Shown here one piece after another: positions 1 through 64,000 of a stretch of DNA of 64,000 bases. The notes beneath the pieces were generated by a model. That model was not told the DNA's origin. It searched no databases and was given only the letters and a program-made list of their open reading frames with translations. This stretch comes from Deltaproteobacteria bacterium. Its GTDB lineage: Bacteria; Myxococcota; Kuafuiibacteriia; Kuafuiibacteriales; Kuafuiibacteriaceae. The translations under genes were made by a program, and so were the position numbers. Numbering within the stretch: position 1 is the first letter of the stretch; every line of letters begins with the position of its first letter. The stretch is from positions 192,001 to 256,000 of the forward strand of contig JAVJQW010000008.1 in NCBI GenBank assembly GCA_040218735.1, read 5' to 3'.

Positions 1-104
1 CGGTGCGCGGTCGACGCGGCGCGCGCGGTGAGCGCCGAGCGCGTGAGGTACCAGGGCACGACGGCGGCGCCGAGCCCGGCCTTGAGGAAGCTGCGGCGGT
101 TCAT
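1..104 (-). CDS. 5' end of a Tat-exported protein, probably DUF1552 family (runs off the window)
   Basis: ATG at 104 overlaps the stop of the upstream gene (ATGA). Translates MNRRSFLKAGLGAAVVPW..., a twin-arginine signal. DUF1552 is the usual partner of DUF1592/DUF1588 genes. Not in the ORF track. Confidence 0.65.
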   Translation of the reverse strand, partial: MNRRSFLKAGLGAAVVPWYLTRSALTARAASTAH

Positions 105-2296
105 GGCGCCCTCCGCCGGACGAAGGCGTCGTCCGCGACGATGTCGAGTAACAGGTCCCGCACGTTGCGGCCGTTGGCGCGGAATCGATCCGCGATTGCG
201 GCGATCGTGCAGGCATCCGCGTCTTCGTTCGTCTGGCCGGTCTGGTAGCGCCACACCTGCGTGGTGAAACACGTCGCGACGCGGTCGGACGCGGCGAGCG
301 CCTGCGCGAGGCCTTCGAGATCTGCGAAGTCGGTGGCGGTGCCGTCGCCGAACGCCTCCACGTCCTCGAGGGCGCCCGTCGTGTCGATCGGGTGGCCGTT
401 TTCTTCGGTGCGCGGACGACCGACGGTGTCGAACGTCTCGAACGCGAAGCCGACCTCGTCGAGGTAGCGGTGGCACGCGTGGCAGCGCGGGTTCTCGGAG
501 TGCTGCGCGAAGCGCTCGCGGGTCGTGGCGTTCGGGTCGACGTTCGGCACGCCCCCCGCGTCCGGCGGCGGGACGCCGAAGGCCTGGCAGAGGATCCGCT
601 CGCGGACGAGCTTGCCACGGAGGATCGGCGACGTCTGATCGGAGTGCCCGTACGACGCGAGCACACTGCCGTGCGCGAGGACGCCCGCGGCGGGGCGCGC
701 GACTTGTTCGCCGTCGAAGTCGCGGCCGTGGAACGCCGCGAGCGTCGCGTCCTGGAAGCCGAAGTCCGCGGTGAGGAGGGTGTCGAGGTCGCCGTCGGAG
801 TCGAGCGCGACGTCCGTGAAGAACCTCCGTGTGGAGGCGAGCATCGACGCGCGCACCTCGGGGCTGAAGTCGCCGTAGGTGGCCGGTTGTTTGTCGACGG
901 TCATCACCCGTTCGGCGCCGAGCCACGCGGTGGCGAAGCGGCCGAGGGAGACCTCCGCGCGTGGGTCGTCGAGCATCCGGTTCGCTTCGGCGCGACGCAC
1001 GGCGGGATCGAGCAGCGTGCCGTCCGCCGCGTGAGCGAGGAGGGCCTCGTCCGGAGGCGAGGACCACAGGAAGTAGGCGAGGGCCGACGCGACCTCGTAG
1101 GCGTCGAGGGCGAAGTCGTCGCCGTCGGCCTGGCCGAGCTCGGTGCGGTAGAGGAAACGCGGCGACGCGAGCATCACGCGCACGGCGTCGGCGACGCCGG
1201 CTTCGAACGTCTCGGCGCCGCGGATGAGCGCCGCGAAGCGTTCGATCTCCTCAGTAGAAAGCGGTCGCCGGAACGCGCGTGCGCCGAAGCGCTCCACGAA
1301 GGTGTTCGCGCAAGCGTCGCTCGGTGCGCAGGTGATCCAGTCGTCGAGCCTATCCACGACGCGCGCGGCGAGCGCCGCCGTCGCGTTGAAGTGTTCGGTG
1401 ACGTGGACCGGCGTGACGACCGCCGAGTCCGCGTGGTCGTCGAACGGGAAGTGGTCGGGGCGGATCTCCGCGGGGAGGCCGCGGTACGGATCTTCGGCCG
1501 CCGGAGCGTTCGTGCAGTCGATGGTGATCTGCGAGTTGAACCCGCCGAACCCGTCGGGCGCGCGCTCGGAGGCGTTCGGATCCTCGAGCCACGTGCCGTC
1601 GACCACGAGTTTGTAGGTGTGCGCGCCGTCGGCGAGCACGCGCTCCAGGACAAACGCGCCGCGGAGCTCCGACCAGGTCATCGGCCAGCCGCCCTCGGCT
1701 TCCGTCGCAGCCCAACCGTTGAAGCTGCCCGCGACGATCACCGTCGAGCCGCGCGCGCCTTGGAACGTGAAGCGATGGGTCCCGCACGCGGTCGTCGGTG
1801 CGAGCGCGGCGACGGTGCGGCGCAGCTCGTGTCGTGTGAGCAGTCGGATGCGGCGCGGCGCAAACCTCGTCTCGGCGTTCGCGCAGGTCGACTCGACGAC
1901 GGGGGCGATCGTGTCGAGGGCGTCGAAGATCGTCTTCGCGCACGCGCGGTCGCAGGCCTCGGGGCGGCCGACCGGCATGCGTGTCTCCACGGCGTCGAGG
2001 AACGCGGTCTCGCCGCGGGCCCACCCGGCGAGGATCGGTGCGACGCCGCCGGTCCCGGCGGGGCCGTGGCAGGTCGCGCACTGCATCGCGTACAGCTCGG
2101 GGCCGGTGGCGTTCGGCGGCGGGTCGGGGATGGGGGCCACCGTCGGCGGCGGGTTGGTCTCGCGGCGCGGGGCGGTCGCGTCCGGACGTGGACAGGCCGT
2201 CACCATCAGGGTGACCGACCCGACCAAGGCTGACCACGAACCGCTCCGCACCCGCGTCTGTCGTCGCCCCCGCGACGACCCGAGCAGCATAGTCAC
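101..2296 (-). CDS. DUF1587/1595/1592/1588/1585 (PSD/PSCyt) cytochrome c lipoprotein with an inserted CBM48/glycogen-binding domain
   Basis: Lipobox-like VTAC. Heme motifs CATCH and CHACH. Family motifs RLLTRxE, RAFRRP, SPRFLYR, LAYFLWSSPPDE, SPILRG. Insert VAGSFNGW...YKLVVDGTW. Confidence 0.85.
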   Translation of the reverse strand: MTMLLGSSRGRRQTRVRSGSWSALVGSVTLMVTACPRPDATAPRRETNPPPTVAPIPDPPPNATGPELYAMQCATCHGPAGTGGVAPILAGWARGETAFLDAVETRMPVGRPEACDRACAKTIFDALDTIAPVVESTCANAETRFAPRRIRLLTRHELRRTVAALAPTTACGTHRFTFQGARGSTVIVAGSFNGWAATEAEGGWPMTWSELRGAFVLERVLADGAHTYKLVVDGTWLEDPNASERAPDGFGGFNSQITIDCTNAPAAEDPYRGLPAEIRPDHFPFDDHADSAVVTPVHVTEHFNATAALAARVVDRLDDWITCAPSDACANTFVERFGARAFRRPLSTEEIERFAALIRGAETFEAGVADAVRVMLASPRFLYRTELGQADGDDFALDAYEVASALAYFLWSSPPDEALLAHAADGTLLDPAVRRAEANRMLDDPRAEVSLGRFATAWLGAERVMTVDKQPATYGDFSPEVRASMLASTRRFFTDVALDSDGDLDTLLTADFGFQDATLAAFHGRDFDGEQVARPAAGVLAHGSVLASYGHSDQTSPILRGKLVRERILCQAFGVPPPDAGGVPNVDPNATTRERFAQHSENPRCHACHRYLDEVGFAFETFDTVGRPRTEENGHPIDTTGALEDVEAFGDGTATDFADLEGLAQALAASDRVATCFTTQVWRYQTGQTNEDADACTIAAIADRFRANGRNVRDLLLDIVADDAFVRRRAP

Positions 2297-2373
2297 TCAG
2301 CCGTGAGTTACGATTCGACAGGTGGCGGATGGGACGCGCGACCACACTCGAACATTGAGTATCCTGCGGGACG

Positions 2374-3372
2374 TTGGACTACGGCGAGCTGCGGCGGATC
2401 GGCTTCGATCTCGACGGGGACCCGGGCCCGCCGATCGACCCGGCGGGGAAACACATCCTCCTCGTGTACCTGTTTCCGGCGCTCGGTGACGCCGTGCTGT
2501 TGGCGCCGGTGGCGCGGGCGCTGCTCGACGCCGGGGCCGAGGTCGACGTGTTGCTCCGCCCGAGCGGGGCGCGGATCTGGCGTCACGTCGACCTGCCGGT
2601 GCGGGTCATCGAGGTCGGTGACCCGCTCGACGCCGACTACGACGTGGCGGTCGACCTCACCCGTCGCTTCGACGCGGACGGGCGTCCGCACCTGGCCCGA
2701 GCGCCGGTGCGGCTCGGTTGGATGGGGGAGGACGAGCCGAACCCGCCGCCGGGCCTGACGTTCGGGACGGTCGATCACCGCATCCAGGCGGACCGGCACT
2801 GGTCGCGGCTGCAGATGCTCCCGCTCCGTTGCTTCGGCGTGAAGGAGCCGATCTTCGACGTCCCGTTCCGCATCGACGACGCGGCGCGCGCCGCGGCGGA
2901 CGCGATGTGGACCTCGAAGCCGCGCGTCCTCGTGGTGCCCGGCTCGCGTGAAGCGCGCAAGCTCTGGCGCCCGAACGCGTACGCGATCGCGGGCGGCGCG
3001 CTGCGCGAAGACGGCGCCAGCCTCGTCGTCGTCGGTGCGCCGGCGGAGGCGGATCGGATCGAGGAGGTGGCGGATCGGATCGGTGCGCCCACGTACACCG
3101 GTTCGGATCTCGGGCAGCTCCTCGCGTTGGTGCAGGGCGCGGACATCGTGCTGACGAACGACACTGGGCCGCTCCACCTCGCGTACCTGAGCGACGTGCC
3201 GACGGTGGCGGTCTTCACGCAGATGCCGACCGTCGCGTGGGGCCCGCCGCACCGCACGGAGCGGCACATCGTGATTCGCGTGGACGCGGCGGTGGAGCAG
3301 GCGTCGGACGCGATGTGCGGCGACGCGCTGGCGAACGCGGTGCGCGCGTTGCTGGCGCGGGTCGAGTCCTGA
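2374..3372 (+). CDS. Glycosyltransferase family 9 (heptosyltransferase-like)
   Basis: ALGDAVL, KLW and TNDTGPLHLA motifs of GT9. Confidence 0.85.
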   Translation: MDYGELRRIGFDLDGDPGPPIDPAGKHILLVYLFPALGDAVLLAPVARALLDAGAEVDVLLRPSGARIWRHVDLPVRVIEVGDPLDADYDVAVDLTRRFDADGRPHLARAPVRLGWMGEDEPNPPPGLTFGTVDHRIQADRHWSRLQMLPLRCFGVKEPIFDVPFRIDDAARAAADAMWTSKPRVLVVPGSREARKLWRPNAYAIAGGALREDGASLVVVGAPAEADRIEEVADRIGAPTYTGSDLGQLLALVQGADIVLTNDTGPLHLAYLSDVPTVAVFTQMPTVAWGPPHRTERHIVIRVDAAVEQASDAMCGDALANAVRALLARVES

Positions 3373-3432
3373 GCGGCGCTTGACGCAGCGCACGACGCGA
3401 CCATCCAAGGGGGCGCAAAGGATCGAACGAAC

Positions 3433-4551
3433 GTGCCCAGGGATCTCTACGAAACGCTCGGTGTGTCGCGCACGGCGTCGGCCGCCGAGATCAAGAAGGC
3501 GTACAAGCAGCTCGCGCGGAAGTACCACCCCGACAAGAACCAGGGGGACGCTGCGGCGGAGGCGCGCTTCAAGGAGATCGGTTCTGCGTACGAGGTCCTC
3601 GGCGACGAGGACAAACGCAAGCTCTACGACGAGTTCGGCGAGGACGCCGAAAAGCTCGGCTTCGACGCCGAGAAGGCCCAGGCCTACCGCGCTTACTCCG
3701 CGGGTGGCGGAAACGGCTTCCCCGGCGGCGGTTTAGCGGGTGGCGTCGACCTCGGCGACATCTTCTCCGATCTGTTCGGAGGCGGCGGCGGCTTCGGCGG
3801 CTTCAACGGTCGCCGGCCCGCGCCGCGCCAGGGCGCGGACGTCACCACCGAGCTCACCGTCGACTTCGTCGACGCGATAAGCGGGACCAAGCCCACGATC
3901 GAGATCGACAAACCCGTCGCCTGCGGAACGTGCTCCGGATCGGGGCGCGCGGGCGCCGCGACGACCTGCGCGGGGTGCGGCGGCTCCGGTCGCGCGAACG
4001 TCGCGCACGGGCCGGTCCAGGTGCAGGCCGCGTGTCGGTCGTGCGGCGGGAGCGGACGCAGCGCGCCCGCGTGCTCGACGTGTCGCGGCTCTGGCCAAAC
4101 GACGAAGCGCACGAAGCTCACGGTCAACATCCCGCCCGGCGTCGAAGACGGCCAGAAGATCCGCCTCGCCGGCCAGGGCGCGCCCGGTCGCAACGGCGGT
4201 CCCGCGGGGCACCTGTTCATCCAGGTTCGCGTCCGCCCGCACGCGCTGTTCGAGCGCCGCGGACGGAACCTCGAGTACACACTCCCGATCACCGTCGGTG
4301 AGGCGATGCTCGGCGCCGAGATCGACGCCCCCACCCTCGACGGCCGCGTGAACCTCCGCATCCCGCCGAACGCGCAGTCCGGGCAGAAGCTCCGGCTACG
4401 CGGCAAGGGCGTGCCCGCGTCGAAGAAGGACGCCGCGGGTGACTTGTTCGTGCGCCTGTCGGTGGTGGTGCCGAAGGCCGGGACGGACGAGGCGAAGAAA
4501 CTCGCCGCCGCCATCGACGCGCTCTACGACGAGGACGTTCGCACGGCCTGA
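3433..4551 (+). CDS. dnaJ: DnaJ molecular chaperone
   Basis: J-domain with HPD, G/F-rich region, four CxxCxGxG repeats, DnaJ C-terminal domain. Confidence 0.92.
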
Positions 4552-4554
4552 GCT

Positions 4555-5424
4555 CTAATCTCCCGGGACGCCGTCGACGTCCATCCACCACGGCGTCTCA
4601 CCCTCGTACGGAGGGAGCGCGTAGAGCCGTCGAAGCGCGTCGAGCACGGCGCCGTGATAGATGGTTGCGTGGGTGTCCGTCGCGGCGCGATCCGCGTGGG
4701 TCACCTTCAACCCTTCGGGTTTGGTCTCGGCGAGCGCGGCGAGGAACAGGTCGGTGCCGACCTTCATCGCGCCACCCTCGTCGGCGGTCGCGATGTACAG
4801 TCGGCGATCCGAAGCCCCGTGCTCCGCGAGCTTCGCCGATGCCTCGCGCGCCACGCGTCGGGCGTCCCACCATAGGCTCGGTGAGATCGCGAGGTAGTCG
4901 TCGAACGCGTCCGGAGCGTCGAGGAACGTGTCGACGACGAACAGGCCGGCCAAGCTCTCCCCGACGAGGACACGACGTTTGCCGGTTCGGTATCGCGCCT
5001 CGACGAATGGTCGAACCTCGTCGAGGATGAAGCGACGAAACTCGGCGGCGCCGCCCGCTTTCGGAAACCCCTTTCGAAAACGGGGGTCCTCAGGAGGTGG
5101 CGTCAGCTCGTGCTGGCGATCCTTGGTCTGAATGCCGACCACGACGAACGTCTCGTACGTCCAAGAGAGCGCGCCCAGGTGAGCGAGACCGGCGATGTGT
5201 TCGAAGTCCTGATCGAGCGCACCGTCGAGGAGGTAGATCGTGCCGTGTATCGGCCGCCCCTCCTCGTAGCCCGGTGGCACCCAGACGTTGATCTCCCGCG
5301 CGTCGCCGAGGATCGCGGTCGTCAGCGCGTGCGTTTCGCCGATGACGATGGGCTTCGTATTCGAACCGGACGTGGCACATGCGAGCAGGCCTGTGGACAG
5401 GAGCGGTAGGAGTTGGCGGATCAC
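4555..5424 (-). CDS. Alpha/beta hydrolase lipoprotein (IroE/Fes-like putative esterase)
   Basis: Lipobox LLAC, YLLDG, nucleophile motif GESLAG, SPSLWW, catalytic His in THATI. Confidence 0.85.
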   Translation of the reverse strand: MIRQLLPLLSTGLLACATSGSNTKPIVIGETHALTTAILGDAREINVWVPPGYEEGRPIHGTIYLLDGALDQDFEHIAGLAHLGALSWTYETFVVVGIQTKDRQHELTPPPEDPRFRKGFPKAGGAAEFRRFILDEVRPFVEARYRTGKRRVLVGESLAGLFVVDTFLDAPDAFDDYLAISPSLWWDARRVAREASAKLAEHGASDRRLYIATADEGGAMKVGTDLFLAALAETKPEGLKVTHADRAATDTHATIYHGAVLDALRRLYALPPYEGETPWWMDVDGVPGD

Positions 5425-5467
5425 TTCGCGGGCATAGGTCGTCGTTGGGCGCGGAGCAACCGTGGGT

Positions 5468-6283
5468 CTACGTGTCGCCGTCGATCCACGCTTGCCAGTC
5501 GTCGTCGGGTTCGGGGGCGAGCCAGTAGGTCGTGTCGTCGCGGATCTTCGTCGCGTTCGGGGGCGTGGCGATCGTGACGCCGCCGCTCCAGAAGCTCTCG
5601 AGCGTTCCCGTCTCGAACTCGGCGCCGAGGATGCCGACGTCGGCGCGGAGCGCGACGGTGGGCCAGAACTTCGTCTCGTTCTTCAGCAGGTGGATGTACG
5701 GGCGGTCGACGTGCAGCTCGAAGCGGATCGTGTCGTTGACGAGGTCGCGGCGCACGACGGTGCCGATGGTGAGGCCGCGGTAGTAGATCGGCGCGCCCGG
5801 TTGGATGCCGTGGGTCTGCTTCGCGAACAACAGGTAGCGCTGGCCGGCGCGGTCGGCGGCGACGGCGGGGGCTTCGGGCAACATGTCGAACTCGGTCTGC
5901 TCCGGGCCTTCGCCGGGATCGACCGTGACATAGGCGCCGGAGCGCAGCGCTTCGAGCCCGCGGACGCGGCCGACTTCGAGCTTCGGTGTGACGACCCAGA
6001 ACTTCGACCCCTCGCGTGCGAGCTGTTCGGCCCAACGCTCGATCGTGACCTCGACCTTCACTTCGGAGGCTTCGGGGTCGAGGCGGATGTCGGTGACGCG
6101 GCCGCACTCCACGCCGCGGTAGCGCAGCTTCGAGACGTCGACTTCGAGGCCCGCGTTTCGGTCGGCGCGAAGCACGAGCGTGGCGCCCTTGGAACGCACC
6201 TCGCGGATCAGGAGGAACGCGGCGGCGATCGCCGCGATGACGGGCATGAGCCAGGGCAACAAGCGGGAGGATTTGATGGTCAC
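5468..6283 (-). CDS. PqiB/MlaD (MCE domain) protein
   Basis: GTG at 6283 overlaps the pqiA stop. N-terminal WLMP TM segment, YRGVECGRV, FWVVTP, SGAYV, and a second MCE-like GAPIYYRGLTIG. Confidence 0.85.
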   Translation of the reverse strand: MTIKSSRLLPWLMPVIAAIAAAFLLIREVRSKGATLVLRADRNAGLEVDVSKLRYRGVECGRVTDIRLDPEASEVKVEVTIERWAEQLAREGSKFWVVTPKLEVGRVRGLEALRSGAYVTVDPGEGPEQTEFDMLPEAPAVAADRAGQRYLLFAKQTHGIQPGAPIYYRGLTIGTVVRRDLVNDTIRFELHVDRPYIHLLKNETKFWPTVALRADVGILGAEFETGTLESFWSGGVTIATPPNATKIRDDTTYWLAPEPDDDWQAWIDGDT

Positions 6284-6774
6284 GGGGTCACTCCTTGGGC
6301 GTCGGCGGCGGCGCGGAGGTTCTGGGTCGCGATGATCGTCAGCACCACCACCGCGGCGAACGCGAAGATGCCGGCGCGCGGCACGATGTAAGTGAGGTCG
6401 CCGAAACGAACGACGGAGATCGCGACGGCGAGCAGGAACACGTCGAGCATCGACCACGGTCCGATGCGCTCGAGGAACGCCAGACCGCGACCGACGAGCT
6501 TGGGTGAAGTGTCACGACCGAGCGCGACCGAAACCCAGAAGACACCGACGATCTTGATGAGCGGGATGACCATGCTCGCGATGAACACGATCGCCGCGAG
6601 GGTCATCTCGGACGCTTCGACGAGCTCGATGACGCCGGCCCAGATCGTCATCTCTTGCTGACGTCCGAAGCTCGCGTGCTCGAAGATCGGGAGCAGGTTC
6701 GCCGGCACGTAGAGGAGCAGCGCCGAGAGCGCGAACGCGGTCGCGTAGCTACGTCGTGTTCGCGCGTCCGCCAT
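6280..6774 (-). CDS. pqiA: Paraquat-inducible protein A family membrane protein
   Basis: YVPANLLP, FIASMVIP and IGPWSMLDVF motifs. ATG at 6774. Confidence 0.85.
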   Translation of the reverse strand: MADARTRRSYATAFALSALLLYVPANLLPIFEHASFGRQQEMTIWAGVIELVEASEMTLAAIVFIASMVIPLIKIVGVFWVSVALGRDTSPKLVGRGLAFLERIGPWSMLDVFLLAVAISVVRFGDLTYIVPRAGIFAFAAVVVLTIIATQNLRAAADAQGVTP

Positions 6775-6787
6775 CGGCACCAACGAG

Positions 6788-6803
6788 AGCAAGGCGTGTG
6801 CCG
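6788..6803 (-). promoter_or_regulatory. Sigma54 (-24/-12) promoter of pqiAB
   Basis: Minus strand CGGCACACGCCTTGCT (GG-N10-GC), 13 nt before ATG 6774. Confidence 0.65.
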
Positions 6804-6961
6804 CGCCCTCGGCGGTGTGGATGGCGCGCCGGATCGTGGCAGATCACCACGCGCGCGGCGTCCTGGTGGGATCCTGTTCTTCCTACGGTCCTTTCGCACT
6901 CGGCCGGGTGCACTCGTCGATGCAGTGCACACGATCTCGCCCTGAAAACGCCTGATTTGCC

Positions 6962-6977
6962 TGGCCTCTCGTTTGCT
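6962..6977 (+). promoter_or_regulatory. Sigma54 (-24/-12) promoter of the JAMM-domain gene
   Basis: TGGCCTCTCGTTTGCT (GG-N10-GC), 13 nt before ATG 6991. Upstream inverted repeat GTGCACT-N9-AGTGCAC at 6908-6930. Confidence 0.55.
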
Positions 6978-6990
6978 CTGGCTGCGCGCC

Positions 6991-9900
6991 ATGTCGGCCA
7001 TCCGCTTCATCACCCAGATGCAGACCTTCACGCAGACCATCGTCGAGACCGTCGTCGACGCGCTGGGCAACGTGTCCACGGATACGTTCATCCAGACCGA
7101 AGAGCGCCCCGTCGAGGTGCCCGTCGTGGTGCCGGACGAAGCCGACGTCGAAACCACCGACGATCCCCCCGAGCTCGACGATGAGCGCCGCGAAGAGATC
7201 GCCGAAGAGGTCGCCGCGCTCGACCGTGTGCAGGACGGCGTCGAGTACCTCTTCGACCCGGAGCTCACCCCCGACGAAGCCGCCTACGCCACCTCGCTGA
7301 TGCTCGACCGCTGGCCGCCTGGTGAGTCTTCCGGCACCTACCTCACGCTCCAGCTCGGCGACCTCGCGGCCACGTGGCCCGAGGGCGGCGAAGCGGTCCT
7401 CGGCATGCTCGCCGAGCGTGCTCTGGATCCCGACGAGACGCTCCACACCGGCGAGCTCGCCGCCGCGGCGTTGAACCTCGCGAGCACCGATCCGACGCTC
7501 GCCGCCGCGCTGATCGACGACGTGGGCGATGCATGGCCTGCGTTCGTCGCGACACTCGGCATGGACGTCCCCGCGGACGCCGGCTTCGACGACCCGCGTA
7601 TGCGGAACGTCGGCTCGCGCATCATGGAGGTGACGGCGTTCCTGGAGACCGTGCAGAGCCTCCCGCCGTCCGAGGGGCAGGCGCTCGCCGTGTTCTCGAT
7701 CTTCCAGGGCGCCGGTCCCCTCGCCTGGGGCTCGAGTGACTTCCGCACGCAGATGGGCCACGCGCTCGCCGGTGTCATGGCGCTCGGCGACGCGGAGCTC
7801 GCGGCGCAGGAGGGAGAGCGGATGGCCGCGTTGTTGTCGCAGCCCGACATCGCGGAGGCGCTCGAAGTGGCGACACCGGCGGAGCGCGAACAGCTCGTCG
7901 TCACGTTGCTGTCCCGCCCCGGCCTCACCGCGGAGCTCCTCGACGAGCACCATGGGAACCTCGCCACGGCGATCGCGTTCGTCGATCTCGGCCAGCTCAA
8001 CGATCAGCTCACCGGGCCGTTCATCGCCGGCGAGACGCTGGGCCTCCCCGACGAGACCGCGCTCGCGTCACCGGGCGACCTCGAGGACCACCCCGCGATC
8101 GCGGCGCTCGGGGATCCGGCGACGGTGGCGGACATCGAGGCCGCCGTGCTCGCGGGGGAGCTCGACGCGGCCGACGCCGCGGCGTACATCCGTTCGCTCG
8201 CCGCGGAGTCGACACGCATCGGTGATCCGGACCTGACGAACTACGGGGCCAACGCCTTCACCGCTGCGGCCATCGAGTTCTTCAACGGCGGCAACCCGAT
8301 CGAGAAGTCGAACGTCGATGACCTCGCCAACCGCGACGCGGAGCAGCTCCTCGCGCTCGCAGACGCGATCGAGGCGAGCGACGATCCGCGGTTCATCGCC
8401 GAGGCGCTCGTGGCCGGATCGATTCAGCACGCGTCCTTCGAAGGTGCGCTCGAGCCGTACGTCGGCGTCATCAACGAGATGGCGCAGACGACGCAGCGCA
8501 ACCGCGTCCTCACCATGATGGCGGTTGGCATCGCGGCGAGCCTCGTGTTGCCCGCCGCGGCCGCCGCGGGCCTCCCGGCGTTTGGCGCCACCGGCACGAT
8601 CTTCGGCGTGGGTGTGACCGGATCGCCGTTCCTGTCGGGGCTCGTCGTCGGTGGCACTTCGGGGGTGTTGAGCACGACGATGAACGCCGCGTTCCAGTAC
8701 GAGGGCACCGGCGAGATCAGCTGGGGGCACGCCATCGCGGGCGGCACCATCGACGGGCTGACCGGCTTCTTCGGCGCGACGGTCGCGGCGCGCGCGATGT
8801 CGCAAGGGTACGGACTCGTGCGGGCGGTCGGACCCGCGGTGGGCATCGACGCGGCGGGTGGCTTCGGCAGCTACGTCCTCGGAACGCCGGGCGCGCTCGA
8901 AGGCATCCTCGCGCTCGACGAAGACCACGTCCTCGGCGCGCTCGCGCAGACGGGGATCAGCGCGTTCCTTTCGATGGGGTTCAACGGGGTCACGTACCGC
9001 GTGCAGCTCGGCGACCCGCCCGCGATCGGCGTGCCGCGTGACTACGACACCAACGCCAACACGATCGCGAACCTGTTGGATCCGGCGGCCTCGAACGGCG
9101 TCTTCGACGGGACGGTTCCGATCCTCGGTATGGACGGCAACCCGATCGACGTCGCCACACTCGCCGCGCGCGACTACGAGAGCTTCTTCACCGTCTACCA
9201 AAACGACGCCGGCGATCTCCTCGTGCAGGAGGTCGCCCGGGCGCGGCCGGGGACGCCGCTCGCGCTCGAGCCCTTCGACGCCATCAACGGCGTGGCGCGC
9301 AACGCACCCGGCGACGGCTGGACGCCGATCGGCAGCTTCCACAATCACCCGTCCGGAACGGGCATCGCCTCCAACGGCGACCTCGCGGTCGATCCGATCT
9401 TCCGCGGCGAGATCGGCGACGGATTCGCGAGCTTCGTGTTCACCGGCGACGGCGCGACGCCGATCGTCAGCGAGGCTCCGCCGACTACGCTCCTCGACGC
9501 GTACCAGGCGGGGACGCTGCAGCCGTTCACGGACGTCGAGCCGACCGAGGCGGATCTCGCCGAGCTCGCCACGCTCTTCGAGCGGTTGGGCGACGGGTCG
9601 CTCTACATGGCGTCCATCCCCACGGCGCCGAACACTTGGATGACGGTCGGGCCGCCGCTGGATTCGCGGATCACGGGCGTGCTCCCGCGCGACGTGAGTT
9701 ACCTGTCGCTCGACTTCATGCCGGGCGGTCGTACGAGCGCACCGACCACCGAGGCCGAGGCGATCGCGGCGGGCAACGAGTTCGCCTGGATCGTTCGCAC
9801 GGTCCTCGACGCGGCGCCCGACGACTTCGATCCGAACACGGTCATCGTCTCGAACTCGACGAACGCCACGATGGCGGACTACGCGAGCCGGGTGCTCGGT

Positions 9901-10029
9901 ATGAACGTCATCGACCTCGGGGAGGGCCGCTTCGCGGTGTGGACCACGCTCGGCGAGCTCCGCGACCACATCGCGCAGCCGCCGATCTCGCGGATCCTCG
10001 ATCGTCAGGCGAGTCGCTTCATTCCGTAG
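6991..10029 (+). CDS. Large acidic signal-less protein with a Gly-rich hydrophobic region and a JAB/MPN+ (JAMM) domain
   Basis: HNHPSGTGIASNGD matches HxH-x7-S-x2-D (9340-9381), with an upstream Glu in RDYE. Hydrophobic Gly/Ala segments at about 8500-9000. Start ATG 6991 preferred over TTG 6973. Confidence 0.7.
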   Translation: MSAIRFITQMQTFTQTIVETVVDALGNVSTDTFIQTEERPVEVPVVVPDEADVETTDDPPELDDERREEIAEEVAALDRVQDGVEYLFDPELTPDEAAYATSLMLDRWPPGESSGTYLTLQLGDLAATWPEGGEAVLGMLAERALDPDETLHTGELAAAALNLASTDPTLAAALIDDVGDAWPAFVATLGMDVPADAGFDDPRMRNVGSRIMEVTAFLETVQSLPPSEGQALAVFSIFQGAGPLAWGSSDFRTQMGHALAGVMALGDAELAAQEGERMAALLSQPDIAEALEVATPAEREQLVVTLLSRPGLTAELLDEHHGNLATAIAFVDLGQLNDQLTGPFIAGETLGLPDETALASPGDLEDHPAIAALGDPATVADIEAAVLAGELDAADAAAYIRSLAAESTRIGDPDLTNYGANAFTAAAIEFFNGGNPIEKSNVDDLANRDAEQLLALADAIEASDDPRFIAEALVAGSIQHASFEGALEPYVGVINEMAQTTQRNRVLTMMAVGIAASLVLPAAAAAGLPAFGATGTIFGVGVTGSPFLSGLVVGGTSGVLSTTMNAAFQYEGTGEISWGHAIAGGTIDGLTGFFGATVAARAMSQGYGLVRAVGPAVGIDAAGGFGSYVLGTPGALEGILALDEDHVLGALAQTGISAFLSMGFNGVTYRVQLGDPPAIGVPRDYDTNANTIANLLDPAASNGVFDGTVPILGMDGNPIDVATLAARDYESFFTVYQNDAGDLLVQEVARARPGTPLALEPFDAINGVARNAPGDGWTPIGSFHNHPSGTGIASNGDLAVDPIFRGEIGDGFASFVFTGDGATPIVSEAPPTTLLDAYQAGTLQPFTDVEPTEADLAELATLFERLGDGSLYMASIPTAPNTWMTVGPPLDSRITGVLPRDVSYLSLDFMPGGRTSAPTTEAEAIAAGNEFAWIVRTVLDAAPDDFDPNTVIVSNSTNATMADYASRVLGMNVIDLGEGRFAVWTTLGELRDHIAQPPISRILDRQASRFIP

Positions 10030-10086
10030 TGATTCGCGGCGCGGTCGTCGGTTGCGCGTTCGGGCCCGCGTCGGTATCGGGGGCGG

Positions 10087-11535
10087 ATGCGAAACGCCCA
10101 CGTCGCCGCCGCCGGTCTGATCCTCTTCGCCTGCAACACCGTCGACGACCTGCCGGAGGTCGAGCCGTACCCGCAGTGCGACGCGAGCAGCACGAACCTC
10201 GCGTCGCAGGCCGCGACCTACGACGCGATCGCGCGCCGCCTCCACATCCAGCCGGGACAGAACCTCCTGCACGCGGCCATCACGACGTCGGACTACGAGA
10301 CGTTCGATCGCGTTCGGCTCTCCGACAACAGCGGCTTCTGGACGGCGACGTACGTGGCCTCGCAGGCGTACCGCTACCGCGTCAGCGGGGACGCCGAGGC
10401 GCTCGAGAACCTGAAGCGCACGCTCCAGGGCATGCTCGACCTCACGCGCATCACCGGCAAGCCCGGGTTGTTCGGGCGCTCCTACGTGAAGCTCGGGCTG
10501 CCCGGGTTCCCGACCGAGGCGGAGCTCGTCGCCCAGTACCCCGACTGCCCCGACTTCTCGGCCGGCCAGTGCAAGCGCTGGAACCGCGTCGACGACGGAC
10601 CCTACGCCGGCCACATGTGGAAGAACGACGTGTCGCGCGACGAGTACGCGGGCCACATGTTCGCGGTCGGGATCGTCGGTAAGTTGGTCGACGACGCGGA
10701 GGTTCAAGACACCGCGCGGGCGATCGCGTCCGAGGTCGCGCTCCACCTCATCGACAACGACATGCAGTTCAAGGACGTGTCGGGGGAGACGACGACGTTC
10801 GGCTTCATGAGCCCCACGTCGTTCGGTGGGTTCCCCGGTTTCCTCGCGGTGCAGACGCTCGCGTGGTTCGCCACCGCCGCGGACCTCACCCAGGACCCGC
10901 GCATCACCTCGTTCTACCGAAATTGTCTGCTGCGCGAGGACATCGAACAGTGTGAGAAGCCGGACCTCGCGACGTCGGAGTCGTATCTGATTCACCTGCG
11001 GACGATGGGGTTGAACCTCGACTGCAAGACCAACTGGAACAACCACAACATGGCGCAGCTCGCGATGTTCGATCTGTTGCAGACCGAGGAGGACGGACGA
11101 ACGCGTCGCATCTACCAGCAGATCCTCGAGGACCAGATGTGGGCGGCCGACGACCCCCGCCCGATGAAGGACCAGAAGAACACGCTGTACACGTTCTTCC
11201 ACGAAGTGAACCGCAACCCCGCGCTCGTCGAGCGTGACGAGGCTCGGGTCGAGACCGGGCTCTGCGTGCTCAAGAAGTTCCCGGAGGTAAAATATCGCCG
11301 CGCCGTCGATCACAGTCGATTCACGGAGCAGTGCCGCGGGCGCAAGGACTTCGGGATGAGCACGGAGCTGATCCCGTACGAGGAGCGCCTCGTCGACAAC
11401 TTCAGCTGGACCCGCAACCCCTATCAGATCCGCGATCCCATCGAAGAGGATCGGACGTACATCGAGTCACCCGAAGACTTCCTCCTCGCCTACTGGATGG
11501 GTCGGTACTTCGGGATGATCGACGAAGACACCTGA
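10087..11535 (+). CDS. Uncharacterised lipoprotein, probable alpha/alpha toroid fold
   Basis: Lipobox LFAC. Motifs DNSGFWTATYVASQAYRY, WKNDVSRDE and DFLLAYWMGRY. Coding-like codon usage. Confidence 0.6.
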   Translation: MRNAHVAAAGLILFACNTVDDLPEVEPYPQCDASSTNLASQAATYDAIARRLHIQPGQNLLHAAITTSDYETFDRVRLSDNSGFWTATYVASQAYRYRVSGDAEALENLKRTLQGMLDLTRITGKPGLFGRSYVKLGLPGFPTEAELVAQYPDCPDFSAGQCKRWNRVDDGPYAGHMWKNDVSRDEYAGHMFAVGIVGKLVDDAEVQDTARAIASEVALHLIDNDMQFKDVSGETTTFGFMSPTSFGGFPGFLAVQTLAWFATAADLTQDPRITSFYRNCLLREDIEQCEKPDLATSESYLIHLRTMGLNLDCKTNWNNHNMAQLAMFDLLQTEEDGRTRRIYQQILEDQMWAADDPRPMKDQKNTLYTFFHEVNRNPALVERDEARVETGLCVLKKFPEVKYRRAVDHSRFTEQCRGRKDFGMSTELIPYEERLVDNFSWTRNPYQIRDPIEEDRTYIESPEDFLLAYWMGRYFGMIDEDT

Positions 11536-11592
11536 GGATCTCGTCGAAAGAAAGTGTTCCCACGGATCGGGCCGGCGGTGTCATCACGGTCG

Positions 11593-13023
11593 ATGACGTT
11601 CTCCCTTCGGCTCCTCGCGGTGCTCATCCTCACCGGCTGCAGCGCAACGCCCGCCCAAACCCTGCACGGGGACGACCCCCGAACCCGTACCGCCCGAAGC
11701 GGAACGCGCCTGGTCGCGGTCGAGGTCACGGACGTTCAGGGCGACGCTCGCCGCTTCGTGCATTTCCGCGATCGCGAGACGAGTCAGCCGTGCCAGCTCG
11801 TCCCGATCGATTCCGAGCTCGCGACGTACGCGTGCCTCCCCGAAGCTGTGGCTCGCATCGCCTATCTCGACCCGAACTGCGAGGGCGATCCGCTTCCGAA
11901 CGTCGTCGAGAGCGACGACCGGTGGGTGCGCCTCGGCGAAGGGTTCGCGCCCGACGTCGTTCGCCTGGGCGCGCCGCTCGACGACGTCGAGGTGTACACC
12001 CACGGCGGGCACCGCGGATGCCATCCGGCGACCGAAGTCTGGGTCCAGCGTGGAACGACGTTTCGGACGGCCGAGCAACGCGAGGCTACGACGTTCGTGA
12101 CCGGCACCTACGAGGTCGACGCGAGCCTCGAACGGATCGATCGCACCTCGTTCAAGGGCAGCGACGGCAGCACCCTCCTCGTCTCGCTCTTCGACCGGCT
12201 CGCCAAGACGACCTGTCGTCCGGGGGAGGCGCCGGACGGCGCGGGCCCGCGCTGCATCCCCGCGATCGACCGACTCTTCGTGGGGCCCGAGCTCGAGGAC
12301 CTCTTCCTACCGGGCTGTGACCAGCCCGTCGTCGCGTCCTACTCCGCATCCGCCGTCGGATTCCGCACCGACGATCCGGACGAAGTGATCTACCGCTTCG
12401 TGAGGCCGGAGCGCGACGTCGACGTCGCCCGTCGCGATCCGATGTCCGGGGCTTGTGTCCCGGTCGTCGATCTTCAGCTCGGGCGGCGCAGCCTCTTCGA
12501 AGTGCACCCGTACCCCGCGTCGGCGTGGCCGATCGTGCGCCTCGAGCGTCACGGCGCGCCGGACGCGACGGTGGACGTCGCGTGGTCCGTGGAAGGCGCC
12601 GCGCTCGCGGCGTCGCCATCACCGAACCCCGAGGCGCACTTCACGTCGACGACGCTCGGCGCGAGCTGCGCGCCCGGCTGGGTCGACGGCGAGCTTCGCT
12701 GTGTCCCGGTCACGCCGTGGGTGAGCGGCGTCGAGCGAGGCGCGTTCGAGAACAGCGGGTGCACGCGCCGAGCGCTCGCGCTCTCCGCCGGGAGCACGCC
12801 GCCCACGATCGCGGCCTTCGAATCGGCTCCCGCGACGGCGACGCAAGCTGGGTTGCGAAGCTGGGGAGTCCACTTCGTGGATCCGACGCCGGTGGACGGA
12901 TGGATCCTCCGGTGGAACGGTGACTGCTCCCGCGCGGTGGGGGTGTCCGTCTTTCGCCTCGGGGACGAGGCGGGCGCGGACGATCTGCCTCGGTTGGTGT
13001 CGAGAGACCTGACGCTCGAGTAG
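11593..13023 (+). CDS. Cys-rich myxobacterial lipoprotein of unknown function
   Basis: MTFSLRLLAVLILTGC lipobox. Repeated D...C...RCxP...xxxxC modules. Confidence 0.65.
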   Translation: MTFSLRLLAVLILTGCSATPAQTLHGDDPRTRTARSGTRLVAVEVTDVQGDARRFVHFRDRETSQPCQLVPIDSELATYACLPEAVARIAYLDPNCEGDPLPNVVESDDRWVRLGEGFAPDVVRLGAPLDDVEVYTHGGHRGCHPATEVWVQRGTTFRTAEQREATTFVTGTYEVDASLERIDRTSFKGSDGSTLLVSLFDRLAKTTCRPGEAPDGAGPRCIPAIDRLFVGPELEDLFLPGCDQPVVASYSASAVGFRTDDPDEVIYRFVRPERDVDVARRDPMSGACVPVVDLQLGRRSLFEVHPYPASAWPIVRLERHGAPDATVDVAWSVEGAALAASPSPNPEAHFTSTTLGASCAPGWVDGELRCVPVTPWVSGVERGAFENSGCTRRALALSAGSTPPTIAAFESAPATATQAGLRSWGVHFVDPTPVDGWILRWNGDCSRAVGVSVFRLGDEAGADDLPRLVSRDLTLE

Positions 13024-13202
13024 GACCTCCCCGAGAATGGTCGGTGGCTTCTTCGCGCCCGGCACCTCGTGGCCGAGGCGTGTGCGAAACCTTGCGATGT
13101 CTTGAAGCCGCCCTTCACGCAGGGAAGGTTTCGAGCTCCCCGAGGAGGTCGACCCGAGGCCAGGATGGTGATCCGCGAGGGGTCCCTGTATCTACATCCT
13201 CG

Positions 13203-16200
13203 GTGAACCTACGCACCCTCGGGACGACCGTCGTCGGGATCTGCCTCTTTTCGCCGCTCGCGTTCGGCTCCGAAGCGGCGCGAGTGTTCGAGGAGAACGT
13301 CGGCCAAGCCGACGCGCGGGTGACCCACTTCGCGCGAGGCGCACGCGACACTTTCTTCGTCACTCGGGATGGGTTCGCGATCGTCGCGCCCGGCTACGCC
13401 GTCACGGCGCAGCTCGGTCGGCCCGGTCCGGTCCTCGAGCGCAGCGCGCTCCCGGGACGTGTCCACCACCTCGTCGGCGATCCGAAGAAGTGGCGCGCGG
13501 ACATCGACACGTTCGATGTCGTCACACGCGTCGCGGGGAAGGGCGTCACCGTCGATCACCGCTTCGACGAACGCGGTCGCGTCGCTTTCGACGTTCACCT
13601 CGCCGCGGGTGCCGACCTCGCGACGTTCGCGCTTCGCTTCGACGGTCCGCAGAAGATCACGATCGACGACGCCGGTCGGCTCGTCCTCGACGAGCGAATC
13701 TACCTCACCGCGCCCCTCGCGTCCCAGGACGGCGAAGCGGTCCCGTGCCACTTCGTGATCCGCGGCGACGCGATCGGGTTCGAGGCCAGCTACGATCCCC
13801 GCCGCCCGCTCCTCATCGATCCCACCATCGAGTACGGGACCCTGCTCGGCTCCACCGGGAGCTCGATCGAAGCGGTCGACGCCGACGCTTCCGGCAACAT
13901 CTACGTCTTCGGCACCACGAGCCAGGCCACGTTCCCGACCACCGTTGGCGTCTACGACACCACCCTCGAAGGGACGGACGCCTTCGTCGCCAAGATCGAC
14001 CCGACGCTCACCGGCGCCGCCTCGCTGGTGTTCTCCACGTTCGTCGGCGGCTCCCAGACGGACCGGATCTACGCGGGCGCCGTCGGGCCGAACGGGCGGC
14101 CGCACTTCTTCGCGCGGATGTCGAACGACTTCATCACGACCGCCAACGCGTTCGACGCGACGCGCAGCGGCGGCTTCCCCGGCTACATCGCGGTGCTCTC
14201 CGCCACGGGCGCCGCGCTCGACTACGGGACGTGGTTCAGCGACGGCGGGCAGAGCGCGATCGACGTCGACGCGGCCGGCCACATCTACGTCGGTGGCAGC
14301 AACAACAGCACCAGCCACCCGCTGACCCCCTCCGCGTACCAGTCGACCCGAATGAACAGCGACGCGTACGTCGCGCGCCTCGACATCACGCTCCCGCCCG
14401 CTCAACAGCTCGTCTACTCCACACGTTTCGGCGGCTTCGCCAGCGACGCGACGATGGCGCTCGACGCGGACGACAACGGTCACGTCTTCCTCCTGATCGA
14501 CTCCGGCTCGTCGGATCTCCCGGTCACGGTGGGGGCGTTCCAAACCCGCGCCGACACGTACGCGGTCGCACGCTTCGACACCAACGCGAGCGGCGCCGCG
14601 TCGCTCGTGTACTCGACCTTCCTCGGCGGCACGGGCGGTGAGACCCGCCGCGTGAACGTCGGCGACATCGCCACGGACGGCGCCGGCCACGCGTACGTCA
14701 CCGGCGGCACCGCGTCCGCCGACTTCCCCACGACCGCGGGCGCATTTGCCACCACGATCCCCGCCACCGGCTCGGCGTTCATCACGAAGATCGCGCCGAC
14801 GGGGACCGCGCTGGTCTACTCCACGTTCGTCGGCGGCAGCTCGCCGAGCGACGAGGGCTACGACATCGCGGTCAACAGCCTCGGCGAGGCGTTCCTCACC
14901 CACCGAAGCTCCCTCGCGCCGTCCCCGTGTGGCTTCGCGGGCGCGACCGGCCTGCAATCTGGGTTGACGCGCATGAACGCGGCCGGCAGCGCCATCATCC
15001 ATACGACGCGCCTGGGCGAGAGCGAGGCGGCCCACCTCGCGCTCACCCCCGCCGGCGTCGCGGTCATCGGCGGCACCCTCGACACGCCGACGTTCCCCCT
15101 CTCGGGCGGATTCGCGACCTCGCTCGCCGGAAACGACGGCTTCGTGGCCGCGGTGTCGATGGAGCCCGGGTGCACGGACCTCGACGTCGACATCACCGTC
15201 GACCCCAACCCCACCACCGCGGGCAACGGCGCGACGTTCACCGTGCACATCACGAACCTCGGCGTGGACCCCGCGCACGATGTCGTCCTCACTGACGACC
15301 TCCCCGATGGCGTGTCGCTCGTGCTCGCCGAACCCCGGGCCGACTGCCCGCGCGTCGATCCCGTCGTGTGTTCACTCGGCACCATCGGGGCCGGCGCGAC
15401 GTCGACCGTCACCGTGCGCATCTCCACGACGCGCAGCTCCCCCGCGAACATCCTCAACACCGTCGAGGTCAGCTCGAGCTCGCCGGACGCGAACCCCGCC
15501 AATGACGTCGCGTCGGTGGTGCTGAACATCTCGCCGCGCGCCGACGGCTGCGGCCCCGTCACCTACTTCGGCGACTGTAACGGCGCGACGCTCACGTACT
15601 GCGAGGCGGAGGGCACCGCGGCGGAGCGCGTCGTGACGGTCGACTGCGCTTCGCAGTTCCCCGGCGCGCGCGCGACCTGCGGTTTGGTCGACGCGACCCA
15701 CGGGAACGACTGCGTGGTGTTGGCCGGCGAGACCTGCGCGTTTGCGGACGAGCTGCAGCGACCGCAGTACGCGCTGTGCGACGGCAGCGCGCCGGGCTGC
15801 GTCTACGACGAGGCCGCGGGTGAAGCGATCTGTCAGGAGGGCGTCGGGCCCTGCACCCCCGCTGTGGCCGGCGCTGCGTACGCACCGACCTGCATCCAAG
15901 GGGTCCTCGCGTTCGACTGCCGCGTGAGCCAACCCGTCGGCTACGACTGCGGCGGCGCGGGCGGGACCTGCGCGAACGCGACGTGCTCCGGCCTCCCGGA
16001 GGGCGCGCGATGCAACGACGCCGATCTGCTCTGCGTCGAGACCGCCGCGATCTGCGACGTGTACACCGATCGCTGCCTCGGCCTCGGCGCCGTCTGCGAC
16101 GCGACCATGTTCACCGCGTCCTGTGACGGCGACACCCTCGAGCTGTGTGACCCGCGCGTGGGACGCGTGGTTCGCACCGACTGCGCCACGGCGTTCGAGG

Positions 16201-19200
16201 GTTCGGGCCGCGTTCGGTGCGGCGCCCCCTTCACCTGCCTCGACAACCGCTCGGGCGGCCCCTGCGCACGGGTGCCGCCGAGCTGCGTCGGCGGCGCGTC
16301 GGGGGACCGCTGTGATCCCACGCGCGGCATCTACTGCGGCCCGGGCCTCAGCTGCGTCGCGCGTCAACCGGCTGCGGGCGAGCCGCCCATCTCGACGTGT
16401 GAGGGGCTCCGCAGCGAGTGCGCGCCGACGGAGATCACCGCGGGCTGTGAAGGGGACATCGCGACGTTCTGCGTCGGCAACCGCGAAGGGACCGCGGTCG
16501 AGCCGGTCGGCTTCGACTGCGCTTCGTTCGGGAGCACGTGTGTTCGCGAGGGGCGGACGCAGGCGATCTGCGAAGGCGGGGAGGGCGCCCCCTGCGACGA
16601 CCCGACGCTCCACCCCGCTTCGTTGCTCCGGTGCCTCCCCGGCTACGCGTGCGCGGGCTCCGGCGCCACCCTCGGCACCTGCGTCGAGGTCTCACCGACG
16701 CGCGACGGTGGCGTCCGCGACGGCGCCGTGGCGCCGGACGGTGGCGTGGTCCGCGACGGCGGGAGCGAAGGCCCCGTGCGCGACGCGGGCACGACCCGAC
16801 CGAAGGCGCCCGACGAAGGCGGGTGTGGCTGCACCGCGACGGAGCGCTCCGATGTGAGTTGGGGGTGGTCGCTCGCGCTGGTCGCGTTGTTGTTCCGGCG
16901 GCGGCGCGCGGTGCTCGCCGTGTTGTTCGCGCTCGCGTTGGTCGCGGCGGATGACGACGCCGAAGCCAAAGGGTTCCGCGGCTCGACGCTGACGCCGAGC
17001 CGTCCGCTCGGGTCGGGCTCGGGACTCCAGGTCGGCGCCGGCGCGGTGTCGACGTTGAGCTGTCCGATGACCGTCGACGACTGCCTCGATCCGATCTTCG
17101 GCGTGTCGGCGTGCGGGCGGATCGAGATGCAGCTCCTGCTCGGCGTGTCGCCCGGCCTGTCGGTGTGTTTCGACCACTGCAACGCGAACCCGCCGGACCT
17201 CGCCGCGTGCCAGAGCACCGACTACTTCCGGACGATCTGCGGCCAGTACGAGGCGTCGACCTTCCTGATCCCCGAGCCGCCCGAGTGCCAACCGCCGACC
17301 GGGCCGGCGTACCCGTGTGAGCACCCTTCGGCGTGTGTGAACCTCCTGCGCGGGTGGATCGACGACACTGCGCTCCAGTTCGGGAGCGCGGCGCCGGCGG
17401 TCGCCCCCACGACGGTCGTCGTCCCGCCGACGTCGGGTGACAACGTCGGCACACCCCCCGCCGGGTCGCTGCTCGCAGTGAAGAAGCCGGACTACACGCC
17501 GGTGGGGATGCGATCGGACAGCCTCGAGACCACCCTTTGGGGCTTCCATCAGACCGACGTCACGCAGGGGTCCAACCTCGACAACGTCGCGGCGCTGTCG
17601 CGCATCCAGACGCAGCGACAGGCGTGGGCGGCGAACGGCGACGTCGTCGGGAGCTGCAACGAGTACGCGTACGAGTTGTTCTACTCGGTGAGCCAGTTCC
17701 AGGATCAGAAGATCACCCTCGGCTCGGAGTACCGCGACGTCTTCGACCTCGCCTATCAGGTCGCGAACCCGGTGCCCGCGCACGCGCTCGGCACACGCGG
17801 GGTGATGAACCTCGCGGAGGTTCGCTTCGACGGTGCGCCGTCACCGGATCAGCACGAGTTCCCGTCGTGGCAGCAGTACAAGAACTCGTTCTTCGCCGCC
17901 GACTACATGAACCCGACCCAACGCTCGATGATCCTCGCGGATCTCGAACCCGGCGATCCTCGCCCGTCGAACAAACAGATCATCCTGCTCGACGACGATC
18001 TCTACGCCACCGTCTGGGATGGCTACATCAACGGTCGCTACACCGAGTCGTGGCAGTGGCACCTCGACCAATCGAACGCGTTGCAGCCGCTCTACCTCGA
18101 CGAGCAGCTCTTCCAGATCGAGAAGTTCAAGCTGGAGTTCGAGCAGCTCTTGTTCCGCCGCGCGCAGGTGCTCTCCGCGATCCAGGCGATCTACCGGCGC
18201 TGGCACGAGGGGGTGCTCGAATCGATCCCCGAATTCGCGGACGACTCGTTCTTCGATCCGTCGATCTACGAGAGTCAGATCTACGTCGGCGAAGATCCGA
18301 TCTCCCAGCTGCTCGCGGAGCAGCGCGCGCAGCGCGCGGACCGCGCCGCGTCGCAGGGGCTCGTCAGCAGCAACGAGGTCGTCAGCGTCCAACACGGCTT
18401 CAACTACTCGGACTTCACGCAGCTCCCGAGCGGACAGGTCACCACGCCCTTCTCGGCGCCGCTCCCGGGTGCCGGCTCCGTCACGACGCGCGGGGGGATC
18501 TCGGCGACGCAGTCGGTCGCTCGGGCGACGCAGGCGCTGCGCGGCATGTCGATGTCGAGCTCGTTGGTCGCGGAGTCGGTGGGTCTGCAGGGCTCGCTGT
18601 CGGACGTGGTCGCGCCGGGCCTGGAGGGCCTGTACGCGATGCTCGCCGGGGTCGATGCGCTGATCGAGGCGGCGCTGTTCGAGGCGGAGGCGCTCGGCTG
18701 CCTCGCCCCGGGGCTCACGCCGTGTGACTGGTCGCCGCGTCTGTTCAGCCAGCGCGTCACGGATCTCGGGCGCTACCGCGAGCCGTATTACGAGCAGTGC
18801 CGCGAGTACACGGCCGACACCGGCTTCGCGGCGATCGTGAATGCGACGCCGTTTGTCTACCCCAACCCGTCGGGCGGTCAGCCTCCGGAGCTCGTCACGA
18901 TGGTCGACGGACAGTCGTGCAACCGCGCCGCCTACAACACGGACCTCGACGCGATGCAGCTCTACTTCGACTGCGTCGACCAACACAAAAAGGACCTCGT
19001 CTCCGCGCTGACCCAGATCCTCGGGAAGGAGGGCTTCGTGATCGGACCGCCGCCCGACTACGACGTACGGATCGGCGGCGTCGAGAGCGACACCTTCGAG
19101 ACCGGCAACGACATGTTCGAGGCGCGCGGAGGTTTCGAAGCGACGTGGGGCATGACGATCGCCGGCGTCGAGACGAGCAGCCCCGACTGGTGTCTCCTCG

Positions 19201-19937
19201 AACCCTCGCTCCACGCTGCGTTGTGGGCGGGCGGGCGCGCGTTGTTCGCGAACTTCGAGCTCGTCGACGCCCACGCCACGATCAGCGCCGAGCCGGGCGT
19301 CGACTCGGAGGCGTACATGGAGGTCGCGGGTGTCGAGCTCGTCGACACCGGTCCGCACCAGTTCGCGACGAACATGGACTTCAACATCATCGAAGACGGC
19401 GGCGAGGAGTCCGAGGACTTCTTCAAGGCGCAGGCGACCATCACCGTCGTCGTCGTACCGGTGACGATCCGCGGCGGCGTCGCCGGGCGGATCGGCGCGA
19501 CGGTGGGGCTCGGCATGGGCCAGCCCAAGGGCGGGTCGTGCAGCACCGCCGACGTCCTCCTCGAGGGCCACTTCACCCCTTACGTGGGCGTCGACGCGTT
19601 CGCCTCGGTGAGCATCGACGCCCTGATCGTCGAAGCGGGCATCAAGGTCACGCTCGTGCTCGTGCAAGCTGACTTGCCGCTGGACGTCGCCGTGGAGGTC
19701 GACGGGATGCAGGCGGGGAGTGTGCTGGGCGCAAACATGGCGGTCTCGGCCAACCTCGATCTCGTGCTCTCCATCCTCTCGGGTTGGGTGAGCGCGTTCG
19801 TGGAGATCTGTTACCTGATCGGGTGCGAGTACTTCGAGGAGATCCTGTTCCGCTGGGACGGGCCGCGCTTCACGCAAAATCTATTCAGTGTCGGCTTCGA
19901 GGTTCCGCTCTTGCCGCTGACCACGCTGGGAGACTGA
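13203..19937 (+). CDS. Giant surface protein: SBBP beta-propeller repeats, DUF11, Cys-rich region, internal MYXO-CTERM, second signal peptide and about 990-aa C-terminal region
   Basis: GTG 13203 gives signal peptide MNLRTLGTTVVGICLFSPLAFG. YDPRRPLLIDP, YSTFLGG, YVTGGTASADFP (SBBP). ITNLG...VVLTDDLP...DANPAND (DUF11). GGCGC...WSLALVALLFRRRR at 16818-16907. Confidence 0.8.
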   Translation: MNLRTLGTTVVGICLFSPLAFGSEAARVFEENVGQADARVTHFARGARDTFFVTRDGFAIVAPGYAVTAQLGRPGPVLERSALPGRVHHLVGDPKKWRADIDTFDVVTRVAGKGVTVDHRFDERGRVAFDVHLAAGADLATFALRFDGPQKITIDDAGRLVLDERIYLTAPLASQDGEAVPCHFVIRGDAIGFEASYDPRRPLLIDPTIEYGTLLGSTGSSIEAVDADASGNIYVFGTTSQATFPTTVGVYDTTLEGTDAFVAKIDPTLTGAASLVFSTFVGGSQTDRIYAGAVGPNGRPHFFARMSNDFITTANAFDATRSGGFPGYIAVLSATGAALDYGTWFSDGGQSAIDVDAAGHIYVGGSNNSTSHPLTPSAYQSTRMNSDAYVARLDITLPPAQQLVYSTRFGGFASDATMALDADDNGHVFLLIDSGSSDLPVTVGAFQTRADTYAVARFDTNASGAASLVYSTFLGGTGGETRRVNVGDIATDGAGHAYVTGGTASADFPTTAGAFATTIPATGSAFITKIAPTGTALVYSTFVGGSSPSDEGYDIAVNSLGEAFLTHRSSLAPSPCGFAGATGLQSGLTRMNAAGSAIIHTTRLGESEAAHLALTPAGVAVIGGTLDTPTFPLSGGFATSLAGNDGFVAAVSMEPGCTDLDVDITVDPNPTTAGNGATFTVHITNLGVDPAHDVVLTDDLPDGVSLVLAEPRADCPRVDPVVCSLGTIGAGATSTVTVRISTTRSSPANILNTVEVSSSSPDANPANDVASVVLNISPRADGCGPVTYFGDCNGATLTYCEAEGTAAERVVTVDCASQFPGARATCGLVDATHGNDCVVLAGETCAFADELQRPQYALCDGSAPGCVYDEAAGEAICQEGVGPCTPAVAGAAYAPTCIQGVLAFDCRVSQPVGYDCGGAGGTCANATCSGLPEGARCNDADLLCVETAAICDVYTDRCLGLGAVCDATMFTASCDGDTLELCDPRVGRVVRTDCATAFEGSGRVRCGAPFTCLDNRSGGPCARVPPSCVGGASGDRCDPTRGIYCGPGLSCVARQPAAGEPPISTCEGLRSECAPTEITAGCEGDIATFCVGNREGTAVEPVGFDCASFGSTCVREGRTQAICEGGEGAPCDDPTLHPASLLRCLPGYACAGSGATLGTCVEVSPTRDGGVRDGAVAPDGGVVRDGGSEGPVRDAGTTRPKAPDEGGCGCTATERSDVSWGWSLALVALLFRRRRAVLAVLFALALVAADDDAEAKGFRGSTLTPSRPLGSGSGLQVGAGAVSTLSCPMTVDDCLDPIFGVSACGRIEMQLLLGVSPGLSVCFDHCNANPPDLAACQSTDYFRTICGQYEASTFLIPEPPECQPPTGPAYPCEHPSACVNLLRGWIDDTALQFGSAAPAVAPTTVVVPPTSGDNVGTPPAGSLLAVKKPDYTPVGMRSDSLETTLWGFHQTDVTQGSNLDNVAALSRIQTQRQAWAANGDVVGSCNEYAYELFYSVSQFQDQKITLGSEYRDVFDLAYQVANPVPAHALGTRGVMNLAEVRFDGAPSPDQHEFPSWQQYKNSFFAADYMNPTQRSMILADLEPGDPRPSNKQIILLDDDLYATVWDGYINGRYTESWQWHLDQSNALQPLYLDEQLFQIEKFKLEFEQLLFRRAQVLSAIQAIYRRWHEGVLESIPEFADDSFFDPSIYESQIYVGEDPISQLLAEQRAQRADRAASQGLVSSNEVVSVQHGFNYSDFTQLPSGQVTTPFSAPLPGAGSVTTRGGISATQSVARATQALRGMSMSSSLVAESVGLQGSLSDVVAPGLEGLYAMLAGVDALIEAALFEAEALGCLAPGLTPCDWSPRLFSQRVTDLGRYREPYYEQCREYTADTGFAAIVNATPFVYPNPSGGQPPELVTMVDGQSCNRAAYNTDLDAMQLYFDCVDQHKKDLVSALTQILGKEGFVIGPPPDYDVRIGGVESDTFETGNDMFEARGGFEATWGMTIAGVETSSPDWCLLEPSLHAALWAGGRALFANFELVDAHATISAEPGVDSEAYMEVAGVELVDTGPHQFATNMDFNIIEDGGEESEDFFKAQATITVVVVPVTIRGGVAGRIGATVGLGMGQPKGGSCSTADVLLEGHFTPYVGVDAFASVSIDALIVEAGIKVTLVLVQADLPLDVAVEVDGMQAGSVLGANMAVSANLDLVLSILSGWVSAFVEICYLIGCEYFEEILFRWDGPRFTQNLFSVGFEVPLLPLTTLGD

Positions 19938-19942
19938 CGAAG

Positions 19943-21634
19943 ATGACCGTCAAGAAGCTCTGGGTCCTCACGATCCCCGCCGCGGTCGCGGTGGCGGCCT
20001 ACCTCTATCCGGACGAAGCACCGAAGCGCGGGGCAGCGCTCCGCTACGACGTAGAGCTCGACGGGAAGTCCCGCGCGCAGCTCGGCGCGCCGGAGCAACC
20101 GGTCGTCGTGGACAGCCGCTACGCGGTCGCGGCGTCCGTCGAGCTCCAACCGACGACCGACGCGCCGGGCGCTCCGATGGCGCTCACGTTCCTCGCCGTG
20201 GAGCGGGCGACGGTCGAGGTCCTCGGCGAGGCGGCGCTCGACGCGACGGGGATCGCCGGGCGGACCTTCTTCATCGACGGCGACGCGCTGGTGTCTCCCG
20301 CAGATGCGACGCTCGATCATCGGCGCCTCGCGCAGCTGGTCGCGTCCGAGCTCGCGGTGGAGCTCTCCGACGAACGCAACTGGACTTCGATCGAATCGGG
20401 GCTCCTGGGTCGGGTGGAGTCGAAGTACGAACGCGACGGCGAGACGATCGTCCGCGACCGCGTGGCGTACGCGACCCTGCGCTCGGGCGTCGACGCGAAC
20501 ACGGCGAAGGTCACCGGGCGCGACGCGATCGAGATCGAGGACGGACGGTTGCGTTCGCTCGTCGGATCCGAGGAGGTTGTCGCCGCGTCCTTCGTCGCGG
20601 AGGCGTCCCGGCGGATCGTGCGCGTCGGCGTCGAGATCGCGCGCCCGATCGTGCAGCCGCCCAAGGTCGTTCGCCACGTGATGAGCGAGCCGATCGTCAG
20701 CGGGACCGCTCAGGATCGCGCGGTGCGGGATCGCATCGACGGGCTCACCCCGGACGCGCTCGTCGCCGACCTCGAGGCCCACCCCACGGGCCAGCTTCCG
20801 CACCACAACGCGTGGCTGTGGCGGGCGACCGGGTTGCTTCGGGCGCAGCCCGAGGTCGCGGCGCGCCTCGTCCAGACGATCCAGTCGCCGGCGATGACGA
20901 CCGGGGGGCGCGGGCTCGTCCTCGACCTCCTCGCCTCGGCGGGGCACGCCGAGGCGCAAGCGGCCATGCGATCGATCGTCGAGCTCGACGCGGTGAAGGA
21001 CGATCCGAAGGCGTCGCTCCTGTTCCAGCGCTTCGCGTTGTTGAAGCAGCCCGACGCGGCGACCGTCCGTTTCCTCACCGACGCACGCAACACCGCCGGC
21101 GACATCGACCGGTACACCGCGAGCACCGTGTCCCTCGGCGCGGCGGCGGCGCGCGTCGAAGGGGGCGATCGGATCGCGCAGGGGCTGCTCGCCGACCTCT
21201 CCGCGGAGACCGACGAAGACCGGCTCCGCGCGATCGTCGCGGGCGTGGGCAACACCAGGTACGAGCCGGCCGCGTCCGAGCTCGCGGCGAAAGCGCGCAC
21301 GTTCTCGCCGCGCCTCCGCGCTGCGACGGCGTCGGCGCTTCGGCACCTGCACTCGGACCAGGCGCGCGCGCTCGCGCTCGCCCTCGCGCGGGACCCGGTC
21401 GATCTGGTGCAGGTCCGTGCGCTTCACGCGCTCCGCAAGCAGGGGCTCCGGCCGCAGGACATCGCGGGGCTCGATCCGCGCCCCCTCGCCGAGCTCGCGC
21501 TCCCGGCGTTCGTGACGCTGCTCGAGCCCCACGTGAACCACCCCGACGCGCGGCGCGCCTTGACCCAGGTGCTCGCGCGAAAGGCCGACCCGCAGCTCAA
21601 AGCGCGCGTACGTGATCTCCTCCAGACCCCCTGA
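19943..21634 (+). CDS. HEAT-repeat protein with N-terminal anchor and beta-rich N-domain (partner of the giant protein)
   Basis: ATG 5 nt after the giant gene stop. N-terminal hydrophobic segment, LLASAGHAEAQAAM, C-terminal LRAATASALR and ARDPVDLVQ HEAT-like repeats. Confidence 0.7.
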   Translation: MTVKKLWVLTIPAAVAVAAYLYPDEAPKRGAALRYDVELDGKSRAQLGAPEQPVVVDSRYAVAASVELQPTTDAPGAPMALTFLAVERATVEVLGEAALDATGIAGRTFFIDGDALVSPADATLDHRRLAQLVASELAVELSDERNWTSIESGLLGRVESKYERDGETIVRDRVAYATLRSGVDANTAKVTGRDAIEIEDGRLRSLVGSEEVVAASFVAEASRRIVRVGVEIARPIVQPPKVVRHVMSEPIVSGTAQDRAVRDRIDGLTPDALVADLEAHPTGQLPHHNAWLWRATGLLRAQPEVAARLVQTIQSPAMTTGGRGLVLDLLASAGHAEAQAAMRSIVELDAVKDDPKASLLFQRFALLKQPDAATVRFLTDARNTAGDIDRYTASTVSLGAAAARVEGGDRIAQGLLADLSAETDEDRLRAIVAGVGNTRYEPAASELAAKARTFSPRLRAATASALRHLHSDQARALALALARDPVDLVQVRALHALRKQGLRPQDIAGLDPRPLAELALPAFVTLLEPHVNHPDARRALTQVLARKADPQLKARVRDLLQTP

Positions 21635-21693
21635 CGACGGGCGTCGCGGCTCGAGCCCTTGACGTGGGGAAGACGGGCTGGTTCGTCAGTGCC

Positions 21694-22509
21694 ATGCACA
21701 AGCGCACGATGACCGCGTTCTCGCTCCTGACGATGACTCTCCTGTTGGGGTGCCCCAAGAAGGAGGAGGCGAAGGCGCCGCCGGTCGCCGAGAAGAAGGC
21801 GGAAGCCAAACCCGCCGAGGCGAAGAAGGCGGAGGCCCCCGAGCACTACTTCAACAAGAAGGAGAACCTGGACCCGGATCCGGCGTACGTCCCCGGCGAC
21901 TACCCGGCGCCGGACACCGCGGCCGCGAAGAAGGCCTACGAGGAGCGGGCCGCGAAGATCGCGGTCGGGGGTGACAAGACCCTGAAGGTGCAGGAGGGCG
22001 GCGAGCTCACCTTCGGCATCGCGAAGAACGAGGAGAAGCGTGTCTTCGGCTACTTCCGCAAGTACGCCGGCGCAGTGGCACTCGGTGCGTCGGGGCCCGA
22101 AAAGGTGGAGCTGGTCATCGACGTCAACTCGATCGACACGGCGGTCGCGGGCCGCGATCACCGCATCATGGACATCCTCCTCCAGAGCATGAAGCCCGAG
22201 TACGGGACGGCGGTCCTCGTGTTCGACAAGTTCGACATGGGCGGCAAGTCCTGGGACGACGCCGTGAAGGAGGGCGCGCCGATCGTCGCCTCCGGCTCGC
22301 TGACGGTGAACGACAAGTCGAACCCGGTGAAGACCAAGCTGAGCGTCACCCAAGAGGGTGACGTCTACACGGTCGAGACGACGGACAAGGTGCTGATCAA
22401 GCTCTCCGACTACGGCTACGGCGAGCGTCCGTACGCGCTCATGAAGGCGTGCAACCACGTCTCGATGGGCAACGTCGTCGACCTCGCGGTGAACGTGAAG
22501 CTGAAGTAG
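21694..22509 (+). CDS. YceI-family lipoprotein
   Basis: Lipobox LLGC. IDVNSIDTAVAGRDHRI, GSLTVN and LSDYG motifs. Confidence 0.8.
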   Translation: MHKRTMTAFSLLTMTLLLGCPKKEEAKAPPVAEKKAEAKPAEAKKAEAPEHYFNKKENLDPDPAYVPGDYPAPDTAAAKKAYEERAAKIAVGGDKTLKVQEGGELTFGIAKNEEKRVFGYFRKYAGAVALGASGPEKVELVIDVNSIDTAVAGRDHRIMDILLQSMKPEYGTAVLVFDKFDMGGKSWDDAVKEGAPIVASGSLTVNDKSNPVKTKLSVTQEGDVYTVETTDKVLIKLSDYGYGERPYALMKACNHVSMGNVVDLAVNVKLK

Positions 22510-22516
22510 ACCGCGG

Positions 22517-24052
22517 TCAGCGGCGCTCGGCGACGTCGACGGCGAGCATGGACCGACCGGAGGACTCGGTTCCGTCGCGCGGGCTCGGCTCGTGCGTTTG
22601 CCACCACGCGGCGGCGTCCTCCGTGGTCCACGCTTCGAGCACGAGCGTGTCGAGCGCGGCGGCGAGGGCGGCTCCGTCCGCCGGGCGTTCTTCGGGGCGC
22701 TTCGCGAGGCAGCGGAGGATCAGCGCTTCCAGCTCGGCGTCGATCGGGCGGCCCAGCGCTTCGGACGGAGGTTCGGGCGTGTCGTTGAGATGTCGCGAGC
22801 ACACTTCGATCACCGTTCGCCCCTCGAAGACGTCGCGCCCCGTGAGGAGGAAGTAGCCGACCGCGCCGAGCGCGTACACGTCGGACGGCGCGCCCACGTC
22901 GTCCGGGTCGCTGATCGCTTCCGGTGCGAGGAAGCTCGGCGTCCCGACCACGACGTTGGCGTTCGTGAGCCCGTCGGCGACCGGGTCGTCGATCGCTTTG
23001 ACGAGGCCGAAGTCCAGCACCTTGACGGTGTCCGGCGTGTTCGCGCGGACGCACAGCATGATGTTCGCCGGTTTGATGTCGCGGTGGACGAGCCCCATCG
23101 AGTGCGCCTCCGCGAGCGCGCGCGCGGCCTGGAGCAGGATGTGGCCGACGCGGCCGGCGGGCACCGGTCCAGCGAGCTCGACCAGCGCCTCCAGCGTGAA
23201 GCCCTCGACGTACTCCATCGCGTAGTAGAACTGCCCGTCGGGCGTTCGGCCGTAGTCGTAGATCGACACGCTGTTGGGATGTTCGAGCCGGCTCGTCTGC
23301 GTCACTTCGCGCTCGAACCGGGCGATGGTCTGTTCGCCGGCCTTGTCGATCGGCAGGAGTTTGACGGCCGTCGGGCGTCGCAGCATCACGTGCGTCGCGC
23401 GGTACACGACGCCCATACCGCCTTCACCGAGTTTGCTCGACAGCTCGTACTGGCCGAGCCGTAGCGCGTCCCGCACCTGACGCCGCAGGCCGTAGATCAC
23501 GTGCGAGGTGACGGCGTTGGCGCCGACGAACGCAACGCCCATGAACGTGAGGCCTTCGCGGAGGAGGTGGTGCGTCGCTTGGAAGGGTTCGGAGATCAGG
23601 ATGGGCAGCATGCACGCGGCGCCGACGAAGAGTGTCCGGAGCGTCTGACTGGGTACGAGCGCGGCGCGTACGCCGAGCAGCAGCATCACGCCGAACAACG
23701 TGAACACCGGGCCGTACGCGGGGGTGTCGGCCGGTGCGAACGCTTCGCCGATGAACACGTAGATCGTGGACAGCCCGACGGTGACGCCCACTTCGAACGC
23801 GAGCACGACGAGCCGCGGCGCTCGCGTGAACTTGAGGAGCGACCACGAGGCCAAGAGCACGGCGGTCACGAGGTACCGGAGCGTCGCGATGCCCTCGGGG
23901 ATCTCGGGCGTGCCCTGGGCGTCGAAGACCAGCGGCGTCACGAAGTCGGAGACGTACGCCGCGACGTCGATCATGAGGATCACCTGTACGTACAGACGGG
24001 TGCGATCGCGGAGCAGGTCGACGTCCCGCGGACTCGCACTCGCGGACGACAC
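22517..24052 (-). CDS. Membrane-bound Ser/Thr protein kinase (multi-TM N-terminus)
   Basis: LGEGGMGVVY, AVK, HRDIKPAN, DFG and APE motifs. About 6 hydrophobic helices at the N-terminus. Confidence 0.92.
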   Translation of the reverse strand: MSSASASPRDVDLLRDRTRLYVQVILMIDVAAYVSDFVTPLVFDAQGTPEIPEGIATLRYLVTAVLLASWSLLKFTRAPRLVVLAFEVGVTVGLSTIYVFIGEAFAPADTPAYGPVFTLFGVMLLLGVRAALVPSQTLRTLFVGAACMLPILISEPFQATHHLLREGLTFMGVAFVGANAVTSHVIYGLRRQVRDALRLGQYELSSKLGEGGMGVVYRATHVMLRRPTAVKLLPIDKAGEQTIARFEREVTQTSRLEHPNSVSIYDYGRTPDGQFYYAMEYVEGFTLEALVELAGPVPAGRVGHILLQAARALAEAHSMGLVHRDIKPANIMLCVRANTPDTVKVLDFGLVKAIDDPVADGLTNANVVVGTPSFLAPEAISDPDDVGAPSDVYALGAVGYFLLTGRDVFEGRTVIEVCSRHLNDTPEPPSEALGRPIDAELEALILRCLAKRPEERPADGAALAAALDTLVLEAWTTEDAAAWWQTHEPSPRDGTESSGRSMLAVDVAERR

Positions 24053-24203
24053 GTCCGGATTCTGCGCATGTTGCGGTCGGGCGGAGCAAGCGCAGGGATC
24101 GTCGCTTCCTCGCGAGCCGGACCTCGCCGCGGCGGTGACGGTCCGTGCGACGTGCTGTCACAGTCCACGCGACACGTCGCCTCCTTGCGGTGCGCTCCGG
24201 TGC

Positions 24204-24219
24204 TGGCCCACGATGTGCT
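24204..24219 (+). promoter_or_regulatory. Putative sigma54 promoter
   Basis: TGGCCCACGATGTGCT (GG-N10-GC), 13 nt before GTG 24233. Confidence 0.45.
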
Positions 24220-24232
24220 ATCGGAGGTCGAG

Positions 24233-24904
24233 GTGTTTCGGACGACCCTCGTCCTAGCGACGCTCGTCGCATGTGTGATGCCGCGTGTCGCACGCGGTGG
24301 CGACAGTGAGGGATTGGCCGCGTCGTCGACGACGAGCGTGTCGGCCTTACCCGCTCCGGCTCGTGTCCGTGCGTCGGGGCCGAACGACGAAACCTCCAAG
24401 CGGCTGTCCGCCGAAGGTGTGCGGAGGTTCCTGGCGCGGCAATCACAGCGACGGGCTCCGCCGCCCGAGCCCGGCCTCGTGACGGGCGAGGTCTTCGCCG
24501 GCCTCGGCGCGCTCGTTGGGTATCGCCTCGCCTCCGGCGCCGCCTTGTCCGCCGCCGACCCGGAGCTGACGACGTCGTCGGCGACCGGTCTGCTCTTGCT
24601 CGACGCGACACTCACCAGCGCCGTCGTCGCCGGCGCCGTGTACCTCGTCGGCGACTCGAGCACGGACTACGAGCCCTCGTTCCTGGACGGTGTCGTCGGC
24701 GCCGTCGTCGGCTACTGCGTGGGACTGATCGCCTCCGTCGCGGTGGTCGTCGTGGACCGGAACAACCGCGAGCCGCTCGAGCGACATCGCGACGACCTCA
24801 GCACCAGCGCGTTGATCACGATCGGAATCGCGAGCGCGCTCGGACCGCTGTTCGGCGCGGTGATCGGTGTCAACGCGGGCAAGGACATACGCCCCATCGA
24901 GTAG
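24233..24904 (+). CDS. Hypothetical membrane protein with Gly-zipper-like helices
   Basis: GTG preceded by GGAGG. Signal-like N-terminus and four Gly/Ala-rich hydrophobic segments. Confidence 0.6.
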   Translation: MFRTTLVLATLVACVMPRVARGGDSEGLAASSTTSVSALPAPARVRASGPNDETSKRLSAEGVRRFLARQSQRRAPPPEPGLVTGEVFAGLGALVGYRLASGAALSAADPELTTSSATGLLLLDATLTSAVVAGAVYLVGDSSTDYEPSFLDGVVGAVVGYCVGLIASVAVVVVDRNNREPLERHRDDLSTSALITIGIASALGPLFGAVIGVNAGKDIRPIE

Positions 24905-24973
24905 GTGGACGCAAAGCGTTTCCCGCCGCGTCCGAATGTGAGGGTCGCGTGGCCGCGGAGCACCGCGCCACTA

Positions 24974-25024
24974 GAACGACGAACGCCCGGCGAACCTCGT
25001 GGGCTCGAACCGGGCGTCGCGTTC
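24974..25024. terminator. GC-rich hairpin downstream of tRNA-Val, between convergent genes
   Basis: ACGCCCGG ... CCGGGCGT inverted repeat with outer GAAC/GTTC. Confidence 0.45.
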
Positions 25025-25030
25025 GCGGGA

Positions 25031-25105
<75 letters not shown>

Positions 25106-25122
25106 GTGAACGGACCGCGTAG

Positions 25123-27756
25123 ATGCCAAAAGATCCCGCGCCTGTGAAGCGAAAAGTGTCCCCAGGTGGTCGTTCCGCCGGAGGGTTCGGCTACGAGGTG
25201 CGCCGGGCGCTCCTTTCGGGCACGTACGTCGAGGTCTACGAGGCCACGGCGCGGCTGCGCGGGGACTTCGAGCGGCGCGTCCTCCTCAAGCGGCTGAAGC
25301 CCGACCACGTGGACGACGCCCGGCTGCGCGAGGCCTTCCTCGGGGAGGCGCGGGTCGTGGCGCAGCTGCAGCACGTCAACGTCATCTCGGTGCTCGACTT
25401 CGGCATCGACGACGCCGGCCCCTTCATCGCGCTCGAGTACGTCGACGGGCTCGACCTGGAGAACGCCGCGGCCGGTGCGCCGCTGCCGCCGTTCGTCGGG
25501 CTGCACGTCACCGTCGAGGTCCTCCGGGCGCTCGAACACGCGCACGACCTCACCGACGAACGCGGCGCGCCGCTCGCGATCGCCCACGGCGACCTCGGCC
25601 CCCACGCCGTCATGCTCTCGTGGTCGGGCGACGTGAAGCTCTCCGCATGGTCCGTCGCGCGCAGCGCGCACCTCGACGTCACCACGATCGGACAGCCGCG
25701 CGGCAGCATCGAGTTCGTGGCGCCCGAGCGCCGCGACGGACGCCCCGCCGACCGGCGCTCCGATCTGTACTCCGTCGGCAAGCTCCTCCGCTGGATGTCG
25801 ACGGGCACCGCCGGCATCGACCACGCCACGTTTGCGGACGACCGCGCGCTGCGCGAGGTCATCGACATCGCCACCGCGCGCGACGCCAAGGATCGCTACG
25901 CCGACGCCGGCGCGATGATCGACGCCGTCTGGCCGCTCCTCGTCCAGCACGCCGAACGCGACGGACGCCGCGCCACCTGCGCGTGGCTCTCCGAGCGCCG
26001 CGACCTCTTCGCGGACACCTCACTCCAGGTCATCGCCGGGCTCGCACGCGACGCGGTCCGCACCGAGCGCGCACCCGTGCCGAAGATCCAGGTGCCCGAG
26101 AGCAGCGTCACCGCGCGCGACGACTCCGCGATCGGCGCGCTCGTGCACGGCTACCGGATCGAAGCGCTCGTCGCGCGCGGCGGTTGGGGCGACGTCTACC
26201 GCGCGCGCCACGCGAGCCTCGGCCACCTCTACGCGGTGAAGGTGCTCGGCCGGCAGATCACCTCGCCGAACGGCGCCAAGCGCCTCGCGCGCGAAGCGAA
26301 GGCGATGAGCCGGCTCGTGCACGACAACGTCGTCCCCGTGCTCGACAACGGGCAGCTCCCCGACGGTCGTCCCTTCCTCACGATGCCGTTCCTCGAAGGC
26401 CGGACGTTGCATCAGATCATCGGCAACGAAGGCCCGTTCTCCAACGATCGCGCGGCGTCGTTCGTGCGGCAGATCGCCGAGGGCCTCGACGCCGCGCACG
26501 CGCAGGGCATCATCCACCGCGACCTCAAACCGGGGAACGTCTTCGTGAGCGAGGAGGGCGGCCTCGAGCGTGCGCGGATCCTCGACTTCGGGATCGCGCG
26601 CGTCGTGGAGGACGGCCGCGATCAAACGCAGCTCACCGCACCCGATCGCCTCCTCGGCACGCCGTGGTACGTAGCGCCCGAACAGATCCGCGCGCCGTCC
26701 GACGTGACCGGCGCGGCGGACATCTACTCCCTCGGCATCGTCCTGTACCGAATGCTCCGCGTCGAGCCGCCGTTCGCGGGCACACCGACCGACGTCCTCG
26801 AAAAACACCTCCTCGCGGACCCGCCCGCAGTCGACGGTCCGCTCGGCGAGGTACTCGCGCGGATGCTCGCGAAGCACCCCGATCAGCGGCCGACGCCGCG
26901 CGGGCTCGTCGAGGAGCTCGACGCGATCGGCTACGGTATCGATACGGCGCGGACGCGGGTGAAATCGTCGGCGGGGCGCTCCATCTCTGGGGATCCGGTG
27001 AGCCCCGGCATGATCGAAGCGGTCGCGTTCCACGACCCGACGATGATGACGCCGACGCGGCTCGACCCGCCGGCCCCAACGCGGCCTCGCCGCACGCCGT
27101 GGGCCGCGATCGGCGCGGTCGTCGTCGTCGTGATCGCGGCGAGCGCGCTCGCGACCGCGCTGTTGCTCGCGCCCGAGCCGACCCCCGTCGCGTCGGCGCC
27201 GGTCGTCCCGCAGCCCGGCGCTCAGGCCGCGCCGCGCGTGCAGCCGGGCGCACAGCCCACCGCGCCCCCGAAGGCCCCCGAGCCGCCGTCTCCTGCTCCT
27301 CCTTCGAAGCCCGCGAAGCTCACGAAGCGCACGCCGCCGAAGTCGGTGAAGAAGGGCGACGCCGTTCGTCAGGCCCGCCGTCACCTCTGGAACGTGCTGA
27401 GCACGAACGGCCTCGCGATGGCCGATGTCGAGGCCTCGGCCTCCCTCGCCGCGGCCGTCACGCCGGTGCAAGCTGCCTTGCGCGCCGCGGACTCCGCCAC
27501 CGCGGAGCGGCTCATCGCCGAGGTCGAGCGCGTCGCGCCCGCGGCGTCGGCGGATCCCGCGCTGATCGACGCGAAGCTCCGGCGGGTGCAGAAGCTCCTC
27601 TCCCGCGTCGCCCCCACCGTCGCGACGGAGAAGGTGAAGGCGTTCGAGGATCGCTTCTTCGCGCTGAGCTCGACGTCGCCAGGCACGGACGCGCTCCGCC
27701 GTCAGCTCACCGTCCGCATCGCGGCGCTGGAGCGCGATCTGTTGCGCGCGAAGTAG
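25123..27756 (+). CDS. Tandem pseudokinase plus Ser/Thr kinase with TM helix and Pro-rich extracytoplasmic tail (start uncertain)
   Basis: Domain 1: HGDLGP, lacks DFG (VKLSAWS). Domain 2: [40 protein letters not shown]. Confidence 0.88.
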
Positions 27757-27757
27757 C

Positions 27758-28414
27758 TCATTCGATCACCCACAGCACGACCGCCGTGATCGCGCTCGTA
27801 ACCGCCAAACCAAAACACACGTTGGCCACCGTCGCTTGCGTCGACGCGCGGCTGTCGAGCGCGTCGCGTCGCTCGGGCGTGTGCGCCATCGACTCGATCT
27901 CACCGACCGTCCCTCGACTCAACGCTCCGAACGCGATCCCCCCCGCCAACGCCGCGACGCCGACGCTCCCCGCGATCCACGGGTACGGCGACGAGGCCGT
28001 GGGGGTCGAAGTGACCGCCTGCGGCACCGTCACCGCCTTGGGCGCGAACAGCTGCGACGCGAGCGGCATCCACGCCGCGGGCTTCTTCGCGTCGGCGCGC
28101 GGCACCTTGAGCGTGACCTCCTTCGGCGCTCCGTCGACGACGAGCTGCGCGCGTACGAACATCTGCAACGGTCCGCCGACGACCGAAAGCAGCAGCACCT
28201 CGTTCGCACGTAGCCGCGCGCGCACCGCTTCGACACACGGGCCGGCTTTCGCGCACTGCTCCCAGTCGGGCCGGTCGACTTCGACGCGTCGCCCGCTGTG
28301 CTGTTCGATCGCCGCGCCGACCGCGCGCGCGACTTCCTCGGACTCCGACAGCGGCACGCCGCGCGCCGCGCCCACGTGGACGCCGACGACGCCGATCAGC
28401 AGCTGGAGCAGCAC
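27758..28414 (-). CDS. Hypothetical exported or membrane protein (myxobacterial type, two C-terminal TMs)
   Basis: C-x5-C motif, YPWIAGSVGVAALAGGIAFG and C-terminal ANVCFGLAV helices. Confidence 0.6.
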   Translation of the reverse strand: MLLQLLIGVVGVHVGAARGVPLSESEEVARAVGAAIEQHSGRRVEVDRPDWEQCAKAGPCVEAVRARLRANEVLLLSVVGGPLQMFVRAQLVVDGAPKEVTLKVPRADAKKPAAWMPLASQLFAPKAVTVPQAVTSTPTASSPYPWIAGSVGVAALAGGIAFGALSRGTVGEIESMAHTPERRDALDSRASTQATVANVCFGLAVTSAITAVVLWVIE

Positions 28415-28471
28415 GCCGCGGAGCCTACCATCCCTTTGAACGCGAGCGACGCCGTTGCATGATGGTCATCG

Positions 28472-30181
28472 GTGCGCGGCGCTCGCCTCAGCTGGTTGCT
28501 CGCGGCGTCGGCCTGCACGGCATCACCGTCGAAGAGCGCGACCGCACCTGCGCCGCCGGACGAAGTCACCTACCTCCTCGCCGTCGCGCGCGGCGAAGGT
28601 GTCACCGCGTCCGCGCTCGTGCGTCGGGTCGACGACGACGTCGGCGCCGAGCTCCCCGAGTCCTGGACCGACGCCGATGAAGCGTGGATCCTCGGCTTCA
28701 CCGACGACGAGCTGGAACGAATCCCGCTCGTGCCCTCCGCAGAGCCCGCCCGCGCCGCGGGTGATCGCGACGCGTTGCTCGCAGCGCCCGCGTGGCAAGT
28801 GCACGGCGTGATCGAGGCGGGGGCGGCGACGCTCGCGGTCGACGGCGTACCGCCGCCGGAGCTGACCGTCGCAGGCCTCCCCGCGTGTCCCCAGGTCTAC
28901 GGCCCCGACAGCTACGCCGACGTGCGGTGCCGCGTGGACCGCTGCGTCGCGCCGATTCAACAGGAGGGCTGCGACATCGCGATCGACGAGTTCTCGTGTG
29001 AGATCGGATTCGACGTCCGCCTCGACGGACGCGGCAACCCCGTCGACAACGGGAGCTGCGAGACCGGCCCGGACCACGAAGGCGCGCGCTCGGTCGTCCA
29101 ATGCGACGATCCGCCGGCGACGCGCTGTCCGATTCATCTCTACGACGGCCTCGAGCCGATCGCGGGACGCGTCGAGACGGCGACGGTCTACGCAGTCGAG
29201 GCGCGCCCCGTAAATGACGAGCCGTACGAAGACACCGGCTTCCTCAGCGGTCTCGCCGTGCTCGAAGACCGCGTCGTGGTCGCCGGGCACGGGGGCGCGG
29301 CCGAGCCGCTCATCTGCCCGGCGATGGCAAACGAGCTGACGTTCTTCGACCGCTCCGATCTGTCACGGATCAAGACGACGACGGTCGGGCGTTGCCTCCG
29401 CGAGCTCGTTGCGGCGGAGGACCGCGCGACGTTCTACATGATTTACGGAACGCACCCGTTCGTGCAGTTCGCCGAGGTCGACGCCGACGGAGAGATCCTG
29501 CGTGAGGTCGCGCGGGTCACCAACGGCGGACGTGAGTACGGGCGCATCGTGCTCACCGGCGGTGACGCCGTGTTTCTCGAGCGGAGCGTCGCCGCAGGGG
29601 TCGATACGGTCGTGGCGGTCGACCTCGAGTCGTTCACGGTCACCGCGACCGACTTCTCCGACGCCCCGCCGCGGCGCCTGTCGGACGTGTATCCGTTCCA
29701 GCCAGGTCAGATCCTCATCGCCGAGCGCGATCGCGGCGTCGTGGTGCGCTTCGACGTCGGAACCGGCGCCATCGTCGACGAGACCCCGCTCTGTGAAGGC
29801 GCGAAACACCCGGAGGCGATCTTCAGCGACGGGCGCTTCGCCTTCGCGCTGGGCAACGGCGATCGATCGTCGTTGTCCGTGATCGATCTGAGCTCCATCT
29901 CGGCGCCGTGTGTCCTCGCAAAGTACTTCGCGGGCTTCGCCGACACCCGAGTTCCCGTCGGCATCGTCGGCGACCGGCTCTGGGTGGCGGCGCGTCGCTT
30001 CGAACGCGAAGAAGACGTCGGTCGCGCGGTGCTCGCCGCTTACGATCCCTCACGTGAGTCCTTCCTCGCGGGCGCGCTCGATCTCGGCCCGGGGCTCCCG
30101 ACCCACGCTGTCCTCGTCGACGACGTGATCTACGTGGTGCTCGCGTGGTCGGGACACCTCGTGCGAGTGCGTGACCTTTGA
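28472..30181 (+). CDS. Cys-rich lipoprotein with probable C-terminal beta-propeller (paralog 1)
   Basis: ASACTASP lipobox. Beta-strand blade-like repeats. Aligns with the next gene. Confidence 0.7.
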   Translation: MRGARLSWLLAASACTASPSKSATAPAPPDEVTYLLAVARGEGVTASALVRRVDDDVGAELPESWTDADEAWILGFTDDELERIPLVPSAEPARAAGDRDALLAAPAWQVHGVIEAGAATLAVDGVPPPELTVAGLPACPQVYGPDSYADVRCRVDRCVAPIQQEGCDIAIDEFSCEIGFDVRLDGRGNPVDNGSCETGPDHEGARSVVQCDDPPATRCPIHLYDGLEPIAGRVETATVYAVEARPVNDEPYEDTGFLSGLAVLEDRVVVAGHGGAAEPLICPAMANELTFFDRSDLSRIKTTTVGRCLRELVAAEDRATFYMIYGTHPFVQFAEVDADGEILREVARVTNGGREYGRIVLTGGDAVFLERSVAAGVDTVVAVDLESFTVTATDFSDAPPRRLSDVYPFQPGQILIAERDRGVVVRFDVGTGAIVDETPLCEGAKHPEAIFSDGRFAFALGNGDRSSLSVIDLSSISAPCVLAKYFAGFADTRVPVGIVGDRLWVAARRFEREEDVGRAVLAAYDPSRESFLAGALDLGPGLPTHAVLVDDVIYVVLAWSGHLVRVRDL

Positions 30182-30222
30182 GCCCTGGCGCGGACGGGAC
30201 CGGCCGGGCAACATCCGCGTCC

Positions 30223-31962
30223 GTGCGCGTCGCTCCGCTCGGACTGCTTCTCGTCGCGGCGTGCACGGCGAGCCCCTCGCGCAGCGCGACGGCGCCCGCG
30301 CCTCCCGGCGACGTCGCCTACCTCTTGGCGGTCATCGGAGACGCCGTCGAAGCCTCCGCGCTCGTCCCGCGCGAGGACCAGGACGACGTTGGCGCCGCGC
30401 TGCCGGACGCGTGGACCGACGGCGAGGACGTCTGGATCCTCGGCTTCACGCAGGCGGAGCTCGACGCGATCCCCTGGACGCCGTCGGACGCGCCCGCGCG
30501 CGCCGCGGGCCCGAGTGACTTCGTGCTCCCCTCTCCGGCGTGGCGCGTGCGCGGTTCGATCGAGGACGGTGCCGCCGAGCTCACCCCCGACGACGGCGCG
30601 CCCCCGGAGCTCACCGTCCCCGGTCTGCCCGCGTGCCCCGCGGTGTACGGCGACGACGCGTACGCAGACGTCCGCTGCCGCCCCGGCGCGTGCCGCGCAC
30701 GCATCGAACAACGCGGCTGTGTCATCGAGCTCGATCCGATCTGGTGTGAGCTCGAGGTCCGCGCCACCCTCGACGGGCGCGGCGCGCCGACGTTCGGCGA
30801 AGACTCCGCCTGCGAGGTGCTCGTCGATCGCGAGGGGCCGCGCTCCGTCGTGGAGTGCCCGGACATCTCGAACACACGCTGCCAGGTCCACCTCTACGAT
30901 GACCTCGAGCCCATCTCGGGCGAGGTCATCGTCACCGAGATCGACGACGTCGAACCGACCTACTTCGACGACGAAGCGTTCGAGGACTTCGGCTTCCTCA
31001 CCGGGATGACGGTGCTCGACGATCGTGTGGTGGTCGTCGGCTACGACGGCGGGACGCCGCAGCTGCCGTGTGTGGACCTGCCGACCGAGCTGACGTTCCT
31101 GCGGCGCGACGACCTGTCGTTCATTCGAACGTCGACTACCGTGGGGTGCCTCCGCGAGGTCGTCGCTGCGCCCGACCGCGCGTCCTTCTACGGGATCTAC
31201 GGCTCCGGCACGGACGTGCACTTCGCGCAGTTCGAACGCGACGGAACGATCCGACGCGACGTCCTGCGTATCTCCCCCGAGCCGATGCGCCAGCCCGAGT
31301 ATCGACGCATCGTCCTGCACGACGACGATCGTTACGCGAGCTTCATCGAGCTCTTCGCGGGTTCGCGTAACGAGTACGTCGTCACGGTCGACTTGCCGTC
31401 GTTCACGATCACCGACGCGCTCGTCTCGGACAACGAAGCCGCGCGCCCGTACGACCTCGCGGGGCTCGACGGAGGCAACGTGTTGCTCGCCGACCGCGAG
31501 CTCAACCGCATCGTCTTGTTCGATGCGGTCAACGGCGGTGAAGAGGGTGAGTTTCTCCTCTGCGATCGCGCGGTGCACCCGGAGTCGATCTTCACCGACG
31601 GACGGACCGCCTTCACGATCGCGCACGAGGACGACTCCTCGCTCGTCGTCCTCGACCTCGCTTCGAGCGGCGCGGAGTGCGGCGTGGCGAAGCCGTTCGT
31701 CGACCACTTCGACACCCGCGAGGTGGTCGGCTTCCTCGACGAGGACACCCTGGTGGTCCTCGCGCGCACCATCGATCCGCTCGACGAAGCGGTCCTCGGG
31801 CGGGCGGCGGTTGTGTTCTATCAGCGTGGACGCGACGCGTTTCGGCCCGCGTTCCTGGACCTTGGCCGCGGTCGGCCGCGCCACGGTCAGCTCGTCGATG
31901 GCGTCCTTTACGCGACGTTGCCGTACACCGCCGAGGTGGTGCGTGTGTTGCTCGCGGAGTGA
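30223..31962 (+). CDS. Cys-rich lipoprotein with probable C-terminal beta-propeller (paralog 2)
   Basis: GTG 30223 gives VRVAPLGLLLVAAC. Shares ACTASPSxSATAPAPP, WILGFT, YADVRCR and DRVVV with paralog 1. Confidence 0.7.
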   Translation: MRVAPLGLLLVAACTASPSRSATAPAPPGDVAYLLAVIGDAVEASALVPREDQDDVGAALPDAWTDGEDVWILGFTQAELDAIPWTPSDAPARAAGPSDFVLPSPAWRVRGSIEDGAAELTPDDGAPPELTVPGLPACPAVYGDDAYADVRCRPGACRARIEQRGCVIELDPIWCELEVRATLDGRGAPTFGEDSACEVLVDREGPRSVVECPDISNTRCQVHLYDDLEPISGEVIVTEIDDVEPTYFDDEAFEDFGFLTGMTVLDDRVVVVGYDGGTPQLPCVDLPTELTFLRRDDLSFIRTSTTVGCLREVVAAPDRASFYGIYGSGTDVHFAQFERDGTIRRDVLRISPEPMRQPEYRRIVLHDDDRYASFIELFAGSRNEYVVTVDLPSFTITDALVSDNEAARPYDLAGLDGGNVLLADRELNRIVLFDAVNGGEEGEFLLCDRAVHPESIFTDGRTAFTIAHEDDSSLVVLDLASSGAECGVAKPFVDHFDTREVVGFLDEDTLVVLARTIDPLDEAVLGRAAVVFYQRGRDAFRPAFLDLGRGRPRHGQLVDGVLYATLPYTAEVVRVLLAE

Positions 31963-31983
31963 GGCCGTGATGACCTCCCCGCC

Positions 31984-32631
31984 ATGCACGACCGACGCCC
32001 CGCCCACACGGGCGCGATGAGTCCGCTGACGGACTACGAGGAGCGGCTCGTCGTGCTCTTCACGGGCATCGTGCTCGGCCGCTGGGAGGACGTCCGCGCC
32101 GTGCGCAAAGAAGCGCCCGCCGGCGAACCGGACCGCGGCTGGCGCGAGGCCGTGCTGCAGGCCCACCTGTTCGCCGGCTTTCCGCGCGTCGTGGAGGCGT
32201 TCGAAGTCCTCGACCGCGTCGGTGGCTTGGGCACGCCGGATCCGTCGGAGCTCGACCTCGCGGTGGACAACGCCGCCGGTGAAAAGCTCTTCAGTCGCAT
32301 CTACGAAGACCACGCCGACGCCGTCCGGGATCGACTCGCCGAGCACCACGCCGACTTCGGCCGCTGGATCCACGAACACGCCTACGCACGCGTGCTCAGC
32401 CGCCCCGGCCTCGACCCGCACACCCGCGAGCTCCTCGCCGTCGCCGCCCTCACCGCGACCGCGCAGACCCGCCAGCTCGCGAGCCACACCAAAGGCGCCC
32501 TACGGTGCGGCGCGACCCCCGCGCAAATCCACGCGGTGCTCGACGCGATCGAGACGCGCATCAGCTACGACGCGCTGCGAGCGGCGCGCCAGGTGATACT
32601 GAAGTACGCGCCGCTGGATGAAGAGTCCTAA
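31984..32631 (+). CDS. Carboxymuconolactone decarboxylase (CMD/AhpD-like) family protein
   Basis: AHLFAGFP, YARVLSRPGLDPHTRELLAVAAL and HTKGALRCGAT motifs. Confidence 0.85.
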   Translation: MHDRRPAHTGAMSPLTDYEERLVVLFTGIVLGRWEDVRAVRKEAPAGEPDRGWREAVLQAHLFAGFPRVVEAFEVLDRVGGLGTPDPSELDLAVDNAAGEKLFSRIYEDHADAVRDRLAEHHADFGRWIHEHAYARVLSRPGLDPHTRELLAVAALTATAQTRQLASHTKGALRCGATPAQIHAVLDAIETRISYDALRAARQVILKYAPLDEES

Positions 32632-32659
32632 CCCCAACGCCATTCACTCGTTGGGTTGG
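32630..32659. terminator. Hairpin between the convergent CMD gene and the HNH locus
   Basis: CCCAACG-CCATTCACT-CGTTGGG inverted repeat. Confidence 0.4.
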
Positions 32660-32873
32660 GCCCAGCGAGCACTTCATCAGGCGCGTCCGGCTCCCGCACG
32701 GCCGGAGGAGCGCCGTCGTCGCGGAGCAGCGCCTCGACGTAGGGCAGCGCACCGCCGCCGCGGAGCGACTCGTCCCCTCGTCCGCCGTTGCGCCGGGCTG
32801 GTGAACCAGGGGGGCCGTGGACCGCAGTGCTCCGAAGGAGGGCCGCGCTCTCGAACACCGGCTGGTATCGCTC

Positions 32874-33864
32874 TCACGAGCTGCCCTCCGCGCGTGCCGG
32901 TGGCGTCGGATGCGGTTCACGCCACGGGAGCTCGGGACACGCACCTTGCCTGGGCTGGGTAGAGCGGCGCTCGTGAATCTTTCGAGCGATGAAGGCGCGA
33001 CCCAACACTTCGTTCGCCGCGTGAAGGTTGTGTGCGCGACACAGTAATCGCAGCTCGCCGACCACGCTCTTGGCCCCCAGCGCACGGCCGCCCACGTGAC
33101 CGAATTCGAGGTTCGACCGTTCGCTGCACCGCCGTCCGTCCGGGCTCACGTACGTGCACTGCGCGCCGTCGCGCTCGACCACCGCGCGCCGCGTTGCCGC
33201 CGGGACGTACGCTCCGCCCGCCGGCGCATCCTCGGCGGGTTTCGATCGCGGACGACTCGTCTTTCCGTTCTTCCGCTTCGCGAGCCTCTCGACGTACAGC
33301 GCGAGCGCCGCTTCGAAGATCTCCCCGATGTCGGTCCCGGGCGGGGTGAGCTGCTTGGCTCGATCCAAGAGCGCCTTGGCTTCGGCGCTCCCGTCGAAGT
33401 GAAAAGCGAACGTCTCGGCGGTCGCCGCCTCGACGCGATCGTCACTGCTCTTCGCGCCTGGGAACTCGGTGGCGATGAGCATTTCGACCTCGGCCTTGGA
33501 CTTGTTCCGCGCCTGCTCGATCAGGCCGTGGGCGTTGTCGTCGTTCATGAACTTCGAGAGCTTCGCGACGCCGGTCATGTGCAGCTCACCGGTTGCGATC
33601 ATCTGGAAGACCTCGGGCACCCGCCGCGCCGCGCGCACCACCGCGACGCGCCGGCACGCCTGGTCCTCGGTCAGCCCGAGCCTCGACGCAGAACCGAAAC
33701 AGCGAGCTGAAGCCACGCTCGACGTAGAGCTTGCGCCGCTCGATCTCTGCCATGAACCGGAGCGCCTGCACACCGCCATTCAGCTCCGCTCGAAGCGCTT
33801 CGCGAAGTCCGCTCAGGAGATCGTTCTGGGTCATGCAAGACAGGTTGCAAGCGTTCGGGCTCAT
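32874..33864 (-). pseudogene. Frameshifted DUF222-like/HNH endonuclease (myxobacterial multicopy type)
   Basis: N-terminus MAEIERRKLYVERGFSSLFRFCVE (ORF 33586-33864) continues in another frame as LGLTEDQACRR (shift near 33681). C-terminal VPAATRRAVVERDGAQCTYV...C...LEFGH...LRLLCRAHN. Confidence 0.8.
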
Positions 33865-33889
33865 GCGTCGAAGGTATCATCGAGCCCTC

Positions 33890-34094
33890 GAAAGACGATT
33901 CGGCGCGGCTCGAGGAGGACGGTCTGAGACGTGCGAGGACGCACGCCATGGACCGTCAGCGTCCGGCGATGAGTCCAAGATCGAAAACTTCGAAACGGAC
34001 GGCGTTCGTCGAGGAGATAGCCCGGACAGGGCCTTGGGTTCCGTCAACCCCCAAGAGTGAGAAAGAAGATCTCACGCAACTCAGCTTGCGCGAC
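33890..34094 (-). ncRNA. Candidate structured RNA or element end upstream of the HNH gene
   Basis: Six closely spaced hairpins. Block 33990-34094 is conserved in the second copy at 34397-34496, where several stems are retained and loops vary. Confidence 0.4.
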
Positions 34095-34279
34095 CGGCTC
34101 TGCGGAGTGCCGCCGACCATCGAGCGGAGTCTACCGCCGTCCTCCTGCCTACATGGAGCGCGGGCCGGCGGGGCACTCCCGTGTCGGGCGATGGTTCCCA
34201 AGTGCGTCGGGCGCGCCATTCCCCGCCTACGGCCTTTCCAGGCGGGCCAGCTCCGCTAAGTCAACGGCATTGGGACCAA

Positions 34280-34496
34280 GCTGGGTAGAGCGGCGCTCGC
34301 GAATCCTCCGATCGATGAACGCGCGCCGCAAGACAGGTTGCAATCATCCGACTTCATGCGTCGAAGGTATCATCGAGCCTGCCAGGCAGGATTCGGTCGA
34401 AACGCACGACGTTCGTCGACCACAGGGGCCGGACAGGGCCTCCAGATCCGTCACCCCAAGATGAGAAAACCACCTCGGCAACTCGACTTGCGCGAC
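34280..34496 (-). mobile_element. Internally deleted, diverged copy of the HNH unit (MITE-like remnant)
   Basis: 34280-34325 matches 32954-32999 (41/46). 34328-34396 matches 33835-33903 (start codon and -10 box kept). 34397-34496 matches 33990-34094. The homology is seen directly; mobility is inferred. Confidence 0.65.
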
Positions 34497-34676
34497 TGAC
34501 AATCCCGCCTTACCCAGCCGGCGAATCTCATACGTTCATCGCAGCTCCCCACCGCCGTCGGCGCAATTTCCAGTCGCACTATCCACGCGCCGGAGCGTGC
34601 CCTGCGCACGACCGGCGGTGGCCGCCGTCAGCCGCGTTCCTTGTGAGCGCGAGCCGCCAACTGAACAGCGGTGGAC

Positions 34677-35329
34677 TCAGCCCTCCGCGACTTCGCGCAG
34701 GGCGCGCGTCCTCTGCTTCAACCGCGCGAGCTCGATCTTCAGGTCCTCGTCTGCGAACGGATCTTCGAGCGCCTCCGTCGCCGCGTAGTCGTCGAGGGAC
34801 GCGCCGGCCGTCATGCGCTCCACGCTCTGGCGCGCATTCTCCAGGAGCAGGGCGTCCTTCTTCGCGCGCTCCGAGAAGCGCGTGTTCGTGAGGCGCTGCT
34901 CCAGCTCCACCGTCGCGAGCATGCCGAGGTGCTCGGTGCGTTCGCGGGTGAGCTCGCGGATCTCGTTGCTGAAGTCGTCCAGCGCGCGGCGCGCGGTCTT
35001 CGCGTTGTGGCGCGCGATCTCCACGCCCGACTCGGCGCGCTCGAGGCGCTGCACGAGGCGGCGCTTCGAGGCGAGGAGCTCCAGGCACTTTTCGTCGTCG
35101 CCGCGCTTCGCGGCGGTGCGCGCTGCGTAGTCGACACGCGCGACTTCGGCGCGGCGCTCGACCAGATCGTTCTCGAGTTTGTTCTTCGTGTAGAGGAGCT
35201 GCAGCGCCGTCTTGCGGAGCCCTTCGTAGCGCTTTTCGTGGCGCTCGATGACGCGGTCGAAGGCGCGGACGGGCGAGCGCTTCGGCCCCACCACGTCGAC
35301 GATGTCCTTCAGCATGTTCAATACCGTCA

Positions 35330-35330
<1 letters not shown>
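34677..35330 (-). CDS. PspA/IM30-like coiled-coil protein
   Basis: Long coiled coil, ARTAAKRGDDEKCLELL resembles PspA AxxALxxGxEDLA, C-terminal ELARLK. Last gene of a sigma54 operon. Confidence 0.7.
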
Positions 35331-36711
<1,381 letters not shown>

Positions 36712-36715
<4 letters not shown>

Positions 36716-37773
36716 GCCGTTCCTTCTTTCACCGCGGGGAAGGTGAGCTCGAACGTCGTCCCCTCACCCTCCTGCGAGTTCACTTCGATCGAACCGGCGT
36801 GGGCCTCCACCACCTTGCGCGTAATCGCGAGGCCGAGCCCGGTGCCCGAGTCCTTGGACGTGTGGAACGGGTCGAAGATGCGATCGATCCGATCCGACGG
36901 GATGCCCATGCCGTTGTCCTTCACGCGCACCCAAAGCTCGGTGCCCGCGAGGTTGTGCCCCGACGCGATCTCGACCCGCCCCGCGGGGTGCTGCTCGAGC
37001 GCGTCGATCGCATTGCCGACGAGGTTGATGATCACGCGGCGGAGCTGCTCGGCGTCGCCCTTGATCACGGTGCCCGGATCGAGCGTCTTGTCGATCTGCA
37101 CGCCGGTCCTCTCGATGCGATCGCGGAAGGTCTCCACCGCCGACTCGATCACGTCGACCATGTCGACGCGCTCGATCGAGCTGTTCTCTTCGCGCGCGTA
37201 GCGCAGCAGGTGTGAGATCGACTTTTCGACGCGGTCGAGCTCCTCGATCGCGACGCGCGCGTACTCGATGTTCTCTTCACACGTCGGGTCCTCGCCCATC
37301 TGCTGCACGAGGCTCTTCGCAGCGGTGATCGGGTTTCGGATCTCGTGCGCGATCGACGCCGAGAGCTGCTCGAGCGACTTGCTGTGTTTGCCCTGGAGCG
37401 AGCGGCGCTGCGCGGTGACCGTGTGGTCCATGTGCCAGCGGTACTCCTGCTCGGTCCAACGACGCCGCAGCTCCGGCGCGACGAGCGCGTAGTAGCCCTG
37501 CGCGGCGAGGCCGATGCCCCAGGCGCACGCGACGACCATCGCGGGGAAGAAGCCCGCGGTGATCATCAGGAAGAAGACGACCATCGCCCAGACGATGACG
37601 TGTCCGAAGAAGCGGACGCGCCGGTTCGCGAGATCCTTCGCCTCCCGGAGCGCGATCATCTCGGCGGTCGGCTCCTCTTTGGGGCGCCTCGTTCGTTGAA
37701 GTGCGCGCGGTGCTGCCATGGGGCCGACTCGGGGCATCCCGTTCGGGGACGCGAGCTTCGTGGATACAGTCAT
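36712..37773 (-). CDS. Sensor histidine kinase with a short N-terminal 2TM domain
   Basis: H-box AHEIRNP, N-box NLVGNA, DNGMG, GTGLGL. ATGA overlap with the upstream gene. Confidence 0.92.
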
Positions 37774-38705
37774 CTTCCGACCATCGCAATCTGGCGGGGC
37801 TCGACGAGGCCGAGGCGCCGCCACAGGGGGAGAGTGGTGGGGTTCAGGATACCGACGCGCGCCGAGAGCTCGACGATCGGCGTGACGCTCCGGCGGAGGT
37901 TCGCGCGGTGCTCGGGGTTGTCGCGGTAGGCCGCGCGAACCACCGACGCGGGGACCCCGTAGGCGTCGACGACGACGGACGGCGCCTCGAGCATCTGCCG
38001 CGCCATGATCGCGAGGACGAACGGGACGCGCCCCATGAGGTGGAGGCGGTTCATCACGCCGAGCCGCGGCACGTGCTCCTCGATGTAGCGTTTTGCGAAG
38101 CAGATGTGGCGCGCCTCTTCGAGGACGTGGATGCGCATGATGCGGCGGAGCAGCGGGTGGAGGTTTCGGCGCTCGAGGGCGTCGCGCTGCGATTGGTCGA
38201 TCGGCGCCTCGCCGCCGAGGACGAAGAAGAAGAACATCTCCGGGAAGCGGCGCCCCATCAGCGGGACCTGGTTCGCGAGGACACGCTGGATCCATGGGAG
38301 CCCCGGCGCGTGCAGGCCCGTGCGGTTTACGAACTCCTGGAACATCAGCGAGTGCTGACTCTCCTCGATGACCTCGTGGTAGGCGTAGCGGAACGCGGGG
38401 TCCCCGTCGGGCCGGCGCGCGGCGAACTCGAGTAGGCCGCGCGAGAGCACGTTCTCGAAGAACACGCCGACCTTCATCTGGTGCACGGTGTTGTGCAGTC
38501 CGATCCGCGCCTGCGTGGCGGGCGGCAGCTGGCGGTACCAATCGGTGGCGCCCAGCGGGTCGCTCTCGTCCAACGCGAAGCGCGGATCCTCGGGGTGGAT
38601 CGTGTGGGCGTCCCAGTCGACGTCGGCGTAGGCGTCGAAGTGTTTCTTCACCGACTGCGCCGACAGGCGCTCGACCACCTCGGGGTAGGGGCGTGCGGCT
38701 ACCAT
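37770..38705 (-). CDS. AurF-like non-heme diiron N-oxygenase family protein
   Basis: RLSAQSV...DVDW, FENVL, EVIEESQHSLMF, GEAPID and HVLEEARH diiron ligands. Confidence 0.88.
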   Translation of the reverse strand: MVAARPYPEVVERLSAQSVKKHFDAYADVDWDAHTIHPEDPRFALDESDPLGATDWYRQLPPATQARIGLHNTVHQMKVGVFFENVLSRGLLEFAARRPDGDPAFRYAYHEVIEESQHSLMFQEFVNRTGLHAPGLPWIQRVLANQVPLMGRRFPEMFFFFVLGGEAPIDQSQRDALERRNLHPLLRRIMRIHVLEEARHICFAKRYIEEHVPRLGVMNRLHLMGRVPFVLAIMARQMLEAPSVVVDAYGVPASVVRAAYRDNPEHRANLRRSVTPIVELSARVGILNPTTLPLWRRLGLVEPRQIAMVGR

Positions 38706-38890
38706 GCGCGGGCTCGCAGGCGGTTCATCTCTTCGGCCTGGACGAAGACCCAGATGCCGTGGACGAGGCCGGGCACGTAGCCGAGCAGCGTGAGCACGCA
38801 GCTGATCAGGAAGTGCATGTGGAACCCGACGCGGAGGAAGACCCCCAAGGGCGGGAAGACGACACACAGGAAGATGCGAAGTAGGTCCAT
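38699..38890 (-). CDS. YqaE/Pmp3 family small membrane protein
   Basis: MDLLRIFLCVVFPPLGVFLRVG...LTLLGYVPGLVHGIW. Confidence 0.92.
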   Translation of the reverse strand: MDLLRIFLCVVFPPLGVFLRVGFHMHFLISCVLTLLGYVPGLVHGIWVFVQAEEMNRLRARAW

Positions 38891-38903
38891 GCGCCGAAGT
38901 AAG

Positions 38904-38919
38904 TACAACTCCCGTGCCA
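38904..38919 (-). promoter_or_regulatory. Sigma54 promoter of the yqaE-aurF-HK-EBP-pspA operon
   Basis: Minus strand TGGCACGGGAGTTGTA (perfect -24, variant -12), 13 nt before ATG 38890. TGCA-containing inverted repeat at about 38995-39012 is a possible enhancer. Confidence 0.65.
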
Positions 38920-39045
38920 GGCGTCCGATGATCGTGATTTCAAGGGGTTAGGCGCGAATCGGGCGCCTGGATGCAGGTCGCGCGCTTCGATCGCTGCAGT
39001 CGCCGGATTGCATCGCTGCCGCGGCGCGGCGTACGCGAGGAGGCG

Positions 39046-39939
39046 TTGTCACGGCACCTGGGCATCGTTTGGGTGACGTTCCTCGTCGCCTGCAGCGGCA
39101 GCGTGCCGTCCGGTCCGTCCAGGGACGCCGGTCCGCGGCGCGACGGCGGGTTCGCGACGTCCTCCACGAAGGCGTTCTCGCTGATGACGTGGAACCTCGA
39201 GAACTTCCCGAAGACGCCGCAGACCTCGACGGTGGTGTCGGCGCTGCTCGACGAGCTCGCGCCGGACCTCGTGGGCGTGCAGGAGATCGACGACGAGGCG
39301 ACGTTCCGCTTCTTCCTGACCCAGCACCCCGACTACGACGGGTCGTGGGTGCGCGGCGAGCAGCGCATCGCGGTCGGGTACATGTATCGGGTGGACCGGC
39401 TGCGGGTGTCGAACGTCGAGTCGTTGTTCCGCACCGACCGCTCCGCGTTCCCGCGTTCGCCGATCCAGGCGTTCGTCGAGGTGCTGGGGCCGGACGGCGA
39501 GGTGCGCTTCGACTTCAACTTCATCACGGTGCACCTGAAGGCGCAGGTCGACTTCGACAGCCAGGAGCGACGGCGCGACGCGATCGAAAAGCTCGACGAC
39601 TACCTGACGACGCAGCTCGCGACGGGCGGCGAGCAGGATTGGATCGTGGTGGGGGACTACAACGATCGCCTGACGGACTCGGGCGCGCGCAACGTCTTCA
39701 CGCGGATGCTCGACCAGCCCGACAAGTACACGTTCCTCACGCGCGGGCTCGAAGAGGGCGGCGCGTATTCGTACATCCCCATCCCCGGCTTCATCGACCA
39801 CATCCTGGTGACCAACGACGCGCTCGGTGAGTACGGCGCCGGGAAGACCGAGGTGCTGGAGCTGGAGCGGACGCAGGAGGGGTACGTCGCGCTGGTCTCC
39901 GACCACCGGCCGGTGCGGGCGATCTTCGAGTTGCCGTAG
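39046..39939 (+). CDS. Endonuclease/exonuclease/phosphatase (DNase I-like) lipoprotein
   Basis: TTG after GAGGAGG. Lipobox LVAC. TWNLENF, VQEI, VHLKA, GDYN, IDHI and SDH motifs. Confidence 0.9.
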   Translation: MSRHLGIVWVTFLVACSGSVPSGPSRDAGPRRDGGFATSSTKAFSLMTWNLENFPKTPQTSTVVSALLDELAPDLVGVQEIDDEATFRFFLTQHPDYDGSWVRGEQRIAVGYMYRVDRLRVSNVESLFRTDRSAFPRSPIQAFVEVLGPDGEVRFDFNFITVHLKAQVDFDSQERRRDAIEKLDDYLTTQLATGGEQDWIVVGDYNDRLTDSGARNVFTRMLDQPDKYTFLTRGLEEGGAYSYIPIPGFIDHILVTNDALGEYGAGKTEVLELERTQEGYVALVSDHRPVRAIFELP

Positions 39940-39966
39940 TCACGTGCATCCGCGATGTTGGCGGGC

Positions 39967-41631
39967 GTGAGCTTCGAGCTGAAGAAGTCGGATCGATTTG
40001 CGCCGCGGCCGGGGCCGGTCGTGGTGGTGGTGATGGACGGTGTCGGTATCGGCCGTCGTCCGGAGGGGGATGCCGTGCAGCTTGCGCGGACGCCGACGTT
40101 GGATCGGCTGCGGCAGTCGCACCCGTCCCTTTCGCTGCGCGCGCACGGGACGGCGGTGGGGCTGCCGTCCGACGACGACATGGGCAACAGCGAGGTCGGC
40201 CACAACGCGCTGGGTGCGGGGCGGGTCTTCTCGCAGGGCGCGAAGCTGGTGAACCGCGCGATCGCTTCGGGCGCGATGTTCGAGGGGGACGCGTGGAAGC
40301 AGGCGACCGCGCGGGTGCGCGAGCGGGGCTCGGCGCTGCACTTCCTCGGGCTGCTCTCCGACGGCAACGTGCACAGCCATCAGGACCACCTGGAGGCGAT
40401 GATCCGGCAGGCGGACGCGGAGGGGGTCTCGACGGTCTACGTGCACGCGCTCCTCGACGGGCGCGACGTCCCGGAGACCTCGGCGCTCGAGTACGTGGAT
40501 CGGTTGCAGGCGTTCTTGGATGCGATCGATGGCAAGGAGGACCGTCGTTACCGCGTCGCGTCCGGCGGCGGGCGTATGAAGATCACGATGGATCGCTACG
40601 AGGCGGACTGGGACATGGTCGCGCTCGGCTGGAAGACCCACGTGTTGGGGGAGGGCGATCGGTTCGCCTCCGCGCGCGAGGCGGTGTCGGCGCTGCGCGA
40701 TCAGAATCCCGGGACGATCGACCAGGATCTGCCGCCGTTCGTGATCGCGGAGGACGGTTCACCGGTGGGGCCGGTGCGCGACGGGGATGCGGTCATCTTC
40801 TTCAACTTCCGCGGGGACCGCGCGATCGAGATCAGTCGGGCGTTCGAGGACGATGAGTTCTCGGCCTTCGATCGGGGCGAGCGGCCGGACGTCTTCTACG
40901 CGGGGATGATGGAGTACGACGGCGATTATCACATCCCGAAGAATTATCTCGTGGAGCCGCCGGCGATCGACGAGACGATGGGTGAGTACCTCGCGCGAAA
41001 TTCCGTGACGCAGTTCGCATGCTCCGAGACGCAAAAGTACGGGCACGTGACTTACTTCTGGAACGGCAACCGCAGCGGGATGTTCGACGAGAAGAACGAG
41101 CGGTACTTGGAGATCCCGTCGGACCGTGTGTCGTTCGATCAGCGGCCGTGGATGAAGGCGGCGGAGATCACCGACGCGACGATCCAGGCGATCGCGTCGG
41201 GGGAGCAGAAGTTCCTGCGCATCAACTACGCGAACGGCGACATGGTTGGGCACACCGGTTCGCTGGAGTCGACGATCACCGCGGTTCAGACCGTGGATCT
41301 GTCGCTCGCGCGCCTGCTCGCCGCGGTGAAGAAGGCCAATGGCGTCGCGCTGATCACCGCGGACCACGGCAACGCGGACGAGATGTACATGTGGGACAAG
41401 AAGTCGAAGAGCTTCAAGAAGCGCGCGGACGGCACGGGGTACGAGGCGAAGACCTCGCACACGCTGAACCCGGTGCCGCTGTACCTGTACGACGGCTCGG
41501 GCAAGACCGACCTCGGGCTCGCGAAGCCCTCCGAGGACGCGGGGATCGCGAACGTGGCGGCGACGGTGTTCGAGCTCCTGGGGTTCGTGCCGCCGGACGG
41601 GTACCGGCCGTCGCTGCTCGCGAACCGCTGA
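39967..41631 (+). CDS. gpmI: 2,3-bisphosphoglycerate-independent phosphoglycerate mutase
   Basis: MDGVG, MGNSEVGH, SDGNVHS, ETQKYGHVTYF, DMVGHTG and TADHGN motifs. Confidence 0.96.
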   Translation: MSFELKKSDRFAPRPGPVVVVVMDGVGIGRRPEGDAVQLARTPTLDRLRQSHPSLSLRAHGTAVGLPSDDDMGNSEVGHNALGAGRVFSQGAKLVNRAIASGAMFEGDAWKQATARVRERGSALHFLGLLSDGNVHSHQDHLEAMIRQADAEGVSTVYVHALLDGRDVPETSALEYVDRLQAFLDAIDGKEDRRYRVASGGGRMKITMDRYEADWDMVALGWKTHVLGEGDRFASAREAVSALRDQNPGTIDQDLPPFVIAEDGSPVGPVRDGDAVIFFNFRGDRAIEISRAFEDDEFSAFDRGERPDVFYAGMMEYDGDYHIPKNYLVEPPAIDETMGEYLARNSVTQFACSETQKYGHVTYFWNGNRSGMFDEKNERYLEIPSDRVSFDQRPWMKAAEITDATIQAIASGEQKFLRINYANGDMVGHTGSLESTITAVQTVDLSLARLLAAVKKANGVALITADHGNADEMYMWDKKSKSFKKRADGTGYEAKTSHTLNPVPLYLYDGSGKTDLGLAKPSEDAGIANVAATVFELLGFVPPDGYRPSLLANR

Positions 41632-41707
41632 ACGCGAAAAAAGCGACCTGGGCTGAATCCTTTCGGCCCTCCCGTGTCTCGGTGAGGGCAGGAAGGAATC
41701 AAAACCC

Positions 41708-41920
41708 ATGCTCGCTAAGCTCCTGCCGACCAACGAACACGTCGTCGAACGCGCCCTCCGCATCCTCGTCGGCGTCATCCTGCTCAGCCTGACGGTCGTC
41801 GGACCGAAGACCCTCTGGGGCCTCGTCGGATTCGTGCCGCTGTTGACCGGTATCGCTGGCTCCTGCCCGCTCTATACGCTGTTCGGGTGGAGCACGTGCC
41901 GGATCAAGACGAGGGGCTGA
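41708..41920 (+). CDS. DUF2892 (YgaP-like) small membrane protein
   Basis: NEHVVERALRILVG...PLLTG...CPLYTLFGWSTC. Confidence 0.88.
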   Translation: MLAKLLPTNEHVVERALRILVGVILLSLTVVGPKTLWGLVGFVPLLTGIAGSCPLYTLFGWSTCRIKTRG

Positions 41921-42160
41921 TCCGCCGCGCCCGCGAGGGTGACCGGACCGCGCTCGGCGCGCTGGTGCGGCATCACCAAGGGGCGGTGTACCGCTTCGCG
42001 CGCCCGCGTCGAAGCCCACCTGAAAGGCTGCGACTGGTGCGAACGGTTCGGCCGAGAGATGTCGGGCGTCGTCGCGGGGCTGCGAAAGCAGCTCGCGGAG
42101 GATGAGGCGGTGGACGAGGGCGTCGCCGCGAGGCTGATGGAGCGGCTGGCGCTGGAGTAA
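41887..42160 (+). pseudogene. Internally deleted ECF sigma factor / zf-HC2 anti-sigma remnant
   Basis: DEGLIRRAREGDRTALGALVRHHQGAVYRFA (sigma region 1.2/2 start) is joined out of frame at about 42003 to VEAHLKGCDWCERF (HxxxCxxC). Confidence 0.75.
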
Positions 42161-42163
42161 CGA

Positions 42164-42637
42164 CTACCTTCGCTTGCGAACGCTCATGAACTTCCCCGTC
42201 AAGTTGCGGGCTCCGAGATAGCCGGAGAAGTCGATATGATGGGACGGCGTCTTCGTACCCTGAACGTTCAGCAGCTCGAAGCCCTCGGCGAGCAGGTGAT
42301 TGATGAGGCCGCGCTCGACGATGTCGAGTGACTTGGCCTGGTCCTGCCCCTGCTTCGCCGTGAACTCGCCGGGTATGAATACCTTCGCTCCGTTTCCTGA
42401 CTTACGAATGGCGTTCATGAGCTGGGTGCTGGTCTTGAAATGCTGTCTCGCTCGCTTAGCGATGTTCGTAGCCTTGCCCACGTAGAGCGGCGTCACTTTG
42501 TCCCCGTACATCTTGGCAAAGAGGTAGACGCCCGGGGTGTCCCACCAGTCGTCGAGGCCATCCGCGGTGTAGATGAGGTTTTGTTTGTCCCCGTCCAGCA
42601 AGGGAATGGGCTTGGCCCACTGGATGTCGAGTCTCAC
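42164..42637 (-). CDS. GIY-YIG nuclease superfamily protein
   Basis: PGVYLF...LYVGKA...R..QH, E in VERGLI, N in LLN. Visibly more AT-rich than its neighbours. Confidence 0.75.
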   Translation of the reverse strand: MRLDIQWAKPIPLLDGDKQNLIYTADGLDDWWDTPGVYLFAKMYGDKVTPLYVGKATNIAKRARQHFKTSTQLMNAIRKSGNGAKVFIPGEFTAKQGQDQAKSLDIVERGLINHLLAEGFELLNVQGTKTPSHHIDFSGYLGARNLTGKFMSVRKRR

Positions 42638-42660
42638 GATCCGGTCTCCTTGTCCGCGGA

Positions 42661-44844
42661 TTAGTTCTTCAGGTCCCGCTTCTCCAGCAGCGCCTTCACG
42701 TTCGGTTCGCGGCCGCGGAACTTCTTGTACAGCACCATCTCGTCGTCCGATCCCCCCGCGGCGAAGATGTGGGTGCGGAGCTTGGCGGCGAGGTCGGGGT
42801 CGAAGGCATCCTTCTTATCCTGGAAGGCCTTGAAGGCGTCGGCCTCCAGCACCTGGGCCCACAGGTACACGTAGTAGCCGGCCGAGTAACCGTCGCCCGC
42901 GAAGATGTGCTGGAAGTAGGTCGAGTGGTAGCGCGGCTCGATCTCCTCGATGAAGCCGATGCGCTTCTTCGCCTTCTTGTCGAAGGCGAGGACGTCCGTG
43001 ACCTTCGACGTCTGGTCGAGGTTCAACGTGTGCCACTCCAGATCCAACAGCGCCGCACCCACCAGCTCCGTCATCGCGAAGCCCTGGTTCCAGTTGTTCG
43101 CCGCGAGGAGCTTTTCGACCAGCTCGGCCGGGATGGGTTCGTTCGTCTCGTAGTGCCGCGCGTATTTTTCGACGACGCTGCGCTCCAGCGCCCAGTTCTC
43201 CAGCAGCTGCGACGGAAACTCGACGTAGTCACGCTTCACGCGCGTGCCCGCGAGTGACTCGTACTTCACGTTCGACAGCAGGCCGTGCAGCGCGTGGCCG
43301 AACTCGTGGAACAACGTCTCCACCTCGTCCCAACCCAGAAGGGCCGGCTTGTCCCCCGCGGGAGCCGGGAAGTTACCGACGTTCACGACGACCGGGCGCA
43401 CCTTGCCGTCGAGGTTGGACTGCGCGCGGAAGACGTTCATCCACGCGCCGCCGCGCTTGCCCTTGCGGGGGTGGTAGTCGACGTACAGCAGCCCGACGTG
43501 GGTGCCGTCCTTGTCCTTCACGTCGAACGCCTTCACCTCGGGGTGATAGCGCGGCACGCCGTCGGTGACTTCCTCGAACGTGATACCGAACAGCCGCGAG
43601 GCCGTGTCGAACGCGCCCTGGCGCACCATGTCCACTTGGAAGTACGGCTTCAGCTCGTCCTGGCTGAGATCGAACTTCTTCTTACGCACCTTCTCCGCGT
43701 AGTACTGCCAGTCCCACGGCATGAGTTTGGCCTTCTTACCGAGGTCCTTCTTCATCTCCGCCTGGAGCAACTTCCGCTCGACCTTCGCCTTCGCGATCGC
43801 GCCCTTCCACAGGCGCTCCAGCAGCATCCGCGCCGACTTCGGCGTCTTCGCCATGTTCTTGTCGATGTTGTAGTGCGCGTGGCTCTCGAACCCGAGCAGC
43901 TTCGCGCGCTCGGCGCGCAACTTCGTGATCGCGAGGATGAGCTTCTGGTTGTCGAGGTCGTCGCCGTGCGCACCGCGCGTGACGTACGCCTTGTAGATTT
44001 GCTCCCGCAGCTGGCGGTTCTTCGCGTACTGAAGGAACGGCGTGATCGACGAACGCGTGGTCGTGAACGCCCACTTGCCCTCCATCTCCCGCGCCTTCGC
44101 CTCCGCGGCCCCCGCCGCGACGACCGCGTCCGGCAGCCCCTCGAGGTCCTTTTTGTCATCCACGACGAGCGCGTACTTCTCCGTCTCCAGCCGGACGTGG
44201 TCCACGAACTTCGAGTAGTGCCCGGCGAGCTCCGCGTTGATATCCGCGAGGCGCTGCTTGCGCTCCGGATCCAGCCGCGCGCCCGAGCGCACGAAGCCCT
44301 TGTAATACTCCTCGAGCAACTTCGCTTGCTGCGGCTGAAGCCCGAGCGACGCGCGCTTCTGATAGAGCGCGTTCACGCGCTGCCAGAGGTCGTCGTTCAG
44401 ATAAATGGCGTCGTAGTGCTTCGACAGCTTCGGCGCGTACTCACCGCGGAGCTTCACGATCGCGTCGTTGCTCGTCGACCCCGCGAGGTTGAAGAACACG
44501 TTTTCGACGCGCTCCAGGAAGTCACCCGTGCGCTCCATCGCCTCGATCGTGTTCGCGAACGTGGCCTCTTCCTCGTTGTTCGCGATCTTCGCCATCTCGG
44601 CGACGTGCTGCTTCATGCCCTCGTCGAACGCCGGGGCGTAGTGGTCGTCGGTGATGCGGTCGAACGGCGGCGCGCCGTAGGGCGTCTTCCACTCCCCCGC
44701 GAAGAACGGGTTGGCGGGCGCTTCGACCTTGGCGGCTTCCTTCGGCGCCTCTTCGGCCTTGGTCATGGCGGGCTCCGGTTCCTTCGCCGCGGGCGTCGCG
44801 CAGGCGGCGAGTACGAGGGTCGTGAGGGCGGTGAGTCGACGCAT
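42661..44844 (-). CDS. dcp: M3 family metallopeptidase (peptidyl-dipeptidase Dcp-like) lipoprotein
   Basis: Lipobox LAAC. NPFF, KRGGAWM, HEFGHALH, DYVEFPSQ and YSAGYY motifs. Confidence 0.9.
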   Translation of the reverse strand: MRRLTALTTLVLAACATPAAKEPEPAMTKAEEAPKEAAKVEAPANPFFAGEWKTPYGAPPFDRITDDHYAPAFDEGMKQHVAEMAKIANNEEEATFANTIEAMERTGDFLERVENVFFNLAGSTSNDAIVKLRGEYAPKLSKHYDAIYLNDDLWQRVNALYQKRASLGLQPQQAKLLEEYYKGFVRSGARLDPERKQRLADINAELAGHYSKFVDHVRLETEKYALVVDDKKDLEGLPDAVVAAGAAEAKAREMEGKWAFTTTRSSITPFLQYAKNRQLREQIYKAYVTRGAHGDDLDNQKLILAITKLRAERAKLLGFESHAHYNIDKNMAKTPKSARMLLERLWKGAIAKAKVERKLLQAEMKKDLGKKAKLMPWDWQYYAEKVRKKKFDLSQDELKPYFQVDMVRQGAFDTASRLFGITFEEVTDGVPRYHPEVKAFDVKDKDGTHVGLLYVDYHPRKGKRGGAWMNVFRAQSNLDGKVRPVVVNVGNFPAPAGDKPALLGWDEVETLFHEFGHALHGLLSNVKYESLAGTRVKRDYVEFPSQLLENWALERSVVEKYARHYETNEPIPAELVEKLLAANNWNQGFAMTELVGAALLDLEWHTLNLDQTSKVTDVLAFDKKAKKRIGFIEEIEPRYHSTYFQHIFAGDGYSAGYYVYLWAQVLEADAFKAFQDKKDAFDPDLAAKLRTHIFAAGGSDDEMVLYKKFRGREPNVKALLEKRDLKN

Positions 44845-44906
44845 CGAAACGCGACGTATCGCCCCGCTCCCGGAGGGGTCAACCACGGTAAGCTCCATCG
44901 CCCGTC

Positions 44907-46436
44907 ATGCGGTTCGAGAAGCTCGTCTGTACCTCGCTCGCCATCGCGCGCACGCGTAAGCGGCTCGAGAAGATCGATCGTCTCGCGGATCTCTTCCGCG
45001 CGCTCCCACGCGACGCGATCGCGATCGGTGTCGCCTACCTGGCGGGCCAGGTTCCGCAGGGGCGCATCGGCATCGGCTACGCGAAGCTCCGCGACACGCA
45101 GCACGTGCCGCCCGCCGCCGAACCCTCCCTGGAGCTGCTCGACATCCACCGCACCCTCGACGCGATCGTCGAGACCACGGGCGCCGGTTCTCAGAAGCGG
45201 AGGTTGGAGCTCCTCGAAGGCCTCCTCGCCAAGGCCACCGCCGACGAGCAAGTCTTCTTGCGTCGCCTCCTCATCGGCGAGATCCGCCAGGGCGCGCTCG
45301 AGAGCATCGCCGTGGAGGGGCTCGCGAAGGCGACCGGGGTCGACGCCGCCAAGATCCGGCGCGCGCAGATGCTCGCCAACGATCTCGGCGGCATCGCGTC
45401 CGCCGTCATCCTCGAAGGTGAAGCCGCGCTCGCCCGCTTCGACTTGAGGCTCTTCACGCCGATCCACCCGATGCTCGCGCACACCGCGGAGGACGTGGAC
45501 GCCGCCCTCGAGCAGCTCGAAGAAGCGATCTTCGAGCTCAAGGTCGACGGCGCCCGAGTGCAGGTCCACAAACAGGGCGACGAGGTGCGTGTCTTCTCAC
45601 GCCGCATGAACGAGGTGACCCCCGCCGTTCCGGAGATCGTCGAAGCCGCGCGACGCTGGCCCGTCGAGTCGATCGTCCTCGACGGCGAGACCATCGCGCT
45701 CCGCAAGGACGGAACGCCGCACAGCTTCCAGACCACGATGCGCCGCTTTGGCCGACGCCTCGACGTCGACGCGCTCCGCGCCAAGCTCCCGCTCACCACT
45801 TATTACTTCGACGTCCTGCACGTGAACGGCGCGACGGTGATCGACGAACCCGCGACGCAACGCAACTTGCGCATGGAGGGGGCGCTCCCCGCCGAGCAAC
45901 GGATCGAACGCGTCGTCACGCGCGACCGCGAAGAGGCCGACGCCTTCTACGCACGTGCCCTCGACCGCGGCCACGAAGGCGTCATGGCGAAGGCGCTCGA
46001 CGCCACCTACGAAGCCGGCAACCGCGGCAAGAGTTGGCTGAAGCTCAAACACGTCCACACCCTCGATCTCGTGGTGATCGGCGTGGAGTGGGGGAGCGGG
46101 CGTCGGAAGGGCTGGCTCTCGAACCTGCACCTCGGCGCGCGGGATCCGAAGAGCGGTCGGTTCGTCATGCTCGGCAAGACCTTCAAGGGCATGACCGACG
46201 CGATGCTCACCTGGCAGACGGAGAAGCTCCTCTCCCTCGAAACCTCGCGGGAGGGGCGCGTCGTCTGGGTGAAGCCGGAGCTCGTCGTGGAGATAGCGTT
46301 CAACGACGTGCAGCACAGCCCGCACTACCCGGCGGGGGTCGCGCTGCGATTCGCGCGCGTGAAACGGTACCGCGAAGACAAGAAGCCCCAGGAGGCCGAT
46401 CTGCTCCCCGCGGTCCTCGCGCTACTCCCTGACTAA
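44907..46436 (+). CDS. ATP-dependent DNA ligase (LigB-like)
   Basis: PMLA, ELKVDGARVQVH (KxDG), LDGE, FDVL, EGVMAK, WLKLK and LRFAR motifs. Confidence 0.93.
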   Translation: MRFEKLVCTSLAIARTRKRLEKIDRLADLFRALPRDAIAIGVAYLAGQVPQGRIGIGYAKLRDTQHVPPAAEPSLELLDIHRTLDAIVETTGAGSQKRRLELLEGLLAKATADEQVFLRRLLIGEIRQGALESIAVEGLAKATGVDAAKIRRAQMLANDLGGIASAVILEGEAALARFDLRLFTPIHPMLAHTAEDVDAALEQLEEAIFELKVDGARVQVHKQGDEVRVFSRRMNEVTPAVPEIVEAARRWPVESIVLDGETIALRKDGTPHSFQTTMRRFGRRLDVDALRAKLPLTTYYFDVLHVNGATVIDEPATQRNLRMEGALPAEQRIERVVTRDREEADAFYARALDRGHEGVMAKALDATYEAGNRGKSWLKLKHVHTLDLVVIGVEWGSGRRKGWLSNLHLGARDPKSGRFVMLGKTFKGMTDAMLTWQTEKLLSLETSREGRVVWVKPELVVEIAFNDVQHSPHYPAGVALRFARVKRYREDKKPQEADLLPAVLALLPD

Positions 46437-47431
46437 CAAGTCTCGTCGCCGTCGTCGCAGACCGTCACGACGCTGTCGTCGATGTTCAACTCGACGCCGT
46501 TGAGCTCGAGGTGCAGGCGCTTCTTCATCCGCTCGACGTGCTCGCGCATGCGCTCCGCCTGGTGATTCGCGCCGTGTCCGCACGCTTCGCCCTCTTCGCA
46601 GTCGGGGTGGACGACGCCGTCCTGGTGAGGCTCGGCGCGTAGCCGCTCGCGTTCGGCGTCGCGGTTCTCGCGGCGAGCTTCGCGTTTGGCGTTGCGAACT
46701 TCCCGCAGCGCTTCGCGCCGGTTCTCGGCCTCGTCGCGAATCGCGTCTTCGGCGGCTCGGCGTTTGTCCTCCGCTTCGCGTCGTGCGTCGTCGTCGCCGC
46801 GGCGTGACGCGTCGCGGATGCGCTCGACGGCTTCGCGGAGCCGTTGCTTGGCTTCGCGCTTGCGCTGCTTGGCTTCCTGAGCGCGGACCCGCGCTTCCTC
46901 GATGCGGGTCTCGGCTTCGCGCGCCCGGACTCGGGCCTCCGCGGATCGCACGCGCGCCTCGGCCGCCCGGGTGCGTGCCTCTTCGGCGCGTACGGCCGAC
47001 TCTTCCGCGTGTGCCTCGGCCTCTTCGATCTCGAGTCGGATGTGTTCGCCGATCTCCTTGGCCGCCTCGATCAGCTCACGCTTCGCCTCGACCTCGGCGC
47101 GCGCCTCCTCGGCCCTCGCGCGGATCTCCTCGACGCGGCCGCGGAGCTCGTGCGCGCGCTCCATCGCCCGCTCGATCTCCTCTTGCGAGATCTCGGCGTG
47201 GACGTGCTCCATCTCTTCTTCGAGCTGATGCTCGATCTCGATGCGGAGGGTTCGCAGGTCCTCGTCGTCGGCGTCGTCGACCTCCTCCAGGAGCTCTCGG
47301 AGCACCGCGACCACCTGCGCCTTCTCTTCGTCGGTGAGGTTGACCTCCAAAGAGGCCCGCTGCTTCATGACGGAACCGATGCCGTAGACGACGCAGCAGA
47401 CGACCCAGAAGGCGAGGAAGACATTGCGCAT
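46433..47431 (-). CDS. Membrane-anchored Glu/Arg/Ala-rich coiled-coil protein
   Basis: N-terminal TM and long heptad repeats. TACAGT -10 box 6 nt before the ATG. Confidence 0.65.
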   Translation of the reverse strand: MRNVFLAFWVVCCVVYGIGSVMKQRASLEVNLTDEEKAQVVAVLRELLEEVDDADDEDLRTLRIEIEHQLEEEMEHVHAEISQEEIERAMERAHELRGRVEEIRARAEEARAEVEAKRELIEAAKEIGEHIRLEIEEAEAHAEESAVRAEEARTRAAEARVRSAEARVRAREAETRIEEARVRAQEAKQRKREAKQRLREAVERIRDASRRGDDDARREAEDKRRAAEDAIRDEAENRREALREVRNAKREARRENRDAERERLRAEPHQDGVVHPDCEEGEACGHGANHQAERMREHVERMKKRLHLELNGVELNIDDSVVTVCDDGDETC

Positions 47432-47530
47432 GAGATCACTGTACGCGCGGCCTCAGGCCTCCGCCATGCAAGATCTCGGCGACAGAGTGCAGTCGAATGA
47501 CTGCACCCGAGGTGAAGACGAGGGCGTGAA

Positions 47531-48403
47531 CTACGCCTTCATGTTGTTGATGGCGGTCTTCGCGCCTTCGTTGTGTTTGTCGAAGACGCTGCGCACCAGG
47601 TCGTACGCCTGCGTCTTCTTGTCCATGAGGCGCTTCAGCTGGAACGTCATCAGGTCGATGCTGCTGCTGCTGCTGCCGTCGCCGTTCTCCACGGTGCCGG
47701 TGCCATCCATGCCGAACCCACCGTACCCGGACGAGCCGTTCGACGAACCGACGCCCTCACCGAGCCCGAAGAGGAAGTTCACGCCGCTGCTCACGCCGCC
47801 CGCGATCCCCGCCGCCTCGGCCATGATCGCCTCGTCCATGCGGCTCAAGACGTCCCACATGTTTCCGGGCACGGAGCCGAAGCCACCGCCCGACGCACCC
47901 GAAGCGGCCGCGTTGCCCGCCGTCATCGCCGACACCGAGACGCCGCCGTCCTGGCGGCCGTCGTTGACGACGGTTAGCTGCGTCTGACGCTCGAACGCTT
48001 CGAGGATGAGCGGGTCGGTCAGCATGCGCTGCACCATGACCGCCCCGCGGCGACGGTGACGGTTGAACAGCGCCGGGAAGGGGTCCCCCGCGGAAGCGTG
48101 CTCGGCGGCGGTCTCTTGGTAGTACGTGCCCTCGACGTACGCGCCGCGCTGCTCGAGCGCCTGCGCCGGGGTGAGGTTCGACCAAGGTTGCGGGACGTCC
48201 TGGCGCGCGTCCTTCACCTGACGCGAGAACTTGTTGACGCCGACCCGCGAGACGTCGCCGGCGGACATGCGCCCGAAGCCGTTGCCGAGACGTGAGAGGC
48301 GCGCGAGCGAAGAGCGGTCGAGCGACCGCATCTGGCCGACGACGACCTCCTGCGGGATGCCGAGCTTGTTGAGCTGTTCGCTGGCGTTCGTTCCGAGCTT
48401 CAT
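47531..48403 (-). CDS. Signal-less protein with a T3SS needle/filament-like C-terminal helix
   Basis: C-terminus QLKRLMDKKTQAYDLVRSVFDKHNEGAKTAINNMKA. RBS GGAG/GAGG upstream. Confidence 0.55.
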   Translation of the reverse strand: MKLGTNASEQLNKLGIPQEVVVGQMRSLDRSSLARLSRLGNGFGRMSAGDVSRVGVNKFSRQVKDARQDVPQPWSNLTPAQALEQRGAYVEGTYYQETAAEHASAGDPFPALFNRHRRRGAVMVQRMLTDPLILEAFERQTQLTVVNDGRQDGGVSVSAMTAGNAAASGASGGGFGSVPGNMWDVLSRMDEAIMAEAAGIAGGVSSGVNFLFGLGEGVGSSNGSSGYGGFGMDGTGTVENGDGSSSSSIDLMTFQLKRLMDKKTQAYDLVRSVFDKHNEGAKTAINNMKA

Positions 48404-48475
48404 GGTCGACCTCGCTCCACTGAATGACGGCCGGGCACGATTCAGCCCTTTAACCGCCTATCAGTTTCGCGTTTC

Positions 48476-48484
48476 GTTATCGGT
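48476..48484 (-). promoter_or_regulatory. Sigma28/FliA-WhiG-like -10 element
   Basis: Minus strand GCAA-N15-ACCGATAAC. The consensus -10 is GCCGATAA. Confidence 0.5.
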
Positions 48485-48541
48485 GTGTCGCCCCGCACGT
48501 TGCGACAAAATCGCCGATTTGTGCCAAGTGCCCGAAAAGAC

Positions 48542-49450
48542 TCAGTTAGGGATCTGGATGTCGGCGCCCCCCCGGGGGAGGAGCTTGAAGTTCTCGAACG
48601 CGTAGTGGAGCACGCCGGCGACGAAATCGATTTGGGTGCCGAGCGGTGGGCGCGGGAGGGGCGGCCACAGCGCGTTGTCCACACGCAGGCCGCCGGTGAC
48701 CGCGAACTCCCCGAAATCCATGGGCGCGTCCGGGTTGGGATCTGTGACGGACACGTTCTGCACCTCGACGAGCACACATTCGTAGCCCTCGGCGAAGATG
48801 CCACCCGTGGCGATCGACGCCGCGCTCACGACCTCGGGTGTCAGCGGGGTCCCCGCCGTGCGGGCGATGAGCGAGCCGAACCGCACCTCGGTGAGGCCGA
48901 AGTACTCCTCCAGCGTACCCGTCAGCGTGACGCGATCGCCGACCTGGACGGATGGCACCGGCGCGTTCATCGGTAGGAAGACGAACACGCCGCTGTACTG
49001 CCCGCCCGCGGACTCCTGCACGTAGAAGCTCCCGGCCTGACCACCCTCCGTGACGACCGCCGTGACGACGACGTTGCGCAGCTCCACCGCCGCGTTCTCA
49101 CCGGGGTAGAGCGGGCTCGAGACGTCCTGGATGTCGTAGATCGTGAGCGCCTGGGCCGGTCCGGCGTCGCGGACCGTGTTCACGCCGCCGTCGCGTGGCG
49201 GGACGGAGCCCCCGTCGCGACCCGGGCGGACCCCGCCGTCGCGGCCCGGCACGAACGGCCCGCCGTCGCGCACCATGTCCACGCCGCCGTCGCGCGGGGG
49301 ACCGTTGTTGCCCGCGTCGAGGAACCCACCTCCGCCGTCGCGGAGGAGGATCGTGGTGCCGCCGTTGCGTCGGCCGTCGCCGCAAGCAGCGACGAGGACG
49401 ACGATGAAGCCGAGGAGGAGCGAGCGAGCGGAGAGCATGAGCGCACGCAT
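48542..49450 (-). CDS. Lipoprotein with RDGG-repeat linker and OB-fold (YhcR/ExeM-like) domains
   Basis: VAAC lipobox. TIYDIQ, VVTA, FYVQE...YSGVFV, GDRVTLTGTLEEYFGLTE, YECVLV and FKLLPR motifs. Confidence 0.75.
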   Translation of the reverse strand: MRALMLSARSLLLGFIVVLVAACGDGRRNGGTTILLRDGGGGFLDAGNNGPPRDGGVDMVRDGGPFVPGRDGGVRPGRDGGSVPPRDGGVNTVRDAGPAQALTIYDIQDVSSPLYPGENAAVELRNVVVTAVVTEGGQAGSFYVQESAGGQYSGVFVFLPMNAPVPSVQVGDRVTLTGTLEEYFGLTEVRFGSLIARTAGTPLTPEVVSAASIATGGIFAEGYECVLVEVQNVSVTDPNPDAPMDFGEFAVTGGLRVDNALWPPLPRPPLGTQIDFVAGVLHYAFENFKLLPRGGADIQIPN

Positions 49451-49518
49451 ACTACGCGCGCCGCTCGTGGATCTTCGTCGGTCGATCGCGCTGCTCGCGC
49501 GGATCCGGCCTCTCGGAG

Positions 49519-50307
49519 TCAGGCCTTCCGCATCGGCGGCTGGACGCGCCACCCGGCGGTGTGCTCGCGGCAGTACGGGGCGCCCTTCACGGGTTTGCGC
49601 AGGCAGGGGGTTCCGTCGTCGAGGGTGCCGCGGCAGCGGTGCACTTCCCCGAGGGGGTCGCCCTCGTAGAGCCCGCGTTTGCGGTGCTCCTCGTCCTCGA
49701 GCTCCTCGGCGACCCAGCCGGCGCCCGGCTTGTCCTCTTCGTCCTCGTCCTGCTGCTGCGACTGATCGCGGGCCTCGGCCTCTTCGACTTCTTTCTTGTC
49801 GACGCGCTCCTCCATCGCGGCTTCGTGCTGCCCGAGGACCCGCGCCTCGTCGGCGACCTCGTCCCGGCGGATCTCGCCGTCCTTTGCCTCGCGCTGCTCC
49901 GCGACCTCGGTTTGCTCGGCGACCTTCTCCTTGGTCTCGGCCTTCTCCTTGCCCTCGCGGCCGAGGTTCGTGAACGGGTTGTCGGGTTCCGCGCGCTCGA
50001 CCGACGACTCCTGGACGAAGCGCTCGACGTTGGTCTTCTCGTTGGCGTTCTTCGCCCCCGACTCCTTGTCGGCGTTGTTGTACCCGAGCCCGCTCAGCAG
50101 CTCGCCGTCGGGGCCGAGCTCCATGCCCTTGGGGAGCGCGCCCTCCTTGCCCTGCGCGGCGAGGCCGTGGGCCTCTGCGCCCGCGGCGCCGCCCTGCAGG
50201 AGCTTCCCGAGCGCCTCACCCTCTTCGCCGGGCGCTTGGAGGCCGAGTTTGGCGAGCAGGGCGCCGAGGCCCGCAGGGATGTGCATCGGCACGACGCTCG
50301 TCAGCAT
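49519..50307 (-). CDS. Acidic low-complexity protein with a C-terminal C-x9-C-x10-C-x2-H zinc-binding motif
   Basis: CRGTLDDGTPCLRKPVKGAPYCREH. No signal peptide. Confidence 0.6.
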   Translation of the reverse strand: MLTSVVPMHIPAGLGALLAKLGLQAPGEEGEALGKLLQGGAAGAEAHGLAAQGKEGALPKGMELGPDGELLSGLGYNNADKESGAKNANEKTNVERFVQESSVERAEPDNPFTNLGREGKEKAETKEKVAEQTEVAEQREAKDGEIRRDEVADEARVLGQHEAAMEERVDKKEVEEAEARDQSQQQDEDEEDKPGAGWVAEELEDEEHRKRGLYEGDPLGEVHRCRGTLDDGTPCLRKPVKGAPYCREHTAGWRVQPPMRKA

Positions 50308-50363
50308 AAGGACCTTGGTTCGCGGTCGGCAAGCCGGGCGGACCGTGATATCCGCCACCGGGT

Positions 50364-51923
50364 ATGACGGCTCCGGCTTCGCTCGACCGCGTCCTCGTCC
50401 TCGACTTCGGCTCCCAATACACGCAGCTCATCGCGCGGCGGATCCGCGAGCAGCGGGTCTACTCGGAGATCTGGCCGTGCACGCGGTCCCTCGAAGACAT
50501 CCGAGCGTTCGCCCCCAAGGCGATCGTGCTGTCCGGCGGGCCCTCGTCGGTGCACGAGGAGGGCAGCCCGACGATCGACCCCGCGATCTTCGAGCTCGGC
50601 GTCCCCGTCCTCGGCATCTGCTACGGCATGCAGCTCATGTGTCACCTCCTCGGCGGACGTGTGGTTCGCTCCGAGCGACACGAGTACGGGCGCGCCGAAG
50701 TCGAACACGTCGCGGACGACGATCTACTCTTTGGATTCCACTCGAACGAAGACACCCACGTCTGGATGAGCCACGGCGACGCCGTCGAGTCGCTCCCGGA
50801 CGGCTTCGTCACCCTCGGTCGCTCCAAGAGCTGCCCTTACGCCGCGGTCTCCAACCCGGCGAAGCGCTGGTTCGGCCTGCAGTTCCACCCGGAGGTCGTC
50901 CACACGCCGCGCGGGACGGAGATCATCGCGAACTTCCTCTTCCGCATCGCCGACGTCGCCGCGACGTGGACGATGGGGAGCTTCATCGAGCGCGAGATCG
51001 AGCTGATCCGCGAGAAGGTCGGCACCGACCAGGTCATCTGCGGCCTCTCCGGCGGCGTCGACTCGTCGGTGGTCGCCGCACTGCTGCACAAGGCGATCGG
51101 CGACCAGCTCATCCCGGTCTTCGTGAACAACGGCGTGCTCCGCGCCGGTGAGGCGGAGCAGGTCCAGGGGGTCTTCCGCGACCGGCTCGGCATGAACCTC
51201 CGCTACGTCGACGCGACGGATCAGTTCCTCGATGCGCTCGACGGCGTCACGGATCCCGAAGAGAAGCGCAAGACGATCGGGCGGGTGTTCATCGACGTCT
51301 TCGACGCCGCGGCCAAGAGCGCCGGCGAGAACGCGCGCTGGCTCGCGCAGGGCACGCTGTACCCGGACGTGATCGAGTCGGTCTCGTTCAAGGGTCCGAG
51401 CGCGACGATCAAGAGCCACCACAACGTCGGCGGCCTCCCGGAGCGGATGAAGCTGTCGCTGATCGAGCCGCTCCGCGAGCTGTTCAAGGACGAGGTCCGC
51501 ATCCTCGGCAAGGAGCTCGGCCTCCCGGACGACGTCGTCGGGCGCCAGCCGTTCCCGGGGCCGGGGCTCGCGATTCGCATCGTCGGTGAGATCACGCGAC
51601 CGCAGCTCGACACCCTCCGTCACGCGGACCGCATCGTGCGCGAAGAGATCGTCGACGCCGGTCTGTACGATCAGATCTGGCAGAGCTTCGCGGTGCTGCT
51701 CCCGGTGCGCTCCGTCGGCGTGATGGGCGACGCCCGCACCTACGAGGCGACGTGCGCGATCCGCGCGGTGACCTCGATCGACGGCATGACCGCCGACTGG
51801 GCGCACATCCCGTACGAAGTGCTCGCGCGGATGTCGAATCGGATCATCAACGAGGTCCGCGGGATCAACCGCGTCGTCTACGACATTTCGAGCAAGCCGC
51901 CGTCCACGATCGAGTGGGAGTAG
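50364..51923 (+). CDS. guaA: GMP synthase (glutamine-hydrolyzing)
   Basis: [42 protein letters not shown] and KPPSTIEWE motifs. Confidence 0.98.
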
Positions 51924-51926
51924 CCG

Positions 51927-54299
51927 TCACTGGTAGGTGATCGTCACGGTCACCTCGGCGTTCAGCGCCTCGCCCGCGCACACCGTCGCGCTCGGGAACA
52001 CGTTCAAGCGGAAGCGCTGCGGCGTGCAGATCCCGAAGGGGCTCACCGAACCCATCGAAGTCACCGTCGCGAGCCCGGACGTGCCGTCGTTGAACCCATC
52101 CTGCTGACCGCCCGGGCTGCACACGTCGTCGAAGTACCAGGCCGCGAGGCCGACGGCGGGCGTCGAGGGGCACCCCGTCGATGTCGCCCAGTCCACGCAG
52201 TTCACCTGCGCGGTCATCGTCGCGATCGAAGCGGCGCCCGGCGGCGGGAAGTTGAACGCGATCCAGTCCGTGTCCCCCGGCGTCAGCGTGACGTCGTACG
52301 TGTACGTCTGCGTCCCGAGCACCGGCGGGTTCACCGGGTTCGCACCTGCCGCGGAGTTGTTCGGCTCCTGCGGATCCGCGGTGGTGATCGAGAGGCCGCA
52401 CGACGGCGTCCCGCACACGCCGTTGTCGTCCACGCCGTTACAGTCGTCGTCGAGCCCGTTGCAGATCTCCGGCACTGGCGTCCCCGGGACGCAGGTGTTG
52501 TTGCCGCCGTTCAGACACGCCGGCGCAGTGCGCGCGCACTCACCCGTGCCGCAGGTGAGATCCGGGATGCCGTCGTCGGGCGTGCCGTTGCAATCGTCGT
52601 CGGCGCCGTTGCAGATCTCCGTCCCCGGGGCGCCCGGCGTGCACGTGTTCGGCATGTTCCCGTTGCAAGCCGCCACGCTGCGCGCGCAGGCGCCAACGCC
52701 GCAGGTGAGGTTCGGGATGCCGTCGTCCGGCGTTCCGTTGCAGTCGTCGTCGAGCCCGTTGCACGTCTCGTTCGTCGGCGTCCCTGCGACGCACTGGTTG
52801 TTCGTCCCGTTGAGGCAGGCCGGTACGCTGCGCGCGCACTCGCCGGTGCCGCAGGTGAGGTTCGGCAGGTCGTCGGGGAGTCCGTTGCAGTCGTCGTCGA
52901 GGTTGTTGCACGTCTCGGTTCCGGCCGGCCCTGGTGTGCACGTGCCCAGCATCCCGCCGACGCACGACGCCGCAGTCGCCGTGCACACGCCCATTCCGCA
53001 GGTCAGCACCGGCAGCCCGTCGTCCGGCGTTCCGTCGCAGTCGTCGTCCATGCCGTTGCACATCTCCGGCATCGTGGTGACCTGGCAGTTCGTGTACTCA
53101 CCCGTCCCGCCCGGCACGCAGATGCGCGTGCCCATGCACATGTTCACCGCGCACGCCTCGACGATCCCGTCGTCGATGATCCCGTTGCAGTCGTTGTCGA
53201 TCCCGTCACACACCTCACTCTGACCGCCGACCGGGATGCACTCCGTCCACGCGCCGCCCGCGACGCCGGAGTCCTCGACACACGCGCGCACGCCGCCGCA
53301 GTCGTTCACCGTGCACGTCGCGGTGATCGATTCGTCGCGCGTGCCGTCGCAGTCGTTGTCGAGGTCGTCGCACCGCTCGTCGGCCGGGCCCGTCTCGCCC
53401 TCACACGGTCCCCAGATCCGGTTTGCGCAAGTTCGCATGCCGAGCTCACACTCGCCGACGTCCGTGCCGCAGACCTCGGTGAGTCCGTCTTCACACTCCG
53501 GCGGGTTCGACTCGTCGTCGTCCGTGAGCGACGCACACCCCGGGTCGTCGGGGAAGTCGACCAAGCCATCGTCGTCGTTGTCCTCGCCGTCCTCGCAGGC
53601 GCGGTACGGGTCGGGGAGGAGCCGGACCTCGAGCATCGCGGCGTCGGGATCGTCGGACGCCACCAACAGCCGCCCCGCCGTCGCGCGCCCGCTGCGCACG
53701 TAGTCGATCGCGCCGGGGACGCGCTCGCCGGGGGCGATCGCGACGGGCAGATCCCACGCACGCAGAACGAAGTCGGTGTTTCCGTCCTCGTCGATCTGGA
53801 GCGCGTCCACCGTGAGGATCGCCGTGCCGTCGTTCGAGATCTCGAACGTGCGCGTCACCGTCGCGGTCGTCGCCGGCCCGAAGTCGATCGGATCCGGCGT
53901 CACGCCGATCGCCGGGGCGATGGGTCCGCCGTGCAACGTCACTTGCGCCGGCCCGTCCGCGAGCGCGGCCGAACGAATCCACAGCGTGCCGTCGTCCTCA
54001 CCCGCACCGACGGGCGTGAAGCGAACCTCGACTTCGAGCTGCGCGCCCGGACCCAAGGTCCGCGTGGACGTCAGCACTTCGAAGTCCGCCGACGACGACG
54101 GGTCGAGCTCGAGCACCACGTCGTCCACCGCGACGCCGACCGGGTTCGACAGCGTCACCGAGCCGACGGCGGTCTCCCCCTCCGGCACCACGCCGAACTC
54201 GATCGCGCCGCCCTCGAGCTCGAGCATCGGCGTCACCTCCTGCAAGAGGTCGGGCTCGCAGCCCGCGAGGAGGAGGAGCAGCAACGCGGAGCGACGCAC
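51927..54299 (-). CDS. Cys-rich lipoprotein with Ig-like (choice-of-anchor D/ASH) domains and MopE-related metal-binding repeats
   Basis: LLAGC lipobox. Two FG...N.G Ig-like domains and seven ExCxxxDxDCxG repeats. Confidence 0.85.
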   Translation of the reverse strand: MRRSALLLLLLAGCEPDLLQEVTPMLELEGGAIEFGVVPEGETAVGSVTLSNPVGVAVDDVVLELDPSSSADFEVLTSTRTLGPGAQLEVEVRFTPVGAGEDDGTLWIRSAALADGPAQVTLHGGPIAPAIGVTPDPIDFGPATTATVTRTFEISNDGTAILTVDALQIDEDGNTDFVLRAWDLPVAIAPGERVPGAIDYVRSGRATAGRLLVASDDPDAAMLEVRLLPDPYRACEDGEDNDDDGLVDFPDDPGCASLTDDDESNPPECEDGLTEVCGTDVGECELGMRTCANRIWGPCEGETGPADERCDDLDNDCDGTRDESITATCTVNDCGGVRACVEDSGVAGGAWTECIPVGGQSEVCDGIDNDCNGIIDDGIVEACAVNMCMGTRICVPGGTGEYTNCQVTTMPEMCNGMDDDCDGTPDDGLPVLTCGMGVCTATAASCVGGMLGTCTPGPAGTETCNNLDDDCNGLPDDLPNLTCGTGECARSVPACLNGTNNQCVAGTPTNETCNGLDDDCNGTPDDGIPNLTCGVGACARSVAACNGNMPNTCTPGAPGTEICNGADDDCNGTPDDGIPDLTCGTGECARTAPACLNGGNNTCVPGTPVPEICNGLDDDCNGVDDNGVCGTPSCGLSITTADPQEPNNSAAGANPVNPPVLGTQTYTYDVTLTPGDTDWIAFNFPPPGAASIATMTAQVNCVDWATSTGCPSTPAVGLAAWYFDDVCSPGGQQDGFNDGTSGLATVTSMGSVSPFGICTPQRFRLNVFPSATVCAGEALNAEVTVTITYQ
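52420..53070 (-). repeat. Intragenic tandem repeats (about 145-150 bp, about 49 aa) of the MopE-related unit
   Basis: Recurring CAGTCGTCGTC...CCGTTGCA and GCCGCAGGTGAG blocks. Confidence 0.8.
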
Positions 54300-54452
54300 A
54301 TGCGGAGGATCCCGCACGAGTGCGGTGTCCCCGAAAGGCACGTTGTCCTACCTGGTGGTGCTGCGTGGGCCGCCGCCGAAAAGAGCACCGACGGTCAAAC
54401 GCGCCGTGGCCTCGTGCGGCAAGGTGCCTTCACCGAAAGGGGAACGAACGAC

Positions 54453-54884
54453 GTGAAACACGAAGAGAAACGAACAGTGCCCATCACCATCCGGGGCGTC
54501 GCGGCTGATGTCGACAAGGCCACCGCGCCCGAAACGATCGGTACGCTGTGGGGCCGCGCGGCGCAGTTGGGTGCGATCGGCGCATCGGGGCCGACGTACG
54601 GCGTCTACACCGACTACGCAGATCGGCTCGCGAATCGATATCGCGTCGTCGTCGGCCAGGAGGCGTCGGCGGGCGAGACATCGGTGACGTTGCCGGCCGG
54701 CGACTACGTCGTGTTCGAGGATCGCGGCCCGGCGGCGGAGGTCGCCCAACGCCTCTGGAACCACGTCTGGACGGCGTGGGAGGAGCGCGACCGGCGGACC
54801 TTCGACGTCGACTTCGAGCGCTACGAGGGGAGCCCGGACGACGCCAAGGTCTCGCTGTTCATCCACGTCACGCCGGCGAAGTGA
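54453..54884 (+). CDS. GyrI-like small-molecule-binding domain protein
   Basis: IGTLW, YGVYTDY, LPAGDYVVF, LWNHVW and DFERY motifs. Confidence 0.85.
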   Translation: MKHEEKRTVPITIRGVAADVDKATAPETIGTLWGRAAQLGAIGASGPTYGVYTDYADRLANRYRVVVGQEASAGETSVTLPAGDYVVFEDRGPAAEVAQRLWNHVWTAWEERDRRTFDVDFERYEGSPDDAKVSLFIHVTPAK

Positions 54885-55734
54885 TCCAGCCGCGCTCCTC
54901 GATCCGAACCCAGATCTCGGTGACGAGCCCCTCGGCCGGCGTGTCGTGCGGCGAGTTGACGTACCACTCCACCGTGGGCGCCGGGTCGAGGACGTAGCCG
55001 CTCCTCGGGAACCACACGCCGACCAACCCGAGGTACAGCTCGTGGAGCCGATCGTAGGGGCCCGTCTGCCGAGCGACGGCGTAGAGCCCGGCCGGGAGCT
55101 CCGTACGCGCCGCGGGTGCGTCGACGGACGCGACGTCGACCTCCAAACACGCGTCGTAGCGGAGCAGCGCCTCGGTCGTGACGGTTGGATCGTCGTGCAC
55201 CAGGCCGTACATCCGCGGCGTCGCCGAGGCACCGCGCGCTCCCCACCAACCGTGCAGGCGCTCCCACGTCGCGGGGACGTTCGCGAACGGCCCGGTGTGT
55301 CGCATCGCGACGAGCTCGCGCTTGGGTTCCCGGCGCACCTCGACGTCGTTCTCGAACGGAGCGATCTCGGGGCACGACGCACGAGCTTCCACCGGGTCGT
55401 CGCGATACGCGGAGGGTGATCGCCCGAACGCCGTCGTGAAGGCGCGGGTGAACGCTTCGTGGGATCCGTACCCCGCCTCCAGCGCGAGCTCGAGCAGCGA
55501 GGACGGCGGCGCGCTCCGGAGCGGCCGCGCGGCGCGCTCGAGTCGGAGCCGGCGCGCGTACTGCATGACCGACTCGCCCGTCTGCCCGCGAAACACGCGG
55601 TGAAAGTGGTGGGGCGCCATCCCCACGCGCCGCGCGACATCGCGGGGCGTGGGGGGCTCGTCGAGTGCGGTCTCGATCGCGCGCTGCGCGAGGAGAACGC
55701 GCCGCGCGTACTCCTCCTGAGTCGAGCGACGCAC
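54868..55734 (-). CDS. AraC family transcriptional regulator with a GyrI-like domain
   Basis: HFHRVF...GES...RLRLERA, GYGSHEAFTRAF and RYDAC motifs. Confidence 0.93.
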   Translation of the reverse strand: MRRSTQEEYARRVLLAQRAIETALDEPPTPRDVARRVGMAPHHFHRVFRGQTGESVMQYARRLRLERAARPLRSAPPSSLLELALEAGYGSHEAFTRAFTTAFGRSPSAYRDDPVEARASCPEIAPFENDVEVRREPKRELVAMRHTGPFANVPATWERLHGWWGARGASATPRMYGLVHDDPTVTTEALLRYDACLEVDVASVDAPAARTELPAGLYAVARQTGPYDRLHELYLGLVGVWFPRSGYVLDPAPTVEWYVNSPHDTPAEGLVTEIWVRIEERGWITSPA

Positions 55735-55880
55735 GCGCAGACCCTAGCGACGTTTCCGTCGACGCGCATCCGAGACGATGGTCACCACCGGTGGGGGCGT
55801 TGCTCCTCGGCGTGGGCGCCCCGGCCGGGCGGGAGCGCGCACCTCCGTCCCGAGAGAGATCACGCGTGCGAGGTCGACGG

Positions 55881-55896
55881 CGGCGCGCAGGTTGCA
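55881..55896 (+). promoter_or_regulatory. Putative sigma54 promoter
   Basis: CGGCGCGCAGGTTGCA (GG-N10-GC), 15 nt before in-frame GTG 55912. Confidence 0.5.
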
Positions 55897-55911
55897 TTGC
55901 ACGGGTGCCCC

Positions 55912-57234
55912 GTGTCGCCGCTGTCTCCGACCCACCCAGATCGCGCCCAGAGGATCCTCGTCGACGGCGCGCTCGCGAGCACCGCGCCAGAGCTGGAGTC
56001 ACCGCTCGAGATCCCCGAGGAGGTCGCGGCGCCCTACTGTCCGGTCGTCCGTTCGACGATCGGCCCCGACGCCTGGAAACGGCGCGTCCCCGCCGAGGTC
56101 GTCGCGGCGCTCCTGGATTCGGGACCGACGTTGATCGTCGGCGACGCCCCGGGTGACCCGGACTGCTTCTGTTCGGCGGTCGCGCTCGCGCGCGGACGGG
56201 CCGCGCTGCATCTGCCCGCCGACGCGCACGTCGATGCGCCACCGCCATCGCAGCTCTCGGGGCTCGGTATCCAGGACGACCTCGTGTCGTCGCAGACCGT
56301 GTCGCAGCGGAGCTACGACACGGTGGTGTTCGTCGACAACGACGGGACGCGCGTCGGTCCGGCCGCGGAGGCCGCGATGCGGGCGGCGAAGCGGGTCGTC
56401 GTTATCGATCACCACGAGGTCGATCCCACGCACGTCAGCCTCGGCCTCGACGCGGACAAGACCGAGCTCATCGTGTTCAAGGAGATCGAGGCGGATGCCG
56501 CCGCGCTCCTGGTGCTCGCGACGCTGACGCGGATGATCGAGTCATCGCCGGCGTCACTGATGCAGCAAGGTTGGGGCTCCGTGCTCGAGCCGCTGGTCAC
56601 CGCGATTTACTCGGACACGCGCGGCTTCGACTCGGCGCACACCCGACCGACCACCCTCGGGTTGCTCCGCGGATTGCTCGATACCCAGGCCGTCGACCTG
56701 TCGCGGATCCTCTCTGGGTTCGGCGGTGGGATCCCGCGGGAGGTGACGGGTGCGTGGGCCGAGCGGATCGAAGAGCGCACGGAAAAGGTCGGCGCAATGG
56801 ACGTCGCGTTTTTCACCGTGCCGTCGCACGGGCTCCTCGATGCGTGGAGCGAAGCCCGCGAGCAGACGCCGGAGCTCACGTGGTCGGACGTGCTGTTCTC
56901 GGCGCTCGACCACGTCGAAGCGCGCGTGCGCGAGCTGGACCCCGAGGTCGCGCTCATCGCGGTCGGGGCGCGCGACGAGCTCGCTCGGTCGACGCTCACC
57001 GACGAACGGCTCGAACAGCTCCCGCCCTCGTCCCTCAAGTTCTCGGTGCGCACGAAGGACGGCGACCTCGCGCCGCTCCTCGCTTCTGCCCTAGGCGGCG
57101 GCGGCAAGCCGCACCAGGGGGGCGGTGTGAGCGAGGAGCGTGCGGTGAAGCTAGCGGATCGGGCGCGCCGGTATCTCGCCGAGCGACAGGCGCTCGCTCG
57201 TTTCGCCAGCGCGCGAAATCTCGGCGGTCTCTGA
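55912..57234 (+). CDS. DHH/DHHA1 family phosphoesterase (NrnA-like, divergent)
   Basis: DPDC, VFVDN, VIDHHE, IYSDT, SVR and GGGGK motifs. Start uncertain. Confidence 0.75.
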   Translation: MSPLSPTHPDRAQRILVDGALASTAPELESPLEIPEEVAAPYCPVVRSTIGPDAWKRRVPAEVVAALLDSGPTLIVGDAPGDPDCFCSAVALARGRAALHLPADAHVDAPPPSQLSGLGIQDDLVSSQTVSQRSYDTVVFVDNDGTRVGPAAEAAMRAAKRVVVIDHHEVDPTHVSLGLDADKTELIVFKEIEADAAALLVLATLTRMIESSPASLMQQGWGSVLEPLVTAIYSDTRGFDSAHTRPTTLGLLRGLLDTQAVDLSRILSGFGGGIPREVTGAWAERIEERTEKVGAMDVAFFTVPSHGLLDAWSEAREQTPELTWSDVLFSALDHVEARVRELDPEVALIAVGARDELARSTLTDERLEQLPPSSLKFSVRTKDGDLAPLLASALGGGGKPHQGGGVSEERAVKLADRARRYLAERQALARFASARNLGGL

Positions 57235-57297
57235 ACGAACGGAGGAGGCGTAACCAGAGCGGGCGTCGTCGTACGCTCGCGGCGGCGTCGCGCGGAC

Positions 57298-57969
57298 TCA
57301 CTCCCCGCAGTGCATTTCGTAGCACTCAGTGTAGCCGCAGACCTCCTGGCCTTCGCAGCAGGCGCCGCACTTCGGTCCTGGCTCACACCCGCACGTGCGC
57401 GCCGGCCCGGCGTCGCGCTCCCCCCCGCCGTCGCGTGACGTCGTCCCGGCGTCCCGGTGACCAGCGTCCATCGTCTCCGAGACGCCGGCGTCGCGGCCCG
57501 AGGTGCCGGAGGGATACGCGACGCAGCCGATGCTGAAGTGCGTGACCATGGCGGCGCCGACGCCGTTCGCCAGGGTGGCTCCCGGGAGCCGCGACAGGAT
57601 CGTCGGTGCGTCCTCGCCGGTGTACCAGAAGCCGAGCGGTTCGGTGGTGCCGCCGATGTAAGGGATGCGCAGCGTCACGGGCGCGGCGAACTCCGTCCCC
57701 GCTGGTTCGAACTGGAAGACGGAGCTTACGGGGGTCAGGGCGTTCCCATCGGGGAGCGTCGTCCGGGAGACCGTGATCGTGATCGTCGCGGTCAGCGCGC
57801 CGGCCGGGACATCGAGGCCCACCCCGTCGACAGTCGTGAACGTGCCGCCAGAAGACCCGACGACGAATCGCTCACGTGGAGTCGTCGACTGCATCTCGCG
57901 AGCGCGTTCGCCGGAGCAGGAGAGCAGGCCAACGGCAACGAGGAGGAATGGAACGGCGCGCGGGTTCAT
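57298..57969 (-). CDS. Lipoprotein with a ZU5-like domain, RDAG/RDGG repeats and a Cys-rich tail
   Basis: LLSC lipobox. GG...VPAGAL, FEPAGTEFAAPVTLRIPY and THFS motifs. Confidence 0.7.
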   Translation of the reverse strand: MNPRAVPFLLVAVGLLSCSGERAREMQSTTPRERFVVGSSGGTFTTVDGVGLDVPAGALTATITITVSRTTLPDGNALTPVSSVFQFEPAGTEFAAPVTLRIPYIGGTTEPLGFWYTGEDAPTILSRLPGATLANGVGAAMVTHFSIGCVAYPSGTSGRDAGVSETMDAGHRDAGTTSRDGGGERDAGPARTCGCEPGPKCGACCEGQEVCGYTECYEMHCGE

Positions 57970-58070
57970 CGATCGGTAGTACGTCGATGTCGGCGTGGTC
58001 TACCTGTCGAAGGGAGCGGGGGTTGTCGAGGAGGGGGGCGCGCCCCGGAGCGGGGCGCGCTCGGGGCGCG

Positions 58071-60383
58071 TCAGTTCGCGGCGCCGGGGCTCGGCGTGGT
58101 CGCGAGCGACCAGTCGACGGAGGCGTCGTCGGTGTCGGCGCCGTCCGGGACGCGGACCAGCGAACCGTCCACCGAGTTCGAGTCGGCCACGGCCGTCGCG
58201 GTGCCCTCGACGAGGCTCACCGGAGCGGCGAAGCCGTTGATGCTCGCGGCGGTGATGCTGCCCTCGTACGACAGCGCATCGATCAGCGTGTTCGACGCCG
58301 TGTCGATGAGCGCCACGGCGTCCGGCGCGCCGTTCTGGATGTTGTTCGTCGCGCCGGTGAACTCGATCAGCGTGACACCACCCGGGACCGCCAGGCCCGT
58401 CGGGCCCACCACGAGGAAGGCGCCGGGCGCCAGCGTGAGGGCCGTCGCCAGGTCGACGCGGTTGTACTCGGAGTCGTTGCTCCCGTTCACGAGGACGAGG
58501 GCGACGTTCGTCAGCACCGCAGGCGCCGTGCCCGCGTTGTAGATCTCCACGAACTCCGCGGCGTCGGTGTTGATCTGGTCGTAGTCGACCTCGTTGATCA
58601 CCAGGCGCGCGCCGACCGGGCCGGGGCCACCGTCGCGCGGCGTGCCGGCGTCGACCAGGCCGCCGTCCCGAGCCGGACCCGCGTCGCGCGGCGAGCCGCC
58701 GTCACGCGGGATGCCACTGTCCACGACGCCGCCGTCGCGCGGGGCGGTCGGGCAGACGTCGTTCGGCGCGTTCGGCGTGCCCTGGTCGGTGCCGAAGGCC
58801 GAGACCGACTCACACCAGTTGGAGCCGTCGTCGTTGGACGTCGCGTTGAGCGCGCTCGGGTCGAGGTTCATCGACGCACCGCTCGGGTCGGGGAAGGTCG
58901 CTCCGTTGTCCCACGCGACGCGGTCGATCTCGGTGCCGCCACAGATCAGCACGAGGCTGTCCGAGCCGTTGCCGAGGTTGATGTCCGCGTAGATGTACGG
59001 CGACACGAAGCCGGCGCTCGAGGTGCGCGCCAGCGCGACGTAGCCACCCGCCGGCACGACGACCGGCTGGTTGATGACGTGGGTGTCGCTGCCCTCGTCC
59101 GTGACGGTGCAGCCGGTCAGGTCGAGCGAAGCGCCGGTTGTGTTGTGGACCTCGAAGTACTCACCTTCGTTGTCACTCACCGCGGCCGGGTTCTGCATGA
59201 TCTCGGTGAAGATGATGTCACCCATCGCTCCGGGCGCCGCCGCCGTGCTGGGCGCGGTGAACATCGCGGAGTTGGCGTTGGCGTCCACCGAGTTGCCGAG
59301 GTCGTCCGTCACCATCGAGTCGACGGTCAGCGTGTACTGCTGCAGCTCGGTGAGCGTGTCCGTCGTGAGCGTCACGACGTTGGCGTTCACCGCCACGCCC
59401 GTGACGTTCACGTTCGGCGCGAGCGTGAACCGCGTGTCCATCACCGTCGCCGCGGCGAGCGGGCGGTCGAAGACGACCTCGACGCTCGTCGCGCTGAGCG
59501 CACGCGCCGACTGGACCTGCACGCCGTTGGCGCACGCGGTCACGGAGACGTCGACGTCGCGCTGAATCGTCAGCTGCGCCGTCGTCGAGAAGCGCCACAT
59601 CGGGATCGGGCCAACGTTGACATCACAGCCGTCGACGAGGCCGAGCGGCCCGATGAGCGTCTCCGGCACGCGGAAGACAAACGCGTTGTCGCTCGGCAGC
59701 CCCTGCGTGGAGATGCCGATGCGGCGGTGCTCGTTGCCCGCGAACGCGTAGGCGCCGGTGAGCGTGCCGTTCGCGCGAACGATCTCACTCTCGTAGCTCG
59801 TCAGGTCGGTGACGACGTCCGTCGCCATGCTGAGGTCCTGGACGAGCGCGGCGACGTCGCGGCCGCTCGCGTCGACGGTGAACGCCGACACGGCGATGAC
59901 GCGGTGCTGCGCATCGACGACCTCGGTCTCGTTCACGGTGAACGACACCTCGTCGCCGACCACCGGTGCGGGGGTCGCGACCGACGAGGTCGGGATGGCG
60001 ACGAACAGCGCGGGGCCGGTCATGTCGACCTGCACGAAGAAGCCGGCCGGGTCGTCGCCGAGCGCATCGCGCGTGTACGTGACGATCGCCTCTTCAACGG
60101 TGAGCGGCGGGTTCTGAACGCCGGGCGGTGCCAGGCGGACGATGTTGATCAGGGCGGAGGGGGTGTCGCCCGTGCCGCCGTCGCGCGGTGGTCCACCGTC
60201 GCGTTCGACGTCGCCGCCGTCGCGTTCGACGTCCGGTCCGCCGTCGCGGGGCGTCACCGTTTCACCGGCGTCGCGCGGGACGAACGTCGAGTCGTCGTCG
60301 CGACCGTCGTCGTCGCCCGAGCAGGCAGAGAGGGCGAGCGAGGCGCCCAAGAGAATCGTACTGAACCAGCGTGTACGGAGCAT
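58071..60383 (-). CDS. Lipoprotein with OB-fold, Ig-like and two lamin-tail (LTD) domains
   Basis: LSAC lipobox. GFFVQ, IIFTEIMQNP...GEYFEVHN...GTP and VINEVDYD...EFVEIYN...SPG motifs. Confidence 0.85.
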   Translation of the reverse strand: MLRTRWFSTILLGASLALSACSGDDDGRDDDSTFVPRDAGETVTPRDGGPDVERDGGDVERDGGPPRDGGTGDTPSALINIVRLAPPGVQNPPLTVEEAIVTYTRDALGDDPAGFFVQVDMTGPALFVAIPTSSVATPAPVVGDEVSFTVNETEVVDAQHRVIAVSAFTVDASGRDVAALVQDLSMATDVVTDLTSYESEIVRANGTLTGAYAFAGNEHRRIGISTQGLPSDNAFVFRVPETLIGPLGLVDGCDVNVGPIPMWRFSTTAQLTIQRDVDVSVTACANGVQVQSARALSATSVEVVFDRPLAAATVMDTRFTLAPNVNVTGVAVNANVVTLTTDTLTELQQYTLTVDSMVTDDLGNSVDANANSAMFTAPSTAAAPGAMGDIIFTEIMQNPAAVSDNEGEYFEVHNTTGASLDLTGCTVTDEGSDTHVINQPVVVPAGGYVALARTSSAGFVSPYIYADINLGNGSDSLVLICGGTEIDRVAWDNGATFPDPSGASMNLDPSALNATSNDDGSNWCESVSAFGTDQGTPNAPNDVCPTAPRDGGVVDSGIPRDGGSPRDAGPARDGGLVDAGTPRDGGPGPVGARLVINEVDYDQINTDAAEFVEIYNAGTAPAVLTNVALVLVNGSNDSEYNRVDLATALTLAPGAFLVVGPTGLAVPGGVTLIEFTGATNNIQNGAPDAVALIDTASNTLIDALSYEGSITAASINGFAAPVSLVEGTATAVADSNSVDGSLVRVPDGADTDDASVDWSLATTPSPGAAN

Positions 60384-60456
60384 CGGGCCACGCATACAGG
60401 GCCAGGCCCCGAACGCCAACCTTTGAGGCGGTGCTCGGGCTCACGTCACGCCGGCG

Positions 60457-62550
60457 TCACCGGCCGGTGTGGCGCTCCTTGCGTGCCCCCTGGTACGGAC
60501 GCCACCACGCGGGGCGCTCGGGGAGCGTGTTCGCGCGGATCTTGCCCTGCCACTGCTCGTCCGTGAGGCGATCCGACACGGGGTGATCGAACTCGTAGTA
60601 GGAGAAGACCGGGCCTACGTAGACCGTCCGGTCATCCTCGTTGTCGATGGCGACGACGAGAAATTGGGTGTCCCCGACCGCGACCTCGCGCACCTTTCCC
60701 CCCTTCGGGTCCGTGTGGACGTCAGCCACCGTCGGGTCCCACTCGGACGCCGAGACACCCCCGCCGTAGAAGATCTGCGGGTACCAGCCGTCGTAGCGCG
60801 GCGGACCGCTGCCGCCGCCGCGTTTGTCGATGGTCTTCTTGAGCCAGTCCTCGTCGGAGCTGGTGAGCGGCTGTGCGGCGAGCTCGCGCTCCGCGATCTT
60901 CGCGAGGCGCTGCATCGTGTCCGCGAGCTGGTCGAAGTACTGGACCTGGCGCGTCTTCATCCAGTCCGCCTTGCCGTAGTCGGCGAGTCGGATCCGGCGC
61001 TGCGCCTCGCGGGCGAGCGCCTCGATCGCGCGGTAGAAGTCCGGGTACGGCTCGACGTAACCGGTCGGGTACTCACAGCTCGGCCACGCGGTGTACGACT
61101 GCTTCGCGTAGAGGATCGTGTCGTGGCGCAGCTCGGCCCAGGACCCGAGCTGGGTTTGGAGCTGTTTCCGATCCCACGCCTCGGAGCGCATCACGCGCGG
61201 GACGTGGCGCCCGTTGGGTTTGTCGTCGAGCGTGCGGAGCGCACCGAGCCACGCGTTGTAGACGTTCGAGCGCCAGTAGGCGGCGGGTTGCTCCGCGACG
61301 AAGGCCCGCGCGGCCTTCAGGTTGCCGGCGTACGGGAACACCTCGAGCTCGGGTGCGAGGAGGCGCGCGGCTTCGTCGTTGCCGAGCGCGGTCATCACGT
61401 CGAGGCCGTTCGGCATCATGCGCATGACCTTCTTGTTCTTGTAGAGGATCGAGTCGAAGACGACCTTCGACAGCACGAAGGAGTCGATCACGAAGCGCTG
61501 GCCGAAGAGCTGGAAGAGGCTCGGCGGTTCGACTTCGATCGTGTCGTGCGGATTGGAGACGACGACCTGCGAGCGGATGGCCTGCTTGCCGTGTTTGGCG
61601 ATCCGTTTCTTCACCTGGTCGAGGTTCTTCGCGCCGTTCATCGCATCGCGGAGCTGGAACGCGGTGAGGTTGTCCGAGGCGCCGACCATGAAGTCGACGA
61701 TGTCGTTCATCGCGCCGAGCTTCTTCAGGCCGCCGGTCTCGTCGACGAGCGCGACGAGGCGCATCGCGCTCGCCAGCTGCCGGTCGGAGTCGGCGATCTC
61801 GAACCCCGTGTCGGCGCGGCCGAGCCACATCATGGCGCGGAAGTAGCGCTTCAGCTGCTCGCTTTTGGTGTAGTGGCCGCGCGGTTTGAACTGCGACCAG
61901 TCGACGGTGCGCTTGCCGCCGTAGATCTGGGTGCCCGGGCCGCGGGGATTCTCGAGCTTCAGCGACTCGACCTTGTCGAGGAGGACCTGCGCGGCTTCGT
62001 CCTGGCCGAGCTTCGAGTGGACGGTGAGCTCCTTGGATCCCGCGAGGAGGTTGAGCGCGACGGTGACGTAGAGGTCGACGTCGTGGTCGGTCTTCTTCGT
62101 GGCGCCGTGGACCTGCGTGAGGACGTCTTGGATCGTGGGCGCGAGGTAGCTCGTCTCGAGCTGCATGAGGATGTCGTCGTAGGACTTGTGGACGGCGTGC
62201 AGGATGGAGTCGGTGGTGATGAACACCGGCATGTCGCGCGCGTAGATCGCGTAGTAACTCGCGCCGAAGCTGTACCGGACGCCGTGGTCGACGGAGACGA
62301 GCCCGTGTTTCTTGAAGATGGCGCGCTCTTCGGAGGTGAGCTTCAGCTCCTTGGCGACGGTGTCGAAGTACTCCGCCTTCGTCGGATCGAACCCGAGCTT
62401 GGCACGGTCGGGTTTGGGGAGCTCTTCGAGGAACGCGGTGCCGCTCAGGTCGGTGAACCGGGTGCGGTAGACGTCGAAGGCGGCGGTGTCCTGCGCGGCG
62501 GCGACGGAGGGGGCGGCGACGAGGAGGGCGACGAGCACGGTGCGCGACAT
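60457..62550 (-). CDS. DUF3160 domain-containing secreted protein
   Basis: FITTDSILH, FKPRGHYT, YFRAMMWLG, SWAELRHDTILYAKQ and YYEF...RLTDEQW motifs. ATG 62550 gives a signal peptide. Confidence 0.9.
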   Translation of the reverse strand: MSRTVLVALLVAAPSVAAAQDTAAFDVYRTRFTDLSGTAFLEELPKPDRAKLGFDPTKAEYFDTVAKELKLTSEERAIFKKHGLVSVDHGVRYSFGASYYAIYARDMPVFITTDSILHAVHKSYDDILMQLETSYLAPTIQDVLTQVHGATKKTDHDVDLYVTVALNLLAGSKELTVHSKLGQDEAAQVLLDKVESLKLENPRGPGTQIYGGKRTVDWSQFKPRGHYTKSEQLKRYFRAMMWLGRADTGFEIADSDRQLASAMRLVALVDETGGLKKLGAMNDIVDFMVGASDNLTAFQLRDAMNGAKNLDQVKKRIAKHGKQAIRSQVVVSNPHDTIEVEPPSLFQLFGQRFVIDSFVLSKVVFDSILYKNKKVMRMMPNGLDVMTALGNDEAARLLAPELEVFPYAGNLKAARAFVAEQPAAYWRSNVYNAWLGALRTLDDKPNGRHVPRVMRSEAWDRKQLQTQLGSWAELRHDTILYAKQSYTAWPSCEYPTGYVEPYPDFYRAIEALAREAQRRIRLADYGKADWMKTRQVQYFDQLADTMQRLAKIAERELAAQPLTSSDEDWLKKTIDKRGGGSGPPRYDGWYPQIFYGGGVSASEWDPTVADVHTDPKGGKVREVAVGDTQFLVVAIDNEDDRTVYVGPVFSYYEFDHPVSDRLTDEQWQGKIRANTLPERPAWWRPYQGARKERHTGR

Positions 62551-62640
62551 GAGGGCGTGAACGTACGGGAGGCCCCGAGGATCTGACAGGCGAGTGACCG
62601 CCGCCGCACCGAGCGCATTCGGTGGTAGGTAACGGGGAGG

Positions 62641-62892
62641 ATGGGGCGGAGGGTCGTCGTCGTCGCGCTGATGGGAGCGCTCGCGGGGTGCCCGGTGGAG
62701 GACGCGGAGTGCTTCGGGAACGATGAGTGCCCCGGTGAGACGCGGTGCCTGGGGCGGGTTTGCGTGGCGCGCGACGGGGGAAGCGCCCGCGACGGCGGAG
62801 CCGCCCGGGACGCCGGAGGCGATGCGGGTCAGCGTGACGCCGCCGTCGGCGACGCGGGCGCGAGCGACGCGGGGGCCTCCGACGGCGGCTGA
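62641..62892 (+). CDS. Small lipoprotein with a Cys knot-like module and RDGG/DAG repeats
   Basis: GGAGG RBS, LAGC lipobox, C-x5-C-x5-C-x4-C. Confidence 0.7.
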   Translation: MGRRVVVVALMGALAGCPVEDAECFGNDECPGETRCLGRVCVARDGGSARDGGAARDAGGDAGQRDAAVGDAGASDAGASDGG

Positions 62893-63050
62893 GGCGCCGG
62901 GCGCGCCCCCTCCATCCGAAGAATTCGAATTCACATGCCACGTTCCCAACTCCCAAATCTCGGATTTACGACCGGGAAGTCGAAAGCCGCCGCTAGGACC
63001 GGGGAACAACAAATTCGAATCGTCGCGCGCGCACCGGATCCACCTCTTTT

Positions 63051-63059
63051 ACCGATAAC
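63051..63059 (+). promoter_or_regulatory. Sigma28/FliA-WhiG-like -10 element
   Basis: ACCGATAAC 6 nt before ATG 63066, identical to the 48476-48484 box. Confidence 0.5.
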
Positions 63060-63065
63060 CCCACC

Positions 63066-64000
63066 ATGCCCCTCCAGGTCAGCCGGCGCGTCCACGCGAC
63101 CACGGTCGACCCGTCCCCCCACCTCCAGCTCCGCCCCTTCCTCCTCCCTCCCCTCGTCCCCCCGCTCCTGAGCAAAGCCGCCGAGGCCCCCTCCGGATCC
63201 CCCGCCGCGCTCGGCGCGATGGCCACGCTCGACGTCCGCACGGGCCAGGACCTCCGCACCGCCGCCCGCATCGCGCATCTGCGCGCGATGCGCGTCGCCG
63301 CCCAGCGCGCGCTCGCCGCCGGGGCGCCGGTCGAAGATGTGCAGCAGGGGGTGAGCCGCGCGATCGAGGAGGTGTTCGTCGACATCGTGGAGGCCGACCT
63401 CGAGCGCCACCCGCCGCCCGGTCGCTTCGCGGTGGCGGTGTTGGGATCCGTCGCGGCGCGCGAGTCGGCGACGCACTCCGACGTCGACGCCGCGCTCGTC
63501 CTCGAGGACGCCGCGCACTACCCGTGGTTCGAGGCGGCGGTGGATCGCTGGCGCATGGCGTTGACCGCGCTCGGCGAGCCGTCCGGTGTGACGTTCTGCG
63601 ACCAGGCCTCCCCGGTCGGCCGGTTCCGCGACGCCGTCTTCGGCGACGTCGACCAGATCGCGTCGACGTGGTCCGACCCCGAGCGCGGCGCTCGCTACCG
63701 GCGCGGCGTGCGCGAAGGGCGCTTCGTGCTCGGCGACGCGAAGCTCGTGTCGAGCCTCGGTCGCCGCATCGCCGCGGCGCGAACCCCCGAGGTCCGTCAG
63801 GACCGCGCCGAGCGGGACGTCGCCGAGGCGACGGAGAACCTCTCGCGCTTCGCACGCGCGACGCCGTTCGAGCAGACCGTCCCCTTGCGCGCCGTCCGCA
63901 AGGCGATCGTCACGTTGCTACGCGGCCTCGCGGACCGCGCGGGGATCGTCGCGACCAACGCGTTCGAGCGCGCCGACGCGCTGCGCGACGCGAAGGTCCT
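63066..64000 (+). CDS. DUF294-type (GlnD/GlnE-like) nucleotidyltransferase, partial
   Basis: My translation, not in the ORF track: MPLQVSRR...RFAVAVLGSVAARESATHSDVDAALV...GIVATNAFERADAL. Open to the window end. Confidence 0.75.
   Translation, partial: MPLQVSRRVHATTVDPSPHLQLRPFLLPPLVPPLLSKAAEAPSGSPAALGAMATLDVRTGQDLRTAARIAHLRAMRVAAQRALAAGAPVEDVQQGVSRAIEEVFVDIVEADLERHPPPGRFAVAVLGSVAARESATHSDVDAALVLEDAAHYPWFEAAVDRWRMALTALGEPSGVTFCDQASPVGRFRDAVFGDVDQIASTWSDPERGARYRRGVREGRFVLGDAKLVSSLGRRIAAARTPEVRQDRAERDVAEATENLSRFARATPFEQTVPLRAVRKAIVTLLRGLADRAGIVATNAFERADALRDAKV

Follow-up and report, generated by a model that had tools for sequence, protein, structure and literature searches.

A hairpin-rich stretch beside an HNH gene is very probably part of the long non-coding leader of a multicopy HNH transposon

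Elements of the IS4/IS5 type carry terminal inverted repeats (TIRs) and target duplications of fixed length, and MIC-type cassettes are non-autonomous, with a passenger gene placed between IS ends. Other systems depend on an RNA: omegaRNA partners IscB, and bridge RNA partners IS110. Among repetitive elements, REP13E12/HNH/DUF222 has been named (PMC10589994). At the level of listings and abstracts, no ends, duplications or mechanism were found for DUF222-HNH/REP13E12 genes, nor was an element with TIRs and target-site duplications (TSDs) carrying only an HNH protein found described, in a search that did not cover supplements and subscription journals and is no proof of unpublished status. The window analysed here, a stretch of 64,000 nucleotides from the genome assembly GCA_040218735.1 (genome G000; contig JAVJQW010000008.1, positions 192,001 to 256,000), contains a hairpin-rich non-coding module beside an HNH gene, for which the initial annotation proposed an HNH-associated RNA or an element end. 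Comparison with the other copies in the genome indicated that this stretch belongs, with little doubt, to the long internal non-coding leader of a multicopy HNH transposon.

When the locus and a full copy were searched against their own genome by blastn, a repeat unit of ~1.8 kb with sharp edges (C29:143933-145730; reference copy, 1798 nt) was found, whose single gene, on the minus strand, encodes the HNH protein. Coverage across the repeat was 23-35x and the matched bases totalled 27.3 element equivalents; with a repeat present in ~27 copy-equivalents, the suspicion that the HNH gene is part of a multicopy mobile system was borne out. In the assembly (96.5% complete, 70 contigs), 38 of the 140 contig ends fall within an element copy and a remaining 64 contig ends fall in other repeats; one such repeat was inspected and showed no convincing ORF. 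The element has TIRs of ~21-27 bp, and the TIR 21-mer, at ≤4 mismatches, gave 44 matches in the genome, most of which sit at element ends; two (C17:196917 and C54:102465) are without the element's internal sequence, and three further matches stand outside the sorting into left and right ends. The non-coding leader measures ~570 nt (that of one intact copy was folded as 601 nt), the ATG lies at element position 602 and the 3′ non-coding region takes up ~205 nt in the intact reference copy, and the non-coding share of the element is ~43%. No second ORF is conserved in the element, the leader indels in the copy alignment not being multiples of three; on the same ground, and with tblastx against related loci yielding low-complexity noise, a small conserved leader ORF was rejected. 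The plasmid collection gave no tblastn match, and in four DNA runs no contig joined the flanks across the element, so that an empty site was not seen and only depth and internal deletions could be read.

The target duplication is 10 bp long and centred on CTAG/YTAR. Within single contigs its two halves agree at 10/10 positions in C29 and at 9/10 in C33, and three pairs of contig-end halves match at 10/10, 10/10 and 12/12. An additional contig-end pair agreeing at 9/10 was discarded as a chance match to the target consensus, its ends being unable to belong together. Read by eye, YTAR occupies positions 4-7 of the abutting 10 nt at 15 of 21 right ends and 8 of 18 left ends, and is shifted by 1-2 nt at 4 more of the 18 left ends. 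Stop codons and the middle of palindromic repeats are frequent insertion sites. For window copy 1, the duplication is absent (~5/10 by eye), and its right flank overlaps the stop codon of the neighbouring + strand gene at 31984-32631.

The window holds a fairly young, damaged copy 1, with a frameshift and a 190-bp leader deletion, beside copy 2, an old broken remnant (Table 1), and it is this arrangement that makes a module seem to be conserved ahead of two HNH copies and to share a boundary. The second module copy is real, as direct repeats of 69 nt (81%), 61 nt (79%) and 19 nt (89%) confirmed, and it does lack the ~86 alignment columns that hold the first hairpin; the second HNH copy also exists, but only as a remnant in which the first ~23 codons (34328-34396) are fused to a 55-nt 3′ piece (34280-34334). 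The leader part of copy 2 (34397..34585), truncated on its 5′ side, is 73-80% identical to other genomic copies and alignable with them to about 34567-34585, past the CTTGCGCGAC boundary at which both copies had been thought to end. Since other genomic copies run through this place and copy 1 is without 190 bp there (C29 145365-145554), the CTTGCGCGAC boundary is an internal deletion breakpoint. The module is no element end either: the TIRs are located ~175 nt beyond it in one direction and 1.2 kb from it in the other, and the true ends of the window element are 34272 and 32635. It forms the gene-proximal third, approximately, of the leader, and contains the conserved blocks GGTTGACGGA, CTGTCCGG and GCTGACGG together with a putative -10, TACCTT, 6 nt ahead of the ATG. 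All the stems reported for it are present on the + strand, namely GACGGTC (33918-24) with GACCGTC (33951-57), enclosing GTGCG/CGCAC; TCGA..AACG/CGTT..TCGA (33990-34012); GCCC/GGGC (34020-32); CTTGGG/CCCAAG (34033-55); GTGAGA/TCTCAC (34057-75); and CGCAA/TTGCG (34075-90).

Table 1. Parts of the HNH element and of the adjoining remnant in the window.
Feature	Position	Strand	Remark
Flank abutting right end of copy 1, GGGTTAGGAC in element sense	32625..32634	-	YTAR target core inside
Right TIR, copy 1, degenerate, ends ...GAATGGCGTTG	32635..32663	-	
3′ non-coding region, copy 1	32664..32873	-	
HNH-protein gene, copy 1	32874..33864	-	Frameshift near 33676-33686; intact copies 330 aa
Dyad GCAAS-N4-STTGC, codons 5-9 of HNH gene	33835..33848		Nucleotide-level conservation in G001
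Module: gene-proximal leader, element positions 367-600 of the 1798-nt reference	33865..34098	-	
Second GCAAS-N4-STTGC dyad	34076..34089		The CGCAA/TTGCG stem; nearly invariant among G000 copies
Junction of 190-bp internal deletion, copy 1 only	34099..34104		The supposed boundary
Distal leader, copy 1	34105..34251	-	
Left TIR, copy 1, CAATGCCGTTGACTTAGCGGA	34252..34272	-	
Copy 2 remnant, piece of 3′ part of HNH gene	34280..34334	-	85% to 32954-33008
Copy 2, HNH gene start and sequence just upstream	34328..34396	-	
Copy 2, module shortened by an 86-nt deletion (34397-34496), then more leader	34397..34585	-	

The intact protein consists of a ParB/KorB-like HTH part, a ribbon-helix-helix (RHH)-like part and an HNH nuclease domain, and its AlphaFold model reached a pLDDT of 88. 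With VIA-align, the structural neighbours were ParB/KorB/Spo0J DNA-binding domains for residues 26-138 (Z 5.5-6.6), MazE/TraM-type ribbon-helix-helix folds for residues 150-203 (Z 4.2-4.6) and HNH nucleases for residues 213-292 (Z 5.5-6.8); all these Z values are under 8, a range that the tool calls common, and the domain names serve as leads only. Foldseek found no match in the PDB at E<=0.001, and Pfam assigned 0 families at E<=1 to the window-family protein. C237, C247, H257, C276, H279 and N280 are invariant in 40 homologues, of which 26 match PF01844 and 13 match PF14279; by these residues and the structural alignment the protein has an HNH (His-Me finger) core, although the window family itself lies below Pfam detection. 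At the consensus middle Asn position, the window-family copies carry Glu, as read by eye from the alignment. DUF222 (PF02720) was matched by 4 of the 40 homologues (best E 1.7e-4) and not by the window protein. The NCBIfam model guided_IscB scored 17.2 bits against a cut-off of 175, over residues 225-290 only, which is the HNH part, and before residue 213 the model is all helical or RHH-like; with RuvC absent, no Pfam domain and no Rfam match, the view that this is not IscB was upheld. A known transposase or recombinase domain (DDE, DEDD, HUH, serine, tyrosine) was detected neither by Pfam and NCBIfam nor in the homologues or the structure. The protein family comprises 9,417 representative clusters at E<=1e-10.

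The module has a much narrower distribution than the protein. A leader profile (nhmmer) matched a single copy in G001, a genome of the same genus, from ~210 nt upstream of the ATG (E=7e-13), where the identical positions cluster in short blocks and at the start-codon dyad; the second GCAAS-N4-STTGC dyad was not seen there. The exact block pair occurs in 2 of 401 genomes of the phylum, with 30 matches in G000 and 1 in G001, and exact matches alone are meaningful in this search, because at 2 mismatches the matches were no more than at the level of the reversed-pattern control. The exact pattern also matched public contigs (36 metagenome and 35 genome matches), of which the leader profile kept 1 of 71, the G001 contig; the other 70, without a profile match, are by chance. 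An HNH-associated RNA conserved upstream of family members gained no support, the module sequence having been found only in its own genome and one same-genus genome. The leaders of related elements in G003 (~255 nt) and G036 (~480 nt) are also long and gave no match to the leader profile; none of four motifs recurs at a common place in the G036 leaders, and only the short word YTGACGG recurs in G003. A likeness of the module to the G003 leader was rejected on a pairwise score of 22, against a shuffle mean of 21.6. Judged by sequence, then, distant family members have leaders that are long but unrelated to the module. In G036, from another family of the phylum, the same protein family lies between different inverted repeats that adjoin or sit inside a REP-like hairpin: copy L188 has both ends and a duplication of 8/9, and in 9-10 of 12 cases the right end adjoins one and the same hairpin half (read by eye). 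In the G036 reference copy L166, the whole hairpin lies outside the left end. In G003 the right junction ends in CTA, and inverted repeats or a duplication were not definable.

The variation among the genomic copies bears directly on what the module does. Nucleotide diversity is 0.148 in the module vs 0.060, 0.049 and 0.156 at codon positions 1, 2 and 3. The module thus varies in a near-neutral manner, about as third codon positions do, which counts against a structured RNA and in favour of drifting filler, and the codon-position values show purifying selection on the protein among the copies. In 30-nt windows, identity to the reference was 73-96% in the leader, mostly 80-92%, and mostly 90-98% in the ORF, with dips to 74-75%. 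Low-diversity islands were found at element positions 361-380, 461-480 and 581-640, and blocks of 8-14 nt vary little or not at all in 28 copies, the oldest included.

The overall explanation that accounts best for the locus, and which we regard as moderately probable, is the promoter-proximal leader of an IS-like HNH transposon, working as DNA. The element is an IS-like DNA transposon of ~1.8 kb with a single gene for a putatively DNA-binding HNH nuclease, and constraint within the module is limited to a few short blocks and small palindromes, which presumably work as DNA. These blocks could represent the promoter of a possibly leaderless HNH gene together with operator sites for a dimeric DNA-binding protein, a role that could fall to the HTH or RHH domains of the element itself and would hold expression low. 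That the module itself is such a promoter/operator region acting as DNA is a tentative assignment. The idea of a leaderless gene gained slightly, in that one related genome preserves the putative TAnnnT-N6-ATG spacing (TACCTT in G000, TAGCGT in G001). Against the promoter reading, a promoter would require much less than a 570-nt leader, and a sigma-70 consensus scan of the element found 0 sites; a terminator scan found 1 terminator-like site, on the antisense strand, vs 1.3 expected.

The leader beyond the ends and the promoter could also be mostly functionless, drifting filler, with hairpins that arise by chance in 65-70% G+C, but we consider this unlikely. Besides the diversity, which is like that of synonymous sites, internal deletions are frequent in the leader (in the window copies, losses of 190 bp and 86 bp; in the four DNA runs, contigs that skip 67-191 nt), as would be expected of filler and not of a structured RNA. 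The excess of folding over chance proved weak: the module folded with an MFE z of -1.57 on the HNH-sense strand, where 16 of 200 shuffles fold as well, and of -1.96 on the + (antisense) strand, where 6 of 200 do. Supportively, CTTGGG/CCCAAG and GTGAGA/TCTCAC are perfect in the window copy alone; the pair 457-473, for example, is standard in 3 of 22 copies. Filler does not, however, account for the 8-14 nt blocks, which are near-invariant in 28 copies and recur in G001 despite an HNH protein only 49% identical to the G000 family, and 570 nt would be unusual in a compact element, the more so as long leaders recur in other lineages.

It is likewise improbable that the leader or module is transcribed as a structured RNA, whether as a cis-acting 5′ UTR for HNH translation or as an ncRNA partner of the HNH protein. 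The hairpins exist, and there is some structure signal, which also speaks against a DNA-only reading: double-sided changes amounted to 10 cells in 7 pairs, compared with 4.5 +/- 1.5 in shuffles (0/500 reach 10) and 4-8 in slid controls; one helix (alignment columns 432-448) swaps A-U for G-C, in 9 vs 8 copies; in a manual alignment, the outer GACGGTC/GACCGTC helix is retained in G001, where one G-U and two compensatory pairs preserve it, and hairpins persist there at the positions of AACG/CGTT and GAAG/CTTC; and in most copies many stems depend on G-U pairs that exist on the HNH-sense strand only. The long leaders of the G036 and G003 elements and the presence of the IscB HNH among the structural neighbours of the HNH domain (Z 6.5) point in the same direction. 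Yet the fold z-scores are low, that of the whole 601-nt leader of an intact copy being +1.17 in sense and -1.85 in antisense, and the RNAalifold covariation term was about zero for the copies (+0.07) and, with G001 added, -0.48 in sense and +0.98 in antisense. In helices 1, 4, 6 and 7 most departures are unpaired cells, which means that mutations disrupt these helices and are not compensated. Covariation, in alifold terms and double-change counts, is at most marginal across the 28 genomic copies, and the diversity of the sample (27 paralogues and 1 relative) is low. No Rfam family, HEARO included, was matched at E<=1 by cmscan on both strands of window positions 32000-36000, and the restriction of the module sequence to two genomes weighs against an RNA as well. 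The insertion sites have only CTAG in common, so that a guide is not needed to explain targeting, and nothing in the stretch points to a guide RNA.

That the conserved blocks serve the transposition machinery, as internal binding sites (subterminal sites or a synapsis enhancer), and not gene regulation is very unlikely, for although the protein has two putative DNA-binding domains and the YTGACGG block occurs twice in direct orientation, ~90 nt apart, the blocks are 400-500 nt from the left end and local alignment of the leader with either end scored 21, equal to the shuffle mean (21.7 +/- 2.8). On the same score, an impression by eye that the module is an internal copy of the right end was rejected.

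Among the described systems, IscB/HEARO is similar in that the HNH protein belongs to a mobile element and its gene is preceded by a long non-coding region, but the present element is without the RuvC halves or a HEARO/omegaRNA match, has inverted repeats and duplications, and shows no convincing conserved leader structure. DUF222-HNH genes and mycobacterial REP13E12 are likewise multicopy, with a helical N-terminal domain and a C-terminal HNH, whereas the window protein matches no Pfam model. MIC-type cassettes share inverted repeats and duplications around a gene other than a known transposase. They differ in that this protein family occurs with different inverted repeats in the G036 lineage. 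No partner element with the same ends was found in the assembly; the search by a 13-mer core (≤2 mismatches) gave 265 scattered chance matches and is uninformative, and classical transposase genes over the cut-off were few (PF01609, 2; rve, 2; PF13586, 0; DDE_3, 0). Were the HNH gene a passenger, it would be a remarkable example of a nuclease gene carried along by ends that are not its own.

Classical IS elements resemble it in size (~1.8 kb), the single gene, inverted repeats of ~21-27 bp, a 10-bp duplication with a palindromic core, tens of copies and the breaking of assemblies; thus it has the terminal inverted repeats and fixed-length duplications of an IS and lacks a transposase of known class, its sole protein, with HTH, RHH-like and HNH parts, carrying no domain of a DDE, DEDD, HUH, serine or tyrosine recombinase. 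It is possible, though doubtful, that the transposon is autonomous and the HNH protein itself is its transposase, a ParB/KorB-like binder with a His-Me finger that would form a class outside DDE, DEDD, HUH, serine and tyrosine enzymes, with the long leader as a required cis or RNA component. In that case a very large and poorly understood family would gain a function, a new transposition chemistry would become open to testing, and there would be an explanation for the frequent multicopy state of DUF222-like genes and of those with the "HNH endonuclease signature motif". The stems of the module are ordinary for its base composition, and the "boundary" and "two copies" stem from a deletion and a decayed remnant; the notable part of the locus is a TIR/TSD transposon that carries only an HNH protein.

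The hairpin-rich module at 33865-34098 lies within a multicopy element that carries the HNH gene. Searches of its own genome (11.6 Mb, 70 contigs) returned 36 matches to the region, and blastn with the locus and with a complete copy delimited a sharp-edged repeat of 1798 nt (C29:143933-145730, the reference element), which was covered 23-35 times. The summed matched bases correspond to 27.3 element equivalents, 38 of the 140 contig ends are located in a copy, and the summed depth in the element (contigs, four public DNA runs) was ~20-45 fold that of the flanks, a ratio not equal to copy number. The 21-mer inverted repeat had 44 genomic matches at ≤4 mismatches. Next to two of these the internal sequence of the element was not seen, three others were assigned to neither the left nor the right class, and the remainder were element ends. 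The initial annotation had considered the module a possible element end, which was discarded, as the module is interior to the inverted repeats of the window copy (Table). Two otherwise intact copies, on C33 and C60, start with GTG in place of the first ATG (columns 307-311 of copy alignment A3), and all copies of this genome have a further in-frame ATG 10 codons on, which is absent in G001, a relative of the same genus. The distal leader (columns 110-147 of alignment A1, near 34150-34175 in the window) contains one to four units of a GC-only 9-nt sequence resembling CGGCCCGCG, the number differing between copies.

Table. Anatomy of the HNH element, its window copies and neighbours, and a second repeat
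Feature	Position	Strand	Remark
Left inverted repeat	element 5′ end, gene orientation		consensus CAATGCCGTTCACTTAGCGGA
Non-coding leader	between left inverted repeat and ORF		~570 nt
HNH ORF	element 602-1594		330 codons
3′ non-coding stretch	between ORF and right inverted repeat		about 205 nt
Right inverted repeat	element 3′ end, gene orientation
Copy 1	34272 (left repeat) to 32635 (right repeat)
HNH gene of copy 1	32874-33864	minus	split by frameshift near 33676-33686
Copy 2 remnant	34280-34585		upstream of copy 1; truncated on 5′ side
PspA/IM30-like coiled-coil ORF	34677-35336	minus	named by eye from translation
Sigma-54-type response regulator, AAA+ and Fis-like parts	35330-36715	minus	named by eye from translation
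Histidine kinase	36712-38541	minus	named by eye from translation
~940-bp repeat, more places	C60:260697-261697, C41:262823-263419, C9:490211-490554, C23:222947-223374, C39:73866-74162

In the window, 190 bp of the leader found in other copies (C29 145365-145554) are missing from the damaged copy 1, and the CTTGCGCGAC boundary, previously described as common to both copies, is exactly the site of this deletion. Its right flank overlaps the stop codon of the gene at 31984-32631, and it has no matching target duplication (about 5/10 by eye), which fits a rearrangement beside the remnant. The leader of copy 1 is about 91% identical to other copies and that of the remnant 73-80%; in the latter, an internal deletion joins the first codons to a fragment from the 3′ part of the HNH gene, and an 86-nt deletion shortens the module. 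The second module version noted earlier is real and shorter, lying 400-490 bp on (direct repeats D1, D2 and D5, 79-89%), but belongs to a truncated, deleted remnant. The neighbours on the minus strand (34677-38541) are ordinary genes by their by-eye names.

All stems in the initial annotation were found at their + strand coordinates. For the 234-nt module, the MFE z-score was -1.57 in the HNH-sense orientation, where 16 of 200 shuffles folded equally well, and -1.96 for the + strand, where 6 of 200 did, an excess of stems not much above chance. The full 601-nt leader of an intact copy scored +1.17 (sense) and -1.85 (antisense). No Rfam family was found for the module region at E≤1. The RNAalifold energy for 28 copies was -23.5 kcal/mol (covariation term +0.07), and including G001 gave -24.9 (term -0.48) on the sense and -20.1 (term +0.98) on the antisense strand. 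When the 40 annotated pairs, a structure derived from one alignment row, were counted on the 28-copy alignment, 88.7% of cells paired versus 87.8% in shuffles, and double-sided changes occurred in 10 cells of 7 pairs versus 4.5 ± 1.5 in shuffles (0 of 500 reached 10) and 4-8 cells in slid controls. Unpaired cells were the main departures in helices 1, 4, 6 and 7, and CTTGGG/CCCAAG and GTGAGA/TCTCAC are perfect essentially in the window copy alone. A helix at columns 432-448 switches between A-U and G-C (9 versus 8 copies), G-U pairs are numerous on the sense strand only, and in a hand alignment two compensatory pairs maintain the outer GACGGTC/GACCGTC helix in G001, where small hairpins are also preserved at two further positions. 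Because G001 is a single outgroup, this signal is only suggestive of structure. The hairpin observation is real, with weak statistical and comparative support; the proposed HNH-associated RNA is not supported and is improbable.

The distribution of the module also bears on this proposal. A leader profile matched the single copy in G001, whose protein is 49% identical, starting some 210 nt upstream of the ATG (E = 7e-13). Conserved positions cluster in three blocks, GGTTGACGGA, CTGTCCGG and GCTGACGG, and in a dyad over codons 5-9. The exact block pair occurred 30 times in the window's genome and once in G001 among 401 genomes of the phylum, and the G001 contig was the only true homologue among 71 exact pattern matches in public metagenome and genome contigs. 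Related elements in two other genomes of the phylum, G036 and G003, encode proteins 30-40% identical and have leaders ~480 and ~255 nt long, respectively, in which no similarity to the module was detectable. An RNA upstream of HNH family members in general is not upheld, since beyond the window's genome these searches found the module only in G001.

Copies diverge more in the leader than in the gene: in 30-nt windows, identity to the reference is mostly 80-92% for the leader (range 73-96%) and mostly 90-98% for the ORF, with dips to 74-75%. Nucleotide diversity (pi) is 0.060, 0.049 and 0.156 at codon positions 1, 2 and 3, which indicates purifying selection on the HNH protein across the lineages behind the copies; it is 0.148 in the module, 0.125-0.134 in the rest of the leader and 0.127 in the 3′ non-coding region, and the module on average drifts like synonymous sites. 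Short islands of low diversity occur at element positions 361-380, 461-480 and 581-640. Two 14-bp dyads, GCAAS-N4-STTGC, lie about 240 nt apart, in the leader (34076-34089) and across HNH codons 5-9 (33835-33848); both show almost no variation between copies, the latter being kept at the nucleotide level in G001, and they look like putative operators that a dimeric DNA-binding protein would bind. No Shine-Dalgarno sequence precedes the HNH ATG in the window's genome or G001, and a TAnnnT hexamer stands 6 nt ahead of it in both, a spacing that fits a candidate leaderless start; the G036 and G003 genes have ordinary Shine-Dalgarno sequences. The module may best be read as a DNA-level promoter/operator region in the leader of an IS-like HNH transposon, and it is the element, not the hairpins, that merits follow-up.

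Direct repeats of 10 bp flank both copies with two ends on one contig (C29, 10/10; C33, 9/10), and three left ends at contig starts exactly matched right ends on other contigs (10/10, 10/10 and 12/12). A sixth pair reached 9/10, but its ends cannot belong together, so near-matches are possible from the target consensus alone. CTAG or YTAR occupies positions 4-7 of the duplicated 10-mer, by eye at 8 of 18 left ends (4 more off by 1-2 nt) and 15 of 21 right ends. Several insertions, for example at C46:148727, C14:783, C32:15557, C4:162286 and C49:41464, interrupt the middle of a REP-like palindrome (..CGTTATGGCCTAGGCCATAACG..), followed by a common ~60-nt sequence. Element flanks often terminate in a stop codon or form palindrome halves around CTAG, and a preferred target seems to be a short palindromic repeat dispersed in the genome.

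The same ends were found on no other sequence in this genome, where classical transposase domains over the cut-off are few (PF01609, 2; rve, 2; PF13586, 0; DDE_3, 0). Another abundant repeat, of ~940 bp (L164:578-1514, C64:127077-128013), is palindromic and non-coding, consists of long inverted repeats nested in one another, with arms measuring 107, 48, 51 nt and more, and contains no convincing ORF. Of the 102 contig ends outside the HNH element, 64 are in repeats that have ≥3 genomic matches (maximum 23), and this palindromic family accounts for many of them. The homologous gene in G036 is enclosed by other inverted repeats (CTCATGATTCGCCACAAGTC-like) and located next to or within a REP-like hairpin, and one copy with both ends has a 9-bp duplication (8/9). 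In one G036 subfamily (loci L180, L182, L186, L188 and L190), the element itself contains a copy of the REP-like hairpin, some 50 nt away from its left inverted repeat; the same hairpin flanks other G036 insertions, so that these elements carry a look-alike of their own target. Because one protein family is paired with lineage-specific ends, the HNH protein could be the element's own mobility factor, a tentative and rather doubtful proposal given an incomplete assembly.

We know of no strand-transfer chemistry by an HNH enzyme. No Pfam family was found in the window's HNH protein, and the sole NCBIfam signal was a 17-bit touch on the IscB HNH region. Pfam matches among 40 aligned homologues were to HNH (26), HNH_5 (13), RuvA_C (11) and DUF222 (4), and invariant Cys, His and Asn residues mark a zinc-bound HNH core. 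The family is very large, with 15,791 representative clusters when the cut-off is E≤1e-3 and 9,417 when it is E≤1e-10, and is patchy and multicopy among relatives, with 5 of 41 genomes giving 47, 30, 11, 3 and 1 matches, which are not copy numbers. The AlphaFold model (pLDDT 88) has three parts, which, at Z-scores below the tool's safe level, resemble ParB/KorB/Spo0J DNA-binding domains (residues 26-138, Z 5.5-6.6), ribbon-helix-helix antitoxin/TraM folds (residues 150-203, Z 4.2-4.6) and HNH nucleases including that of IscB (residues 213-292, Z 5.5-6.8).
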